Part shown: piece after piece, positions 1-57,896 of the stretch
Position numbering within the stretch: the stretch's first letter is position 1
How the letters are laid out: each line of letters opens with the position of its first letter
From: Rickettsiales bacterium
GTDB lineage: Bacteria > Pseudomonadota > Alphaproteobacteria > Rickettsiales > JABSSG01
Direction of reading: 5' to 3'
Assembly (NCBI GenBank): GCA_018062985.1
Contig: JAGORE010000003.1
Location: 1-57,896 of the forward strand
Length of the DNA: 57,896 nucleotides
The notes under the pieces: model-generated
What the model saw: the letters and a program-made list of their open reading frames with translations, nothing else
The model's database searches: none
Told to the model about the DNA's origin: nothing
Translations under genes and position numbers: made by a program

Positions 1-98
1 TTATTAGACACCGCATTAAAACTTGGATGTATTAATGATTCTTTTAATAATTCAACATTTTTAAATGTATAATTTAATTTCTTATACAAAAGGTCCAT
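1..98 (-). CDS. rnc: Ribonuclease III, N-terminal part; the gene runs off the window start
   Basis: A minus-strand ATG at 98 opens MDLLYKKLNYTFKNVELLKESLIHPSFNAVSN. This fits the RNase III N-terminal signature region (L..ALTH.S). It sits directly downstream of lepB, as in the canonical lepB-rnc operon. Confidence 0.6.
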   Translation of the reverse strand, partial: MDLLYKKLNYTFKNVELLKESLIHPSFNAVSN

Positions 99-103
99 AT
101 TTT

Positions 104-808
104 CTAATTTACCTTCTGAAAAGTTCTATTAAGTCTAAAATCTCTAACCATACCAAATAAGTTATAGGTCTCAAGAGTCGCTGAAGAAAAGAAAATATGA
201 GTTACACGACCCAATATATTTTCCTTAGGAACAAAACCCATAAAATAAATATCTCTGCTATCTCTAGAAAAATCTCTATTATCTCCCATAAAGAAATAAT
301 GCCCCTCAGGCACAGCATGTACCGGAGTATTGTCAAAATCGGTATTTTCATTAAAATCCAAGATTGTAATAGTTTTCTGATCTGTTAGTTTTTCTGCATA
401 TTGAGAAAAGCTAATATTACCCGATGTGAATTTATCTTTTAAAAGTGTTTGCTTTATTTCGTTTCCATTAATATACAGAGTACCGTTAACAACTTGAATC
501 TTATCTCCAGGCTCTCCAACAAGTCTTTTTACATATACTTTATCAAGCTCAAACACTACAACATCTCCTCTTTTTGGCTGAGAAAATTCTAGAACTCTAC
601 CTTTAAATATTTTAGGTGAAAAAGGAAAAGAATATCTGCTAATTCCATAAATATACTTATTTACAACTATTCTATCTCCTTCTAATAAATTAGGTAACAT
701 AGATGAACTAGGCACAAGATAAGGCTCAAATAATACAGACCGCACTAAAATAACAAACAAAATAGTAAGCGACAACTCCACAATATGTTTTAATAAACTT
801 TTTTTCAT
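104..808 (-). CDS. lepB: Signal peptidase I
   Basis: 234-aa ORF with an N-terminal TM helix. It carries the catalytic Ser box SSSMLPNL, the Lys box VKRLVGEPGD and the GDNRDFSRDSR box. Confidence 0.9.
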   Translation of the reverse strand: MKKSLLKHIVELSLTILFVILVRSVLFEPYLVPSSSMLPNLLEGDRIVVNKYIYGISRYSFPFSPKIFKGRVLEFSQPKRGDVVVFELDKVYVKRLVGEPGDKIQVVNGTLYINGNEIKQTLLKDKFTSGNISFSQYAEKLTDQKTITILDFNENTDFDNTPVHAVPEGHYFFMGDNRDFSRDSRDIYFMGFVPKENILGRVTHIFFSSATLETYNLFGMVRDFRLNRTFQKVN

Positions 809-809
809 A

Positions 810-2336
810 TCACCGTATTAATAAACTATTACCTGTCATTTCTTTAGGCTTCTTTAAACCTAATAAATCTAATATGGTTGGCGCAATATCTGCTAAACCA
901 CCATCGTGTACTCTAGCATTTTCTAAATTATGATCAACCATTATAAATGGCACAGGATTAATTGTATGAGCCGTATGATCAGAACAATTACTATCATCAA
1001 ACATAAGCTCTGCATTACCATGGTCTGCGGTAATAATCAACGTACCGTTTATCTCTTGAGAGAGCTTATATAACATTCCCAAACAATGATCAATAGCTTT
1101 AACAGCTTCTACAGTTGCATTATAATTTCCTGTATGCCCTACCATATCTGCATTAGCATAATTTACCAAACAAAAATCATATCGTTTTTTCCCAAACTCT
1201 GACACTATTGTAGTAGTCACTTCATACGCAGACATCTCTGGTTTGAGGTCATATTTTTCTACTTTTGGAGATGGCACTAAAATTCTTTTTTCTAAGTTGT
1301 TTATCTTTTCTTCACCAGCATCAAAGAAAAAAGTGACATGAGCATATTTCTCAGTTTCAGCTACTCGAAGTTGAGACATTTTGTGTTTATCAAGTATATC
1401 AGTCAAAATATTACTATACCTTTCTGGCTTTAAAATTACCTCTACATAAGCATCCAGAAGACTTGAATATTGAGTCATTGTGAAAACATTAATCTCCTCA
1501 TAAACATTACGGAGACGACTAAAGCCTTTAAACTCAGGTAAAACAATAGAGCTAACAATCTGCCTCATTCTATCAGCACGAAAATTAGCAAATATAACAA
1601 CATCACCTTTGGCTACACCAAGATAATCATCGGCAACCACAGGTTCAATAAACTCATCAAAAATCTTATGTGTATATGATCGATCTATATAATCTAAAAT
1701 ATTATCTTGTTGAAATGTCAAACCTTTACCACAGATAATAGCGTTATATGCCTTCTCTGTCCTTTCGTATCTATTATCCCTATCCATAACATAATATCTA
1801 CCAGAAATAGACTTTATCTGCGCATTAACGTTTTGATCACAAAACTGTTGAATTTGTGCTAAATATTTTTTAGCTGATTTTGGCAACGTATCTCTACCAT
1901 CTGTTATGACATGAAAATACACAACAATATTTTCTATAACATAATATTGCGCCAAATCTAAGATATGATTTATATGAGAATGCACACCTCCGTCTGAAAC
2001 TAGGCCAACAATATGACATACTTTACCTAGGTTAGGCTTGGTATTGCGTAAATTTTTGAGTCGCTCTTTATTGTTTTGCAATGTATCAGAAACACGCAAT
2101 AAGTCTTGCTTGAATACTCTTCCTCCACCTATGGTCATGTGACCCACTTCAGAATTGCCCATTTGCAATGATGGCAACCCAACATATTCTTCAGAAGCAA
2201 AAAGTTTAGAATGAGGAAATTTTTTAAGAAAAAATTGATAGTTCGTGGGATTAGCTCCATAAATAGCATTATAATTTTTGCTATCGCTAATTCCCCAACC
2301 ATCTAAGATACATAAAATTACAGGCCTATGCGACAT
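810..2336 (-). CDS. gpmI: 2,3-bisphosphoglycerate-independent phosphoglycerate mutase
   Basis: 508 aa with the motifs ILDGWG, GNSEVGH, DGRD, ADMVGHTG and ADHGNAE typical of iPGM. Its start overlaps the phoU stop by 1 nt (TAATG). Confidence 0.93.
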   Translation of the reverse strand: MSHRPVILCILDGWGISDSKNYNAIYGANPTNYQFFLKKFPHSKLFASEEYVGLPSLQMGNSEVGHMTIGGGRVFKQDLLRVSDTLQNNKERLKNLRNTKPNLGKVCHIVGLVSDGGVHSHINHILDLAQYYVIENIVVYFHVITDGRDTLPKSAKKYLAQIQQFCDQNVNAQIKSISGRYYVMDRDNRYERTEKAYNAIICGKGLTFQQDNILDYIDRSYTHKIFDEFIEPVVADDYLGVAKGDVVIFANFRADRMRQIVSSIVLPEFKGFSRLRNVYEEINVFTMTQYSSLLDAYVEVILKPERYSNILTDILDKHKMSQLRVAETEKYAHVTFFFDAGEEKINNLEKRILVPSPKVEKYDLKPEMSAYEVTTTIVSEFGKKRYDFCLVNYANADMVGHTGNYNATVEAVKAIDHCLGMLYKLSQEINGTLIITADHGNAELMFDDSNCSDHTAHTINPVPFIMVDHNLENARVHDGGLADIAPTILDLLGLKKPKEMTGNSLLIR

Positions 2337-2995
2337 TACTTACCTAACTTATCACCTGTAACAATATAATAAACGATCCTTGCTAACTTTTTAATATAAT
2401 CACCTAAACGCTCTATGTTCTTGATAGAAATAGTAAATTGCATAAGAGAGTTAACGTTGCTTGATAAACTATTTTTTGACTGCGCCGTACGATTCATTAA
2501 ATTCGAATATATTTTATCAATTTCAAGATCCAAAGACATTACATCTAAAGCCTCTTTTATATCTGAAGCTTTATAAGCATGTGTGACTTTCTGCAACATA
2601 TCAGAAACTAGCTCATTCATTCTTTGTATATCATCTAAAAACTCTTTAGGAATATCCACTTCTATTCTTTCGCGACGATTGACTATATGTTTTGATATAT
2701 CGCCCATTCTCTCAATAACAACTGACATTCTTAATGCAGAAATAACATGTCGAAGATCAATTGCAACGGGTTGACGCGTTGCCAAAACTAAAATTGCACA
2801 TTCGCTTATTTCTTTATCAATATCATTAACTTGCTTATCTATCTCATGTATCTTCTTTAAAATCTCAGGATGAAATTCCTTTAAAGCAGCAGAGTGCAAC
2901 TGAAACATTTCCAGTAATAATTTACTAGCTTTACACACAAGTAATTCCAAATGATGTAGATCTTTATCGTACGACTTGATAGTGTGGCGTTTCAT
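2336..2995 (-). CDS. phoU: Phosphate signalling/transport regulator PhoU
   Basis: 219 aa with the two-repeat PhoU architecture (...LATRQPVAIDLRHVISALRMSVVIERMGD... and ...FTISIKNIERLGDY...). Confidence 0.85.
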   Translation of the reverse strand: MKRHTIKSYDKDLHHLELLVCKASKLLLEMFQLHSAALKEFHPEILKKIHEIDKQVNDIDKEISECAILVLATRQPVAIDLRHVISALRMSVVIERMGDISKHIVNRRERIEVDIPKEFLDDIQRMNELVSDMLQKVTHAYKASDIKEALDVMSLDLEIDKIYSNLMNRTAQSKNSLSSNVNSLMQFTISIKNIERLGDYIKKLARIVYYIVTGDKLGK

Positions 2996-3139
2996 TATTT
3001 CTCCGTTATATCAATGTGATTTATTTTACTCAAGATATAAATAGAGGTCAAGACTTATAAAAACCTATAATAAGTCTTACACATACCCAATACTAACCCT
3101 TGTTTTTTACCAAGGGGTTAATAAATGTTAAATTTTATA

Positions 3140-3168
3140 TTGACAACATTAAATGTATGTATTATTGT
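3140..3168 (+). promoter_or_regulatory. Sigma70-like promoter: TTGACA, 17-nt spacer, TATTGT
   Basis: A perfect -35 hexamer lies at 3140-3145. A 17-nt spacer separates it from the -10-like TATTGT at 3163-3168. No CDS follows on this strand. Confidence 0.4.
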
Positions 3169-3174
3169 ATGGCT

Positions 3175-3246
3175 TGTTAAAGAGTAATTCTCTTTATTTG
3201 TAAATTCCCTCTCTATAAAGGCCGCCCTAACCCGGTGGCCTTTTTT
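3175..3246 (+). ncRNA. Candidate small RNA of about 70 nt: hairpin, CU-rich linker, intrinsic terminator
   Basis: The promoter above is followed by a perfect 7-bp hairpin, TAAAGAG-taatt-CTCTTTA (3178-3196). Next comes a linker containing AUUCCCUCUCU. It ends in a GC-rich terminator hairpin (3220-3240) plus T6 (3241-3246). Confidence 0.35.
3220..3246 (+). terminator. Rho-independent terminator, strong on the + strand and weaker on the - strand
   Basis: GGCCGCC-ctaaccc-GGTGGCC forms a 7-bp stem with one G-U pair, followed by TTTTTT. On the minus strand only TTT follows the stem. Confidence 0.7.
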
Positions 3247-3291
3247 ATTATATAAATCATAAGACTGAAAATAACTTTTGATATCAGAATC

Positions 3292-4350
3292 CTAATCCGT
3301 AGAAGCAACTACTCCTATAGCACATACTTCTAAATCGCTCCGCAAAACTCCGTCACTAAATGCACAGCTAATGTCATCTTCTGTAACCTGACCTGGCATC
3401 ACTTGAAATTTCAGCGCCTTAGCTACAGAAAGTTGCATACCGTAAAAATCACTACCACTCAAACCAAGATCATTACCATCCGTTTTTAATGCTGAGAACA
3501 TTGTCGTCGTTGCTTCTTTGTAACATTTAGATCTAATGTCTTCTGAACTTATACCAGTATAACTTCCGTATTTATATAACTGCCTTGCAAAGATTGGAAT
3601 AACTGAAAATAATGGCGTTTTAAATTGAGATTGCTGCTTATATACTTCCCTCATTTCTGATATTTCATGACAAAAAGTTACGTTGTTTATTAAAGAAACA
3701 TCGACAGAAACTTTATACAATACATCTTGTCTTAATTTCGCTATATTGTCGTTATATTCCTGTCTGAGACCATCCAAATAAGGAGTATTAAACAGCCTAA
3801 TTCCGAACATTGTTGGCAGAAATTTTATGGACTCAAAATTATAAACAATATCATCAAATGATGTACCAAAATCACCAACTCTTTTTAAACCATAATAAAT
3901 AGCCTTAGCGTATCTCACAGAATAAGTGTTCTGAATATTGCCCTGGTATGAAGAATAGCAAAGATCTACTGCCACTACACTGCCTGTAACAAATGGATGA
4001 GCACCAACAACTTTTGTCATAAATACTAAGTGGTTTATGACTGTTTCGGCACCCAAAAAAGCCATCTGTACTTCTGAAGAAAGAGTAGCTTTTGTCACAT
4101 TGAATTCTGCTTGACCATAATTATAATATGAATAAGCCATATCAGCAGATAATATAACGTTAGATAAAGCCGCTCCATGTACTGTACCTTTATCAAGCTT
4201 TGACTGAAATATAGCAACTCCAGTTATACCATAAAAGCCAAATAAAGGTATCTTCCCGACCATATGCTCAATAAACATTCCAAAGCCTATACCAGAAATA
4301 GCTGAACGGGCAAAATTAAAAGAATACAGCAGCACTTGATTACGATTCAT
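3292..4350 (-). CDS. Hypothetical protein (orphan, 352 aa)
   Basis: Long uninterrupted ORF downstream of ubiA on the same strand. I recognise no motif. The N-terminus is Gly/aromatic-rich and hydrophobic (SAISGIGFGMFIEHMVGKIPLFGFYGITGVAIF) and there is no classical signal peptide. Confidence 0.6.
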   Translation of the reverse strand: MNRNQVLLYSFNFARSAISGIGFGMFIEHMVGKIPLFGFYGITGVAIFQSKLDKGTVHGAALSNVILSADMAYSYYNYGQAEFNVTKATLSSEVQMAFLGAETVINHLVFMTKVVGAHPFVTGSVVAVDLCYSSYQGNIQNTYSVRYAKAIYYGLKRVGDFGTSFDDIVYNFESIKFLPTMFGIRLFNTPYLDGLRQEYNDNIAKLRQDVLYKVSVDVSLINNVTFCHEISEMREVYKQQSQFKTPLFSVIPIFARQLYKYGSYTGISSEDIRSKCYKEATTTMFSALKTDGNDLGLSGSDFYGMQLSVAKALKFQVMPGQVTEDDISCAFSDGVLRSDLEVCAIGVVASTD

Positions 4351-4411
4351 ATTAACCTACATCTTAGATTTATAAGCAGCATTTACCATATTAAAATAAT
4401 AGATTCAATTA

Positions 4412-5269
4412 TTATAATGTTATAGACAATAACAATAGCGAGATTAAAACTAAAAAACCCAAAAATACATTAGACTTAAACCTAATTAAACAATTAGATG
4501 CTGATAATCTATTCAATGTTTTTACCTGCCAGAGCATCTGCATGGCTACAAGGAGTAACACTAAGTAATACAAGATAGAGGCTCTATAAAATATTCCTAC
4601 AAAAACCAAGGTTAGCAAAAATATAGCATAACACATTAAGAGAAATAAAGCGGAATACCTATGAGACGATATAGACGCAGACTTTATACCTATTTTCTCA
4701 TCACATTCTTTATCTTGATAACCATAAATAGTATCGTAACCAAATGTCCATAAAATACAGCCTAAATATAATAGCATAACCACAAGATCTAAATGCTGCA
4801 TCATATATACAAAGCTTATAATAATTCCAATATTAAAAGTAAAACCCAGAAACAATTGCGGATAACCAAATAGTCGTTTCATAAAAGGATATACCAAGAC
4901 CAATAACACTGAAAAAATACCAACATAAATGGCATACAAACCAAGACTAAATAGAATAATAGCACCAGCGATAAACAATAAAACAGCAAGTGTTGCTGCG
5001 TTAAAAACCGAGATACTCCCAGAAGCAATTGGCCTACTCATTGTCCGCTTTACTTTTTTATCTATATCACGATCGATAATATCGTTAACAATGCAACCAG
5101 CAGCCCGCATAACAATACTTCCATATAAAAACAACAAATAATTTCCAAACGAAACCTCTCTAAAAAAGCTTGCATATGCCAAACCAAAAGCACATGGCAA
5201 AAACAACAACATAAAGCCAGTTGGCTTATCAAGACGCATTAATTTACAGTATTCAAAGAAGATTTGCAT
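4412..5269 (-). CDS. ubiA: 4-hydroxybenzoate polyprenyltransferase
   Basis: Polytopic membrane protein with LMRLDKPTG near the N-terminus and the NDIIDRDIDKKVKRT (NDxxDxxxD) motif. The ORF-track start at 5305 is a TTG, so I prefer the ATG at 5269 (MQIFFEYCKLMRLDKP). Confidence 0.88.
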   Translation of the reverse strand: MQIFFEYCKLMRLDKPTGFMLLFLPCAFGLAYASFFREVSFGNYLLFLYGSIVMRAAGCIVNDIIDRDIDKKVKRTMSRPIASGSISVFNAATLAVLLFIAGAIILFSLGLYAIYVGIFSVLLVLVYPFMKRLFGYPQLFLGFTFNIGIIISFVYMMQHLDLVVMLLYLGCILWTFGYDTIYGYQDKECDEKIGIKSASISSHRYSALFLLMCYAIFLLTLVFVGIFYRASILYYLVLLLVAMQMLWQVKTLNRLSASNCLIRFKSNVFLGFLVLISLLLLSITL

Positions 5270-5338
5270 AGATTTATTGATTTTTCTAAGAAAACACACT
5301 AACAATATATATAATTTTCTTATTAATTAGAATGGATT

Positions 5339-7858
5339 ATGGATAAGTTTGAACAAAAATACAACCATAAAGATGTAGAAAAAAAGTGGCAAGATACTTG
5401 GTATAATAGTGATTTATACTATTGGAATGATAACATTTCCAAGAGCGATTCTTTTATAATAGATACCCCTCCACCAACCGTCTCTGGCATTCTACATATG
5501 GGCCATATTTTTAGCTATACGCAAACTGATTTTATAGCCAGATACCAAAGAATGTGCGGTAAAAATGTTTTTTATCCTATGGGTTTTGATGACAATGGCT
5601 TGCCCACAGAACGTCTTGTAGAAAAAACTTTTAAATTAAAAGCCAACTCTATACCAAGAAACGAATTTCAGACTCTTTGCTACAAAGTTATTGATGAAGC
5701 AGAGCAAGAGTTTTACAAACTTTTTTGTGGAATCGCACTAAGCGTAGATTGGAGACAAAAATATCAAACTATTAGCAATACAACAAAGACACTTTCGCAA
5801 ATGTCCTTTATAGACTTATACGAGAAAAACGAAATATATAGGACTCTAGAACCATCACTATGGGATCCCACAGATAAAACTGCATTAGCTCAAGCAGATC
5901 TAGAAGAAATTGAAATGAAAGGAATAATGAATACCTTATCATTTAAACTAGAAGATGGAAACATAATAAAAATTGCCACCACACGCCCAGAACTTTTACC
6001 AGCATGCGTTGCTGTATTCTTTCATCCAGAAGATACTCGTTACACATACCTAAAAAATAAACATGCAACCACACCAATTTTTGGCACAAACATACCTTTA
6101 ATTGCTGATGACCAAGTTCAACAAGACAAAGGAACAGGCTTAGTAATGTGTTGCACCTTTGGTGATACAAAAGATATTGAATGGTGGAAAAAACATAAAC
6201 TACCAACACGCATCATACTAACAAAAAATGGTACAATTGATTTACGTAATAAACTAGAAAATTCAAGCTTTGATTTTGAAGACACTAAAATTTTACAAAA
6301 TGCTGTCGAAAAATTAGAAGGGCAAAATATACAATCTGCAAGACAAATAATGATAGAGTTACTAGATACCCAAGGCTATCTAATTGAACAAGAGCATATA
6401 AAACGACCTGTAAAATGCGCTGAAAGATCAAAAACACCCGTAGAGATCATAGTAACCCCACAGTGGTTTATAAGAATTCTTGATAAGAAACACGAACTCC
6501 TTAAAAAATCTCAAGAATGCAATTGGAACCCTCCATATATGAGTAAGCGTCTTGAGCACTGGATTGATGGATTGAATTGGGATTGGTGTATTAGTAGACA
6601 AAGATTTTTTGGCATACAATTTCCTGTATGGTACTCCAAAAGAAAAGGCGAAGAAGGCAAAATAATCGTCGCAACAAAAGAACAACTTCCTATAGATCCA
6701 ATCACAACAGCTCCAACAGGATATTCTCTAGATGAAGTAGAGCCAGATTATGACGTAATGGATACATGGGCCACTAGCTCCATAACCCCCCAATTAAACG
6801 CACATGCAATAAACAATGACTTTACTCTAAATAAAGATCGTTATAACAAACTTTTTCCTGCAGATATGCGCCCTCAAGCACATGAAATTATTAGGACATG
6901 GACATTTTATACTATGGCAAAATCGTTACTACATAGCAACTCTTTGCCCTGGAAAAACACTGTCATTAGTGGCTGGGTTTTAGCTGCAGACAAAACAAAA
7001 ATGTCAAAATCAAAAGGCAATATTATAACTCCTCATGAACTTATTGAAGAAAGCAGTGCGGATGTAATACGATACTGGGCTTCAACCTCAAAACTAGGCA
7101 ATGACATTGCTTATTCTGACCAGATGTTCCAAATAGGAAAGAAGCTGATTACTAAATTATGGAATGCCTCAAAGTTTGTCTTGAGTCATATAAATGGACA
7201 TCACGCTACTGCACAATTTTCACATTTAACAGACAAATGGATACTATCAAAATTACATAACACCGTTAGAGAAGCATCAAGAGAAATGAATAATTTTGAA
7301 TACTGCACAGCAAGAACAATCATCGAAACATTCTTTTGGAAAGATTTTTGTGACACTTATTTAGAATTAATTAAAGTAAGAGTATACGATCAAAACAATA
7401 CAGATCCTGAAGGTAAAATCAGCGCAATAAACACTCTGCACTTTTTATTAAATACAATTCTTAAACTATTTGCACCATTCTTACCTCATATCACTGAAGA
7501 AATACACAATATTATTTTTTCTAAGACCTCTATACACTCGAAATATACCTGGCCACAATACACACAAATAGCATGTTGTAGCCAATCAGAAAAACTAGGA
7601 GATATTATAGTTGCAGTCTTAGAGTTGATACGAAAATTCAAAACAGAACAGAAAATGTCCTTAAAAACTGAACTTGATACTGTACATATTATTACAACAA
7701 ACCAAGATACTGCAGATTTATTAACCACAAATCCATTAACTGATCTTAAAAATGCTGCAAATACTAAAAAAATATGTATAAATAGTAAAAGCATTATCAA
7801 AAATGATTCTTCAAAAGAGATATCAAATGAGAATTTTAAGTTAATAATTTATACTTAA
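5339..7858 (+). CDS. valS: Valyl-tRNA synthetase, short form without the C-terminal coiled coil
   Basis: 839 aa with the class I motifs ILHMGH and KMSKSKGN, the WCISRQR block and PMGFDDNGLPTE. It ends soon after the anticodon-binding region. Confidence 0.93.
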   Translation: MDKFEQKYNHKDVEKKWQDTWYNSDLYYWNDNISKSDSFIIDTPPPTVSGILHMGHIFSYTQTDFIARYQRMCGKNVFYPMGFDDNGLPTERLVEKTFKLKANSIPRNEFQTLCYKVIDEAEQEFYKLFCGIALSVDWRQKYQTISNTTKTLSQMSFIDLYEKNEIYRTLEPSLWDPTDKTALAQADLEEIEMKGIMNTLSFKLEDGNIIKIATTRPELLPACVAVFFHPEDTRYTYLKNKHATTPIFGTNIPLIADDQVQQDKGTGLVMCCTFGDTKDIEWWKKHKLPTRIILTKNGTIDLRNKLENSSFDFEDTKILQNAVEKLEGQNIQSARQIMIELLDTQGYLIEQEHIKRPVKCAERSKTPVEIIVTPQWFIRILDKKHELLKKSQECNWNPPYMSKRLEHWIDGLNWDWCISRQRFFGIQFPVWYSKRKGEEGKIIVATKEQLPIDPITTAPTGYSLDEVEPDYDVMDTWATSSITPQLNAHAINNDFTLNKDRYNKLFPADMRPQAHEIIRTWTFYTMAKSLLHSNSLPWKNTVISGWVLAADKTKMSKSKGNIITPHELIEESSADVIRYWASTSKLGNDIAYSDQMFQIGKKLITKLWNASKFVLSHINGHHATAQFSHLTDKWILSKLHNTVREASREMNNFEYCTARTIIETFFWKDFCDTYLELIKVRVYDQNNTDPEGKISAINTLHFLLNTILKLFAPFLPHITEEIHNIIFSKTSIHSKYTWPQYTQIACCSQSEKLGDIIVAVLELIRKFKTEQKMSLKTELDTVHIITTNQDTADLLTTNPLTDLKNAANTKKICINSKSIIKNDSSKEISNENFKLIIYT

Positions 7859-7862
7859 ACCT

Positions 7863-8606
7863 ATGAAAAAACTCCTGGCGCTCTTAATATTAATCTCCAT
7901 CTCAAGTTGTGCACCAGCTGTTTTTAGTGGCACAGCATTTGGTGGAAAGTTACTCATGCAAGACAAAACTATCGGGGAGTCTTTCAGTGATACATCTATC
8001 TGGACAAAAATCAAATCAAAAATGATTCATAAGAAAATAGATAATTTATTTGGCAGCATCAATATTAAAGTCAACGAAGGTAGAGTATTACTAACAGGCA
8101 CCGTTCCAAATCGAGAATCTATAGTAGAGATCCTAAAAATTTGTTGGGATACACAAGGAGTCAAAGATGTAATTAATGAACTACAATTAGAGAAAAAAGG
8201 ACAAGGATCTATAGTAATTTATGCTAAAGATTCATGGATTACTACGCAAGTAAGAAGCAAATTACTTTTCTCAGGTATAAAATCTATAAACTTCTCTGTA
8301 GAAACAATTGATGGAGTAGTTTACTTATTTGGTATTGCGCTTTCGCAATCTGAATTAAAAGATGCCACTACAAAAATATCAGCTATCAATGGCGTAAAAA
8401 AAATCCTATCTTATGTACGAGTAACAAAAGATATAACCGACAGAATAAAAAACACTAAAGGACAAAAATTAAAGCACGAATATCTTGATATTGAGGATAT
8501 AGAAGATACAAATTCCAAAGCATCAAATCAAAAATTTGGAAAAGTAGCAATACAGGAAGATGAAGATGATGAAGACGATATCTTTGACAAAGATGATGAA
8601 TCATAA
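7863..8606 (+). CDS. BON-domain lipoprotein (OsmY-like) with a polyacidic C-terminal tail
   Basis: Signal peptide with lipobox (LILISISSC). There are two BON-like units (INIKVNEGRVLLTGTV...GVKDVINEL and FSVETIDGVVYLFGIA...GVKKILSYVRV). The tail is EDEDDEDDIFDKDDES. Confidence 0.75.
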   Translation: MKKLLALLILISISSCAPAVFSGTAFGGKLLMQDKTIGESFSDTSIWTKIKSKMIHKKIDNLFGSINIKVNEGRVLLTGTVPNRESIVEILKICWDTQGVKDVINELQLEKKGQGSIVIYAKDSWITTQVRSKLLFSGIKSINFSVETIDGVVYLFGIALSQSELKDATTKISAINGVKKILSYVRVTKDITDRIKNTKGQKLKHEYLDIEDIEDTNSKASNQKFGKVAIQEDEDDEDDIFDKDDES

Positions 8607-8608
8607 AC

Positions 8609-9586
8609 ATGAAAATTGCCTTTCAAACAGATAATATAGAAACGCTCAAAATAGCAACAGACTCATCATTATCTCTTGCGAAAGAAGCATTATCAAGAAA
8701 TTTTAATGTCTGGTTTTATACACCAGAAAATCTTACGTACAAAAAGAATAATCTATTTACAATAGCTAATCAAATTATTGATATCACAAATACCAATGTC
8801 ATATACAGAAAAGCAAAAAGAATTCTTCTAAACGACTCTGATGTTTTGTTTATACGTCAGAACCCACCATTTAATATGAATTATATTACAACTACATATC
8901 TATTAGATTTACTAAAAGATACACTTATTGTTAATAACCCAACAGCAATACGTAATTTTACTGAAAAGCTATCTATATTAATGTTTCCTGAACTAATTCC
9001 AAAAACCGCTGTCACATCAAATCTAGACGAAGCCAAAGAATTTCTAAACACAAACAAATCTATAGTCTGTAAGACATTGTATGAATTTGGAGGCAATGAT
9101 ATTAAAAAATTTGACTTAGAAAACTCTAAGGATTTTCTTCATCATTTTCAGTTGTTATCTCAGAAAAGCAATACACCTCTAATGCTACAAAAGTTTATTC
9201 CATCCATAACAAAAGGAGATAAAAGAATTATTATCGTTGATGGCAAACCCATAGGAGCATTAAAAAAAGTTCCAAGAAAAGGAACTTTCATCTCTAATCT
9301 ATGCGCAGGTGGGGAAGCACAAAAAACAACTCTAACAAAAAGAGATATTGTTATTGCTCAACAAGTAGGAGCATCTTTATTAAAACACAACATTGCTTTT
9401 GCTGGTATTGATGTCATAGGAAAATACCTAACAGAAATAAATGTTACTTCCCCCACAGGATTGGTGGCAATAAATAAACTTTCTAGATTAGAATCAAAAC
9501 AAAAATTAGAATCTATTATCTGGGATACTCTATTAGAGAAACATAAAAGAGCTATCTTACTTAGACAATCTAATAATAACCAGTAA
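8609..9586 (+). CDS. gshB: Glutathione synthetase (ATP-grasp)
   Basis: 325 aa with the prokaryotic GshB layout: an N-terminal substrate domain (LFIRQNPPFN) and an ATP-grasp part (GDKRIIIVDGKPIGAL, AGIDVIG.YLTEINVTSPTG). Confidence 0.85.
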   Translation: MKIAFQTDNIETLKIATDSSLSLAKEALSRNFNVWFYTPENLTYKKNNLFTIANQIIDITNTNVIYRKAKRILLNDSDVLFIRQNPPFNMNYITTTYLLDLLKDTLIVNNPTAIRNFTEKLSILMFPELIPKTAVTSNLDEAKEFLNTNKSIVCKTLYEFGGNDIKKFDLENSKDFLHHFQLLSQKSNTPLMLQKFIPSITKGDKRIIIVDGKPIGALKKVPRKGTFISNLCAGGEAQKTTLTKRDIVIAQQVGASLLKHNIAFAGIDVIGKYLTEINVTSPTGLVAINKLSRLESKQKLESIIWDTLLEKHKRAILLRQSNNNQ

Positions 9587-10855
9587 CCCACCCAAATAAC
9601 TTTTATGCAAAGTAACGCTACCGCTATGCCTAAAAATAATATCACGAGAAATAGACATACCTAAACCTATGCCACCAGAATCCCTATTTCTTGAATTATC
9701 CACTCTATAAAAAGGCGTAAAGACTTTGTTCATATCTTGATCTAATATTCCTGGACCATTATCATGTATTTCGATAAAGACATCATTTGAATTTTCATAA
9801 ATCTTAATCATTATCTTAGAAGCAAAACGCTGCGCATTATTGATAAAATTTGTTATGGCTCTTAAAAATTGGTTTTGGTTAACATTAACTCTAATAACCC
9901 CTTTAACCTGTAATTCTACATCAGAATCCTCAGGTATAATCTGAGCTACAAGTTTTGCAATATCATAGAACTTTGTACTAAACATTTCTTCACCACGAGC
10001 AAATTCTAGATAATCATTAATAGTATTATTCATCTGCGCCAGATCTTCTTTTAAAGCCTTGATATCTTTATCTTCATTCATCAGGGCAAGCTGAAGTTGC
10101 ATGCGAGTAATTGGCGTTTTCAAATCATGAGATACCCCTGCTAACATTTCTATTTTTTGCTTCACGGTTTCTTCTAAAGTTTGTCTCATCTTTAATAATG
10201 CATATCCAGCTGTTCTTACTTCTTTAGCGCCACTTGGTATAAAACGAGCTAGATTCCCACCTCGACTAGCTTTGGTTGCAAAATGACTTAATTTTGTAAT
10301 AGACCTAATCTGGTTCTTAGCAAATAAAATAGTGAGCAAGAGTAAAATAACAGTACTAGCAAAGACCCATAATAAAAAAACATATGTAGATGAAAATAAC
10401 ATTCTTTTTGGTGATACCCCAAACGACAGAACCCCTTCTTTTATCTGAACCTCAATGATAAGGTCTTGACCAGATGCACTCAACAAAATAATATTAATAG
10501 GATAATTTGGCAAATTATATTGCAAATTACTCTTAAGAATCTTGAGCTCCCTTGGCAAAGGCTTGCTTGTCTTATGTGTCAGCTTGAGGCCAGGATAAAA
10601 TTCATATTTTAACAAATTATACGTATGCACATCTTTTATATCTTTACCACCAACTCTATGAAACGCTCTAGAAATAAATGCAATTTCTCCAGCTAATGTA
10701 TAAGCCATATATTTACTAATATTATCCCAATGTTTACGATAAAAAATATATACTGAAATACATTGGGCGATAAGAGCCGGAATAACAATAATAAGTATCA
10801 TCCTTGACAACAAAGATTTTGGCAACAGTCTAGAGAAGAAGCTTTTAATCAACAT
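9557..10855 (-). CDS. Sensor histidine kinase, EnvZ-like (2 TM, HAMP, HisKA, HATPase)
   Basis: H-box MLAGVSHDLKTPITRM, N-box FINNAQRF, G1 HDNGPGI and G2 GGIGLGMSI, with two TM helices. It overlaps the upstream response regulator by 11 nt. Confidence 0.85.
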   Translation of the reverse strand: MLIKSFFSRLLPKSLLSRMILIIVIPALIAQCISVYIFYRKHWDNISKYMAYTLAGEIAFISRAFHRVGGKDIKDVHTYNLLKYEFYPGLKLTHKTSKPLPRELKILKSNLQYNLPNYPINIILLSASGQDLIIEVQIKEGVLSFGVSPKRMLFSSTYVFLLWVFASTVILLLLTILFAKNQIRSITKLSHFATKASRGGNLARFIPSGAKEVRTAGYALLKMRQTLEETVKQKIEMLAGVSHDLKTPITRMQLQLALMNEDKDIKALKEDLAQMNNTINDYLEFARGEEMFSTKFYDIAKLVAQIIPEDSDVELQVKGVIRVNVNQNQFLRAITNFINNAQRFASKIMIKIYENSNDVFIEIHDNGPGILDQDMNKVFTPFYRVDNSRNRDSGGIGLGMSISRDIIFRHSGSVTLHKSYLGGLLVIIRLSK

Positions 10856-11510
10856 ATAATATGTACCCCATTCCTCTCACAGATTGCAGAAACAATGGCT
10901 TCTTTGAAGAAGTTTCTATTTTATTTCTTAATCTATTAATTTGGACATCAACCGATCGAACATTAATGCCAAGAATCTCTGACAATTCTTCCCTTTCTAC
11001 CATCACATTCTTTTTTTCTATAAAGTAATTTAACAGCTTAATTTCACTGCTAGTTAAAGGGATCTTTGTATTGTTCTTTATAAGCACACTTTTCTTTAAA
11101 TCATATTTTACAGACCCAAATAATACAACTTGTGTCTCATATGATACAGTTCTATCAATTAGCCTTTTTATTCTTAATAGCAATTCCTTAGGATCAAAAG
11201 GTTTAACTAAGTAATCATCGGCACCAGACTCAAGCCCGACTATTCTATCCTTCACTTCACCCAAAGCAGTTAGCATTAGTATTGCTACAGACGAAATATT
11301 ACGTAGATACTTTGCAAACTCCACACCTCTCTCTTTAGGAAGCATTACATCTAAAATAATTAAGTCAAAACTAAAAATTGACAAAGCATTTCTGGCTTCT
11401 TCGGTATCATAAACTGCCGTTACAACATATCCTTGCTTTACCAAAAACTGCTTTAGAAGATCCCTAATTCTATTGTCATCATCTACAATCAATATATGGA
11501 AAACTTTCAT
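10845..11510 (-). CDS. OmpR-family response regulator
   Basis: Receiver domain with ILIVDDD, the phospho-acceptor context LIILDVMLP and KPF. The C-terminal winged helix carries VDVQINRLRNKIE and RGMGYIL. Confidence 0.9.
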   Translation of the reverse strand: MKVFHILIVDDDNRIRDLLKQFLVKQGYVVTAVYDTEEARNALSIFSFDLIILDVMLPKERGVEFAKYLRNISSVAILMLTALGEVKDRIVGLESGADDYLVKPFDPKELLLRIKRLIDRTVSYETQVVLFGSVKYDLKKSVLIKNNTKIPLTSSEIKLLNYFIEKKNVMVEREELSEILGINVRSVDVQINRLRNKIETSSKKPLFLQSVRGMGYILYVD

Positions 11511-11585
11511 AACAAAATCTCAACTTTATTGACAATATAGTAAAGCAAGGCCTTGTTATTCTCAACAGCTAACTATTAAATCTTT

Positions 11586-13922
11586 CTAAGATACTGGTGT
11601 TACTATTTTTTTATCTCTTTCTTGCCCACTACGTATTGAAGGGTCTATATAGAATTCTAATTCATTATTTTTAGCATCAATATACACTGAACCACCATTA
11701 ACCAGATCACCAAATAAGATCTCATTTGCAATCTTACGTTTTATTTTATCATTAATGAGCCTCTCCATAATCCGTGCACCACTTTTACTATCATACCCAT
11801 GATCATGCAAATATTCGTATGCTAAAGATGATAATGTTAAAAATGTATTCTTTTCTTTTAACTGACACTTAAGCTCTTTAACAAATTTTTCTGCAACTCT
11901 AACAATCGTATTTTTTGATAATGGAGAAAAGTTAATTACAGCATCAAGCCTATTCCTAAATTCAGGAGAAAATACCCTCTCTATTTCTTCAGCTCCTTTT
12001 TTTACAACAAGATTTGCTTCTTCTCCAAATCCTAGAGAGTTCTTTGATAGCTCTGAAGCCCCAGCATTAGTGGTCATAATAATTATTGTATTATTAAAAC
12101 GCACTTTTCTGCCCTGATGATCAGTAAGAGTTCCATAATCCATAACCTGTAACAAAATGTTATAGATGTCTTTATGTGCTTTTTCAATTTCATCTAACAA
12201 CACAACAGAATAAGGATGTTTATAGACTTCTTCTGTCAGCAATCCTCCAGAATCATAACCCACATACCCAGGAGGGGCGCCAATCAATTTAGCAACAGAG
12301 TGTTGTTCTAAATATTCTGACATATCTATCCGAATAAAATTCATACTTAAAAGCTTAGATAATTGTATGGCAAGCTCCGTTTTACCAACACCAGTAGGAC
12401 CAGCAAACAAATAGCATCCTATTGGCTTTTCCTTATCTCGTAAACCGGCACGAGATAACTTCGCAGCAGAGCATAACTCTTCCACAGCTTCGTTTTGTCC
12501 ATATATTAAAGATTTCAATTTTTTTTCAATATGTTTTAAAGCATAAATTTCATCACGATGCACTGATACCGTAGGCACACGGGCAATTTTTGCTACTGTA
12601 TCTTCTATATCTTTTACTGTAACTAATATTTTCCTATTATTTTTCTTGTGCATTGCAAGAAATGAACCGGTTTCATCGATAACATCTATTGCTTTGTCAG
12701 GTAATTGTCTGTCGGTAATAAAACGCTTAGAAAGTTCAACGGCTGCCCTTATAGCATCATCACTATATCTTACATTATGGTACTTCTCAAAATAACTACT
12801 GAGACCTTCTAAAATTTCTATAGTAGCATCGAGGCTTGGTTCTTCTACTGTAATTTGCTGAAATCTGCGCACTAGAGATTTATCTTTACTAAAATGCTTG
12901 TGATATTCATGGAAAGTTGTAGACCCAATGCATTTAATCTGACCTCTAGCTAAAGAAGGCTTTAGAAGATTACTGGCGTCTAAAGCATTACCGTTAGTTG
13001 AACCTGCACCTATAATGCTATGTATTTCATCTATAAATAAAACAGAATGCGGATGACTCACAAGCTCTTTTATTATCGACTTCATTCTTTCTTCAAAATC
13101 ACCTCTATATCTTGTACCCGCTAATAATGCACCGAGGTCAAGAGAGTAAATAACTGCTTTTTCTAGAATTTTAGGCACTTTATTTTTAACTATTTTATAT
13201 GCCAAACCCTCAACAATGGCTGTTTTACCAACTCCTGGTTCCCCAACTAAAAGAGGGTTGTTTTTTGTACGACGACCCAAAATTTCAATAACTCTGTTTA
13301 TCTCGTACTCTCTACCAATGAGTAAATCTAGAGACCCTTTAATAGCCATCTCATTAAGATTGACACAATATTCATTTAAAGGACTTTCGGACTTAGCTAA
13401 AGATACATTAGCACCAAAGCTATCACCAAAATCCTGCGCCAGATTATCTTTCTCTTGCTTCGCAGCACTTCTCTTTTTGGACAGCATAAAATTACTAGTT
13501 TGAGAACCATGTACTATATAATTAATAATGTCTAAACGAGTAATGTTTTGTTCATGTAATATTTTTGAAGCATAAGAGTCTGTTTCCAAAAGAATCTCTG
13601 CCAACACATTCACGCCTGAGATTCCTTTGCTCATACCAGATAAATTAGCCTGAATTGCCGCTCTATGAATAATTTTCTGAAATGATATGCTTGGAGACAT
13701 GCCAGCAAGATCCAAAGACTTTGTAGACACACTAGTCAGAAACCTTTCTAATTTTGTTTTCAGAAGCTTCAAATCCACAGAACAAGCAACCATTGCAGAT
13801 TTAGCATCCTGATCCTCTAACAAAGATAATAATAAATGCTCTATCATAGCCGAACCATGAGAATATCTCTCTGCAATCAGCATCGATCTTTGCAATGTCT
13901 CTTCTAAGTTCTTAGACAACAT
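11586..13922 (-). CDS. clpA: ATP-dependent Clp protease ATP-binding subunit ClpA
   Basis: 778 aa with a Clp N-domain and two AAA+ modules (Walker A GEPGVGKTAI and GPTGVGKTEL). There is no long middle coiled coil, so this is ClpA rather than ClpB. Confidence 0.9.
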   Translation of the reverse strand: MLSKNLEETLQRSMLIAERYSHGSAMIEHLLLSLLEDQDAKSAMVACSVDLKLLKTKLERFLTSVSTKSLDLAGMSPSISFQKIIHRAAIQANLSGMSKGISGVNVLAEILLETDSYASKILHEQNITRLDIINYIVHGSQTSNFMLSKKRSAAKQEKDNLAQDFGDSFGANVSLAKSESPLNEYCVNLNEMAIKGSLDLLIGREYEINRVIEILGRRTKNNPLLVGEPGVGKTAIVEGLAYKIVKNKVPKILEKAVIYSLDLGALLAGTRYRGDFEERMKSIIKELVSHPHSVLFIDEIHSIIGAGSTNGNALDASNLLKPSLARGQIKCIGSTTFHEYHKHFSKDKSLVRRFQQITVEEPSLDATIEILEGLSSYFEKYHNVRYSDDAIRAAVELSKRFITDRQLPDKAIDVIDETGSFLAMHKKNNRKILVTVKDIEDTVAKIARVPTVSVHRDEIYALKHIEKKLKSLIYGQNEAVEELCSAAKLSRAGLRDKEKPIGCYLFAGPTGVGKTELAIQLSKLLSMNFIRIDMSEYLEQHSVAKLIGAPPGYVGYDSGGLLTEEVYKHPYSVVLLDEIEKAHKDIYNILLQVMDYGTLTDHQGRKVRFNNTIIIMTTNAGASELSKNSLGFGEEANLVVKKGAEEIERVFSPEFRNRLDAVINFSPLSKNTIVRVAEKFVKELKCQLKEKNTFLTLSSLAYEYLHDHGYDSKSGARIMERLINDKIKRKIANEILFGDLVNGGSVYIDAKNNELEFYIDPSIRSGQERDKKIVTPVS

Positions 13923-14113
13923 ATTTATCCATATATTATTAGTTTATACTTAAAAGGATATATAAGAAAAATTATCAAATGGTTAATGAATTAATTTTTC
14001 GGTTAGAATTAACAATAAAAATCTCTTATCACTCCGATGGTAGTATCTTTTCTGAAACAGATTTTGTATATAAACCTTAAAATAAGATACGAACTTCCTC
14101 AACTAGAAATTCT

Positions 14114-15382
14114 CTAGATAAAACTCTTGTTACTTTTATCTAACTTATCAGTACTTGCGTAGTATATTTTCTCATCCAAGGTACCTTCTGATCTATCAAT
14201 CAACAATGTTACAGCCGCATCACCTGTGATATTCAGCGTCGTTCTCATCATATCTAATATTCTATCTATACCAGCAATCAACGCTATACCCTCAATAGGT
14301 ATATTGACTGCAGATAAAACCATAGGAAGCATAATAATTGTTCCGCTAGGTATACCAGCCGCACCAATAGATCCCAAAGTCGAAGTAAGAATAATAATCA
14401 TATATTCAATAGTGGTTAAGTTTATGCCATAAATTTGTGCAAAAAATAAAGTACAAATTCCTAAATAAATTGCCATACCATCCATATTAATAGCAGCGCC
14501 TAATGGCAAAACAAATGATGTGCTATTTCTAGACACGCCTAATTTTTCTGCACAAACACGCATAGTGGTCGACAACGTTGCTTTGCTACTACTGGTTGAA
14601 AAAGCTAAAGATTGATATTCCAAACTCTTTTTATAAAATGGAAAAGGAGATAACCTAGCAACAATTGCTATAAGCACCCCAAATACTATATACTGCACCA
14701 CCATCGCCGTCATTAAAGTCACTACAAGCATACCCAAGCTTTGTAGCATTCCTATCCCCTGTTTACCGACAACAGAAGAAGTCAACGCAAACGCACCATA
14801 TGGAGCCAACTTCAAGATTAAATCAATCATCCTGAATATCACTTTGGCAGCTAACTTAAAGCCTTTAACTATCAATTTCTTTTCCTTACCAACACCATTT
14901 ATAACAACTCCAGTAAAAAATGAGAAAAATACAACCTGCAACATCTTTCCAGAAACAAGAGCATTCAATGCATTATCCGGAATAGTATCATTGATTAGCT
15001 TCATGATTTCAAATTGTATGTCAGAATTCACCCTATCAACTAGGTGTATACTAAAAGCATCTGCTGAAATACTCATTCCTGGCTTCAAGAAGTGTGCAGT
15101 AGCTAATCCTATAACAATCGCAAAAGATGTGGTGAGTAAAAACGTTGCAATCGATTTGAGTGCTATTCTTGATAAAGAGGCACTATCATTAATACTTGTC
15201 ATCCCCATTACTATAGAAACATATATCAAAGGTATAATGATCATTCTAATTAACCGAATGAAAATATCTCCTATGGGTTTTAGCACATCCGCATCTTCAC
15301 CAAACACAATACCAACAACAATACCAGCGACAAGACCCACTGTTATTTTTTTCCATAATGCTAAATCTTTCCAAAATTTCAT
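14114..15382 (-). CDS. gltP: Dicarboxylate/amino acid:cation symporter (GltP/DctA family)
   Basis: 422-aa polytopic protein with family-typical segments (SSSKATLSTTM, LGAAINMDGMAIY, ILDMMRTTLNITGD). Confidence 0.82.
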   Translation of the reverse strand: MKFWKDLALWKKITVGLVAGIVVGIVFGEDADVLKPIGDIFIRLIRMIIIPLIYVSIVMGMTSINDSASLSRIALKSIATFLLTTSFAIVIGLATAHFLKPGMSISADAFSIHLVDRVNSDIQFEIMKLINDTIPDNALNALVSGKMLQVVFFSFFTGVVINGVGKEKKLIVKGFKLAAKVIFRMIDLILKLAPYGAFALTSSVVGKQGIGMLQSLGMLVVTLMTAMVVQYIVFGVLIAIVARLSPFPFYKKSLEYQSLAFSTSSSKATLSTTMRVCAEKLGVSRNSTSFVLPLGAAINMDGMAIYLGICTLFFAQIYGINLTTIEYMIIILTSTLGSIGAAGIPSGTIIMLPMVLSAVNIPIEGIALIAGIDRILDMMRTTLNITGDAAVTLLIDRSEGTLDEKIYYASTDKLDKSNKSFI

Positions 15383-15459
15383 ATTTACTACTCCTTTTTA
15401 AAAAAATCACTATACTGATAGATGTAGAGAATTTGATAATTATTTAAACACACAGAATA

Positions 15460-15930
15460 ATGGTATATTATAAAACTATCAAGGATTTTTATTCAAACAC
15501 ACCCAAACCCTTGGTTTTATTGGGCATTGACTATGGAATGAAAAAAGTAGGACTAAGTATAAGCGATAAAAATAATAAAATCGCTTTGGCCTACAAGATA
15601 ATTTTTCAACACAACAACAACGCCACAAAAGAAATTATAGAAATAGTCAACACCTTATCAATTACGGGTATAGTAATCGGATATCCACTAGAAATTAGCG
15701 GCAATGAGGGTAGCGCCTGTCAAACCGTCCTAAAATTTTGCGACAAGATTACACAAGAAAAAAATATCCCTATTTTTTTACAAGACGAGAGGTTTTCTAC
15801 AAAGATCATAGGAAAAACACTAAGAGCTACCAATGTCAAAACCAAGAGAATTAATGCCTTAGAAGACTCTTTAGCAGCTGCTAGCATTCTCCAAACAGCT
15901 TTAGATCAAATTAACTCTGTGTGCTTGTAA
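15460..15930 (+). CDS. ruvX: Putative pre-16S rRNA nuclease / Holliday junction resolvase-like protein YqgF
   Basis: 156 aa with LGIDYGMKKVGLSISD at the N-terminus and a conserved DERFST segment. Confidence 0.8.
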   Translation: MVYYKTIKDFYSNTPKPLVLLGIDYGMKKVGLSISDKNNKIALAYKIIFQHNNNATKEIIEIVNTLSITGIVIGYPLEISGNEGSACQTVLKFCDKITQEKNIPIFLQDERFSTKIIGKTLRATNVKTKRINALEDSLAAASILQTALDQINSVCL

Positions 15931-15986
15931 AACATACATCTAACATAAGAAAGGACTGTCATAACAATTAATCATAGAAAATTTTA

Positions 15987-16015
15987 TTGACAAAGCTGAT
16001 TTTTCTGAGATTATT
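15987..16015 (+). promoter_or_regulatory. Possible promoter of rplM-rpsI: TTGACA, 17-nt spacer, ATTATT
   Basis: A perfect -35 hexamer lies at 15987-15992. The -10 is weak and AT-rich. It sits 37 nt upstream of the rplM start. Confidence 0.3.
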
Positions 16016-16051
16016 CTACTCTAAAATAAATCACTAGAAATATTAGTTTAT

Positions 16052-16522
16052 ATGTTTAAAAGTTATAGCTTATCAGAAAAAGAAATTGCCAGAGGTTGGA
16101 TTTTAATAGATGCAAAAGAAGTTATCTTAGGAAGACTTGCTGCATTAGTTTCAAACAGATTACGTGGTAAGCACAAAGCGACTTACACTCCACACATGGA
16201 TTGTGGCGACAATATTGTAATTATAAATGCAAAGCATGTAAAGTTAACAGGAAACAAAGCAACTGATCGTAACGGAAAAAAATACTATTGGCACACAGGT
16301 CACCCTGGTGGTATTAAAGAAATCAACGCTAAAGACTTAATTGGAGGCAAGTACCCTGAAAGAGTTCTAAAGAAAGCCATTGAGCGTATGATGCCAACGA
16401 ACAAACTAGCTAACACACAATTGAAGCATCTTTTTATATATCCAGATGCAGAACATAAGCATGAAGCACAACAACCTAAAGTGCTAGATGTAAAAACACT
16501 TAACGAAAAAAATAAAAGGTAA
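16052..16522 (+). CDS. rplM: 50S ribosomal protein L13
   Basis: 156 aa reading W.LIDAK..ILGRLA..V...LRGKHK..YTPH.D.GD.VVIINA, the classic L13 sequence. Confidence 0.95.
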
Positions 16523-16527
16523 GATTC

Positions 16528-16947
16528 ATGACAGCTATTGCTACAACAACTAAGAAAAATCCAGAAAATTTTTATGCAACAGGTAAAAGAAAAACTTCAG
16601 TTGCAAGAGTGTGGATTAAACCTGGCAAAGGTAGCTTTACTGTAAATGGTCAACAATTCGATAATTACTTCGCAAGAATAACCTCGAGAATGATCGTAAA
16701 TTACCCACTTGTGTTTACAAAAACTAAAGACTCTTTAGACATATTCTGCACAGTCAAAGGCGGCGGTTTGTCAGGACAAGCTGGGGCAATAAAACATGGT
16801 ATTAGCAGAGCTTTATCTTTATTTGACGACACATTAAGACCATCTTTACGCACAGAAGGCTTTCTCACTAGAGATAGTAGAAAAGTTGAAAGAAAGAAAT
16901 ATGGTCGTAAAAAAGCTAGAAAAAGCTTCCAGTTCTCAAAACGTTAA
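16528..16947 (+). CDS. rpsI: 30S ribosomal protein S9
   Basis: 139 aa with [29 protein letters not shown] and a C-terminal [13 protein letters not shown]. Confidence 0.95.
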
Positions 16948-16966
16948 TATACTATATATTATCTAT

Positions 16967-17056
16967 GGATGGGTGACCGAGCGGTTTAAGGTACCGGTCT
17001 TGAAAACCGGCGTACGTGCGAGCGTACCGTGGGTTCGAATCCCACCCCATCTGCCA
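16967..17056 (+). tRNA. tRNA-Ser (anticodon UGA)
   Basis: Hand-folded cloverleaf. The acceptor stem is GGATGGG/CCCATCT and the anticodon arm is CCGGT-CTTGAAA-ACCGG. It has a long variable arm, a GTGGG-TTCGAAT-CCCAC T-arm, and an encoded G-CCA. Confidence 0.9.
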
Positions 17057-17292
17057 CTCTTTCAGAGTATTTAAAAAAACAATCTTAATCTGGGTTTGCA
17101 AAAAAAATACTTCTCACGAAAGAGGAGGGTCTAAAAACTTTAAAAACATGTTTAAAAATATACCTCTATCTATTTAAAACAAAGGCTGCATTATTAAAAC
17201 TATAATCACAACAAAAAATAATCTTTAGACTATTAATGCAAATATGTTATCCTTAAATAACATATATAGGTTCTACAACAGTAAAAAGAAGT

Positions 17293-18720
17293 ATGCAAAA
17301 AACACTTGACCAGATAACAGAAAAAAATATCACTGATAACTCAACAAAAGTAACAGAAGGCGATGTATTTGTCGCAGTAAAAGGTACTAAAACTGATGGA
17401 CATCAATACATATCCCAAGTGCTTGAAAAAGGAGCTTCAATAATAATAATTGACAAAGATCAAGAAGCAAATACAAAGCAACTTACAACACAATATATAG
17501 CCGTCCAGGATACAAGAGAAGCATTGGCATACCTTGCTTCAAAGAGATTTATTCTGCCAGAAAATATTGCAGCTGTCACTGGTACAGATGGCAAGACTTC
17601 AACAGCATTTTTTTATAAAGAACTCCTATCTGCAATGCACAAGAAAGCTGCAGCAATAGGCACAATGGGTGTTTTATCAAATACCAACACAGAATATTTT
17701 AAAAAACATAACATCATAACAACCCCAGGTACACTTGAGTTATATAAAATTCTCTCAGAATTAAAATCTTTTGAAGTTAACAACATATGCTTGGAAGCAT
17801 CTAGCCATGGAATAATACAAAAACGCCTTGATTTTATCCCAATAAAAGCAGCAGCCTTTACAAGCTTTGGTCGTGATCATTTAGACTATCACAAAGACAT
17901 CAATGATTATCTAAATGCAAAACTTCGGTTATTTAATCATCTCCTACCATCAAATGGAACAGCTGTAATCAATCAAGACATGCAAATATCAGATAGAGTG
18001 ATTGAATCTTGTGGAAAAAAAGAAGTATTAACATACGGACTCAATGGAAAATTTATTAAAATAGAATCTATACAATACAACAACACAAAAATGTCTGCCA
18101 CTCTAGCGATTAGAGGTAAAACACATAAAATACATTGCAATCTTTTCGGCGACTTCCAGATACAAAATTTGTCCTGTGCATTAGCTTTGGTACACGCGAC
18201 AGGACATTCCTACGAAGAAGCTATTGACCAAATACACCATATCTCGTCAGTACCAGGAAGAATGCAACGAGTTGCTAATTTTAATATATTTATTGATTAC
18301 GCACATAATCCAGATGCACTGAAGAAAGCATTATCAATTCTACGATACGGAATAAGTAATAAAAACGGAAAAGCCATCGTAGTCTTTGGATGCGGGGGAG
18401 ATAGAGACAAAGGCAAGAGATCTGTCATGGGAGAAATGGCCGATCAACTATCAGACATGGTCATTATTACAGATGACAACCCAAGAACTGAAGACCCATC
18501 AAAAATTAGACAAACAATAAAAGATCATTGTAAGAAAGGAATAGTGATTGCAGGTAGAGATAATGCGATAGAATACGCTATAAAAAACATGAAAGATGGA
18601 GATGTTCTTCTAATAGCAGGAAAAGGACATGAAAACTATCAGATATTAGCTGATAAAACCATAGATTTTGATGATTACAAAGTAGCAGAACATTATGCAA
18701 ACAAACAGCTTAAAAACTAG
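17293..18720 (+). CDS. murE: UDP-N-acetylmuramoyl-L-alanyl-D-glutamate--2,6-diaminopimelate ligase
   Basis: 475 aa with the Mur ligase P-loop GTDGKTS, FGRDHLDYH, and DNPRTEDP near the C-terminus, which is characteristic of MurE. Confidence 0.9.
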   Translation: MQKTLDQITEKNITDNSTKVTEGDVFVAVKGTKTDGHQYISQVLEKGASIIIIDKDQEANTKQLTTQYIAVQDTREALAYLASKRFILPENIAAVTGTDGKTSTAFFYKELLSAMHKKAAAIGTMGVLSNTNTEYFKKHNIITTPGTLELYKILSELKSFEVNNICLEASSHGIIQKRLDFIPIKAAAFTSFGRDHLDYHKDINDYLNAKLRLFNHLLPSNGTAVINQDMQISDRVIESCGKKEVLTYGLNGKFIKIESIQYNNTKMSATLAIRGKTHKIHCNLFGDFQIQNLSCALALVHATGHSYEEAIDQIHHISSVPGRMQRVANFNIFIDYAHNPDALKKALSILRYGISNKNGKAIVVFGCGGDRDKGKRSVMGEMADQLSDMVIITDDNPRTEDPSKIRQTIKDHCKKGIVIAGRDNAIEYAIKNMKDGDVLLIAGKGHENYQILADKTIDFDDYKVAEHYANKQLKN

Positions 18721-19888
18721 CAAAAACGACAGCACACTATATACAATTATCACAATTGTAGCATTAGCTACAATATTCACAGATTCTTACCCCGTAATCA
18801 TGGCAACTTTAGCTAAATATTTTGACACTACAAAAGCAACCATTCAAAAAAGTTTTAGTGTCGTAGCTTTTACTTCATTAGTAGCAAATATAATTTATCC
18901 AATTATTTTTAAGAAAATAGGCATTAAAAATACAATAGCATGCACAAGTTTTATTAGTGTCTTTCTAGGAATAGCATGTGCATTTTCAGATAATTTATAT
19001 CTTTTTTTAATATGCATGTTTATTCTTTCTTTAACAACAAAAGCCAACACTTCGTCTGGCGTTCCTTTAATTAGAGATTTATCAGATGATCATAAAGAAT
19101 GCAGTCTTTATATGTCAAAATTGAATTTTTATAGAGCATTCATAGGAATTATTACACCATTAATAGCAGGGTTTTTGACAGAGCATACATCTTGGAAATT
19201 TGTTTTTATTATTATCTCCATATATAGCATATTTATTACTATCAAATCATATAATTTAGGTGCTAGATTCAACAAAGAAATTCTAGAAAAACATAATACC
19301 TTAGCTATCTACAAAGAAGCTTTAACACACAAAACATTTATATTTTTTACATCTTTAAGAATGCTAATAGCCGCAGGCACATTTGCATATATAGTTGAAC
19401 TTCCTTTCTTATTGCATAACCTAGATTATTCAATTAGCACTATAGGTATCATCTTTTTTATTATCAATAGCGGCTTTGTATTAGGAACAGTATTAAGTAC
19501 AAAGTTATTACAAGTGCGCACACCATCGCATTCTGCCACCGTTGGACTAATTCTAATTCTCATTGGCGGAATGACGCCAATTATTGTTAAAGAATTTTTA
19601 AACCAGATCTTACTCTCAACATTGATTATTGCCATTTATTGCGCTGGGACACGTATGCTTGATCCCCTAATCACATCACGAGTGTTATTTCTATTTCCAA
19701 AAGACTATGCTTCAACTATTTCAGGAATATTTTTTGTATGTAGAGCAATATCAGCAACAGTTTTCACTTACATTCTTTCTCATACAGAATCCGATATAAC
19801 ACTTTACATAGTGTTATTTGCAAGTTCGACTCTTATTCTAACTATGATGTTGTCATATCAGGCATACAACAAAAAACCTACATTTTAA
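18695..19888 (+). CDS. MFS transporter; substrate unknown and start uncertain
   Basis: About 12 predicted hydrophobic helices. It overlaps the murE end by 26 nt. An internal ATG (MATLAKYF) is an alternative start. Confidence 0.7.
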   Translation: MQTNSLKTSKNDSTLYTIITIVALATIFTDSYPVIMATLAKYFDTTKATIQKSFSVVAFTSLVANIIYPIIFKKIGIKNTIACTSFISVFLGIACAFSDNLYLFLICMFILSLTTKANTSSGVPLIRDLSDDHKECSLYMSKLNFYRAFIGIITPLIAGFLTEHTSWKFVFIIISIYSIFITIKSYNLGARFNKEILEKHNTLAIYKEALTHKTFIFFTSLRMLIAAGTFAYIVELPFLLHNLDYSISTIGIIFFIINSGFVLGTVLSTKLLQVRTPSHSATVGLILILIGGMTPIIVKEFLNQILLSTLIIAIYCAGTRMLDPLITSRVLFLFPKDYASTISGIFFVCRAISATVFTYILSHTESDITLYIVLFASSTLILTMMLSYQAYNKKPTF

Positions 19889-20502
19889 AGATCTACATTA
19901 CAACGACTTACTCTAGATCTTTCTGCTAATAATATAGATTTAATCTGCGCCAAACTATTATCTATAACATTATTAACCATAACATAATCATATAAATGAT
20001 GCTTAGATATCTCAAACTCAGCTTCTTTTAATCTTTTCTTGATCTCAGCTTCACTATCTTGAGCCCTACCACGAATCCTCTGCTCTAATACTTCCATAGA
20101 TGGCGGTAAAATAAAAATACTAGCAGTATTCTGACGTGCATTTTTCATTAACGATACTGCACCTTCCCAATTAACATCATATAAAACATCATGACCGTTA
20201 TTTAAAATATCAAATGCTTGCTTCTTGGGACTCCCGTAATAATTACCAAAAACGTTTGCTCCCTCAAGTAACATATTATTTTTGAGCATATCATCATATT
20301 CAGATTGACTAACAAAGAAATAATCCTTACCCTCAACCTCTCCAATTCTTTTATGACGAGTAGTCACAGACACAGATAAACTAATCATAGGGTCTGAGTC
20401 TAGTAATTTTCTTGCTAATGTTGTTTTTCCAGCTCCTGAAGGAGAAGATAAAATTAACATCAGACCTTGACGTGCAATATTCATAATATTTAATAATTTC
20501 AT
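19885..20502 (-). CDS. gmk: Guanylate kinase
   Basis: 205 aa with the P-loop SSPSGAGKTT, TTRHKRIGE..GKDYFFVS and a GMP-binding region. Confidence 0.9.
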   Translation of the reverse strand: MKLLNIMNIARQGLMLILSSPSGAGKTTLARKLLDSDPMISLSVSVTTRHKRIGEVEGKDYFFVSQSEYDDMLKNNMLLEGANVFGNYYGSPKKQAFDILNNGHDVLYDVNWEGAVSLMKNARQNTASIFILPPSMEVLEQRIRGRAQDSEAEIKKRLKEAEFEISKHHLYDYVMVNNVIDNSLAQIKSILLAERSRVSRCNVDL

Positions 20503-20637
20503 TATAACACTACGGAAGATAGCATAGGAAACGTAAAAAATCCATTATTACAAATAAGTTATCTGTAGCGGAGAAATAAAACTATATAAATACTACTAAA
20601 AATACTTTATGTAATTAATAGAAATAATATTAGATAT

Positions 20638-21630
20638 ATGAAAACAGATAACTTTACTTCTATCAATATTTGGCTTTTTACATGCGCATTGCTAGTGCTA
20701 GTTATTACAATTATTGGAGGATACACTAGATTATCTGGTTCAGGATTATCAATTGTGGAGTGGAAGCCATTGATAGGTACTATACCACCACTAAACACCG
20801 AAACATGGTTAATAGAGTTCAAAAAATATCAATTATCACCAGAATATCAACTAAAGAACTACGGACTATCTTTACAAGAATTTAAAAAAATCTTTTTAGT
20901 AGAATACATCCATAGATTGGTAGGAAGAATTACAGGATTAGTGTTTTTAGTGCCTTTTTTATATTTTATGTTTCAAAGACAAATATTAAAGACATTATCT
21001 TTGCAGCTCGGAGGGATTTTTATTTTAGGGTTAACACAAGCATTTATTGGTTGGTATATGGTCAAAAGTGGACTCACAAACCTTCCATATGTGAGCCACT
21101 ACAGATTAGCACTACATTTAGGCATGGCTATGATTATTTACTCTTATCTTTTATACCTTGCTACACCTACAATACAGGAGCCACATGCATCTCCTACAAC
21201 CTTACTACATCTGAAATTACTAACTACACTAATTTTTATACAAATAATTTTTGGAGCTTTTGTGTCAGGACTGAAAGCTGGCTTGATTTATAATACCTTT
21301 CCCCTAATGAATGGTAAAATCATCCCTGAAGAATTTAGTGTTTTATCCGAGATATCCTTAGATAAGCCAGTATTTGTACAATATCTTCATAGAGTCACTG
21401 CCTTTTTTATTTTAATCTATGCAATTCTGATCTACATGACTGCAAAACCAAAAATAAAAAAATTATACCTATTTAAAATCATACCAATATCAATAATTGC
21501 CCAGTTCTTTCTAGGTATAGCAACATTGTTATTAATATCACCATGGCAATTAGCACTCCTACATCAACTACTCGCTGTGGTTATACTATCTATTGTTGTT
21601 ATTGCCACCAAGCGTTATAACTTGAAATAA
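20638..21630 (+). CDS. ctaA: Heme A synthase (COX15/CtaA type)
   Basis: 330-aa polytopic protein with GGYTRLSGSGLSIVEWKP...EF.KY, and HR/HL histidine pairs in helices (YIHRLVGR, YLHRVTAF). Confidence 0.85.
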   Translation: MKTDNFTSINIWLFTCALLVLVITIIGGYTRLSGSGLSIVEWKPLIGTIPPLNTETWLIEFKKYQLSPEYQLKNYGLSLQEFKKIFLVEYIHRLVGRITGLVFLVPFLYFMFQRQILKTLSLQLGGIFILGLTQAFIGWYMVKSGLTNLPYVSHYRLALHLGMAMIIYSYLLYLATPTIQEPHASPTTLLHLKLLTTLIFIQIIFGAFVSGLKAGLIYNTFPLMNGKIIPEEFSVLSEISLDKPVFVQYLHRVTAFFILIYAILIYMTAKPKIKKLYLFKIIPISIIAQFFLGIATLLLISPWQLALLHQLLAVVILSIVVIATKRYNLK

Positions 21631-21710
21631 ATTTAAAAACATGAAATTTATAAATTTACTTTGTACTCTATATATATTAACATACCTTAAAAAATTAAAA
21701 TGGCAGCATA

Positions 21711-22922
21711 GTGATAAACTATAACCAACTATTTACCAATGCAGTTACAGTTATAAAAAATGAAGGAAGATACAGAAACTTTATAAATGTAGCACGCCAA
21801 ATTGGTACTCTTCCTCACGCATTAAACATATCTACCAATAAAGAAATCACCATGTGGTGTACAAATGACTACCTTGGAATGTCACAACACCCAAAAGTTT
21901 TAAAAGCTTCAATTGATGCAATCATAAAAATGGGTGCAGGCTCTGGTGGAACAAGAAATATTGGAGGCACAAACTCTCCAATTGTTGAACTAGAAAAAGA
22001 GATTGCAGAGCTCCATAACAAAGATTCGGCTTTGGTTTTTACCTCAGGGTATATTGCGAATGATGCCTCACTATCAACGCTAGCACGCTTATTACCAAAT
22101 TGCGTATTTTTTTCCGACGAAGAAAATCACGCTTCAATAATAGAAGGAATTAGAAGAAGTGGCGCAGAAAAATATATTTTTAAACACAATAATGTACAAC
22201 ATTTAGAAGAACTAATATCAAAAGTAGATATAAACAGACCTAAAATCATCGTGTTTGAATCAGCATATTCAATGGACGGGATAATCTCTCCGATGAAAGA
22301 AATTTGTAATCTTGCCAAGAAATATAACGCCTTAACATATCTAGATGAGGTACACACTGTTGGCTTATATGGGGAAAAAGGCTCTGGCATGGCAAATAAA
22401 CTTGGGCTAACTGATGAGATAGATATAATCCAAGGTACTCTAGCAAAAGCTTTCGGAGTAATAGGAGGATACATAGCAGCAAAATCAGAAATTATTGATG
22501 CGATTAGAAGCTATGCTTCTGGCTTTATATTTACAACCTCTCTGCCGCCATCAGTAACAAAAGCAGCAATCGCAAGCATACAACATTTAAAAACACATGA
22601 TCTTGAAAGAAAGAAACTACAAGAACAAGTAAACTATACAAAACAAAAGCTCAGAGAACTAAAAGTGAATATCATTGAAAATGACTCTCACATCATACCT
22701 ATCTTAATAAATGACCCTGTTAAAGCAGAAAAAGCTTCTCAAAGGCTATTGCAAGAATTTAATATCTATCTACAACACATTAATTATCCAACTGTCAAAC
22801 GTGGCACAGAAAGACTCAGAATCACACCAACTCCATTTCATACCAACGAAATGACAGACTACTTTATACATGCTTTAAAAATCGTACTTTCAACTCTAGA
22901 CGTTAAAGAAAGCGCAGCTTAA
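21711..22922 (+). CDS. hemA: 5-aminolevulinate synthase
   Basis: 403 aa with a GTG start. Motifs are [31 protein letters not shown] and the PLP-lysine context GTLAKAFG. Confidence 0.9.
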
Positions 22923-22964
22923 TTTTATATATTAGAATCGCACGATATTGGACAAATAAAAAAG

Positions 22965-22989
22965 GCAGGGAAAAAACCTGCCTTGTTTA
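22965..22989. terminator. Bidirectional intrinsic terminator between convergent hemA and the OMP gene
   Basis: GGCAGG-gaaaaaa-CCTGCC stem-loop. It is flanked by an A-run upstream and TTGTTT downstream. Confidence 0.65.
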
Positions 22990-23010
22990 AACTATCAGTC
23001 CAATTTCTAA

Positions 23011-23646
23011 TTAGAATGCAAATATTACACCAGCAGCTAATTCATGTGCTTGAACTTTGGATTTTTTAGAAACACCATTAATTTTGTATTTCATCTGTCC
23101 AACATTTACAAATTTATATCCTAGATCTAAAGAAATATTATCTTGTATTGTTGTCTTTACACCAAGCCCAGCATTCCATGCAAAACCTGTGCTATTTTTT
23201 CTTTTATAAGAAATAGAACCTGAACTAACTGTTAGTGTCTGATCAGCATTCTGTATACTACTCATACCCACACCAACCATACCATATGGCGTAAACATTG
23301 TTCCAGTGGGTAAATCAACAAAACCATTTAACATTGCTGTAACCGCATTGTTTTTAGCATGATCTGAACTATCATTTTTATTGACTGTTTTCAAGTTTCT
23401 TATTTGAAGATTTAAATCAGATCTTAAATATTCGTTCAATGTATAACCTAAACCAAAACCTACAGCTGCGGTTTTGTTATTTTTAATTTTAATCTCAGCA
23501 ACACCGGGAATAGATACTTTATTGTCTACTCTCATATCTACACCTAGATCAACTCTGCCATAATAACCTTCAGCAGAGGTTGGTTTATTTGCAGCAGCAA
23601 ATGCTACTGATGGCACAAGCATTGCAACACATAATAATTTTTTCAT
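23011..23646 (-). CDS. Small beta-barrel outer membrane protein (paralog 1)
   Basis: Signal peptide MKKLLCVAMLVPSVAFA, alternating hydrophobic beta-strand pattern, Gly/aromatic girdle residues, and a C-terminal AAGVIFAF ending in Phe. Confidence 0.8.
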   Translation of the reverse strand: MKKLLCVAMLVPSVAFAAANKPTSAEGYYGRVDLGVDMRVDNKVSIPGVAEIKIKNNKTAAVGFGLGYTLNEYLRSDLNLQIRNLKTVNKNDSSDHAKNNAVTAMLNGFVDLPTGTMFTPYGMVGVGMSSIQNADQTLTVSSGSISYKRKNSTGFAWNAGLGVKTTIQDNISLDLGYKFVNVGQMKYKINGVSKKSKVQAHELAAGVIFAF

Positions 23647-23820
23647 ATTTTTTACTATAATTTATAAGTTAGAAGTAGAGAGATAATCACACAAATACTT
23701 AATAAGTCAAGCGCTGCTTACAAAAAGCCAAAAACAGATTAATAATCTCTATAAAAGAAAAGAATTTTTGTTGTAAAAACACAACTACAAAACAAATAAA
23801 AAAAACTAGCCTATTAACAA

Positions 23821-23916
23821 TTAAAAAGAAATAACCATTCCAGCTGCAAGTTCGTGAACTTGTATAGGTTAATACTAGTAGCAACAACAATGAAGCTAAT
23901 AATACTATATTTTCAT
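23821..23916 (-). pseudogene. Collapsed remnant of an OMP paralog: signal-peptide-like start fused to the last beta-strand, with the frame disrupted
   Basis: The minus strand at 23862-23821 reads QVHELAAGMVISF-stop. The intact neighbour's C-terminus reads KVQAHELAAGVIFAF-stop. Upstream, ATG AAA ATA TAG at 23916 is followed, in a shifted frame, by the leader-like IVLLASLLLLLVL. Confidence 0.45.
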
Positions 23917-24027
23917 ATTTTTCTTTTTATTGTAGAGCTAACTCTATAACAAGAATCTTACACAAGAGAGACAAGTCAATATAATCAAATGCACATGGAT
24001 TCGATTTACTAACCATTACTTATAAAT

Positions 24028-24058
24028 AAAAAAATGTGGCTGCAAAAATACAGCCACA
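24028..24058 (-). terminator. Rho-independent terminator of rpsD
   Basis: TGTGGCTG-caaaaata-CAGCCACA forms a perfect 8-bp stem. On the minus strand it is followed by T7. Confidence 0.7.
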
Positions 24059-24086
24059 AAAATATATAGAAAAAATTAGATAGCGT

Positions 24087-24701
24087 TTATTTAGAGTAAA
24101 ACTCTACCACAAAATGCGGTTCCATTACCACAGGATACGGGATGTCTTCTAACAACGGAATGTTTACAAAACTGCCTTTCATTGCCTTTGGATCAAATGT
24201 CAAATAAGGAGGCACCGGCCTTTCCATTTTGTTAACGGCGTCCATGCATATAGGCATTTCCTTTGAAGATTTCTTCAATTCTATAACATCGTTTTGATTA
24301 ACCAAAAAGCTAGGTATGTTTACTTTTTTACCGTTGACTAAAAGATGACCATGGCTAACAAGCTGTCTTGCAGAAAATATTGTTGGCGCAAGATTCATAC
24401 GATACACTACAGCGTCCAATCTTCTTTCAAGCAACCCTACAAGATGTTGAGTTGTATCACCTTTTTTCTGTCTTGCTTTTAAGAAAAGGTTTTTAAATTG
24501 TTTTTCATTAATATTGTAATAACCTTTAAGCTTTTGTTTAGCTTGAAGCTGATTACCAAAACTTGTTTTTCTACGCTGACCTGTAGCACCATGTTGCCCT
24601 GGTGGGTAGTTCTTTTTATTTACAGGATCTTTAGCGCTACCCCATAAGCTTTCGCCTAATCTACGAGAAATTTTATACTTTGATTGGATAATTTTAGTCA
24701 C
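24087..24701 (-). CDS. rpsD: 30S ribosomal protein S4
   Basis: 204 aa with KYKISRRLGE, LERRLD.VVYR and an S4 RNA-binding domain (ARQLVSHGHLLVNGKKVNIPS). Confidence 0.95.
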   Translation of the reverse strand: MTKIIQSKYKISRRLGESLWGSAKDPVNKKNYPPGQHGATGQRRKTSFGNQLQAKQKLKGYYNINEKQFKNLFLKARQKKGDTTQHLVGLLERRLDAVVYRMNLAPTIFSARQLVSHGHLLVNGKKVNIPSFLVNQNDVIELKKSSKEMPICMDAVNKMERPVPPYLTFDPKAMKGSFVNIPLLEDIPYPVVMEPHFVVEFYSK

Positions 24702-24808
24702 AAAACTCTTTCTTATTACTGTTAAAAATATTAGTTGATTTATATAACATTTTTCTAAGTTGTCAATAGATCTATTTATTAATATTGATAAGAAAGTTTC
24801 TACCCATA

Positions 24809-25537
24809 TTACGCTTTGTGGTCATACAAACTGCGAAATATCCCAATCAAGGTATTGATTTCATTTTTTGTAAGCAACTCTATTCGGCTAATCAAACTAT
24901 TTAAATTATGCAACATGATTATTCTTTTTTCTGGCACTTGGTAAAAATTTGAACTTTGTAGCATTGTGTCAAGGCGCAGCAAGAGATTACTTATGTCTCC
25001 AAATGAAGCCAACTCAGTGTTGTTATTTTTATACACAACATTTCTATTAAAAGTTTTTGTGACTTCATAACAAATAATGCCAGCTGCCATTCCAAGATTT
25101 AAAGATGCAAAATTAGCATTTACCGGTATATGCACTATAGTATTACATATGGACAAAACATCATTTTCAACGCCTGATCTTTCTGGACCAAATACAACGC
25201 CTATTTTTTCAATCCCAGATTCAAATTTTCTGTTTATATCCTCTGATAACTCTAATGAATCAATAGCTCTTTGATTAATACTCCTATTTCTAGCAGTAGT
25301 AACATAAAGATAGTTCAAATCTTTTATAGCCTCTCTAAAACTATCAAATATTTTAGCATTATCTAAAATGGATACCGCTTTTACAGCAGTAATATTAGCG
25401 TTATCGTTCGGCCAACCATCCCGTGGAGTAACTATCCTAAGATCAGAAAGACCAAAGTTCATCATGGATCTTGCAACAAAACCTATATTCTCACCTTTTT
25501 GTGGCGATACTAAAACTATCGATATATTATTGTGCAT
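24809..25537 (-). CDS. trmJ: SpoU/TrmH-family RNA 2'-O-methyltransferase (TrmJ-like)
   Basis: 242 aa with IVLVSPQKGENIGFVARSMMNFG, VFGPERSGV and SLNLGMAAGIICYE. Its start overlaps the cysS stop by 1 nt. Confidence 0.75.
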   Translation of the reverse strand: MHNNISIVLVSPQKGENIGFVARSMMNFGLSDLRIVTPRDGWPNDNANITAVKAVSILDNAKIFDSFREAIKDLNYLYVTTARNRSINQRAIDSLELSEDINRKFESGIEKIGVVFGPERSGVENDVLSICNTIVHIPVNANFASLNLGMAAGIICYEVTKTFNRNVVYKNNNTELASFGDISNLLLRLDTMLQSSNFYQVPEKRIIMLHNLNSLISRIELLTKNEINTLIGIFRSLYDHKA

Positions 25538-26919
25538 TATTTCTCTTTATACCAGGTTGTAGAACCATCAGCATGATCATCTAAAACCACCCCCATGCCT
25601 TTTAATTGATCTCTTATCTGATCTGCTTCTTTCCAATTTCTAGACTCTCTAGCCAAAATCCGCGCCTCTATCAATTCTATTATAAGCGTATCATTAACAC
25701 TCTTATCCCCTCTAAACCACCGGTCAACTCCAGTATAAAATAAACCTAAAAAACAACCAACACTATATAACCTTGATGCTATATTTTTTTTCTTATTTGC
25801 ATCATCAGCTTTATAATATTGCCTGACTATTTCATGCATTTCACTGATAGCAGCGGCAGTGTTTAAATCATTTTTTAAAGAGTCTAGGATCTTCGCATCT
25901 AACTCCGCAATAGAACCATCATGGTCTGCTATTACTCTATAAAAACTATCTAGAGCCTTTTTTGAATCATCTAATAATTTATTTGTCCAATTTAAAGGCT
26001 TACGATAATGCGTTGTAAGAAATACAAAGCGGATGACTTCCCCACTTATCCCTTTTTCTAACAAGTCATAGACAGTAAGAAAATTCCCCAAAGACTTACT
26101 CATTTTTTCTCCATCAACCATAAGAAAGCCATTATGCACCCAATATCTTGCATAGGTTGATTTAGGATTACAGGCACAGCTCTGAGCAATTTCATTTGTA
26201 TGATGAGGAAAGATAAGATCAACTCCCCCTCCGTGCACATCAAAAGAATCACCTAAATATTTTGTACTCATTGCAGAACATTCTATATGCCATCCAGGAC
26301 GACCTTTACCCCAAGGACTATCAAAAACCGAGGAAACATCATTACTATCTACAACTGGTTTCCATAACACAAAATCATGGTAGTTTCTCTTTTTGTCATT
26401 TTTTTCTATTCTAACACCTTCAAACATCTCATCTAGACGCCTTCCACTAAGCTTTGTATAATCAACAAAACTGGATACATCAAAAAAAACATGATCCTCT
26501 GATACGTAAGCATGCTTTCTTTCAAGCAATTTATTAATCATTTCTATTATCTCACCAATATGCTCAGTAGCTCTTGGTTCAATATTGGGACTTATACAGT
26601 TTAAATGCCCCATATCTTCTAGAAACTGTTTTTCAACTACACTTGTCAATTCTTGAATAGAGATGCCCATTTCTTTAGCACGATGATTTATCTTATCATC
26701 AACATCCGTGATATTTCGTACATACGTTACGCTATCTATACCGTAACATTTTCTGAATAATCTAAATAACATATCATATACAACCACAGATCTTGCATTT
26801 CCTATATGAGACCTATCATAAACTGTAGGACCACACACATACATTCCGACTTTCCCTTCATTTAAAGGTATAAAATTTTCTTCTATTTTAGATAAACTAT
26901 TAAATAATTTTATGGTCAT
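25537..26919 (-). CDS. cysS: Cysteinyl-tRNA synthetase
   Basis: 460 aa with MYVCGPTVYD..HIGNARS, GWHIECSAM, DVHGGG.DLIFPHH and KMSKSLGN. Confidence 0.95.
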   Translation of the reverse strand: MTIKLFNSLSKIEENFIPLNEGKVGMYVCGPTVYDRSHIGNARSVVVYDMLFRLFRKCYGIDSVTYVRNITDVDDKINHRAKEMGISIQELTSVVEKQFLEDMGHLNCISPNIEPRATEHIGEIIEMINKLLERKHAYVSEDHVFFDVSSFVDYTKLSGRRLDEMFEGVRIEKNDKKRNYHDFVLWKPVVDSNDVSSVFDSPWGKGRPGWHIECSAMSTKYLGDSFDVHGGGVDLIFPHHTNEIAQSCACNPKSTYARYWVHNGFLMVDGEKMSKSLGNFLTVYDLLEKGISGEVIRFVFLTTHYRKPLNWTNKLLDDSKKALDSFYRVIADHDGSIAELDAKILDSLKNDLNTAAAISEMHEIVRQYYKADDANKKKNIASRLYSVGCFLGLFYTGVDRWFRGDKSVNDTLIIELIEARILARESRNWKEADQIRDQLKGMGVVLDDHADGSTTWYKEK

Positions 26920-26957
26920 GGTATACTATTGCTGAAACATCTATCAGTAAGTAAAAT

Positions 26958-28718
26958 ATGATTTTTAGAAAAACTTATCAATCGTTAAAATCAATTATTC
27001 TACACTTATTCAAAAAAGTAACCTCTCCTTATATGGTTATCTCTATAAGTATGGCTCTAACGGTACTCCTTTTACTCGCAGTATTCGCTTGGACAGAATA
27101 CAAAACAAACAAAGAAAACATCACGTTAAAATTAAACTCGGAGGCTAAAAGAATAAGTCGTAATTTTAACGACATCATAGATCACACATCTTTCATAATG
27201 AAAGTTATGGCAATGCAAATTCAATCTAACCATAAAGATGTCAAACATATAAGCGATATTTTATATAAATATTCAATGAATCAGAAGTTACATTCTTCAA
27301 TCTCTTCATCTGTATTTGCATGGCTGAATGCAGATAACATAAAAGTTGTAGACAGTGTTTCTGGAAACTCTATAACTCCAACAAACTTATCTAATCGTGA
27401 ATATATCAAAAGCGCACGAAATTCGCCAAACATCTTACATCTCTATACCCCTACTTTTGGATTTATTAGCCAAAGATATACAATCCCCGCTATATTAGGT
27501 ATAACTCATAATCAAAACTATATTGGTGCAATAACCGTTGGCTTTGACTTGGTAAACCTGAGTGCCATACTCAGCGACTCGATAAACGATCACAAAATAT
27601 ACTTTGCTTTATTAGATAAAAATCTAGACATTGTTCTTCAATCACAAAACAATTTTACACCTAATAAAACACGTCCCATCAGCTCTCAAGATTTACAAGA
27701 TTTTATTGAAAGTCGAAACATTACAATAGATAATTTAACCACCATATCTGATATCGACCTTCTTTTCACTGGACAAAACCACTATCTATACAAGATTCCC
27801 AATCATCAATTTGTTATCTATCTCAGATACGATGATAATCTCGTAACACAAAACTTCTGGCAAGACATCACATATAGAGTAATAGAAGTAGTGTGCATTG
27901 CTCTAATTGCTTCAATCTTGCTTACAATCACATATAGAAGAGAAAAACAATTGAGAACAAAAGCCGAACAAGCAACAGAACTAGCGATAAAAGCATCAAA
28001 AGCTAAAACTGATTTTTTAGCATACACCGCACATGAACTTCGGTCTCCTCTGAGTTTTATTATCTCATCTTCTGAATTAATGACTAAACAAGCGTTTGGT
28101 ACGCTTAATGATAAATACATGTCATATATGAAAAACATAAATCAGAACAGCAAAGATCTTTTAGACTTTATTGATGATTTGATCGATTCAATGAAATTAG
28201 AATATGTTGATTTCTCAATAAAAGAAGAAGAAGTAAACATCGAAAATCTATTAAGACGATCGATTAAAACAAATAATGCTATGTATGATAACAAAATATT
28301 CATTGAGACAAAATTCAGTTCATCAACTGTACTACTCCAATCGGATCCAAAACGACTATTACAAATATTTAATAATATTATTAGCAATGCAATCAAATAC
28401 TCTCCGCCACAGACAACTTTAACAATTTCATCTACCACTTCAAGCAAAGGTCTACATATTGCTTTTAGCGATCAAGGACATGGCATGAATCAAAAAGAAA
28501 TTGAAGACTCCATAAACAAACTAAAATTTACTACAAATGCCAAACAAGAAAAAGATTCTAAATCTGACTCTATAGGACTTGGACTACCATTAATAAAACA
28601 TCTTTTATCTTTAATGAAAGGGACCCTAGAAATTGAAAGCCACATTGGCAAAGGAACAAAAATAACTATTTCTTTTGCTAAAGAAAAGGTTATACATAAA
28701 AATAATTCGAAAAATTAA
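26958..28718 (+). CDS. Orphan sensor histidine kinase with a large periplasmic sensor domain
   Basis: 586 aa. Two TM helices bracket a periplasmic domain of about 260 aa. H-box FLAYTAHELRSPLSFI, N-box NIISNAIKYSP, G1 SDQGHGM and G2 IGLGLPLIK. No response regulator is adjacent. Confidence 0.85.
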   Translation: MIFRKTYQSLKSIILHLFKKVTSPYMVISISMALTVLLLLAVFAWTEYKTNKENITLKLNSEAKRISRNFNDIIDHTSFIMKVMAMQIQSNHKDVKHISDILYKYSMNQKLHSSISSSVFAWLNADNIKVVDSVSGNSITPTNLSNREYIKSARNSPNILHLYTPTFGFISQRYTIPAILGITHNQNYIGAITVGFDLVNLSAILSDSINDHKIYFALLDKNLDIVLQSQNNFTPNKTRPISSQDLQDFIESRNITIDNLTTISDIDLLFTGQNHYLYKIPNHQFVIYLRYDDNLVTQNFWQDITYRVIEVVCIALIASILLTITYRREKQLRTKAEQATELAIKASKAKTDFLAYTAHELRSPLSFIISSSELMTKQAFGTLNDKYMSYMKNINQNSKDLLDFIDDLIDSMKLEYVDFSIKEEEVNIENLLRRSIKTNNAMYDNKIFIETKFSSSTVLLQSDPKRLLQIFNNIISNAIKYSPPQTTLTISSTTSSKGLHIAFSDQGHGMNQKEIEDSINKLKFTTNAKQEKDSKSDSIGLGLPLIKHLLSLMKGTLEIESHIGKGTKITISFAKEKVIHKNNSKN

Positions 28719-28724
28719 CCGCGA

Positions 28725-29819
28725 ATGGAAATATTAAAAAACACCAAAAATTTCCCTTATATAATGTTAATAGCCGTATATTTAACTGCAGCTATTGGAT
28801 TGTTACTTATGCATGGAATAAGCACTCCTACAAAGCCACTATTTCATAAACAAATGATACATTTATGCATTGCTTCCGTTCTTTTATTTGGAGCAGCATT
28901 AATAAATATAAGGCACATATTTCATATATCATTTGCTATATATGCTGTATCTCTCATATTACTAATTAGCGTTACTATTGTTGGCCATACAGCAATGGGA
29001 GCAACACGATGGCTTAATCTTGGTATAGTCAAAATTCAACCATCAGAATTGGTAAAAATAGGCATCACCATGGCACTTGCTGCATATTTTCATACTATAC
29101 AATATCAAAATATCGCAAAACCAACAACTTTATTAATACCGCTAGCTATAATACTCATCCCCTTAATTATTGTTATAAAACAGCCAGATCTTGGTACGGC
29201 ACTAACAATATCTGCTCTATCAGCAATCATTCTATTTTTAGCAGGAGTAAAAATCTGGAAGTTTGTTGTGTCTATTACAACTCTTGTGATATCTATGCCT
29301 ATAATCTGGCACTATTTATATGACTATCAAAAACAAAGAATCTTAACTTTTATATATCCAGAACATGATTCGCTTGGTGCTGGATACAACATCACACAAT
29401 CCAAAATTGCCATCGGCTCTGGTGGTTTTTTTGGTAAAGGATACTTAGAAGGAAGTCAGACACAACTCAATTTTCTACCAGAATATCAAACAGATTTTGT
29501 GTTTTCTTTATTTGCTGAAGAATTTGGGTTTTTTGGGTCAATAATTTTGCTCTTATTATTCTTTACCATCATTCTTTCTGGAATCAACATTGCCATACAC
29601 TGCAAACACACTTTTGGGAAATTACTTACTTACGGACTGGTTTCTATACTATCTCTTCACATATTTATAAATATAGGGATGGTTAGTGGATTACTACCGG
29701 TTGTAGGCATCCCCTTACCTCTAATATCATACGGTGGCAGCTCTCTTACTACTACTTTCATTGCAGTTGGTTTAATGATCAATATAAAAATTAATAGCCA
29801 TAGCCGTCTTGCTCATTGA
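28725..29819 (+). CDS. rodA: SEDS-family peptidoglycan glycosyltransferase RodA
   Basis: 364 aa. YDYQKQRILTFIYPEHDSLGAGYNITQSKIAIGSGGFFGKGYLEGSQTQLNFLPEYQTDFVFS closely parallels the E. coli RodA segment as I remember it. Confidence 0.85.
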   Translation: MEILKNTKNFPYIMLIAVYLTAAIGLLLMHGISTPTKPLFHKQMIHLCIASVLLFGAALINIRHIFHISFAIYAVSLILLISVTIVGHTAMGATRWLNLGIVKIQPSELVKIGITMALAAYFHTIQYQNIAKPTTLLIPLAIILIPLIIVIKQPDLGTALTISALSAIILFLAGVKIWKFVVSITTLVISMPIIWHYLYDYQKQRILTFIYPEHDSLGAGYNITQSKIAIGSGGFFGKGYLEGSQTQLNFLPEYQTDFVFSLFAEEFGFFGSIILLLLFFTIILSGINIAIHCKHTFGKLLTYGLVSILSLHIFINIGMVSGLLPVVGIPLPLISYGGSSLTTTFIAVGLMINIKINSHSRLAH

Positions 29820-29823
29820 TAAC

Positions 29824-30627
29824 TCAATTTAAAAATAACTTTTGATACCAACTATTATTAAATAATTTTTTTGATTTTTCTAAACTTCTTGGTAGGGACG
29901 CAAGTTTATACTGCGTATCAAAAGCATTACCATATGTTTTCTCTATAGGCATAACTTGGTTACTTAAACCATAATATATGGATACTACTATCGCAGTAAC
30001 GACCGCAAGAGGGTCAGCATCAGAACTTGGCACTCTATGCTCTATTCTCCTCACATCATGCATCCTATCAATTATTCTTATGGCTGCCGTTCGATTATTA
30101 TTACCCCATGAAATTTTCGTTGGTGTAAACATCGACTTTTTATATCTACGATAGCATTCTTTATGTGGCGCAAAAAAAATCATTGATTCTCTTATTGAAC
30201 CTAATAACCCTCCAACACTAAATAATAAAAAAACAGACTCTTTCCCATCGTATAAGTCAAAAACATTATAACCACTACGATTCATAAAATTAACATGTAT
30301 GTGTAAACTACTGCCTGGCATTTGAGCAAAAGGCCTAGCTGCAAAATCTATGCATATTTTTTTCTTTTTTGCAAATGACAACAGGTGCGCTTTTGATTTT
30401 TCAATACATTTTATAAAACTATTAATATCGTTAAACCTAGGCGTTCTTATCTCAAATTGATTCTCACCTTTTTCTTCTACAATCTGCACATTATTACAAG
30501 GAGTATATCTTTCTAGAGTTTCTGGAGAAGAACAATAAAACTCCAACTCTCCTCCAACCATAGGAGTCAAACCATACTCTTCGTGGATCTTTTTACAATA
30601 AAACAATAGAGTTTTTCTTAAATTCAT
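29824..30627 (-). CDS. Glutamine-synthetase-like catalytic-domain protein, truncated/minimal at 267 aa
   Basis: Carries GS catalytic-core motifs: GGELEFY (metal-binding Glu pair), PGSSLHIHVNF (GSGMHxH-like), NNRTAAIRI and RIEHRVPSSDADPL (RxExR...NPY-like). There is no N-terminal beta-grasp domain, and no room for one before the divergent pgeF. Confidence 0.6.
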   Translation of the reverse strand: MNLRKTLLFYCKKIHEEYGLTPMVGGELEFYCSSPETLERYTPCNNVQIVEEKGENQFEIRTPRFNDINSFIKCIEKSKAHLLSFAKKKKICIDFAARPFAQMPGSSLHIHVNFMNRSGYNVFDLYDGKESVFLLFSVGGLLGSIRESMIFFAPHKECYRRYKKSMFTPTKISWGNNNRTAAIRIIDRMHDVRRIEHRVPSSDADPLAVVTAIVVSIYYGLSNQVMPIEKTYGNAFDTQYKLASLPRSLEKSKKLFNNSWYQKLFLN

Positions 30628-30652
30628 TTATAATAAAATAAGATTAGCTTAT

Positions 30653-31408
30653 ATGTCGAATTATATCATGAAATATAGCAAACAATACCAAGGATATGCT
30701 CCAAAAGAGTTTTTTTACGGTTTTATAGGAAAAAACTTGCCAATAAAAAATCATTGGTATTCAAAGCCAGAAGATTTAGAACAAAATAAAAAGATATTAT
30801 CAGAAGAAATTGGCATCTCACGGGACTCTTTCTGCTTTTTGGAACAGATACACAGCAACAAATGTTTTGTTATCCAAACAAAAGAATCTATATCAATAAA
30901 AAATCAAGGAGATGCATTAGCAACACACTTAAAAAATGTTGCATTAATAGTTCTCACGGCTGACTGCGTCCCAGTTCTCTTTTTTGACTCGAAGCAAAAA
31001 AACGTAGCAATTGCCCATGCTGGTTGGAAAGGAGCTATAAGCGGAGTAATAGAAAACACCATAGAAACAATGATTAGCCTAGGTTCTGCAGCACAAGATA
31101 TAGATGTAGTTATTGGACCTTGTATCCAACAAGAAAGCTACGAAGTAAGCGCAGATTTTTATAAAGATTTTATATCTACAAACCCAATATATAAAAACTT
31201 TTTTATACCTTCAGTCAAACCAGAACATTTTATGTTTGATCTTCCAGGTTTTGTTATAAATATTTTAAAAATAAATCATATCGAGAAAATATCATATTTA
31301 GGAGAAAACACCTATAATAGCAAAAACTGGTTTAGTTATAGAGAAGATACGCATATGAATCAAAAAGTAAGAAGTGGCCATATATTATCGTTTATAGGAA
31401 TAAAATAA
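30653..31408 (+). CDS. pgeF: Purine nucleoside phosphorylase / peptidoglycan editing factor, YfiH/PgeF family
   Basis: 251 aa with QIHSNK, GDALAT, LTADCVPVLF, AHAGWKG and GPCI..ESYEV. Confidence 0.85.
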   Translation: MSNYIMKYSKQYQGYAPKEFFYGFIGKNLPIKNHWYSKPEDLEQNKKILSEEIGISRDSFCFLEQIHSNKCFVIQTKESISIKNQGDALATHLKNVALIVLTADCVPVLFFDSKQKNVAIAHAGWKGAISGVIENTIETMISLGSAAQDIDVVIGPCIQQESYEVSADFYKDFISTNPIYKNFFIPSVKPEHFMFDLPGFVINILKINHIEKISYLGENTYNSKNWFSYREDTHMNQKVRSGHILSFIGIK

Positions 31409-31411
31409 CAA

Positions 31412-32116
31412 ATGATAAATTTAAATTTTCTTCTTAAAAATAATAAATTTTTTATTTATACATTGGCATTTATTTTTCTAGTCTCTATATCAGCCACAGC
31501 ATTTTTAGTACATAACTCTCCTCCAGATTACCAACAAGGCCATTTTATAAAAATCATGTATGTACACGTACCTTCTGCGTGGATGTCGCTAGGGATCTAT
31601 TCCCTTATAGGAATCTTTAGCTTTTTTTCTTTAATATGGAAAAACCCAATATTAGATCTTATAGCAAGAAAAGCAGCATTACCTGGCGCAACTTTTTCAC
31701 TTATCACGCTTACCACAGGTTCACTATGGGGAGCGCCTATTTGGGGAACATGGTGGGTTTGGGATGCCAGGCTCACATCAATGTTAATTTTATTTTTCTT
31801 CTACATCTCTTACATTGCTTTATGCCTGAGTATAAAAGACGAAATAATCAAAAGCAAAGCACCTGCGGTACTAGCAATTATTGGCCTTATTAACATTCCT
31901 ATAGTAAAATTCTCTGTCAACCTCTGGACTACATTACATCAACCAAGTTCTTTCATAAGATCTAAGGGCATTTCCATAGACTCACAAATCCTAAAACCAC
32001 TTATAGGAATGTTCATAACGTGCTCGTTATTTTTTATACTCTTAATGATAATTAGAGTGCAAACAGATATTATCCGAAAAAAAATATTGCGCTTTCAATA
32101 TAAATCGGTTAGTTAA
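31412..32116 (+). CDS. ccmC: Heme exporter protein CcmC
   Basis: 234 aa and 6 TM helices, with the WWD motif WGAPIWGTWWVWDARL and MYVHVPSAW. Confidence 0.9.
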   Translation: MINLNFLLKNNKFFIYTLAFIFLVSISATAFLVHNSPPDYQQGHFIKIMYVHVPSAWMSLGIYSLIGIFSFFSLIWKNPILDLIARKAALPGATFSLITLTTGSLWGAPIWGTWWVWDARLTSMLILFFFYISYIALCLSIKDEIIKSKAPAVLAIIGLINIPIVKFSVNLWTTLHQPSSFIRSKGISIDSQILKPLIGMFITCSLFFILLMIIRVQTDIIRKKILRFQYKSVS

Positions 32117-32144
32117 ATATTAATTATTGCCTGGAGAATAAAAA

Positions 32145-32480
32145 ATGACTTTTGTTGTAACAGAAAAATGCATAAAATGTAAATATACTGACTGCGTAGA
32201 AGTATGTCCTGTGGACTGTTTTTATGAGGGAGAAAATATGTTGGTAATCAACCCAGATGAATGTATAGATTGCGGACTATGTGAACCTGAATGCCCTATA
32301 GAAGCAATTCAGCCAGAAGCAGAACACTTGATAGAGATGATTGAAACAAACAGAGAATATTCTCAAAAATGGCCAAAGATTACAACAAAAAAACAACCAA
32401 TGCCGGAAGCAGATGAGTTCAAGAACATGCAAAAAAAGTTTAAGAATCACTTTAGTTCAGAGCCTGGTCAGGACTTTTAA
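32145..32480 (+). CDS. fdxA: 7Fe-type ferredoxin (3Fe-4S plus 4Fe-4S)
   Basis: 111 aa with the cluster motifs [14 protein letters not shown] and [12 protein letters not shown]. Confidence 0.9.
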
Positions 32481-33825
32481 TTCTGCCAAAAACACATTTT
32501 ACAAATATTTTTTTATTTCACTCATACTCTTCTCTAAGCAGGCTTATGCTTTAGACATACTAAGCGATACCGAAACAGAAAGCGTTGTAAGAAAGCTTAT
32601 TACACCAATACTGAAAGTAGCAAATATTACCCCTACAACACTAAATATTTACATTATCCTTGATCGCAATGTTAATGCTTTTGTGATTGGGGGGAACAAT
32701 CTATTTATCAACACAGGATTAATTGCCACATTTAACAACCCAGATGTCTTAAAAGGTGTAGTAGCGCACGAATTAGGACACGTTACTGGTGGACACGTAG
32801 CCATGAGACAAGCTGAAATACAAAACTTAATGTCACAATCTATATTGATTAACCTCCTTGGTGCCGCAGCTATACTTGGAGGAGCAGGAGAAGCTGGATC
32901 AGCTCTTATTTCTGGTGGACTACACGCAGCACAAGGAAATTATTTAAGCTTCTCAAGATTTCAAGAAACAGCAGCAGATACCACGGCAATAAAATATTTG
33001 CATGATTCTCATAATACCGTGAAGGGCTTAATACAAGTATTTGAACACTTTGAACAAGAAACTAGAAGAATGAGAGAGCATATAAACCCATATATGCAAA
33101 CCCATCCACTGAGCAATGAAAGGCTTACTATTACAAGACAATCTTTAATAAAAGAGGATTCTAGTTTTAAATCTAGCGAAGACGAAAAAAAAGAATACTC
33201 ACAAATAGTAGCCAAATTAAGAGGCTTTACATTTCCTCTAAATCAATTATCAATAAACAATCAAAAAGATTTACCTCCACCTGCACTACTATATGAGGAA
33301 TCTATAATTTTATATAGAAATGCTAAGTTTGCCCAGGCAATCACTATCCTTAATGACTTAATAAAACAAGATCCTAGTAACGGCTATTTATACGAGTTAA
33401 AAGGTCAGTTTCTTTTTGAATCAGGACATGTACAACAAGCCATAGAGTCATACAAACAAGCTATCAATCTTTTACCTAACAAACCGCTGTTGCTAGCAGA
33501 ATACGCAGTGGTTCTAGTAAACTCCTCTAATGAAGCAAAAGGATCGTCAAAAAATATAATACTTGAAGAATCTATAGTAATTCTCAATAAAGTTCTAAAT
33601 TCTAGACTAAACAACAATCCCTACGTTTACAGGCAGCTAGCAATAGCATATGGAAAATTAGGTAAATTAAATTACAGCAATCTAATGCTTGCAGAAGAAG
33701 CCTGTCTTCTTCTTAAATTCAATGATGCTAAGAAATTTATAGAGTTAGCCAAAAAATATAATCACAATGATGAGTATGTCAAACTACGAATAGACGATAT
33801 ATTAAAAACTTTACCTACAAATTAA
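32413..33825 (+). CDS. M48-family zinc metalloprotease with C-terminal TPR repeats (BepA-like)
   Basis: [10 protein letters not shown] zinc motif and a signal-like [14 protein letters not shown], with TPR-like helices in the C-terminal half. The ORF-track start at 32341 is a TTG. The first ATG is 32413, which still overlaps fdxA by 68 nt, so the start is uncertain. Confidence 0.78.
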
Positions 33826-33971
33826 AAACTAGATAAAAAAAGATATTTTTATTGAAATCTATGAACATAAAAGTATACCATACCAAAATAATATAAAGTT
33901 TATATTTATACCTGGACAACAATTATCTTGTTATTTAGTATATATAAAAAGATTGAATGAGGGAGATTACA

Positions 33972-35000
33972 ATGGCAAAAGATTTTAACAATCAAAATAA
34001 AGATCAAAATACAAATTCTCAAATGGATGGTCAAGAACAATACTCAGATCAATCTGGAGAGGCACAGCAACAATATGACAGCAACAGTATTCCTGAACCT
34101 CAAAAAAAGTCAGGCATAGGTTTCTTAATATTTGTGGTAGTTGTTGCTCTGGTAGTGGCAGTAGGATTCAAAGATAATGTTCTTGGCATGATTGAAAAGT
34201 TTAGAAACCCTAGTACCAAGCATCCTGAAATAACTAAGCCAGTAGAGAGTGAGCCAGCTCCAACAATCACCGAAACTCGCGCTTCAACAACTGCACCATC
34301 AGAAGCTGTAACAACTATCACTCCAACAATTACACCAGCTGACAAACAAGAAATTGAAAATATTATTAAAGAATATATACAGAAAAATCCAAATGTAATT
34401 CTAGAGTCTTTAAAAAGCATGGAACAACAAATGGTACAAGAACGCTCTGTCAAAGCACAAAGTTATATTAAAAATAATATAAGCTCTATTACGACAAACA
34501 AACCTTATCTAGGTAATCAAAATGGTACTGTTGTAATTACAAAATTCTTTGATTATAAATGCGGATATTGCAAGAAGGCACATTCTGCAATAGACACGCT
34601 TGTTAAGAGCAATCCAAGTTTAAAAGTCGTTTTGATTGAATTACCAATTATGGGTCAACAATCATTAGTTGCCACTCAAGCATCTTTAGCAGTTTTTAAT
34701 ATAGCACCTACAAAATTTGCTAAGTTTAACAATGATCTTATGAACACTCCTAACATCGATGAAAATACCATCAAAGCTCTTGCAACACAAAATAACATTA
34801 ATGTTCAAAGTTTAATGGCAGGAATGAAATCTCCCCAAGTCGAGCAGGAAATAAACAGCAACATGTCTATAGCACGCGAGGTTGGTCTACAAGGAGTACC
34901 AGCATTTATTATCGGTGATGAGTTTATTCCAGGTTTTATAGATTATGACACTTTAAAAACAAAGGTAGAAAAGTTACAAAAGCAATATCAAAGACCGTAA
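33972..35000 (+). CDS. DsbA/Com1-like thiol:disulfide oxidoreductase with a Gln-rich N-terminus, TM anchor and Thr/Pro linker
   Basis: CxxC active site FFDYKCGYCKK and GVPAFIIGDE. I chose the ATG at 33972 because GAGGGAG lies 6 nt upstream of it. The ORF-track start is 33957. Confidence 0.8.
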   Translation: MAKDFNNQNKDQNTNSQMDGQEQYSDQSGEAQQQYDSNSIPEPQKKSGIGFLIFVVVVALVVAVGFKDNVLGMIEKFRNPSTKHPEITKPVESEPAPTITETRASTTAPSEAVTTITPTITPADKQEIENIIKEYIQKNPNVILESLKSMEQQMVQERSVKAQSYIKNNISSITTNKPYLGNQNGTVVITKFFDYKCGYCKKAHSAIDTLVKSNPSLKVVLIELPIMGQQSLVATQASLAVFNIAPTKFAKFNNDLMNTPNIDENTIKALATQNNINVQSLMAGMKSPQVEQEINSNMSIAREVGLQGVPAFIIGDEFIPGFIDYDTLKTKVEKLQKQYQRP

Positions 35001-35007
35001 AATCCTC

Positions 35008-35035
35008 TTGACTATTTAGATATTAAGATTAATAT
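35008..35035 (+). promoter_or_regulatory. Possible promoter of rpmB-rpmE: TTGACT, 16-nt spacer, TAATAT
   Basis: Near-consensus hexamers 34 nt upstream of the rpmB start. Confidence 0.35.
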
Positions 35036-35068
35036 GCTCAAGTAATAAAAAAATGTAGAGAAGTCATT

Positions 35069-35377
35069 ATGTCCAGAAAGTGTGATGTAGCAAATGTTAA
35101 AGTAGCGAGCGGAAATAAAGTATCACATTCCAATCGAAAAACAAAACGCAAGTTTAACCCAAATCTTCATGCTGTAACGCTTTTAAGCGACACCTTAAAG
35201 CAAAAGATAAGATTAAGAGTGGCTGTAAGAACATTGAAAACTATTGAATTTAAAGGTGGATTAGATAATTTTCTATTATCTCAGTCAGCTAGAAAATTAA
35301 CAGAAAAAGCACTGAATCTAAAAAACAAAATAAAAAAGAAATTAGTCGCTTTAGAGACATCCCAGGAGAACGCATAA
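35069..35377 (+). CDS. rpmB: 50S ribosomal protein L28
   Basis: 102 aa starting MSRKCDV....SGNKVSHSNRKTKRKFNPNL. Confidence 0.9.
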   Translation: MSRKCDVANVKVASGNKVSHSNRKTKRKFNPNLHAVTLLSDTLKQKIRLRVAVRTLKTIEFKGGLDNFLLSQSARKLTEKALNLKNKIKKKLVALETSQENA

Positions 35378-35610
35378 TGAAACAAGATATTCATCCGAAA
35401 ACTCATAAAATTACTGTAGAACTTCCTGGTGGAGAACAATTTGAAACAATTTCTACATTTAGAGGTGATAGATTAGTTGTTGACGTTGATTATCGTAAAC
35501 ACCCAGCATGGACTAAAAAAGGTGTGGCACAAGTAAGCACAACTAATGCTAAAGTAAGCAAATTTAATAAGAAGTTTGGTAACCTTAGTTTTGCTACTTC
35601 TAACTCTTAA
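35377..35610 (+). CDS. rpmE: 50S ribosomal protein L31
   Basis: 77 aa starting MKQDIHPKTH, with ...HPAWTKK. The start overlaps the rpmB stop (TAATG). Confidence 0.88.
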   Translation: MKQDIHPKTHKITVELPGGEQFETISTFRGDRLVVDVDYRKHPAWTKKGVAQVSTTNAKVSKFNKKFGNLSFATSNS

Positions 35611-35621
35611 ATAAACCCGAT

Positions 35622-36143
35622 ATGATCCGTTTAGGATATGATTTCTTTAACAGAGATACCTGTACTGTAGCCAAGGAGTTGTTAGGGCAAAAGCTTTTTT
35701 GTAATAACAAAACTGGCATTATCATAGAAACAGAAGCATATATTGGCGAAAATGACCCAGCATGCCACGCTTCAAGAGGACGTACCCCGAGAACGGAAGT
35801 AATGTACGGTAAGGCAGGTATAACCTACGTTTACTTAATCTATGGAATGTATCATTGTTTAAATATCGTAACAGAAAACCAAGGTTTTCCAGCAGCTATC
35901 CTCATTCGTGGTGTTGTATCAGAAGACAACCAATTGCATGATGGTCCTGGTAAACTATGTAAATATTTTGATATCAACATTGCACATAATATCACGGATA
36001 TTACAGAATCATCTGATTTATATATTGAACAAATTACAAAAAAAGACAAAATAAAGTTTTCGTCATCCCCAAGAATCGGCATAAGCAAAGGTAAAGACAA
36101 ATTGTGGCGATATATCCTGGACACGTCAACATTACTATCTTAA
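35622..36143 (+). CDS. mpg: DNA-3-methyladenine glycosylase (Mpg/AAG family)
   Basis: 173 aa with VAKELLGQKL, IIETEAYIGENDPACHASRGRTPRTEVMYGKAG.TYVYLIYGMYHCLNIVT and AILIRG. Confidence 0.85.
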   Translation: MIRLGYDFFNRDTCTVAKELLGQKLFCNNKTGIIIETEAYIGENDPACHASRGRTPRTEVMYGKAGITYVYLIYGMYHCLNIVTENQGFPAAILIRGVVSEDNQLHDGPGKLCKYFDINIAHNITDITESSDLYIEQITKKDKIKFSSSPRIGISKGKDKLWRYILDTSTLLS

Positions 36144-36278
36144 TATTTTTGTTACATCAAAATCACACATACTAATTATAACAATCTTTAATAAAACTCT
36201 TTCTATCCCTGCATAGAATCATCTTGGAAAAACAATTACAATTCTTACTAATGACTTATCTTAAAGCTTAGGGGAAAA

Positions 36279-36956
36279 ATGCGCGCAGCTTTCACAATAT
36301 CTATATGTTCTATCTTAGCTCTTTCATCTATCTCGATAATAAATACAGCTCAAGCAAAACATAAAGAACGCTATGATTACCAAAATTCTGCATCCAAAGT
36401 TCTACACAGAACGTATATTGGCGTAAAAGGCGGAGTATCAGTTCCTGTTGCTTTTTCTTTACACCAAATAAAAGATCTAAATTCATCAGCAGTTTACGGC
36501 GGCCTTGCAGGTTATCGCTTTAACAAATGGTTTAGATCTGACGTAGAAATTAATCACAGACATGAAAGTGCTGCACGCAGAGATTCAGTAGTCGGTAATA
36601 ACATTATACCCCATACCAGCACAATAACCAGCACTCTATTTATGTTAAATGGGTACTTTATGTTACCGCAAATGTATGCGCAACCATTTATGACAGCTGG
36701 AGTTGGTGTAGCCTCAAACAAAGTTGGTGATTACAAAATAAGTAACACTGTACAATGGTCCGGAGATAAAAAAACTGCGTTTGCATATCAAGCTGGCGCT
36801 GGTTTAACTTTCTCACATGAAAATATAGATGTTGATGGCACCGTACAATATGTAAACAGAGGTGAAGGTCAAACAAAAGCCAATACAACTTCAGGACCAC
36901 GAAAAGTGACAATAAAAGACTTTGTCTTTTCAATGTCCTTACGATACAATCTTTAA
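36279..36956 (+). CDS. Small beta-barrel outer membrane protein (paralog 2)
   Basis: Signal peptide ...SIINTAQA, alternating-strand pattern, internal GAGLTF and MTAGVGV glycine motifs shared with the other two paralogs, and a C-terminal FSMSLRYNL. Confidence 0.75.
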   Translation: MRAAFTISICSILALSSISIINTAQAKHKERYDYQNSASKVLHRTYIGVKGGVSVPVAFSLHQIKDLNSSAVYGGLAGYRFNKWFRSDVEINHRHESAARRDSVVGNNIIPHTSTITSTLFMLNGYFMLPQMYAQPFMTAGVGVASNKVGDYKISNTVQWSGDKKTAFAYQAGAGLTFSHENIDVDGTVQYVNRGEGQTKANTTSGPRKVTIKDFVFSMSLRYNL

Positions 36957-36968
36957 TTCTTAAGAAAA

Positions 36969-37943
36969 ATGGCATCTGCTAATGACATCGTATATCTAAA
37001 AGCAAGTATAAGCAAATACGTCCCAGATGGACTTGGTACAGGCGATTATTTACAAAGAGTGTTCTTAGATCAATATGGCATTTCAATTACCACCAATCAA
37101 AAACTTACTGCAATGTCTGCAGTCATCCAAAACTCTTTTGATGCTTTTAGAAAATCGGGAGATTTTCCCATACTAGGAGATGATCCAGATATTTTAACAC
37201 TCTTTACACCAGCTGGCTCCACACAACTAGGACGATTAAATGAACAAGATCCGGTACTAAGCCAATACGCAATACCAGGCAGCACCAGCTTTAGTATTGT
37301 CTCTTTAGCCAATGCAGTTGGTAACATAAGTAGCACCTTTGATACAGGAAATCCAAGTGTAGTGCCAACGAGCTTAACACAAGTTATTGGTAATATAGCT
37401 GATATCAGACTAGCTGGAACAGAACCAACAACAGTAACTTCAAATTCTTTAGTTGATAAAATTGGTAAGATACCCATAAATTCTGGTATGGAACGCACTT
37501 CAATTATAGAAGCACTAAATTATGTTTATACTCATAAAACACCTTTACTATTCTCATTCTGCACTGCGCAAGGAGATACTCGTCTGGATCCACCATATAC
37601 TACATCAAGCCCATCAGATCAAAGTGTACTAATTGCACAACAAGATTATCACGCAAATATGCAAGGTTTACTACAATTAGATCAAATAGCAGGTAGCATT
37701 ACTAGACTTGTTGATGATCTATTCACTTGTATAAAGCTAGTAGCAATAATTGCTAAAGGAAAATCTGGAGCATATACAGTAACTAACAGCGGAACACCAT
37801 ATACAAGCAAAACCGACTGTACAACCACTGTGGCATCCACCATAATAGGATATGTTACCGGAACAGATTTTAATACCGGAATAACAGACCCTGATATTTT
37901 ACCAATTGTTGTTGGAGAAATTTGCGCTCAGTATGATAGCTAA
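36969..37943 (+). CDS. Hypothetical protein (orphan, 324 aa, Ser/Thr/Gly-rich, no signal peptide)
   Basis: Uninterrupted ORF 12 nt downstream of the OMP gene on the same strand. I recognise no motif. Confidence 0.6.
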   Translation: MASANDIVYLKASISKYVPDGLGTGDYLQRVFLDQYGISITTNQKLTAMSAVIQNSFDAFRKSGDFPILGDDPDILTLFTPAGSTQLGRLNEQDPVLSQYAIPGSTSFSIVSLANAVGNISSTFDTGNPSVVPTSLTQVIGNIADIRLAGTEPTTVTSNSLVDKIGKIPINSGMERTSIIEALNYVYTHKTPLLFSFCTAQGDTRLDPPYTTSSPSDQSVLIAQQDYHANMQGLLQLDQIAGSITRLVDDLFTCIKLVAIIAKGKSGAYTVTNSGTPYTSKTDCTTTVASTIIGYVTGTDFNTGITDPDILPIVVGEICAQYDS

Positions 37944-38479
37944 AACGCAAGAAATTCTTTAATTAAATTACTTAATATTTTATTTTGATCTTCGGATTTT
38001 AAATCTCCATTCTGATTAAAACCGTTATAGGCATCAGAAAGAAAAAAACTCTTTGGATATACCACAGCACCACATGATTCAAAAGGAGCTCTATTATGTA
38101 TAAAACCTCTCATACCGCCAAAACCTGATGGCGAAGCCGAAATAAGTAAAATTTTCTTATTTGCCCAAGGCATAGGTCTCACTCTCGAAACCCAATCAAA
38201 AAAATTCTTAAATACTCCCGGCATCATGCTATTATACTCTGGTAGCGCAAAAATCATATGTGTTGAATGTTGCATTTCTTTTACAAAAAGATTTATTTCT
38301 GTAGGTATTCCCTTAGATTCTTCATCATCAGCATTATATAATGAGCAATTGTAATCGTTAAGAAAGCAAATCTTGTAGCTATCTTTTGCTAAAGATTGCG
38401 CAGCTATATTTATCAACTTTTTGTTTGCTGATTCTTTTCTTAAAGAGCCAGCCATCATTATTACTTTTTTCATACCCAT
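37940..38479 (-). CDS. NAD(P)H-dependent FMN reductase-like flavoprotein
   Basis: 179 aa with GSLRKESANKKL, LPEYNSMMPGVFKNFFDWVSR and SASPSGFGGMRG, a flavodoxin-like FMN_red pattern. Confidence 0.75.
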   Translation of the reverse strand: MGMKKVIMMAGSLRKESANKKLINIAAQSLAKDSYKICFLNDYNCSLYNADDEESKGIPTEINLFVKEMQHSTHMIFALPEYNSMMPGVFKNFFDWVSRVRPMPWANKKILLISASPSGFGGMRGFIHNRAPFESCGAVVYPKSFFLSDAYNGFNQNGDLKSEDQNKILSNLIKEFLAF

Positions 38480-38540
38480 CGTAGTAAACTTCCTTAGAAA
38501 TACTTTAAGTCGCTAAGAGAAAAAATACAACAAAAATTCA

Positions 38541-38569
38541 TTTGACTTTTTTTAAAAAAACCATTATAA
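38541..38569 (+). promoter_or_regulatory. Sigma70-like promoter: TTGACT, 17-nt spacer, TATAAA
   Basis: Near-consensus hexamers 31 nt upstream of the lipoprotein gene start. Confidence 0.4.
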
Positions 38570-38599
38570 AGTTACAGAATAATTAATATAAAAAAACAT

Positions 38600-39043
38600 A
38601 TGCATAAAAAAACCATTGCCACATTATTAACTATATCAATCCTATCCTTAACTGCATGCGGAGGAAAAAATGCTTCTCCAGTAATGATTATGCAGTATGG
38701 AGATGATGCAAAATCATGTAAGCAGCTTAACTATGAAATGACTCATATACAAGGGGAAATACAAGCTATTCTACCAAAAACTGATCACACAGCAAAGAAT
38801 GTAGCACTTGGAGTCGCAGGCGCATTCTTTTTAGTCCCTTGGTTCTTTATGGATTTCAAAAATGGCGAACAACAAGAATATGATGCATTACGCCATCGTT
38901 ACAATCATTTATCCTCAATCGCGTTACAAAAAGACTGTCACCTAAAAACCAAAAACTACCCTACAAGCGCTGAAATTATAGCAGAAGTAGAAAAAGCAAA
39001 AAAGAAAGAAGAAGAGCAAAATAAAACCAACAAAAACTCTTAA
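38600..39043 (+). CDS. Hypothetical lipoprotein
   Basis: Signal peptide with lipobox ILSLTAC, an internal hydrophobic helix (VALGVAGAFFLVPWFF) and a Lys/Glu-rich tail. Confidence 0.7.
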   Translation: MHKKTIATLLTISILSLTACGGKNASPVMIMQYGDDAKSCKQLNYEMTHIQGEIQAILPKTDHTAKNVALGVAGAFFLVPWFFMDFKNGEQQEYDALRHRYNHLSSIALQKDCHLKTKNYPTSAEIIAEVEKAKKKEEEQNKTNKNS

Positions 39044-41118
39044 GTCTTTACTTCAAATACTGCTAATATAAAGGCATATTCTTTGGCAACTTCTCTTATA
39101 CGCTCAAAACGTTTGGAGTTGCCACCATGCCCGACTGACATATTAGTTTCAAGAAGCAATGTATTATTATCAGTTTTCATCTCACGTAACTTTGCTACCC
39201 ATTTCGCTGGCTCCCAGTATGTAACCCTAGGATCATTCAGTCCCGCCTGAACATACATATGCGGATACTGCTGTTTCTGAACATTATCATAAGGAGAATA
39301 GGATTTTATATACTCAAAGTATTCTTTATCTTGTGGATTACCCCATTCTTTAAATTCTCCAGGAGTAAGAGGCAAAGAATCATCTAACATCGTATTTAAT
39401 ACATCAACAAAAGGGACGTCAGCAATAACCGCTTTAAATAGCCCAGGATTAGTATTTACCACATTACCAACAAGCATCCCACCGGCACTTCTGCCTACTA
39501 TAACTATATTACCATTTGAAGTATACTTTGCTTCTATGAGATACTTGGCTACATCAACAAAATCTTCAAAAGTTTTGTTCTTGTTTAGAAACTTTGCTTC
39601 TTCATACCATTCAAAACCAAGATCATCACCACCACGAATATGGGCAACAGCAAAAACAAACCCTCGATCTAAAAGCGAAATTACACTCGTACTAAAATTA
39701 GGTGCAACTGAAACACCATAAGAACCATAGCCATATAGGTATAAGGGATTAGAACCATCTTTCTTCAGCAAAGATTTCTTATAAACAACAGATATCGGAA
39801 CCTTTGTTCTACCATCACGTGATAATGCCCATACTCTCTCGCTATTGTAATCCTCAGAGTTATAACCAGAAGGAATTTCTTGTGTCTTCAAAGTTACCAT
39901 TGTTCCTGTCTTAAAATCTCGTTTAAAACACGTTGCTGGAGAAGTCATCGAACTATAATGGATATAAAGGCCGCTATCATCTTTTTCTGAATCTATAACA
40001 GATGCTACATATGTTGGATCAGGGAATGTTATCTCTTCACGGTGTTGTAGATTATTATAGTTATAAATATAAATTTTATCTAAACCTTTTTCTCTGGTTT
40101 CAATGACGAAATGATTGTCATATAAAGAAAAATCCGTTAGATAAACATCTTTACTATAAGGTACTAATTCTTCGTAATTTTTATCCCCCACCTTGTTATC
40201 GGCTAGTTTTACTAACCTAAAATTCTTACCTTTATCGTTAGTTTGGATAAAAAAGGCATTGTTTATATGATCAACACCACATAAATGATCTTCTTTTCTT
40301 TTAATTAATAGATTCTTTCTATGCTGATTATCTAGAGAATTAATATACCAAACCTCATCACTAGTACTGCTTGAAACATCAATAATAATATATTGATAAT
40401 CGCTAGTTTTGGATACCCCAACTCTAAATGTTTTATCTTGCTCTTCGTAGATCAGCTCATCTTCTTTTTGAGATGTACCTAATTTATGGTAAAATAATTT
40501 ATTTGGACGCCAATGCTCATCAACTTTAGTATAATAAAACCCTTGACCGTTTTCCTGCCACACAACATTACCTATTGTGTCTTCCACCACATCTTTTAAT
40601 ATCTGATTAGAATCTAAGTTCTTTATATTAATTGTATAACGTTCATCACCCTCAACATCTGTTGAGTAAGCCATGATATTTTCTTGAGGACTAATAGAAA
40701 TTGTTCCAAGTCTAAAATATTTTTGTCCTTTAGACAGAGAGTTTTCATCTAAAATAACCTCCCCTTTACCTTTTTCCTTCTTACTTCTCAGATGCACAAC
40801 ATAATTAGATTTTGCTGTGGTTTTGCTAAAATAGAAAAAATTACGATACTTGATAGGAATAGATTTATCAGATAACTTTATTCTACCTTTTAACTCAGTA
40901 AAAATATCATTTATTGATCGCTTTAGCGGCTTAAAAAAAGCATTGCAATAAAGATTTTCTTTTTTTAGATATGACAAAATATCTTTATCTTTAACATTAG
41001 GCCAATTTTTATCACGCAACCATTGGTAACTATCTCCAACTTCCTGATCATGTATTTTATAAGAAAAATGTTTTTGCTTAGCTCGCGGAGCGGAGTGTTT
41101 GTTCATAGACTTCAACAA
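39040..41118 (-). CDS. ptrB: Oligopeptidase B (protease II, S9A family)
   Basis: 692 aa with an N-terminal propeller domain and a C-terminal alpha/beta hydrolase domain. The latter has GRSAGGML (GxSxGG nucleophile), a D.RV segment and a GHGG histidine context. Confidence 0.9.
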   Translation of the reverse strand: MLKSMNKHSAPRAKQKHFSYKIHDQEVGDSYQWLRDKNWPNVKDKDILSYLKKENLYCNAFFKPLKRSINDIFTELKGRIKLSDKSIPIKYRNFFYFSKTTAKSNYVVHLRSKKEKGKGEVILDENSLSKGQKYFRLGTISISPQENIMAYSTDVEGDERYTINIKNLDSNQILKDVVEDTIGNVVWQENGQGFYYTKVDEHWRPNKLFYHKLGTSQKEDELIYEEQDKTFRVGVSKTSDYQYIIIDVSSSTSDEVWYINSLDNQHRKNLLIKRKEDHLCGVDHINNAFFIQTNDKGKNFRLVKLADNKVGDKNYEELVPYSKDVYLTDFSLYDNHFVIETREKGLDKIYIYNYNNLQHREEITFPDPTYVASVIDSEKDDSGLYIHYSSMTSPATCFKRDFKTGTMVTLKTQEIPSGYNSEDYNSERVWALSRDGRTKVPISVVYKKSLLKKDGSNPLYLYGYGSYGVSVAPNFSTSVISLLDRGFVFAVAHIRGGDDLGFEWYEEAKFLNKNKTFEDFVDVAKYLIEAKYTSNGNIVIVGRSAGGMLVGNVVNTNPGLFKAVIADVPFVDVLNTMLDDSLPLTPGEFKEWGNPQDKEYFEYIKSYSPYDNVQKQQYPHMYVQAGLNDPRVTYWEPAKWVAKLREMKTDNNTLLLETNMSVGHGGNSKRFERIREVAKEYAFILAVFEVKT

Positions 41119-41161
41119 TTAAATTCTTGTTTAATATACATTAGTTTTATCAAGAACAAAA

Positions 41162-41755
41162 TTAAAATTTATATACCAAATTTAATAAAAATTCTCTACT
41201 AGTAACATTTTGAATAGATTGATTGTTACTCACTCCTACAGAACCCAAATTTACATATTTACAATTAAAATCAAGCAATAGTTTGTTTGTAATTTTTATA
41301 AAAACACCAGCACCAATATCATAAAGCATTGAATTATTATTGCCATCAATCATTTGATTTGTAGGTCTAGAAGTATTATAACTGGCACCGACACCACCCA
41401 TCAAATATGGCACTACTCTTTGAGAACTATTTCTTTTTAAATACACATTAAAGAATAAAGAATGCATTTTTATATTATGGGTCAAACCATTAGCTTGAGA
41501 TCGGTGTTTATGCGCATTACGTAATAATACCTCCGTAGACAAGGATTTCAAATCTTTGCCAAAAGCAATGCTGTAAACTCCATCTTTGTTTGAATGGACA
41601 TTGCTATTAGATTTGATACTAAATAAGTCAAAAGAGGTTGTTCTTATATACCTGAGATTATTGAACCACTCTCTCACAACAGTTCCTTGAGCAGGCATAC
41701 ATAAGAAGATGCATAATCCTATAGAAGAAAAATATCTCAGTAAAACCTTAAACAT
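41162..41755 (-). CDS. Small beta-barrel outer membrane protein (paralog 3)
   Basis: Signal peptide ...FLCMPAQG, LMGGVGASY and IGAGVFI glycine motifs, and a C-terminal LLNLVYKF ending in Phe. Confidence 0.7.
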   Translation of the reverse strand: MFKVLLRYFSSIGLCIFLCMPAQGTVVREWFNNLRYIRTTSFDLFSIKSNSNVHSNKDGVYSIAFGKDLKSLSTEVLLRNAHKHRSQANGLTHNIKMHSLFFNVYLKRNSSQRVVPYLMGGVGASYNTSRPTNQMIDGNNNSMLYDIGAGVFIKITNKLLLDFNCKYVNLGSVGVSNNQSIQNVTSREFLLNLVYKF

Positions 41756-41822
41756 TATCTTATTTCATACTCATTACTAGTCAATAGTAACTGGTGTTTG
41801 TTAAGAAATGGTTAAAACGATG

Positions 41823-43055
41823 CTAATTTCGTCCTTGTTTCCGAAGAAACATCAAGGAAATCAATGCGCACAAAGAGAAAAACATCAATATAGTGTAAAT
41901 AGCTGAAAATGACTTTAAATGTTTCCACACCAACAAACTCAAAGGTGCGGTGAATCCTCCAAGTTGATAGCCTATAGAGAAAAATAACGAAATAAGCGAA
42001 TAACGTTCCTTTGTATGAAATAATTGTTGTATCCAAGCATTAAATGGTCCAATAAACCACGCCATTAAAATGGCGAAACCAAGTTTCATTAGAATAATAT
42101 TCTCAAGTTTATTTGTTTCTAACAATGAAATTAATGGATATGATAGAATTAAAATCCCTATAATAGAATATTGCATAGATTGATTTAGCCCTATTCTATC
42201 AGCTAACTTACCAAAAACAGGATACAGCAGCATTGATATCACCGTTGTTATAGTATTAATTAGCATAATAGTTGATAAAGAAAATGAAGTGGCAATTGGA
42301 AGCAAGGAATTCATTAAGATTGTTGGCATAATACATAATGCTCCAAATAATCCAGATACAGAAATAGCCACTAGAGCTCTTTTATAATTAGCAATGTTTT
42401 CTAGATCAGACCTAGGAATGCTTTGCTTCTGATTCTTAATAAAATCTGGCGTCTCATATATCAATTTTCTCATATATAATCCCAAGAAACCAGCGATAAA
42501 CCCTATAAAATATGGAATGCGCCAATATTTCTCAGGTAAATATGAAATTGTTGTAGCAACAGTAGTAGCAAATAAGATACCAACCACTGTATACATTGAA
42601 TACAAACCACTCACATAACCTTGCCTAGATGTATCGCTATGCTCTAAAGAAAAGATAGCCGCACCATTATACTCACCAGCAAGGAAAAACCCTTGTAAAC
42701 TACGGAAAATTACAAAAGATATAGGGGCAAGATAACCTATTGACTGATAATCTGGTAATGCACCTATCATACCCGTAACTGCTGCCATCCCTCCAATACT
42801 TATTAGCAACGCTCTTTTTCTACCATAAATATCTCCAATCCTTCCTATAACTACCGCACCTATCGGCCTCACAATAATACTAATTGGGGTCATAACAAAA
42901 GTTAAGATCAGCGCATCAAGCTTATCAACACCAGGTAAAAAAATAGAAATGAGTAAAGGTGCCATTAACCCATATAATGACATATCGTAATACTCTAGTG
43001 CTGTACCAATCATGGCAGCAGCCACAGATCTATTACTACGTTTCTTTTGTGCCAT
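41823..43055 (-). CDS. proP: MFS transporter, ProP (proline/betaine)-like
   Basis: 12-TM pattern with GRIGDIYGRKRALLISI (MFS loop 2-3 motif). The start is set at the ATG at 43055 (MAQKKRSNRS) because the longer ORF runs through the tRNA-Asp gene. Confidence 0.82.
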   Translation of the reverse strand: MAQKKRSNRSVAAAMIGTALEYYDMSLYGLMAPLLISIFLPGVDKLDALILTFVMTPISIIVRPIGAVVIGRIGDIYGRKRALLISIGGMAAVTGMIGALPDYQSIGYLAPISFVIFRSLQGFFLAGEYNGAAIFSLEHSDTSRQGYVSGLYSMYTVVGILFATTVATTISYLPEKYWRIPYFIGFIAGFLGLYMRKLIYETPDFIKNQKQSIPRSDLENIANYKRALVAISVSGLFGALCIMPTILMNSLLPIATSFSLSTIMLINTITTVISMLLYPVFGKLADRIGLNQSMQYSIIGILILSYPLISLLETNKLENIILMKLGFAILMAWFIGPFNAWIQQLFHTKERYSLISLFFSIGYQLGGFTAPLSLLVWKHLKSFSAIYTILMFFSLCALISLMFLRKQGRN

Positions 43056-43128
43056 CTTTGATCTAACTCTATTATTTACTACAGTTTTGATATGTATGCT
43101 CAAACTGAGAATAATTTTTTTATAGGAG

Positions 43129-43206
43129 TGGCGGGAGTGACCGGACTCGAACCGGCGACCTCCTGCGTGACAGGCAGGCGCTCTAACCAAGCTGAGCTAC
43201 ACCCCC
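43129..43206 (-). tRNA. tRNA-Asp (anticodon GUC)
   Basis: The reverse complement folds as GGGGGTG..GCTC-AGCTTGGTTA-GAGC..CCTGC-CTGTCAC-GCAGG..GCCGG-TTCGAGT-CCGGT-CACTCCC-G-CCA. Confidence 0.9.
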
Positions 43207-43377
43207 TATAAATTAGAACTTTTATTCTCTTGTATAGGATTTCTCAAAATAAGTAAAGCACTTATAAAAAAAATATATACAATTATAAAATAATTAGAAA
43301 AAACAGAGAAAAAATATAACTTTTATTTTCAACGGTGCTATGATAGCTTGTAATTTTTAAAGATAAAGCATTGAATC

Positions 43378-43839
43378 ATGTACTTTTTTTCACTTTTTTT
43401 TATGATTTTCATAATTCTCAAGCAAGAAATCTCTACCGTTGCCATACTAGAGAGTCTTGTATTTGCAACCCTCACTTTCCTAATTAACAAACAATATATC
43501 ACTAGACAGAATCTATCTCAGACAAGAAATTTTCGCGTGACAAAAATATTTGTATTGTCATTAAGAGTCATGAAAGACATACTCATATCTTCATGGAACG
43601 TTTCAACATTAGTTTTATCAAAAAAAAACTTAATGAATATTTCACCTGTAATAAAAAAAATCACTATAAAATCCCTTACAAAGACACAAGCAGTAATCTT
43701 AGCCAATTATATTACTTCAACACCAGGTACAATAAGTTTTGATGTATCTACCGAAGAAATATACATCCACGCTTTAAAAGAAGAATACATTAAAGATATC
43801 AAGAACTCTGGACTAATTAACTATATAGAAAAAATATAA
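43378..43839 (+). CDS. mrpE: Mrp-type cation/proton antiporter subunit E
   Basis: 153 aa with two N-terminal TM helices followed by a soluble part. It is the first gene of a tight co-directional cluster with recognisable F, G, B, C and D subunits. Confidence 0.65.
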   Translation: MYFFSLFFMIFIILKQEISTVAILESLVFATLTFLINKQYITRQNLSQTRNFRVTKIFVLSLRVMKDILISSWNVSTLVLSKKNLMNISPVIKKITIKSLTKTQAVILANYITSTPGTISFDVSTEEIYIHALKEEYIKDIKNSGLINYIEKI

Positions 43840-43843
43840 ATTT

Positions 43844-44098
43844 ATGATTTATTGCACAACATTATTTATTATCTTAGCAATGCTAATAATGTTATTAAAC
43901 TTCTTTAGAACTAAGAACTTCTTAAGCAAAATTGTATGCTTAAACAGCATAGTCTCTTATATAGTAATCCTGACGGCATTCTTAGCAGTTGTAAAAAAGT
44001 ACCCCTACTATCTTGATCTATCTATAGTGTACGCCTTACTCGGGGGGGTGACTTCTATAGGGTTTTTAAAATATTGCATTTCAACAAACCAAAAATAA
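43844..44098 (+). CDS. mrpF: Mrp-type antiporter subunit F
   Basis: 84 aa and 3 TM helices, with the pattern R...FLSKIVCLNS...YLDLSIVYALLGGVTSIGFLKY typical of MnhF. Confidence 0.7.
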   Translation: MIYCTTLFIILAMLIMLLNFFRTKNFLSKIVCLNSIVSYIVILTAFLAVVKKYPYYLDLSIVYALLGGVTSIGFLKYCISTNQK

Positions 44099-44099
44099 A

Positions 44100-44417
44100 A
44101 TGGAATACTTAGGAATAGCATTAATTATTATCGGAGGAATATTTTGTGCAGTTGGTGCATTTGGTTTTTATAGAATGCCAGACTTATATACAAAAATGCA
44201 TGCCTCTGGAATAAGCGATTCCTGCGGATGTATGATTTCTATTGTAGGCATTATTTGCCTCACCGGCTTTGATAAAATAGCACTAAAATTACTGTTTCTT
44301 TTATGTGTATTACTTGTTATGAATGCTACATCTACTAATATCTTAACAAGAGCGGCTGCAGTTACCAACAACAAACCTATACTTGGCAAATTAAAAAAGA
44401 AAGTAGAGAATGATTAG
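44100..44417 (+). CDS. mrpG: Mrp-type antiporter subunit G
   Basis: 105 aa with GAFGFYRMPDLYTKMHASG, the MnhG signature (G..R.PD.y.R.HA). Confidence 0.78.
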   Translation: MEYLGIALIIIGGIFCAVGAFGFYRMPDLYTKMHASGISDSCGCMISIVGIICLTGFDKIALKLLFLLCVLLVMNATSTNILTRAAAVTNNKPILGKLKKKVEND

Positions 44418-44943
44418 TCTTTATAGCGAAATATTCACTCTAACACTTATATTGATTCTGGGGATATATTGCATTGTTTCCCAAAAGCTTCTTGTCTCAA
44501 TTCTTTCTCTTTCTCTAATTAGTTTATTCTCTGCGTTCTTTTATCTAATAATAGGCGCACCAGATGTTGCGTTAACAGAAGCATCTGTAGGTGCTACTGT
44601 TAGCACTTGCATTATCTTAGCAGCGCTAGAAAAATACGGTTATATTATTGAAGAAAATCTCAGCACTCATGCCAAATTAGCCCCTTTATTTTTTTGCATT
44701 ACCTTATTTATAACCTTGTGCTACTTTGTGACATACCTACCTATTTATGGAGATATATATTCAGCAGCTAATCAAGGTGTTGCCCTTGAATACAAACAGC
44801 ACATTTTAGATGATACAAAAGTTGGTTCGTTAGTAACTGGAATACTAGCCAGTTATAGAGGCTTTGATACTTTAGGAGAAACATTTGTAATTCTTACGTC
44901 TGGAATAGCTGTTAGTGCAATATTAAAAGGTACAAATGAATAA
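44410..44943 (+). CDS. Mrp-associated membrane subunit equivalent to the MrpA C-terminal / MbhD-MbhE module
   Basis: 177 aa with GAPDVALTEASVGATVST (DUF4040-type motif) and ILASYRGFDTLGETFVIL (MnhB N-terminal-type motif). Confidence 0.7.
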   Translation: MISLYSEIFTLTLILILGIYCIVSQKLLVSILSLSLISLFSAFFYLIIGAPDVALTEASVGATVSTCIILAALEKYGYIIEENLSTHAKLAPLFFCITLFITLCYFVTYLPIYGDIYSAANQGVALEYKQHILDDTKVGSLVTGILASYRGFDTLGETFVILTSGIAVSAILKGTNE

Positions 44944-45361
44944 CAACCCCAAGCGCAAATTATTAAATAACATTATAATTCATGTGGTTGGAAAACTTTG
45001 TTTCCCAATAATTCTATTATTTGCATTTTATATTCAAATTAATGGGGACAACGCTCCAGGAGGAGGTTTCCAAGCTGGTGTGATCGCTGCCTCTGCTTTT
45101 ATATTACATAGCTTCATTTTTAACAAAGACACCACGTTAAAGATTTTGCCACAAACATTGCTCACTTACTTGTCTGTGTTTGGAGTACTCTTATACTTAA
45201 TCACTGGTGTTATATGCATTATTTTAGGTGGTTATTTCTTAGAATATAATGCCCTTAATTTCATCAACTTAAACTCTAAAACAGGGATTGTGTTGATTGA
45301 ATGGGGAGTTGGAATAACCGTGTTTTCAATAATATGTAAGATATATTATTATTTTTTATAG
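44936..45361 (+). CDS. mrpB: Mrp-type antiporter subunit B
   Basis: 141 aa with INGDNAPGGGFQAGVIAASAF, the MnhB core motif. Confidence 0.78.
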   Translation: MNNNPKRKLLNNIIIHVVGKLCFPIILLFAFYIQINGDNAPGGGFQAGVIAASAFILHSFIFNKDTTLKILPQTLLTYLSVFGVLLYLITGVICIILGGYFLEYNALNFINLNSKTGIVLIEWGVGITVFSIICKIYYYFL

Positions 45362-45371
45362 TAGAATTCAA

Positions 45372-45701
45372 ATGACCTTAACTTATATTCAAGTATCAAA
45401 CACCCCTTATATTATTTCTTTTGCATTATTTTGTATAAGTTTATATGGAATTCTTATATCGCAAGACAGATTTAAGAAAATCTTATGCTTAGGACTTTTA
45501 CAAACTGCTTCTATAATTTTTTTTATGATCTTAAGTAAAGTAGATGGAAATAAGGTACCTTTTGTAACTCATCCTCAAGAGGCTAATTTATCTTTATTAG
45601 CAAATCCACTACCCCATGTCTTAATGTTAACTGCTATTGTCGTTAGCGTTGCTACTTTAGCTGTAGGCCTTGCTTTAATCATCAAAATAAAAAACAAATA
45701 A
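45372..45701 (+). CDS. mrpC: Mrp-type antiporter subunit C (NuoK-like)
   Basis: 109 aa and 3 TM helices, with ANPLPHVLMLTAIVVSVATLAVGLAL as in MnhC. Confidence 0.8.
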   Translation: MTLTYIQVSNTPYIISFALFCISLYGILISQDRFKKILCLGLLQTASIIFFMILSKVDGNKVPFVTHPQEANLSLLANPLPHVLMLTAIVVSVATLAVGLALIIKIKNK

Positions 45702-45703
45702 AC

Positions 45704-47128
45704 ATGTTCAATTTTTACATTATTTCACAACTACTGTTACCTTTATTTACAGCGACATTACTTTTATTAACTCAGAATAAAAAAATATCATATTTCGTTA
45801 CAACAATAACATCAGGCATTCTAACAATTTTTTCTTTTTTTATTTTATATTATTCATATTTTAATGACTACAGATACTTCTTCGGAGGATGGCTCCCCCC
45901 ACTCGGCATAGAGTTACTAATAACCTTTTCAAACGCTATCTTGCTATCTTTAATATCTCTCTCAGCATTCCTTACTTTTCTTCTTGGACATGCCTCATTT
46001 TATCATCAAAGAAATATAAACCACTCATCCTTTTGTTCATTATTTCTTATTGCCCTCACAGGAACATTTGGAATCGTGATAACAAACGATTTTTTTAATC
46101 TATATGTCTTTATAGAAATTGCATCTATCGCTTTATACGCACTAACTTCTGTAGGCACAATAAACTCTACAAAATCAGCTTTTGATTATTTAATTATTGG
46201 TACAATTGCTGCCATTATTATTTTAATGGGGATAGGGGTCTTATATAGTGCCTCTGGTACATTAAATATTGATCATTTTATCTCATTAACACCAAATATA
46301 AAAAATACATCACTTCTTTCAATCGGCTCATGCCTTATTATTGTAGGATTGGCATTAAAAGCATCTTTATTTCCCTTACACACTTGGTTAATAAATTTAT
46401 ACACCACAACCAACAATATTGTTGTGCCATTTTTAAGCGCTGTCTCCACAAAGATTTATGTATTCTTGGTAATAAAGATGGCTATGTTTATACTACCGAT
46501 AAGCAACATTATGATCAACACACTCTCATTATTAGCAATCATAGGTGCTATCATTACATCCTTTGCCGCAACACAACAACAAACTATAAGAAGTATTCTG
46601 GCATACTCTTCTTTAACTAACATTTGTTATATATTCTTAGTATTAAATATTCAACGATCTCTAGAAGTAACATTATTATTGATTGTAAGTCATAGCCTAG
46701 TCAAACTCTCCCTGTTTATATTAACAAATCATATTATCGAAACCAAGAAAACTAATACTATCACATCGCTAAATGCGCTATTTTTTGAAATGCCTCTTAT
46801 AGTCATATTATTTATTATTAACGCTGCAAGTCTCATAGGAATTCCATTTACTTTAGGTTTTATTAGCAAGTTTTATTTATTACTAGGATTAATAAAAAAT
46901 CACCACTGGACAATCACCATCCCTATATTAGTGTCGTCATTTATGAGCTTAATCTATTTCTGGAAAATAATAGAAACTATGATTGAAAAAAAAGAAACAG
47001 AGCTAATACCCACACCGCCTTTGCAACGCAACTATGTTATAGAATATGGTGTGCTAATTCTAACTTTAATAAACATTCTTATAGGAGTAGCTTTTATTTA
47101 CACTCCTTTTAATTTTCAATTTAATTAG
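45704..47128 (+). CDS. mrpD: Mrp-type antiporter subunit D (NuoN/NuoM-like), copy 1
   Basis: 474 aa and about 14 TM helices, with proton-antiporter-M features (FNLYVFIEIASIALYAL, KASLFPLHTWL). Confidence 0.82.
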   Translation: MFNFYIISQLLLPLFTATLLLLTQNKKISYFVTTITSGILTIFSFFILYYSYFNDYRYFFGGWLPPLGIELLITFSNAILLSLISLSAFLTFLLGHASFYHQRNINHSSFCSLFLIALTGTFGIVITNDFFNLYVFIEIASIALYALTSVGTINSTKSAFDYLIIGTIAAIIILMGIGVLYSASGTLNIDHFISLTPNIKNTSLLSIGSCLIIVGLALKASLFPLHTWLINLYTTTNNIVVPFLSAVSTKIYVFLVIKMAMFILPISNIMINTLSLLAIIGAIITSFAATQQQTIRSILAYSSLTNICYIFLVLNIQRSLEVTLLLIVSHSLVKLSLFILTNHIIETKKTNTITSLNALFFEMPLIVILFIINAASLIGIPFTLGFISKFYLLLGLIKNHHWTITIPILVSSFMSLIYFWKIIETMIEKKETELIPTPPLQRNYVIEYGVLILTLINILIGVAFIYTPFNFQFN

Positions 47129-47137
47129 AGAGATATC

Positions 47138-48589
47138 GTGGAAATAAATATTTTATTACTAATTGCCACTATTATCACTCAATTAGCAACAAATTTTTTC
47201 ACTCAGAAGCAATCACATTACATCTTTACTATATCAAACTGTACTTTTAGTGCGATCATTACTCTTATCTGTTTCTATACAAGCTTTCTCTTTATAAATA
47301 ACGAGCAATCATTTATAGAGATAGATTTTATAATACTAAAAGCCAACATAGAACCGCTAACCCTCATTTTCTTAAATATGATCAGCATATTATGGCTCAT
47401 TACAAATATCTATTCCCACAGTTATTTACATATGAACCCAGAAATAAATATTAAAAAATTCTATATTTGCACCACAGGCTCTATATTCAGCACTATAATG
47501 ATTGCAATATCTAATACCTTAATTAGCACTTTTGCATTTTATGAATTACTGACTCTTTTTACTTACCCTCTTATATCTAACACGAATACCAACCACGAAA
47601 AAAAAGAAGCAAGATTTTACTTGTATTTTCTCATCTCCACCTCATCAATTATACTATTTCCTTTAATTTTGTTTCTAGGTACTCACTTCAGTACTGTTAC
47701 TTTTAAAGTTGGCGGTATACTAAACAACGACTATGCTTATATAACACCTATGGTTATCTTAGTGTTATACGGAGTAGCAAAAGCAGCTATAATACCAGTG
47801 CATTTTTGGTTGCCACGAGCAATGGTGGCACCAATACCTGTCAGTGCATTATTACATGCTGTAGCAGTAGTGAAATCTGGAATATTTATAATAATCAAAA
47901 TGTACATTTATATATTTGGTATAAAAATGCTTAAACATCTACCATCTTGGCATGGGGTAAATATAATAACAATACTATGCGCATTATCTATGCTTCTTTC
48001 AGCTATAATAGCCATCTATCAAGTAACCTTAAAAAAATTATTGGCATACTCGACCATCAATCAACTCTCTCTTTGTCTACTCGCAGCATCTTTATTCACT
48101 GTCCACGGCATTAAAGCTTCAATACTTCATCTACTAAGTCATGCAGTTAGCAAAATCACTTTATTTTTTACCGCAGGATATATTTATTCTAACGCTAGAA
48201 TCACAAAAATAAAGGATATGAATGGACTAGCAAAAAAATTACCTGTAACATCTTTTATGTTTGCAATAGGAGCATTATCTGTCATAGGTATCCCACCATT
48301 AGCTGGCTTCATTAGCAAAGCTTATATTCTCTATGCAGCCATCGCTGCGCAACCTAATTACTTAGTAATGTTTACTATCACCGCAAGCATAATCCTCTCT
48401 ACCCATTATTTTGGGACCATAATATATAAAATATATTTCCAAAAAATGGATACAAAAGATAGAGCAATTTATTCAGAAACTTCTAACTCATCAATGATTG
48501 TTGGGACTATTTTTTCAATCATATTAGTATTTACATATATAATATGCTATCCATATATTATTTCGTTACTAGAGAGGATAAATTATTAA
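47138..48589 (+). CDS. Mrp-type antiporter subunit D-like (NuoM/N-like), copy 2
   Basis: 483 aa with a GTG start. Motifs are FAFYELLTLFTYPLI, KAAIIPVHFWLPRAMVAPIPVSALLHAVAVVKSG and SHAVSKITLFF. Confidence 0.82.
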   Translation: MEINILLLIATIITQLATNFFTQKQSHYIFTISNCTFSAIITLICFYTSFLFINNEQSFIEIDFIILKANIEPLTLIFLNMISILWLITNIYSHSYLHMNPEINIKKFYICTTGSIFSTIMIAISNTLISTFAFYELLTLFTYPLISNTNTNHEKKEARFYLYFLISTSSIILFPLILFLGTHFSTVTFKVGGILNNDYAYITPMVILVLYGVAKAAIIPVHFWLPRAMVAPIPVSALLHAVAVVKSGIFIIIKMYIYIFGIKMLKHLPSWHGVNIITILCALSMLLSAIIAIYQVTLKKLLAYSTINQLSLCLLAASLFTVHGIKASILHLLSHAVSKITLFFTAGYIYSNARITKIKDMNGLAKKLPVTSFMFAIGALSVIGIPPLAGFISKAYILYAAIAAQPNYLVMFTITASIILSTHYFGTIIYKIYFQKMDTKDRAIYSETSNSSMIVGTIFSIILVFTYIICYPYIISLLERINY

Positions 48590-50208
48590 TGCTAAATTTA
48601 TTGTACCCTGGACTCATTTTACTTGTTACTGCTATGCTTACAATGATAAAAAAAGAATGGCAGAAACCTTTGTTTCTGATAGCGCCAATTTTAAGCCTAG
48701 TAATATTACTTAGCACTTCCATCAATACTACAAATATTTACAATCTGATAATAGCCGCCTCTATACTTATCGTGTTATTTGCAAACAACATTTTCACTAT
48801 TTTTAACTCTCAAACAACTCAAACTAGAGACTTGCAATTATCTCTAATATACATCGGCGCTGGACTCTCAGCTATTTTAACAAAGCATCTAATAGTTATT
48901 TTCTTATTTTTAGAGTTAATGATGTTGGCAGGTGCCCTACTCATTTTCAATGGCCACAATCTTAAATCAAAAACCGCTGGTCTAAGTTATCTAAAAATAC
49001 ATATGTTATCAGGAACATTATTTTTAATGGGATTAATCATAACTATCATATCACACGAATCTATAATTCTTAGCTCTATAACACTAGAAAAGTTAAACCT
49101 TGGACAAATATTTTTTGTCTGCTCTCTTTTAATAAACGTTGCTCTCCCACCTTTCTCTTACTGGCTAACAGAAGGCTATACAGCAACCTCTCCCTTTGGG
49201 TCTTCAATTCTTTCTGTATGCACTACAAAAATATCTTTACTGTTAATTGCTCAATTACTTCTTGGTATGCATTTTCTAATATATATCGGAATTTTTATGG
49301 GGGTATATGGAATCATTTACATGTTATTAGAAACGCACATACGAAAAGTACTAACATTCTCTATCATAAGCGAAATAGGCATTATCTTAATATCCATTGG
49401 TGTAGGAAATTTTAATATTGCAATGTCACTTATTATCACAAATATTTTTTATATATCCCTGCTAATGATGTGTACAGGAAACTTTGATTTATTCTCAAAT
49501 ACAAAACACTATTTCGAAATAAAGAAAATACCAAATAAAAAACTCATGCTGACAGCATATGTTGTCACTGTATTTTCTATCTCCTCTCTTCCTTTAACAC
49601 CTGGCTATTTTAATAAATATGCACTTGTACAAACGATTATCAATACAAACCAAGCTTGGCTTATCACCGTTCTAAACGGACTAAATGTAGGAATGACTCT
49701 AGCATTATGCTTTAAAACACTGCACTTTACTTTTTTCTACAATAAAAAAATCCAAAACATGAACTTAAAAAATAATAATATAGGTATATATATACTCCTA
49801 GCCTTTACAATATCTTTGTATTTGCTTGTCCCACTCTATATGTACAAACAACAAATTTTTGATATCAAAATAATAAAGCAAAGCCTTTGGTGCTTATTAG
49901 CTTACTGCTTATTCAAGTTATTAAAAAAACACTTGTACTTCAAAACAAACACTAACCTTAAAGAACCAGATTTTTTATACAGAACAATTCTACCTTCAGT
50001 ATCTCTTTTTATACTTAGATCTCTTGCAAAGCTTGTGGAATATATCACCCAAAGCTATGCTACTATTTCTAGCAAAAGTAATCTTGCAAAATTAATAACA
50101 TTAGGGCAACCAAGACAATTATCAGGCTCAGAACATTTAAATAAAACTATACTTTATGTAATAGCTATATTAATTTTTGTGCTTATCTTAACATTATGTT
50201 TTTCTTAG
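48589..50208 (+). CDS. Third antiporter-like subunit, divergent MrpA/NuoL-like, with a C-terminal amphipathic extension and final TM anchor
   Basis: Polytopic protein with FLFLELMMLAGALLIF and a weaker match to the antiporter core. The last 130 aa or so are Lys-rich and amphipathic, then one TM helix. I chose the ATG at 48589, which overlaps the previous stop (TAATG). The ORF-track start is 48544. Confidence 0.65.
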   Translation: MLNLLYPGLILLVTAMLTMIKKEWQKPLFLIAPILSLVILLSTSINTTNIYNLIIAASILIVLFANNIFTIFNSQTTQTRDLQLSLIYIGAGLSAILTKHLIVIFLFLELMMLAGALLIFNGHNLKSKTAGLSYLKIHMLSGTLFLMGLIITIISHESIILSSITLEKLNLGQIFFVCSLLINVALPPFSYWLTEGYTATSPFGSSILSVCTTKISLLLIAQLLLGMHFLIYIGIFMGVYGIIYMLLETHIRKVLTFSIISEIGIILISIGVGNFNIAMSLIITNIFYISLLMMCTGNFDLFSNTKHYFEIKKIPNKKLMLTAYVVTVFSISSLPLTPGYFNKYALVQTIINTNQAWLITVLNGLNVGMTLALCFKTLHFTFFYNKKIQNMNLKNNNIGIYILLAFTISLYLLVPLYMYKQQIFDIKIIKQSLWCLLAYCLFKLLKKHLYFKTNTNLKEPDFLYRTILPSVSLFILRSLAKLVEYITQSYATISSKSNLAKLITLGQPRQLSGSEHLNKTILYVIAILIFVLILTLCFS

Positions 50209-51276
50209 GAACCTTGTTCTGTATCTTAGGTACCAAATACAAAACAATACAAAAAGAAAGTTGTTAAAATATAGCAATTCCAGAAAACCATACCTCTTAG
50301 ATACTCCGGAATTAAAGAAAAAGTATAAAAATACATAACCAGACGCAACAATACAAATTTTTAATACATTTTTTGAATCCCAAAACCTATTATAAGCACT
50401 GGAAAAAAGAAAAGCTGCAGCTATAAACATAAAAACTATATTTACTAATGGCCAAGAAATTCTTTTATGGATTTCCATTGTCTTATGTTGTGCCTCCTCC
50501 CCATTATTAGGTACATAATTTAACAACGATATAAACCCTAAGCTTTGTAAAGACATACGATTATTATTAGTATGTTTTACAAATGGAATGTTAAGAATCA
50601 AACTATCAAAAAATACCATTTGCAACGCATTATTTTGCACAGTTTGCCTACTCCCGTGATACATTTTAAATAAAATTGAATCTTTATATACTGCAATCTC
50701 AGCGCTTCTAGCAAGAAGAACAGCCTCTTCCTTTATTTCACTTTTATCATATATAATTAAACCATCTACCTTATCTCCATACTTCTGATTAATATACATA
50801 GAAACTTTATCTGAAACATTAACGAACCTCTTCTCTGTAATGACTTTAGGCAAAATAATGCTGCTAATAAGTCGCCTTTGATCCAGAATTTTTGTTTTAG
50901 AATAAGGAATAACAAAAAATAAAAAAATATAAGAAATAGATGTGATAATGGTGGTTACGCAAAGAATAGGCTTCAGAATCTCCCATACCCCAACACCAGA
51001 CGATTGGAGAACAACAAGTTCTTTATCAATAAACATACTATAGTGCAAATAAAAAATAGAACATAACAAAGCCATAGGAGCAACATGAACAAAAATATCT
51101 GGCATTATATATAAGGCAAATTTTAGAATATTTCTTAAACCCATATTCTGCGATATGGTAAAATCATTAAGAACTCTGATCACTTGAAATAAGATCATAA
51201 CAAAAAGTAAAAATGCACAACAAATTAGAAAAAACCTAAATATCTTACGTGCAATATACAAATAATAAAGCTTCAC
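50194..51276 (-). CDS. LPS export ABC permease, LptF/LptG (YjgP/YjgQ) family
   Basis: 360 aa. Three TM helices are followed by a beta-rich periplasmic domain and then three more TM helices. The N-terminal ARKIFRFFL fits the family. Confidence 0.78.
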   Translation of the reverse strand: MKLYYLYIARKIFRFFLICCAFLLFVMILFQVIRVLNDFTISQNMGLRNILKFALYIMPDIFVHVAPMALLCSIFYLHYSMFIDKELVVLQSSGVGVWEILKPILCVTTIITSISYIFLFFVIPYSKTKILDQRRLISSIILPKVITEKRFVNVSDKVSMYINQKYGDKVDGLIIYDKSEIKEEAVLLARSAEIAVYKDSILFKMYHGSRQTVQNNALQMVFFDSLILNIPFVKHTNNNRMSLQSLGFISLLNYVPNNGEEAQHKTMEIHKRISWPLVNIVFMFIAAAFLFSSAYNRFWDSKNVLKICIVASGYVFLYFFFNSGVSKRYGFLELLYFNNFLFVLFCIWYLRYRTRFLRKT

Positions 51277-51440
51277 TCACCACTCTTGTTACTTAATAAA
51301 TTCAAGACTATACAATGATTATAAAATAACAACTACAAAAACCTTAAAAAAAGATTAAGCGAAGCATAGCTTGACACAGCTAAGGTTTATGCTACGATAA
51401 ATAGCGCTGAATAAATAGTGTATTATACATCTAAAATAAA

Positions 51441-52703
51441 ATGAAAAAAACACAGACATTATATTTTTTACCATGGCTCATGTGGTTTATTGCAACAGTA
51501 TTTTTTGCTTATCAGTTCATTTTAAGATTATTTCCAGCATTAATCATTACTGAAATCATGTCGCGTTTTAATATTACAGCAGCGCAATATGGCATACTAT
51601 CCGCAATGTATTATGCAGGATATGCTGGAATGCAAATCCCAATAGCAATATTACTAGATAAATACGGACCACGCATAGTTTTATTTATGTGCGCTGCTTT
51701 AGGCGCATTATCTTCATTAATAATATTATTTACTGATAATTGGTACTTAGTATTATTTGCACGATTTGCTGTTGGTGTAGGATCTGCCGCAGGATTTCTA
51801 GGGGTATCAAAAGTAATTTCAATATGGTTTAGCCCTAAAATATACGGAAGAATGATAAGCATCGCTTTTAGTCTAGGCTTAATAGGCGCGGTATACGGTG
51901 GAAGACCAGTCAGTTCTATGATATCAATTTTCGGGTGGGAATCTGTTACATTTTACGTTGGTTTAGCTGGAGTTGCTATCGCAATACTTGCATTGTTATT
52001 CATCTCACAACCAAAGAATTTTACTGATACACAAAACAATAACATTACACAAAAAGTCTCTTTGCTGTTATCTAACAAAACTATAATTTTATTATCTTTA
52101 GCTAGCTTACTTCTTGTTGGAACGCTTGAAGGATTTGCCGATGTATGGGGAGTATCATATTTAGAAAAAGCCTACAATATTAATAAAATTACAGCAGCAA
52201 CTATTATCTCATTTATATTTATAGGCATGATAATAGGCGCGCCAGCACTAGCTTTTGTCGCAGAAAAACTAAAATCTTATCATATGCTTGCTGCGATTTG
52301 TGGTATTGCAATGGCACTTATATTGTATGCAATCACTTCTTTACATGAGCAAATTACAACTAATATGCTCTACATTTTAATGTTTTTTATCGGGATATTT
52401 TGTTGCTACCAAGTACTAGTATTAACTATTGGCTTTACATCTGTGGAACATAATCTAACGGGCATTACAATAGCTTTTCTAAATTGCATCAATATGATCG
52501 GTGGCTCTGTATTTCATTCAATCATCGGAACTGCATTAGATTATTTTTGGCAAGGACAAGTCATAAACAACGTCCGTATATACAACATTAACACATACAA
52601 TAAAGCATTAATAATCATACCAATTGCAGCAATCCTTGGGTCTATAGTCTTCTTAATAGTAAGATTTAAGAAAAATCTATACTTACAAAGTAAAGTAGAA
52701 TAA
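51441..52703 (+). CDS. MFS transporter (substrate unknown)
   Basis: 420 aa and 12 TM helices, with LLDKYGPR as the MFS loop 2-3 motif. Confidence 0.8.
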   Translation: MKKTQTLYFLPWLMWFIATVFFAYQFILRLFPALIITEIMSRFNITAAQYGILSAMYYAGYAGMQIPIAILLDKYGPRIVLFMCAALGALSSLIILFTDNWYLVLFARFAVGVGSAAGFLGVSKVISIWFSPKIYGRMISIAFSLGLIGAVYGGRPVSSMISIFGWESVTFYVGLAGVAIAILALLFISQPKNFTDTQNNNITQKVSLLLSNKTIILLSLASLLLVGTLEGFADVWGVSYLEKAYNINKITAATIISFIFIGMIIGAPALAFVAEKLKSYHMLAAICGIAMALILYAITSLHEQITTNMLYILMFFIGIFCCYQVLVLTIGFTSVEHNLTGITIAFLNCINMIGGSVFHSIIGTALDYFWQGQVINNVRIYNINTYNKALIIIPIAAILGSIVFLIVRFKKNLYLQSKVE

Positions 52704-52715
52704 AAAAAACAGTAG

Positions 52716-53648
52716 CTAACAAAGCTCTTTTGGCAACTTAAATTTTATATTTTCTTCTATACCTTGAAGTAATGAAATATTTACATCAAATTTTTCTTTT
52801 AAACAACTCAGAACTTCTTGTACTAGAACTTCTGGTGCAGATGCACCTGCTGTTATCCCTACAACCTTTACAGATTCAAACCATGAATAATCTATATTGC
52901 TAGCATTATCTATTAAATAGCTTTTAATGCCATTTTCTTCACCTAAGTCTTTAAGTCTATTAGAGTTAGAGCTCTTTTGTGAACCAACTACCAGTATGAT
53001 CTCAGCCTGTCTACTTAATTTTCGAACAGCATCTTGTCTGTTCTGCGTTGCATAACATATGTTTTTCAAATCAGGTCCTTCTATTCTTGAGAATCTAGAT
53101 TTTAATTCATGAATTATATTAGTCGTGTCATCAACACTAAGAGTAGTTTGCGTGACATAGGCTAGATTATCATTAATATCAAAAGGTAAATTTCTTACAT
53201 CTTCTACAGAAGATACTATCATAACCTCTTGCTTTACTTTACCCGTAGTTCCTTCAACTTCAGGATGGCCTTTGTGACCTATCATAATAATTTTTTTATC
53301 TAAACTTTCTTGTCTCTTTGCTTGAAGCTGAACTTTTGTAACCAAAGGACAAGTAGCATCTATCACTTCTAGATTTCTTATCTTCGCATCTTCTTCTACA
53401 GCATCAGATACACCATGAGCACTAAATATTGTTATCGACCCTTCTGGTATCTGAAATAACTCATCAACAAAAATTGCACCTTTTTTCTTAAGATCATTCA
53501 CTACATATTGGTTATGAACAATCTCATGACGCACATATACCGGAGATTTATACTTTTCTAACGCTTTTTCTACAATATGAATTGCGCGCTCGACACCAGC
53601 ACAAAATCCTCTTGGCTGCGCTAATATAACTTCTATTTTCTTTTTCAT
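52716..53648 (-). CDS. ispH: 4-hydroxy-3-methylbut-2-enyl diphosphate reductase
   Basis: 310 aa with three conserved Cys contexts (RGFCAGVERA, DATCPLVTKV, NICYATQNRQ) and SSNSNRL. Confidence 0.95.
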   Translation of the reverse strand: MKKKIEVILAQPRGFCAGVERAIHIVEKALEKYKSPVYVRHEIVHNQYVVNDLKKKGAIFVDELFQIPEGSITIFSAHGVSDAVEEDAKIRNLEVIDATCPLVTKVQLQAKRQESLDKKIIMIGHKGHPEVEGTTGKVKQEVMIVSSVEDVRNLPFDINDNLAYVTQTTLSVDDTTNIIHELKSRFSRIEGPDLKNICYATQNRQDAVRKLSRQAEIILVVGSQKSSNSNRLKDLGEENGIKSYLIDNASNIDYSWFESVKVVGITAGASAPEVLVQEVLSCLKEKFDVNISLLQGIEENIKFKLPKELC

Positions 53649-53813
53649 TACTTATCAATTATCTTTATAACAGACAAAACAAAAATACTTTGTTCCAAAT
53701 TTTTATCAAGCATTTTTAGATAATTAAAGTCTGTAGAATTTTACTTAAAGTTATTGTCTTTATAAGAATAATACACTATAACAGCTATATATTTTCTCCT
53801 TTTGTCTCTAAAA

Positions 53814-53890
<77 letters not shown>

Positions 53891-53984
53891 TTAAATTTTT
53901 AAGTAAAATTAATAAAAATTCTTTACATATGGAAACCTCTCTGTATTTTATCATCTAGAAGGAATTAAAAATAAAAGAGAAAAA

Positions 53985-54218
53985 ATGTACATTTCAAAAG
54001 AATTACTTAAAATTCTTGTGTGCCCGGTAACAAAACAAAGATTAATTTACTCGGAAGAAGGACAAGAATTAATTAGCCCAGAAGCAGGGCTTAGCTTTCC
54101 AATTAGGAATGGTATTCCCATGTTATTAGTTGACGAAGCAAGAACAATACACCCAGACAGATTAAAAAAGATTTTAGAAAAAGAAGCAAAAGAATCTGTT
54201 GTAAGCAAAACAGCTTAA
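53985..54218 (+). CDS. Trm112/UPF0434-family small protein
   Basis: 77 aa with LLKILVCPVTKQRL...FPIRNGIPMLLVDEA. Confidence 0.8.
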   Translation: MYISKELLKILVCPVTKQRLIYSEEGQELISPEAGLSFPIRNGIPMLLVDEARTIHPDRLKKILEKEAKESVVSKTA

Positions 54219-54240
54219 GTGTATTCTAGCTGATATTATT

Positions 54241-54327
54241 TGCCCGCGTGATGGAATGGTAGACATAACGGACTTAAAATCCGTGGGGCTTTAAGCCCTT
54301 GCCGGTTCAAGTCCGGCCGCGGGTACC
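54241..54327 (+). tRNA. tRNA-Leu (anticodon UAA)
   Basis: The acceptor stem is GCCCGCG/CGCGGGT and the anticodon arm is ACGGA-CTTAAAA-TCCGT. It has a long variable arm, a GCCGG-TTCAAGT-CCGGC T-arm, and A-CCA. Confidence 0.9.
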
Positions 54328-54787
54328 ATTCATTCTACAATACTTCAGAAGATAATTTAAGACTCATTAACCACAAGTTAATATTATTGTTCTCTAGAAA
54401 TAGATGCAGTACAATGAGAATTGTCTTACCCACAGCCCGGTATTCAATAATTGTTATGAGAAAAGTATGAATACAACAACAAGTAAAACATTATTAAAGA
54501 ATTATCTTGAGAAGAGTATAAATATACAAACAACTTCATGCTAGATCACTATTCTCTGAAGAACAACATTATTTCTTTCCTAAAATTTCGATATTATTTT
54601 GTAGTTCAAAATGTTGTAAACAATCTTTGTGAACCTAGCTTTTGATACAATTTAATTCACTCACTACAACATCACATTCCTTAAAACAAGCCTGCAAACC
54701 GCAATTAATATTAAAAATCAAATTATTAACCGATACTCTATATTTTTTAGAATATTATTAAAATTTTTACTATTTTTAAAAATACTA

Positions 54788-54816
54788 TTGCAATTTGTAT
54801 AAAATTTGTTTACTAT
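54788..54816 (+). promoter_or_regulatory. Sigma70-like promoter: TTGCAA, 17-nt spacer, TACTAT
   Basis: Good hexamers 33 nt upstream of the 890-aa ORF start. They are embedded in short TACTATT / CAATTTGTA word repeats. Confidence 0.35.
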
Positions 54817-54848
54817 TTGTACAATTTAAGTTATGAGCTTCAAATAAC

Positions 54849-57521
54849 ATGTTATATAAATGCAGCCCAAACAACAATGTTCTAGAATTTAATCTTGCAT
54901 ATAAAAATGGTAAATTTGTAGCTGCATACACAGTACAAACTGCCACTAGCAGAAGATTGTTTTATTCAATTCTTGACAATGGAAATTGCCTAAATACTAC
55001 TGCCCAAGAAGAAGCAACAGTACTAGAAAGTACTGCACTAAACTTCTTTAATGATACACATATCGCTCTTTCTTGGTTCAAGTCACCAACAGGAACGATA
55101 TACAAAGAAATAAATCTTAACACTGGATATTCAACTAACTACACACTGTCTAATAAAGCTTGCTATACAAAACTTACAAGCAATGACTTTGGTACTACTA
55201 TTGCTTGGTCAGAATCTACTGCGACATGTAATCCTCTCAAAATAAAGCAAAATTATGGACAAAATTATCAGTATACAATAGCAAATGCATGCGCTACCTC
55301 TCTAGATGTTTTAGCTATACAAGACAAAACTGTTCTCGTGTGGTCAGAGTTTATAGACGCTACAAACTCTGGGGATATAAGGTTACAAACTTTTAATTCA
55401 AGCTTGCAACCAAGCATGTCCATAACACCAATAACTCAAAACCCAGGAACCGAAGTTACTCCATCGCTAACTGCAATAAATGATGCAAGCTTTGGTCTTG
55501 CATGGAACGCTCTTCCTACAGGCAACCCGACAACTGCCTACGACGTATTTATGCAAACACTAAATACCAATGGCAAACAACTTATCGGGAAAACCCAACT
55601 CAATAAATATACTCTTAAAAGCCAAATGAGAGCCGTATTAGCTGAAAATCAAGGCGTTATAGCTGCCGCGTGGGACAGTCGAGATCAAGACGGTAGCGGA
55701 GTTGGAATATATGGAAAAATATTCTTTACAAACGGTACACTTATACGAGATGAATTTCGTATTAACCAAATTACAGCTGGAGATCAAACTAACGCTAGAG
55801 TTGTTGCAAAAGAAGATTCATTCGTTTTTGGTTATGTCTCACAGGATACTATCAATCTAGAAGTAGTTGATATTAGTTCATATATAGAAAAGAAACAAGA
55901 TTCTACACCAACAGAAGCATTGACAGATAATCGAGAGGACACACTCACACATACCTCATCTAAAACAAGCATCGAAACACCAACATATTCTAGTCTTTCT
56001 AGCAAAACTGTCTCAATATCCAAATCTATATCACCAACACCTTCTACATCACACACAATATCTCAAGCAATAGATATTACCGAAACACATACACTTAGAC
56101 ATACATATACTAATAGCTACTTACAACTACACAATGCAACACCACTACCACAAACAACAACACAAGAAAAATTAAAAACACAGGCTCCAAAAATAGCAGA
56201 CGCGATTCCATCAACACCAAAAGTAATAGCAGAAAATGCTGCAACTGGAGCAAGCGTTGCAAGCGTGTTTACACTTTCTACAACTAACGTTGCGATTGGA
56301 TCGCGTATTAATACTGCAGATAAACTTTCCTCATGTGATACTTTAGATTTTCAAAATATAACATTTCCACAACCATCATGGTCACACCATCCTTTACAAT
56401 TTTCATTAGGTGATAGCCCACTTAAATACGAAATAGGGGCCTTAGTTGGGAACTTAGCTTTATACGTAGGTGGATTTTCTATACTAACAGGACTATCTTG
56501 GTATTTTGGAGCTCCAGCTATTTTCTTTCCTGGCTCGCACGCCTTACTAGCCGCATATTTCTTTCCAGAAATAGCTAGCTCTTCAGCTACATTAATCAAA
56601 TACGGATCACCAGGGATAAAAATTGCAGCAACCTTACCTTTGATACTGATGGGGGCTCACTCTATTTATTACGGAAATTTTTTATGGACTCTAGAAGCTA
56701 CTTTCTCAACTAAAAAACTGAAGTGGCGTGCACCAAAAAATAAACCAGAATACACGAAAAAATATGGCACATATTTTGAGGATTATTCTAAGTCCAAACT
56801 AGAAGCGTTTCCTGTAGATAATATGTTTAATATAGCTACAGGATTTCTATCAGGATTCAATCCTGATGAACTATCAGAGTGCAACAACATGCTATATTCT
56901 GGTACAGCACTATACTCTGGTTATTTTATATATTTACTAGCAAGACGCCCTTATATATCTACATTAAATAATGTTTTTTATATATCGATGGCAGCTTTAC
57001 AGGCAACACCATTAATTTTGAAGACTGTTCAAGTTAACTATCCAGACCTAAAAAATAGCACATCAATGACCTCAGCTATAGAAGTAACGCCTGTAATAGC
57101 TAACTACGCCCTTGCAGCAAAAACTATATTTGATATTGGGAAACTGATAAAAGAAAGCTCCTGCTGTACCAAAGCCTCAATCTCTATCGATAGCGATAGC
57201 GATAATGATCAGCTACTCCAGGTGTTAGCACCTAGTAACGCAGCTCCATCACAACATGGATTATTACAAGCACCACCCCCTCCTTCTTCTGGTGGTGGCA
57301 ACAATGGAATAACACCATCGAACCCTCTAAATTCTGCTCAAACCAATACAGGTACTTTTGCTCCATCTGGTCACCATCCTAAACACACAACACACAGTAC
57401 GGTTCCAGATGTAACAGCATCAACGTTTGATCCATATCATAATACAGATTTAACAGCATCCCATAGCCACACCGTTTTTATTGGTTCTCATCATCCAGTA
57501 GGTTATGACTCAGAATTATAA
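54849..57521 (+). CDS. Large orphan modular membrane protein (890 aa): repeat/propeller-like N-domain, Ser/Thr-rich stalk, polytopic membrane core, Pro/Gly/His-rich tail
   Basis: Uninterrupted 2.67-kb ORF bounded by an in-frame TGA at 54834. Seven W/aromatic-centred repeats span residues ~15-340. A Ser/Thr-rich low-complexity region covers ~345-470. Five to seven hydrophobic helices lie at ~525-760. The tail reads DSDSDND...PPPPSSGGGNNG...HHPKHTTHS. Confidence 0.7.
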   Translation: MLYKCSPNNNVLEFNLAYKNGKFVAAYTVQTATSRRLFYSILDNGNCLNTTAQEEATVLESTALNFFNDTHIALSWFKSPTGTIYKEINLNTGYSTNYTLSNKACYTKLTSNDFGTTIAWSESTATCNPLKIKQNYGQNYQYTIANACATSLDVLAIQDKTVLVWSEFIDATNSGDIRLQTFNSSLQPSMSITPITQNPGTEVTPSLTAINDASFGLAWNALPTGNPTTAYDVFMQTLNTNGKQLIGKTQLNKYTLKSQMRAVLAENQGVIAAAWDSRDQDGSGVGIYGKIFFTNGTLIRDEFRINQITAGDQTNARVVAKEDSFVFGYVSQDTINLEVVDISSYIEKKQDSTPTEALTDNREDTLTHTSSKTSIETPTYSSLSSKTVSISKSISPTPSTSHTISQAIDITETHTLRHTYTNSYLQLHNATPLPQTTTQEKLKTQAPKIADAIPSTPKVIAENAATGASVASVFTLSTTNVAIGSRINTADKLSSCDTLDFQNITFPQPSWSHHPLQFSLGDSPLKYEIGALVGNLALYVGGFSILTGLSWYFGAPAIFFPGSHALLAAYFFPEIASSSATLIKYGSPGIKIAATLPLILMGAHSIYYGNFLWTLEATFSTKKLKWRAPKNKPEYTKKYGTYFEDYSKSKLEAFPVDNMFNIATGFLSGFNPDELSECNNMLYSGTALYSGYFIYLLARRPYISTLNNVFYISMAALQATPLILKTVQVNYPDLKNSTSMTSAIEVTPVIANYALAAKTIFDIGKLIKESSCCTKASISIDSDSDNDQLLQVLAPSNAAPSQHGLLQAPPPPSSGGGNNGITPSNPLNSAQTNTGTFAPSGHHPKHTTHSTVPDVTASTFDPYHNTDLTASHSHTVFIGSHHPVGYDSEL

Positions 57522-57896
57522 CTAAAAAATCAATTTTTATTATCATAACCAAATTGGTTTTTATATATATTACATTTTTACTATACAAATTTAATTACAA
57601 ATAAAATATTCTCCATAAAAACCCCTTTGATAGAGACAAAATACTTACTAAATAAGAATGTGCATATTGCATTGAAAGAAAAAACTTCATCACATATTAC
57701 CTACTTTTCTCCACCACTATATATAGCCACACTGATACAAAAAAACCACAGTATATTGTTTGAATGTAGGGGTTTGCTAAACAAAGATTGATTCTAATAC
57801 ATCTTGATTAAATAACAGTAAGAGGGAATGAAATATCATCTCCATAGATTTGCTATATCTCTTAGTTTTTCTATGAAATCGTGCGAGGTAGTGCCT

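Follow-up and report, generated by a model that had tools for sequence, protein, structure and literature searches.

A Rickettsiales gene encodes a predicted beta-propeller joined to a membrane module that appears to be a distant relative of trypanosome DGF-1 and of TRP-like proteins from fungi

What kind of protein is encoded at the end of a Rickettsiales contig, in a gene annotated only as a hypothetical protein? Housekeeping genes of the usual kind, two-component systems and a DsbA-like gene are encoded in the 57,896-nucleotide stretch of DNA analysed here (the window). At the end of the contig, with a tRNA-Leu gene 520 bp before it, lies an open reading frame of 890 codons plus a stop codon (54849..57521, + strand, ATG start). 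The original prediction, made from the letters alone, regarded its product as an orphan; the position, strand and length that it gave match the open reading frame listing exactly, and all of the peptide strings that it quoted are found in the translation. Only 4 in-frame sense codons precede the ATG, and a longer N-terminus is therefore impossible. The same 890-residue protein is called identically in NCBI assembly GCA_020049755.1, and the chance origin of a 2.7-kb open reading frame at 33% GC is unlikely.

An ortholog from another sample (contig L001) shares 68% identity with the protein, with an overall dN/dS of 0.35. The ratio is approximately 0.27 in both folded modules (0.29 in the propeller and 0.26 in the membrane module), 0.60 in the stalk and 0.46 in the tail, which, at the level of sequence comparison, shows purifying selection on the gene. 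Around codon 96 the reading frame of the L001 ortholog is shifted, which may be an assembly error or a sign of decay; the low dN/dS holds also for the part upstream of this frameshift. The GC content of the gene equals that of its contig, and no homolog of the protein was found in the GTDB representative genomes. Based on these results, the open reading frame is confirmed as a real, conserved gene, and all four modules foreseen for its product (propeller, Ser/Thr-rich spacer, helices with a Lys-rich loop and low-complexity tail) are present by composition and structure models.

The gene is preceded by a conserved upstream element (54765..54832, + strand), recognised by alignment to the upstream regions of the L001 ortholog and of a second ortholog on contig L005. 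It contains a direct repeat, TTTACTATTT(T/G)T, at 54766 and 54809, plus TATTGCAATTTGTAT. Its identity to the two other upstream regions is roughly 85%, an estimate made by eye rather than computed. The L005 protein is only 43% identical, yet its upstream region aligns highly. The two exact copies of the repeat are the sole ones within the window, and a 15-mer is common to L005. Judging from this conservation, the element is probably a promoter or operator.

The N-terminal region (residues 1-345; 54849..55883, + strand) was modelled by AlphaFold2 with a pLDDT of 89.2, a pTM of 0.90 and 26 strands. A Foldseek search of this model against the PDB gave 558 matches at E<=1e-3, the best of which are seven-bladed propellers; the top matches are prolyl oligopeptidase, BT3686, the PHL/PLL lectins and LGI1 (E ~4e-8, TM 0.57-0.63). 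The proposal of a seven-bladed propeller, for which structure prediction was the suggested check, is thus borne out with high model confidence, as a closed ring of four-stranded blades. Seven repeated units 40-55 residues apart had been described, and the seven strand motifs begin at residues 23, 72, 116, 161, 215, 270 and 324, with a spacing of 44-55 residues, each on a predicted beta-strand of the model. A short N-terminal strand (residues 2-3) adjoins blade 7 in strand order and would therefore complete that blade.

The origin of the blades may be traced through a repeat of large exoproteins that the original prediction had named. This repeat, 'EFxVN...FVVxW.S..QDGSG.GIYGQRF', exists, the blades being diverged copies of it, and the proteins P0002-P0005 consist of it, in the pattern 'W-x-S..QDGSG..EFxVN' with units of ~55 residues. 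The 'EFxVN/W-x-S/QDGSG' repeat is present in at least 501 proteins and has no entry in Pfam or NCBIfam. An HMM built from 17 units of P0002, P0003 and P0005 matches residues 250-297 of the rickettsial protein (E 2e-11), with further matches at 198-243 (4e-4) and 302-326 (1e-4), and phmmer alignments with the repeat proteins reach back to residue 157. The repeat family has a conserved Trp where the second strand of each blade ends. Alignment A1 shows no variation at W76, W120, W165, W219 and W275, so that five of the seven blade Trp positions match this invariant Trp; blades 1 and 7 have Tyr in place of the conserved Trp. The HMM and the invariant Trp place the blades in this repeat family, and the models indicate that residues 1-345 form a diverged seven-bladed propeller of this uncurated family. 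The resemblance to secreted bacterial repeat proteins (P0002-P0126, e.g. from Verrucomicrobia MAGs) consists of seven units that line up with those of the rickettsial protein and in which Trp, Asn and Gln positions are conserved. On the other hand, the repeat proteins begin with a signal peptide, end in FN3, TSP3 or cadherin-like parts and lack a membrane module, whereas the rickettsial protein has no signal peptide and its blades 1-4 are strongly diverged from theirs. With the seven-bladed lectin and hydrolase propellers (Photorhabdus PHL/PLL, BT3686, prolyl oligopeptidase) it shares the fold alone, at ~10% identity, and the likeness to lectins is no evidence of sugar binding.

The propeller is followed by a disordered, Ser/Thr-rich low-complexity stalk (residues 346-454; 55884..56210, + strand), which contains 21% Thr and 15% Ser and is 45% identical to the L001 ortholog; relatives have a Ser/Thr- or Pro-rich stretch in the equivalent position. 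At the other end, a low-complexity tail rich in Ser, Pro, Thr and His (residues 776-890; 57174..57518, + strand) ends in ...GYDSEL and is 50% identical to the ortholog. AlphaFold2 gave a pLDDT below 50 from residue 776 on, where modelled. The last residue is Leu in 53 of 104 complete family members and L, I, V, M or F in 79 of the 104. The tail is thus disordered and ends in an acidic-Leu motif common in the module family. With 115 residues of low complexity it is too short for a C-terminal barrel, and there is neither a signal peptide nor a Pfam match; the view that the protein is not an autotransporter therefore stands.

Between the stalk and the tail lies a conserved membrane module (residues 455-775; 56211..57173, + strand), supported by the model, the conserved columns and its 114 relatives. 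Modelled from 36 sequences (pLDDT 90.2, pTM 0.87), it has nine long helices. After two N-terminal helices (455-474 and 478-494) come a conserved loop with C496, W511 and 'HPLQFSLG' and then seven core helices (526-553, 562-585, 588-613, 653-669, 675-699, 705-730 and 738-775), which are 17-38 residues long and modelled as a compact bundle. The loop between core helices 3 and 4 (residues 612-652; 56682..56804, + strand), predicted to be cytoplasmic, forms a beta-hairpin and a short helix in the model. It holds 10 Lys/Arg (the family mean is 6.6 Lys+Arg), the Lys-rich stretch KKLKWRAPKNKPEYTKKYG at residues 621-639, and the family motifs W626 and 'YGxYFxDY' (640-646). In domain numbering, W187, G201, F204 and Y207 are nearly invariant in the family. 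A canonical six-TM TRP/polycystin fold was also considered for the module and rejected; the best Foldseek match in the PDB has an E of 0.29 with TM <=0.24, and matches to TRPV3 are at noise level. A profile search against PDB sequences gave no matches.

The claim that the protein is an orphan did not hold for this module. In a HMMER/phmmer search with residues 440-790 against 1.84 billion representatives, 114 cluster representatives were found at E<=1e-3, and ~10 of the relatives have the whole architecture (among them P0128, P0127, P0141, P0147, P0167, P0157 and P0138). Only the curated libraries are silent: the protein has no Pfam match even at E<=10, and neither NCBIfam nor Pfam has an entry for the membrane module as such. 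In P0136 and P0148 the module is fused to FG-GAP propellers, and in other relatives, including most short family members, it is directly preceded by a signal peptide alone. Several bacterial contigs of 31-44% GC carry the module (L003, L004, L005 and L007), and relatives of full length are spread over several independent contigs. In related loci, the genes nearby include ones for eukaryote-like LRR and ankyrin proteins. Eukaryotic contexts are also found: L006 belongs to Paradiplonema papillatum, and L010 and L011 are kinetoplastid-like or eukaryotic. A profile of the rickettsial protein and short members of the signal-peptide type (A2), whose contigs are bacterial among those that were checked, finds euglenozoan members at 1e-19 to 1e-55; an hhalign comparison of A2 with a profile of the euglenozoan type (A7) gave a probability of 100% and an E of 1e-58. 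Judging from these profiles, the module family is common to low-GC bacteria and Euglenozoa. As a member of this undescribed family, the module is no orphan.

Through its relatives, the module may be linked to known eukaryotic membrane proteins. The relative P0222 scores 30.2 bits on DGF-1_C (PF11040), above the cut-off of 27.3, while P0200 and P0207 score 22.8 and 23.5 bits, with alignments over nearly the whole profile. The module finds P0222 by phmmer at 7.1e-5 among 1.84 billion proteins, and profile A2 finds it at 7.8e-55. The TRP family (PF06011) matches 18 of 43 members with a best E of 5e-8, always in the C-terminal half of the profile (positions ~205-417); the relatives listed individually score 16-25 bits on it, all below the cut-off of 28.5. 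The protein itself matches neither DGF-1_C nor TRP in Pfam, and the link is therefore transitive. In BFVD, the module model is best matched by a giant-virus protein that bears the name 'Transient receptor potential ion channel' (E 1.5e-4, prob 1.0, TM 0.54/0.46). Judging from the profile matches of its relatives, the membrane module appears to be distant kin of trypanosome DGF-1 and of the TRP-like membrane proteins of fungi.

The layouts of these proteins are also alike. DGF-1 is described as consisting of a signal peptide, an ectodomain with seven beta-helix 'ribs' and an Ig-like 'hat', and 7-9 TM helices (bioRxiv 10.64898/2026.07.27.741050); the word 'bacteria' does not occur in that preprint, which mentions no bacterial homologs. 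Trypanosoma cruzi DGF-1 and the bodonid 'hat + TM' proteins share with the bacterial protein a large ectodomain, a 7-9-helix region and a cytoplasmic tail. In place of ribs and hat, however, the bacterial protein has a beta-propeller on a Ser/Thr stalk, without a signal peptide. Fission-yeast Pkd2 is built of a signal peptide, an extracellular domain, nine TM helices and a disordered tail (bioRxiv 10.1101/2022.08.11.503631). The fungal proteins Pkd2, Trp663 and Flc1-3 thus resemble the rickettsial protein in their extracellular N-terminal domain, nine predicted helices and disordered cytoplasmic tail, but start with a signal peptide and a lipid-binding, ML-like domain where it has a propeller and no signal peptide. 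According to PMC9727806, Pkd2 is Ca2+-permeable under stretch. Among the fungal TRP-like relatives, channel activity is known for Pkd2 alone, and a channel role in the present family would be by analogy. Because no solved structure resembles the module, this analogy is a distant one.

The orientation of the protein is indicated by several family features. Loop charges alternate across the family as expected for N-out/C-in, and homologs with a signal peptide establish on which side the N-terminus of the module lies. Cys5 and Cys47 in the propeller are invariant in nine of nine relatives, and C496 and C678 form a second invariant cysteine pair in the membrane module. Because of the loop charges and the two cysteine pairs, an N-out/C-in topology with the propeller outside the cytoplasm is likely; the DsbA-like gene of the window is in keeping with it. 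The absence of a Sec signal peptide, as originally proposed, agrees with the N-terminus MLYKCSPNNNV, which lacks a hydrophobic core and has just the four in-frame codons upstream; the closest relatives have no signal peptide either, nor do the propeller subfamily as a whole and most AT-type members. We know of no bacterial protein that moves such a long N-terminal domain across a membrane without a signal peptide, and the export of the 454-residue N-terminal region is unexplained. The helices are also weakly hydrophobic. The mean Kyte-Doolittle value of the seven core helices is 0.76, only three 19-residue windows exceed 1.3, and the first two module helices have means of 0.61 and -0.14. Across the family, the core-helix mean is lowest in the propeller subfamily (0.90), compared with 1.03 in the short forms with signal peptides and 1.40 in the long members, most of which are eukaryotic; the p value of 0.03 for 0.90 versus 1.03 is not corrected for relatedness. 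It is therefore not certain that the protein inserts into a membrane in the bacterium.

With moderate confidence, we regard the gene product as a modular, ligand-binding protein that is anchored in the membrane and resembles a receptor, an adhesin or a channel, a biochemical function that we infer. Its core would cross the membrane seven times, N-out/C-in, with the propeller, the stalk, C5/C47 and C496/C678 on the non-cytoplasmic, oxidising side and the Lys-rich loop and tail in the cytoplasm. The propeller would bind an external ligand, most plausibly a glycan or other surface molecule, and the stalk would keep it away from the membrane. The helical module would serve as the anchor; the analogy of fission-yeast Pkd2, which is stretch-activated and Ca2+-permeable, suggests that it may also transduce or conduct ions. 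The site of action in this bacterium would be the cell surface or the interface with a host, and the module family may have moved between protists and bacteria by horizontal transfer, in either direction.

Several alternatives have to be weighed against this receptor- or adhesin-like reading. The protein might be an effector that is exported by a dedicated secretion system (e.g. type IV), inserts into a membrane of the host or of the vacuole and imitates a host protein of the surface or endomembranes, of euglenozoan type. This would suit the eukaryotic homologs, the mucin-like stalk, the acidic-Leu motif common with eukaryotic members, the LRR and ankyrin neighbours in related loci and the lack of signal peptides in the propeller subfamily and most AT-type members. 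The weakly hydrophobic core helices also fit, since PMC6110835 and PMC12981334 report this property for type III and type IV transmembrane effectors; sub-threshold hydrophobicity and the missing Sec signal are what the protein shares with those described in the former. However, its 7-9 helices are far above the few TM segments of known secreted membrane effectors as given in PMC6110835, and a large cysteine-paired ectodomain also sets it apart. A folded 345-residue propeller with cysteine pairs would have to cross the host membrane from the cytosolic side. In addition, the invariant cysteine pairs are predicted to lie on the non-cytoplasmic side, paralogs of other bacteria have classical signal peptides, and no secretion-system gene was found within the window. 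On balance, we regard an effector as unlikely. A related and slightly less probable idea is that the bacterial proteins are polytopic receptors of eukaryote type (DGF-1_C/TRP-like), exchanged between euglenozoan hosts and their bacterial associates. The bacteria would then either place them in host membranes to mimic surface proteins of the host, as many-helix translocated effectors without precedent, or have supplied the membrane module from which trypanosomatids later expanded the DGF-1 family.

Other readings would change the location or the nature of the modules. Beta-propellers are common cytoplasmic scaffolds, and a cytoplasmic propeller serving as an interaction scaffold, with the helical module anchoring it to the inner membrane face, would be the simplest explanation of the missing signal peptide. 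It seems quite improbable, given that the loop charges of the family would then break the positive-inside rule, that the signal-peptide homologs fix the N-terminal side of the module, that Cys5/Cys47 and C496/C678 indicate an oxidising compartment and that the repeat family is otherwise secreted. Alternatively, the helical region could be an all-alpha domain, soluble or peripheral, that lost its membrane integration in bacteria. This would account for the mean of 0.76 and for the three windows above 1.3, but polytopic channels commonly have helices rich in Gly, Ala and Ser. Homology to proteins of Pfam transmembrane families, helices of 17-38 residues in a compact bundle and alternating loop charges make this reading very improbable. 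The contig-end position beside the tRNA-Leu gene, the frameshift in the L001 ortholog and the absence of homologs among the GTDB representatives would be expected of a decaying relic of horizontal transfer without present function. The frame of 890 codons is nevertheless intact in AT-rich DNA, dN/dS is low in both folded modules and before the frameshift, GC equals that of the contig, the upstream element is conserved and full-length relatives lie on several independent contigs; we give this possibility hardly any weight.

For the gene itself, the annotation may now be changed from 'hypothetical protein' to 'beta-propeller / DGF-1_C-like membrane protein'. For the family, at least 114 clusters define an uncurated membrane module whose fold is predicted with high confidence and has no solved counterpart. 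It appears to bridge DGF-1 of Trypanosoma cruzi, the fungal TRP-like Pkd2/Flc proteins and proteins of low-GC, probably protist-associated bacteria; the C-terminal module of DGF-1 has so far been traced within kinetoplastids alone. If this cross-domain relationship holds, it would pose a topological puzzle that bears on export, in the form of a large cysteine-paired ectodomain without a signal peptide. It would also give a specific example of genes exchanged by protists and bacteria, and would provide a tractable bacterial entry point to the biochemistry of the module.

The gene at 54849..57521 on the forward strand encodes, from an ATG start, a protein of 890 residues according to the ORF listing. 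The frame, start and length are thus as the original prediction described them; all of the peptides quoted there are present in the sequence, as are the modules, including the Ser/Thr spacer, the Lys-rich loop and the Ser/Pro/Thr/His-rich tail. Just four in-frame sense codons precede the ATG, so a misplaced start cannot account for the N-terminus MLYKCSPNNNV. A lipoprotein signal was rejected, as LYKC does not form a lipobox and lacks a hydrophobic stretch before it. An identical protein is annotated on NCBI contig JAHZTO010000792.1 (GCA_020049755.1), and a second NCBI contig carries a 418-residue fragment identical to residues 473-890. Since the GC content of the gene (0.34) fits that of the contig (range 0.30-0.35) and the orthologs are flanked on both sides by bacterial genes, eukaryotic contamination was rejected. 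Close 5' of the gene lie tRNA-Ile(GAT) (53814-53890) and tRNA-Leu(TAA) (54242-54328), and the contig ends 375 bp 3' of it; the tRNA genes and the contig end possibly mark an island insertion site or an assembly break caused by a repeat. No tRNA is found near the orthologs at loci L001, L004 and L005.

The sole close ortholog locus, L001 (JGI metagenome 3300038435), is collinear with the query over its full length, has no stop codons and contains one frameshift after codon 96 (L001 348-357); apart from this the gene is intact and evolves under purifying selection. The frameshift reflects an error in sequencing or assembly, or else the gene was inactivated very recently. Relative to this ortholog, dN/dS is 0.29 in the propeller (0.28 upstream of the frameshift) and 0.26 in the membrane module, and reaches 0.60 in the stalk and 0.46 in the tail. 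About 70 nt 5' of the start (window 54765-54832; L005 about 3650-3720; L001 1-55) are conserved in three orthologous loci. Between the window and L005 the identity of this element is about 85% by eye, against 43% for the proteins, and across the three loci it looks better conserved than the coding sequences. The element contains two copies of the direct repeat TTTACTATTT(T/G)T, with no further exact copy in the window, together with the 15-mer TATTGCAATTTGTAT. It is probably a promoter or operator; scans for promoter and terminator consensus sequences gave background level only. Some 200 nt past the stop codon lies a stretch of roughly 50 intergenic nt, CACTATATATAGCCACACTGATACAAAAAAACCACAGTATATTGTTTGAA (57714-57764), that is nearly identical at L001 about 2960-3010 and is set in unconserved DNA. 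Further 3' of the ortholog, L001 3215-4219 encodes a 334-residue low-complexity protein that is acidic and rich in Pro and Thr, has a single hydrophobic segment and matches nothing in Pfam; the matching region falls past the end of the window.

Elsewhere in the window, a 267-residue ORF (29824-30627, reverse strand) matches the catalytic-domain profile of glutamine synthetase at positions 91-306 of 344 only and is missing the N-terminal domain, so that it reads as a truncated gene or pseudogene remnant. Pfam gave nothing at E<=1e-5 for two ORFs, at 3292-4350 (reverse strand, 352 residues) and 36969-37943 (forward strand, 324 residues). Ribosomal protein S4 (24087-24701, reverse strand) has a GTG start and the N-terminus TKIIQSKYKISRRLGESLWG, which we take to resemble the alphaproteobacterial type.

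The exoprotein repeat that the original prediction had described is real. The weak matches of the first search (P0002-P0005) are built of 52-62-residue units with the motif EFxVNtyTtgdQ..PsvAal.dGgFvVvWqS.gQDGSG.GiyaqRFda.G, and in the query an HMM made from 17 of these units picks up residues 250-297 (E 2e-11), 198-243 and 302-326. In a 7-unit alignment, W76, W120, W165, W219 and W275 fall on the invariant Trp of the family. The profile of this alignment retrieves 501 proteins at E<=1e-5, typically of about 630 residues and some with TSP3 or FN3 domains; two of them have a named organism, in both cases a Verrucomicrobia MAG. The repeat is modelled in neither Pfam nor NCBIfam. Searching the word index with only the N-terminal domain gave no match, though the whole-protein search had found relatives, and we treated this as a limit of the tool and not as evidence of absence. 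AlphaFold2 modelled the domain from 30 aligned sequences with a pLDDT of 89.2 and a pTM of 0.90, giving 26 strands in seven groups. Foldseek against the PDB returned 558 matches to this model at E<=1e-3, the best being 7-bladed propellers (the prolyl-oligopeptidase propeller, BT3686, the Photorhabdus lectins PHL/PLL and LGI1; TM up to 0.63, about 10% identity), and the model and these matches bear out the proposed 7-bladed propeller. One strand (residues 2-3) lies ahead of blade 1, and blade 7 has three strands only, so from this strand order the N-terminal strand would complete blade 7. Cys5 and Cys47 are conserved without exception in the nine proteins that have the query's propeller, and in three of the nine their equivalents are the only cysteines of the domain.

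The protein had also been called an orphan, a label that the deep search refutes. The whole query has no match in Pfam, NCBIfam or PDB sequences, contig scans of GTDB representative genomes and a metagenome scan found no relative, and the word-index search gave a single close homolog (P0001, 64% identity). With residues 440-790 as the query, exhaustive phmmer against 1.84 billion representatives recovered 114 relatives of the membrane module at E<=1e-3, 60 of them at E<=1e-10. Family members are of three kinds. The short ones (400-570 residues) mostly consist of a signal peptide, about 45 residues, the module and a tail of about 100 residues; long ones carry either the query's propeller (P0128, 43% identical to the query's N-terminal domain, and P0127, P0141, P0147, P0167, P0157, P0138 and P0172) or FG-GAP propellers (P0136 and P0148). 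Conserved module positions are R486, C496, W511, P515, G534-N535, P561, W626, Y640-G-x-x-F-x-D-Y646, C678 and R700-P701. The AlphaFold2 model of the module (36 sequences; pLDDT 90.2, pTM 0.87) has helices at 455-474, 478-494, 526-553, 562-585, 588-613, 653-669, 675-699, 705-730 and 738-775; its Lys-rich loop contains a beta-hairpin and a short helix. The structural division into propeller, stalk, helical core and tail is supported. Among complete members of P0127-P0238, the C-terminal residue is Leu in 53 of 104 and L/I/V/M/F in 79 of 104, often with acidic residues at -2 to -5 (DDYEIL, DQYEIL, DKFDIL; GYDSEL at residues 885-890 of the query). This ending is present in bacterial and eukaryotic members alike and may be a conserved sorting or recognition signal.

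The query itself has no Pfam match to TRP or DGF-1_C. Among 43 long or GC-type members, 18 match TRP (PF06011; best E 5e-8), always at about 205-417 of the profile, the part equivalent to the module's second half, and six match DGF-1_C (PF11040). P0222 scores 30.2 bits on DGF-1_C, above the cut-off of 27.3; the alignments of P0200 and P0207 cover almost all of that profile, and one stretch of P0208 matches both families. The module profile has no match among PDB sequences. A GPCR or canonical TRP fold was rejected because class B GPCRs and TRPV3 appeared only at noise level when Foldseek compared the module model with the PDB (best E 0.29, TM <=0.24). In BFVD, the query model best matches a protein from Megaviridae that bears the name 'Transient receptor potential ion channel' (E 1.5e-4, probability 1.0, TM 0.54/0.46), and the next two matches are also giant-virus proteins. 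The layout of the family fits those published for fission-yeast Pkd2, with a signal peptide, extracellular domain, nine TM helices and disordered tail (bioRxiv 10.1101/2022.08.11.503631), and for DGF-1, with a signal peptide, ribs, hat and 7-9 TM helices; the DGF-1 preprint describes the membrane part alone in bodonids and leaves bacteria unmentioned (bioRxiv 10.64898/2026.07.27.741050).

Members occur on contigs of both domains. Bacterial contigs include L003 (66 kb, 31% GC; LpxK, TGT, QueA and GyrA), L004 (toxin-antitoxin modules and an 1800-residue ankyrin protein) and L005; L007 and L009 belong to one MAG labelled 'Myxococcaceae bacterium' (43-44% GC), which has at least two paralogs. P0213 lies on a eukaryotic 471-kb contig (57% GC) of JAPJBO, which is Paradiplonema papillatum (PMC11613528); P0200 lies on a 1.47-Mb contig that looks kinetoplastid-like, with all genes on one strand, and P0183 adjoins CFAP68 and EF-hand genes on a eukaryotic contig. 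A profile built from the query and short signal-peptide-type forms only finds eukaryotic proteins at 1e-19 to 1e-55, and hhalign aligns the short-form alignment with the eukaryotic-type one over 317 columns (probability 100%, E 1e-58). Bacterial and eukaryotic members are strongly related to each other. The neighbours of family member P0130 on L003 (1993-13585) are a 675-residue leucine-rich-repeat protein ending in AQSEL and a 614-residue Ser/Thr/Pro-rich protein with a DUF1566-like C-terminus, and a type I secretion-like pair (ABC transporter and HlyD/AprE) lies 4.5 kb upstream. Around P0128 on L005 (902-3325 and 6363-7220) are three paralogous genes (264, 389 and 285 residues) of unassigned family, all with 'KLDGSTS..AQTIG.D' repeats and a C-terminus that contains Cys.

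Throughout the family, the loops of the module alternate in net charge: -3.7 before core helix 1 (predicted outside), +1.2 between helices 1 and 2 (inside), -0.25 between 2 and 3 (outside), 6.6 Lys+Arg between 3 and 4 (10 in the query; inside), -0.15 between 4 and 5 (outside), +0.8 between 5 and 6 (inside), -0.8 between 6 and 7 (outside) and +0.3 after helix 7 (inside). From this alternation, and because the signal-peptide-bearing short forms place the N-terminus of the module outside, we infer a 7-TM core with an N-out/C-in orientation; the two helices before the core must then cross the membrane twice or not at all. C496, C678, the propeller and its C5/C47 pair are all predicted to be on the outer side. 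The window also contains a DsbA-like gene. Signal peptides are absent from the propeller subfamily, and a simple hydrophobicity heuristic gives none for 19 of 27 AT-type members either; the export of an outside-facing propeller without a signal peptide is a puzzle of the predicted topology. The original prediction had proposed a host-interface, vacuole-membrane or secreted effector protein. Weak helix hydrophobicity is reported as a signature of secreted membrane effectors in PMC6110835. The core helices have a mean Kyte-Doolittle value of 0.76 in the query; the propeller subfamily averages 0.90, compared with 1.03 in signal-peptide-bearing short forms and 1.40 in long, mostly eukaryotic members. 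The missing signal peptide and weakly hydrophobic core would fit an effector, but seven to nine helices and a predicted oxidised ectodomain argue against one, and this reading is possible but not the best supported.

The results presented here are best summed up by describing the protein as a propeller-tipped bacterial member of a membrane-module family that is DGF-1_C/TRP-like and shared with Euglenozoa. Such a protein may act in ligand binding, signalling or ion conduction, and may be located at the host interface.
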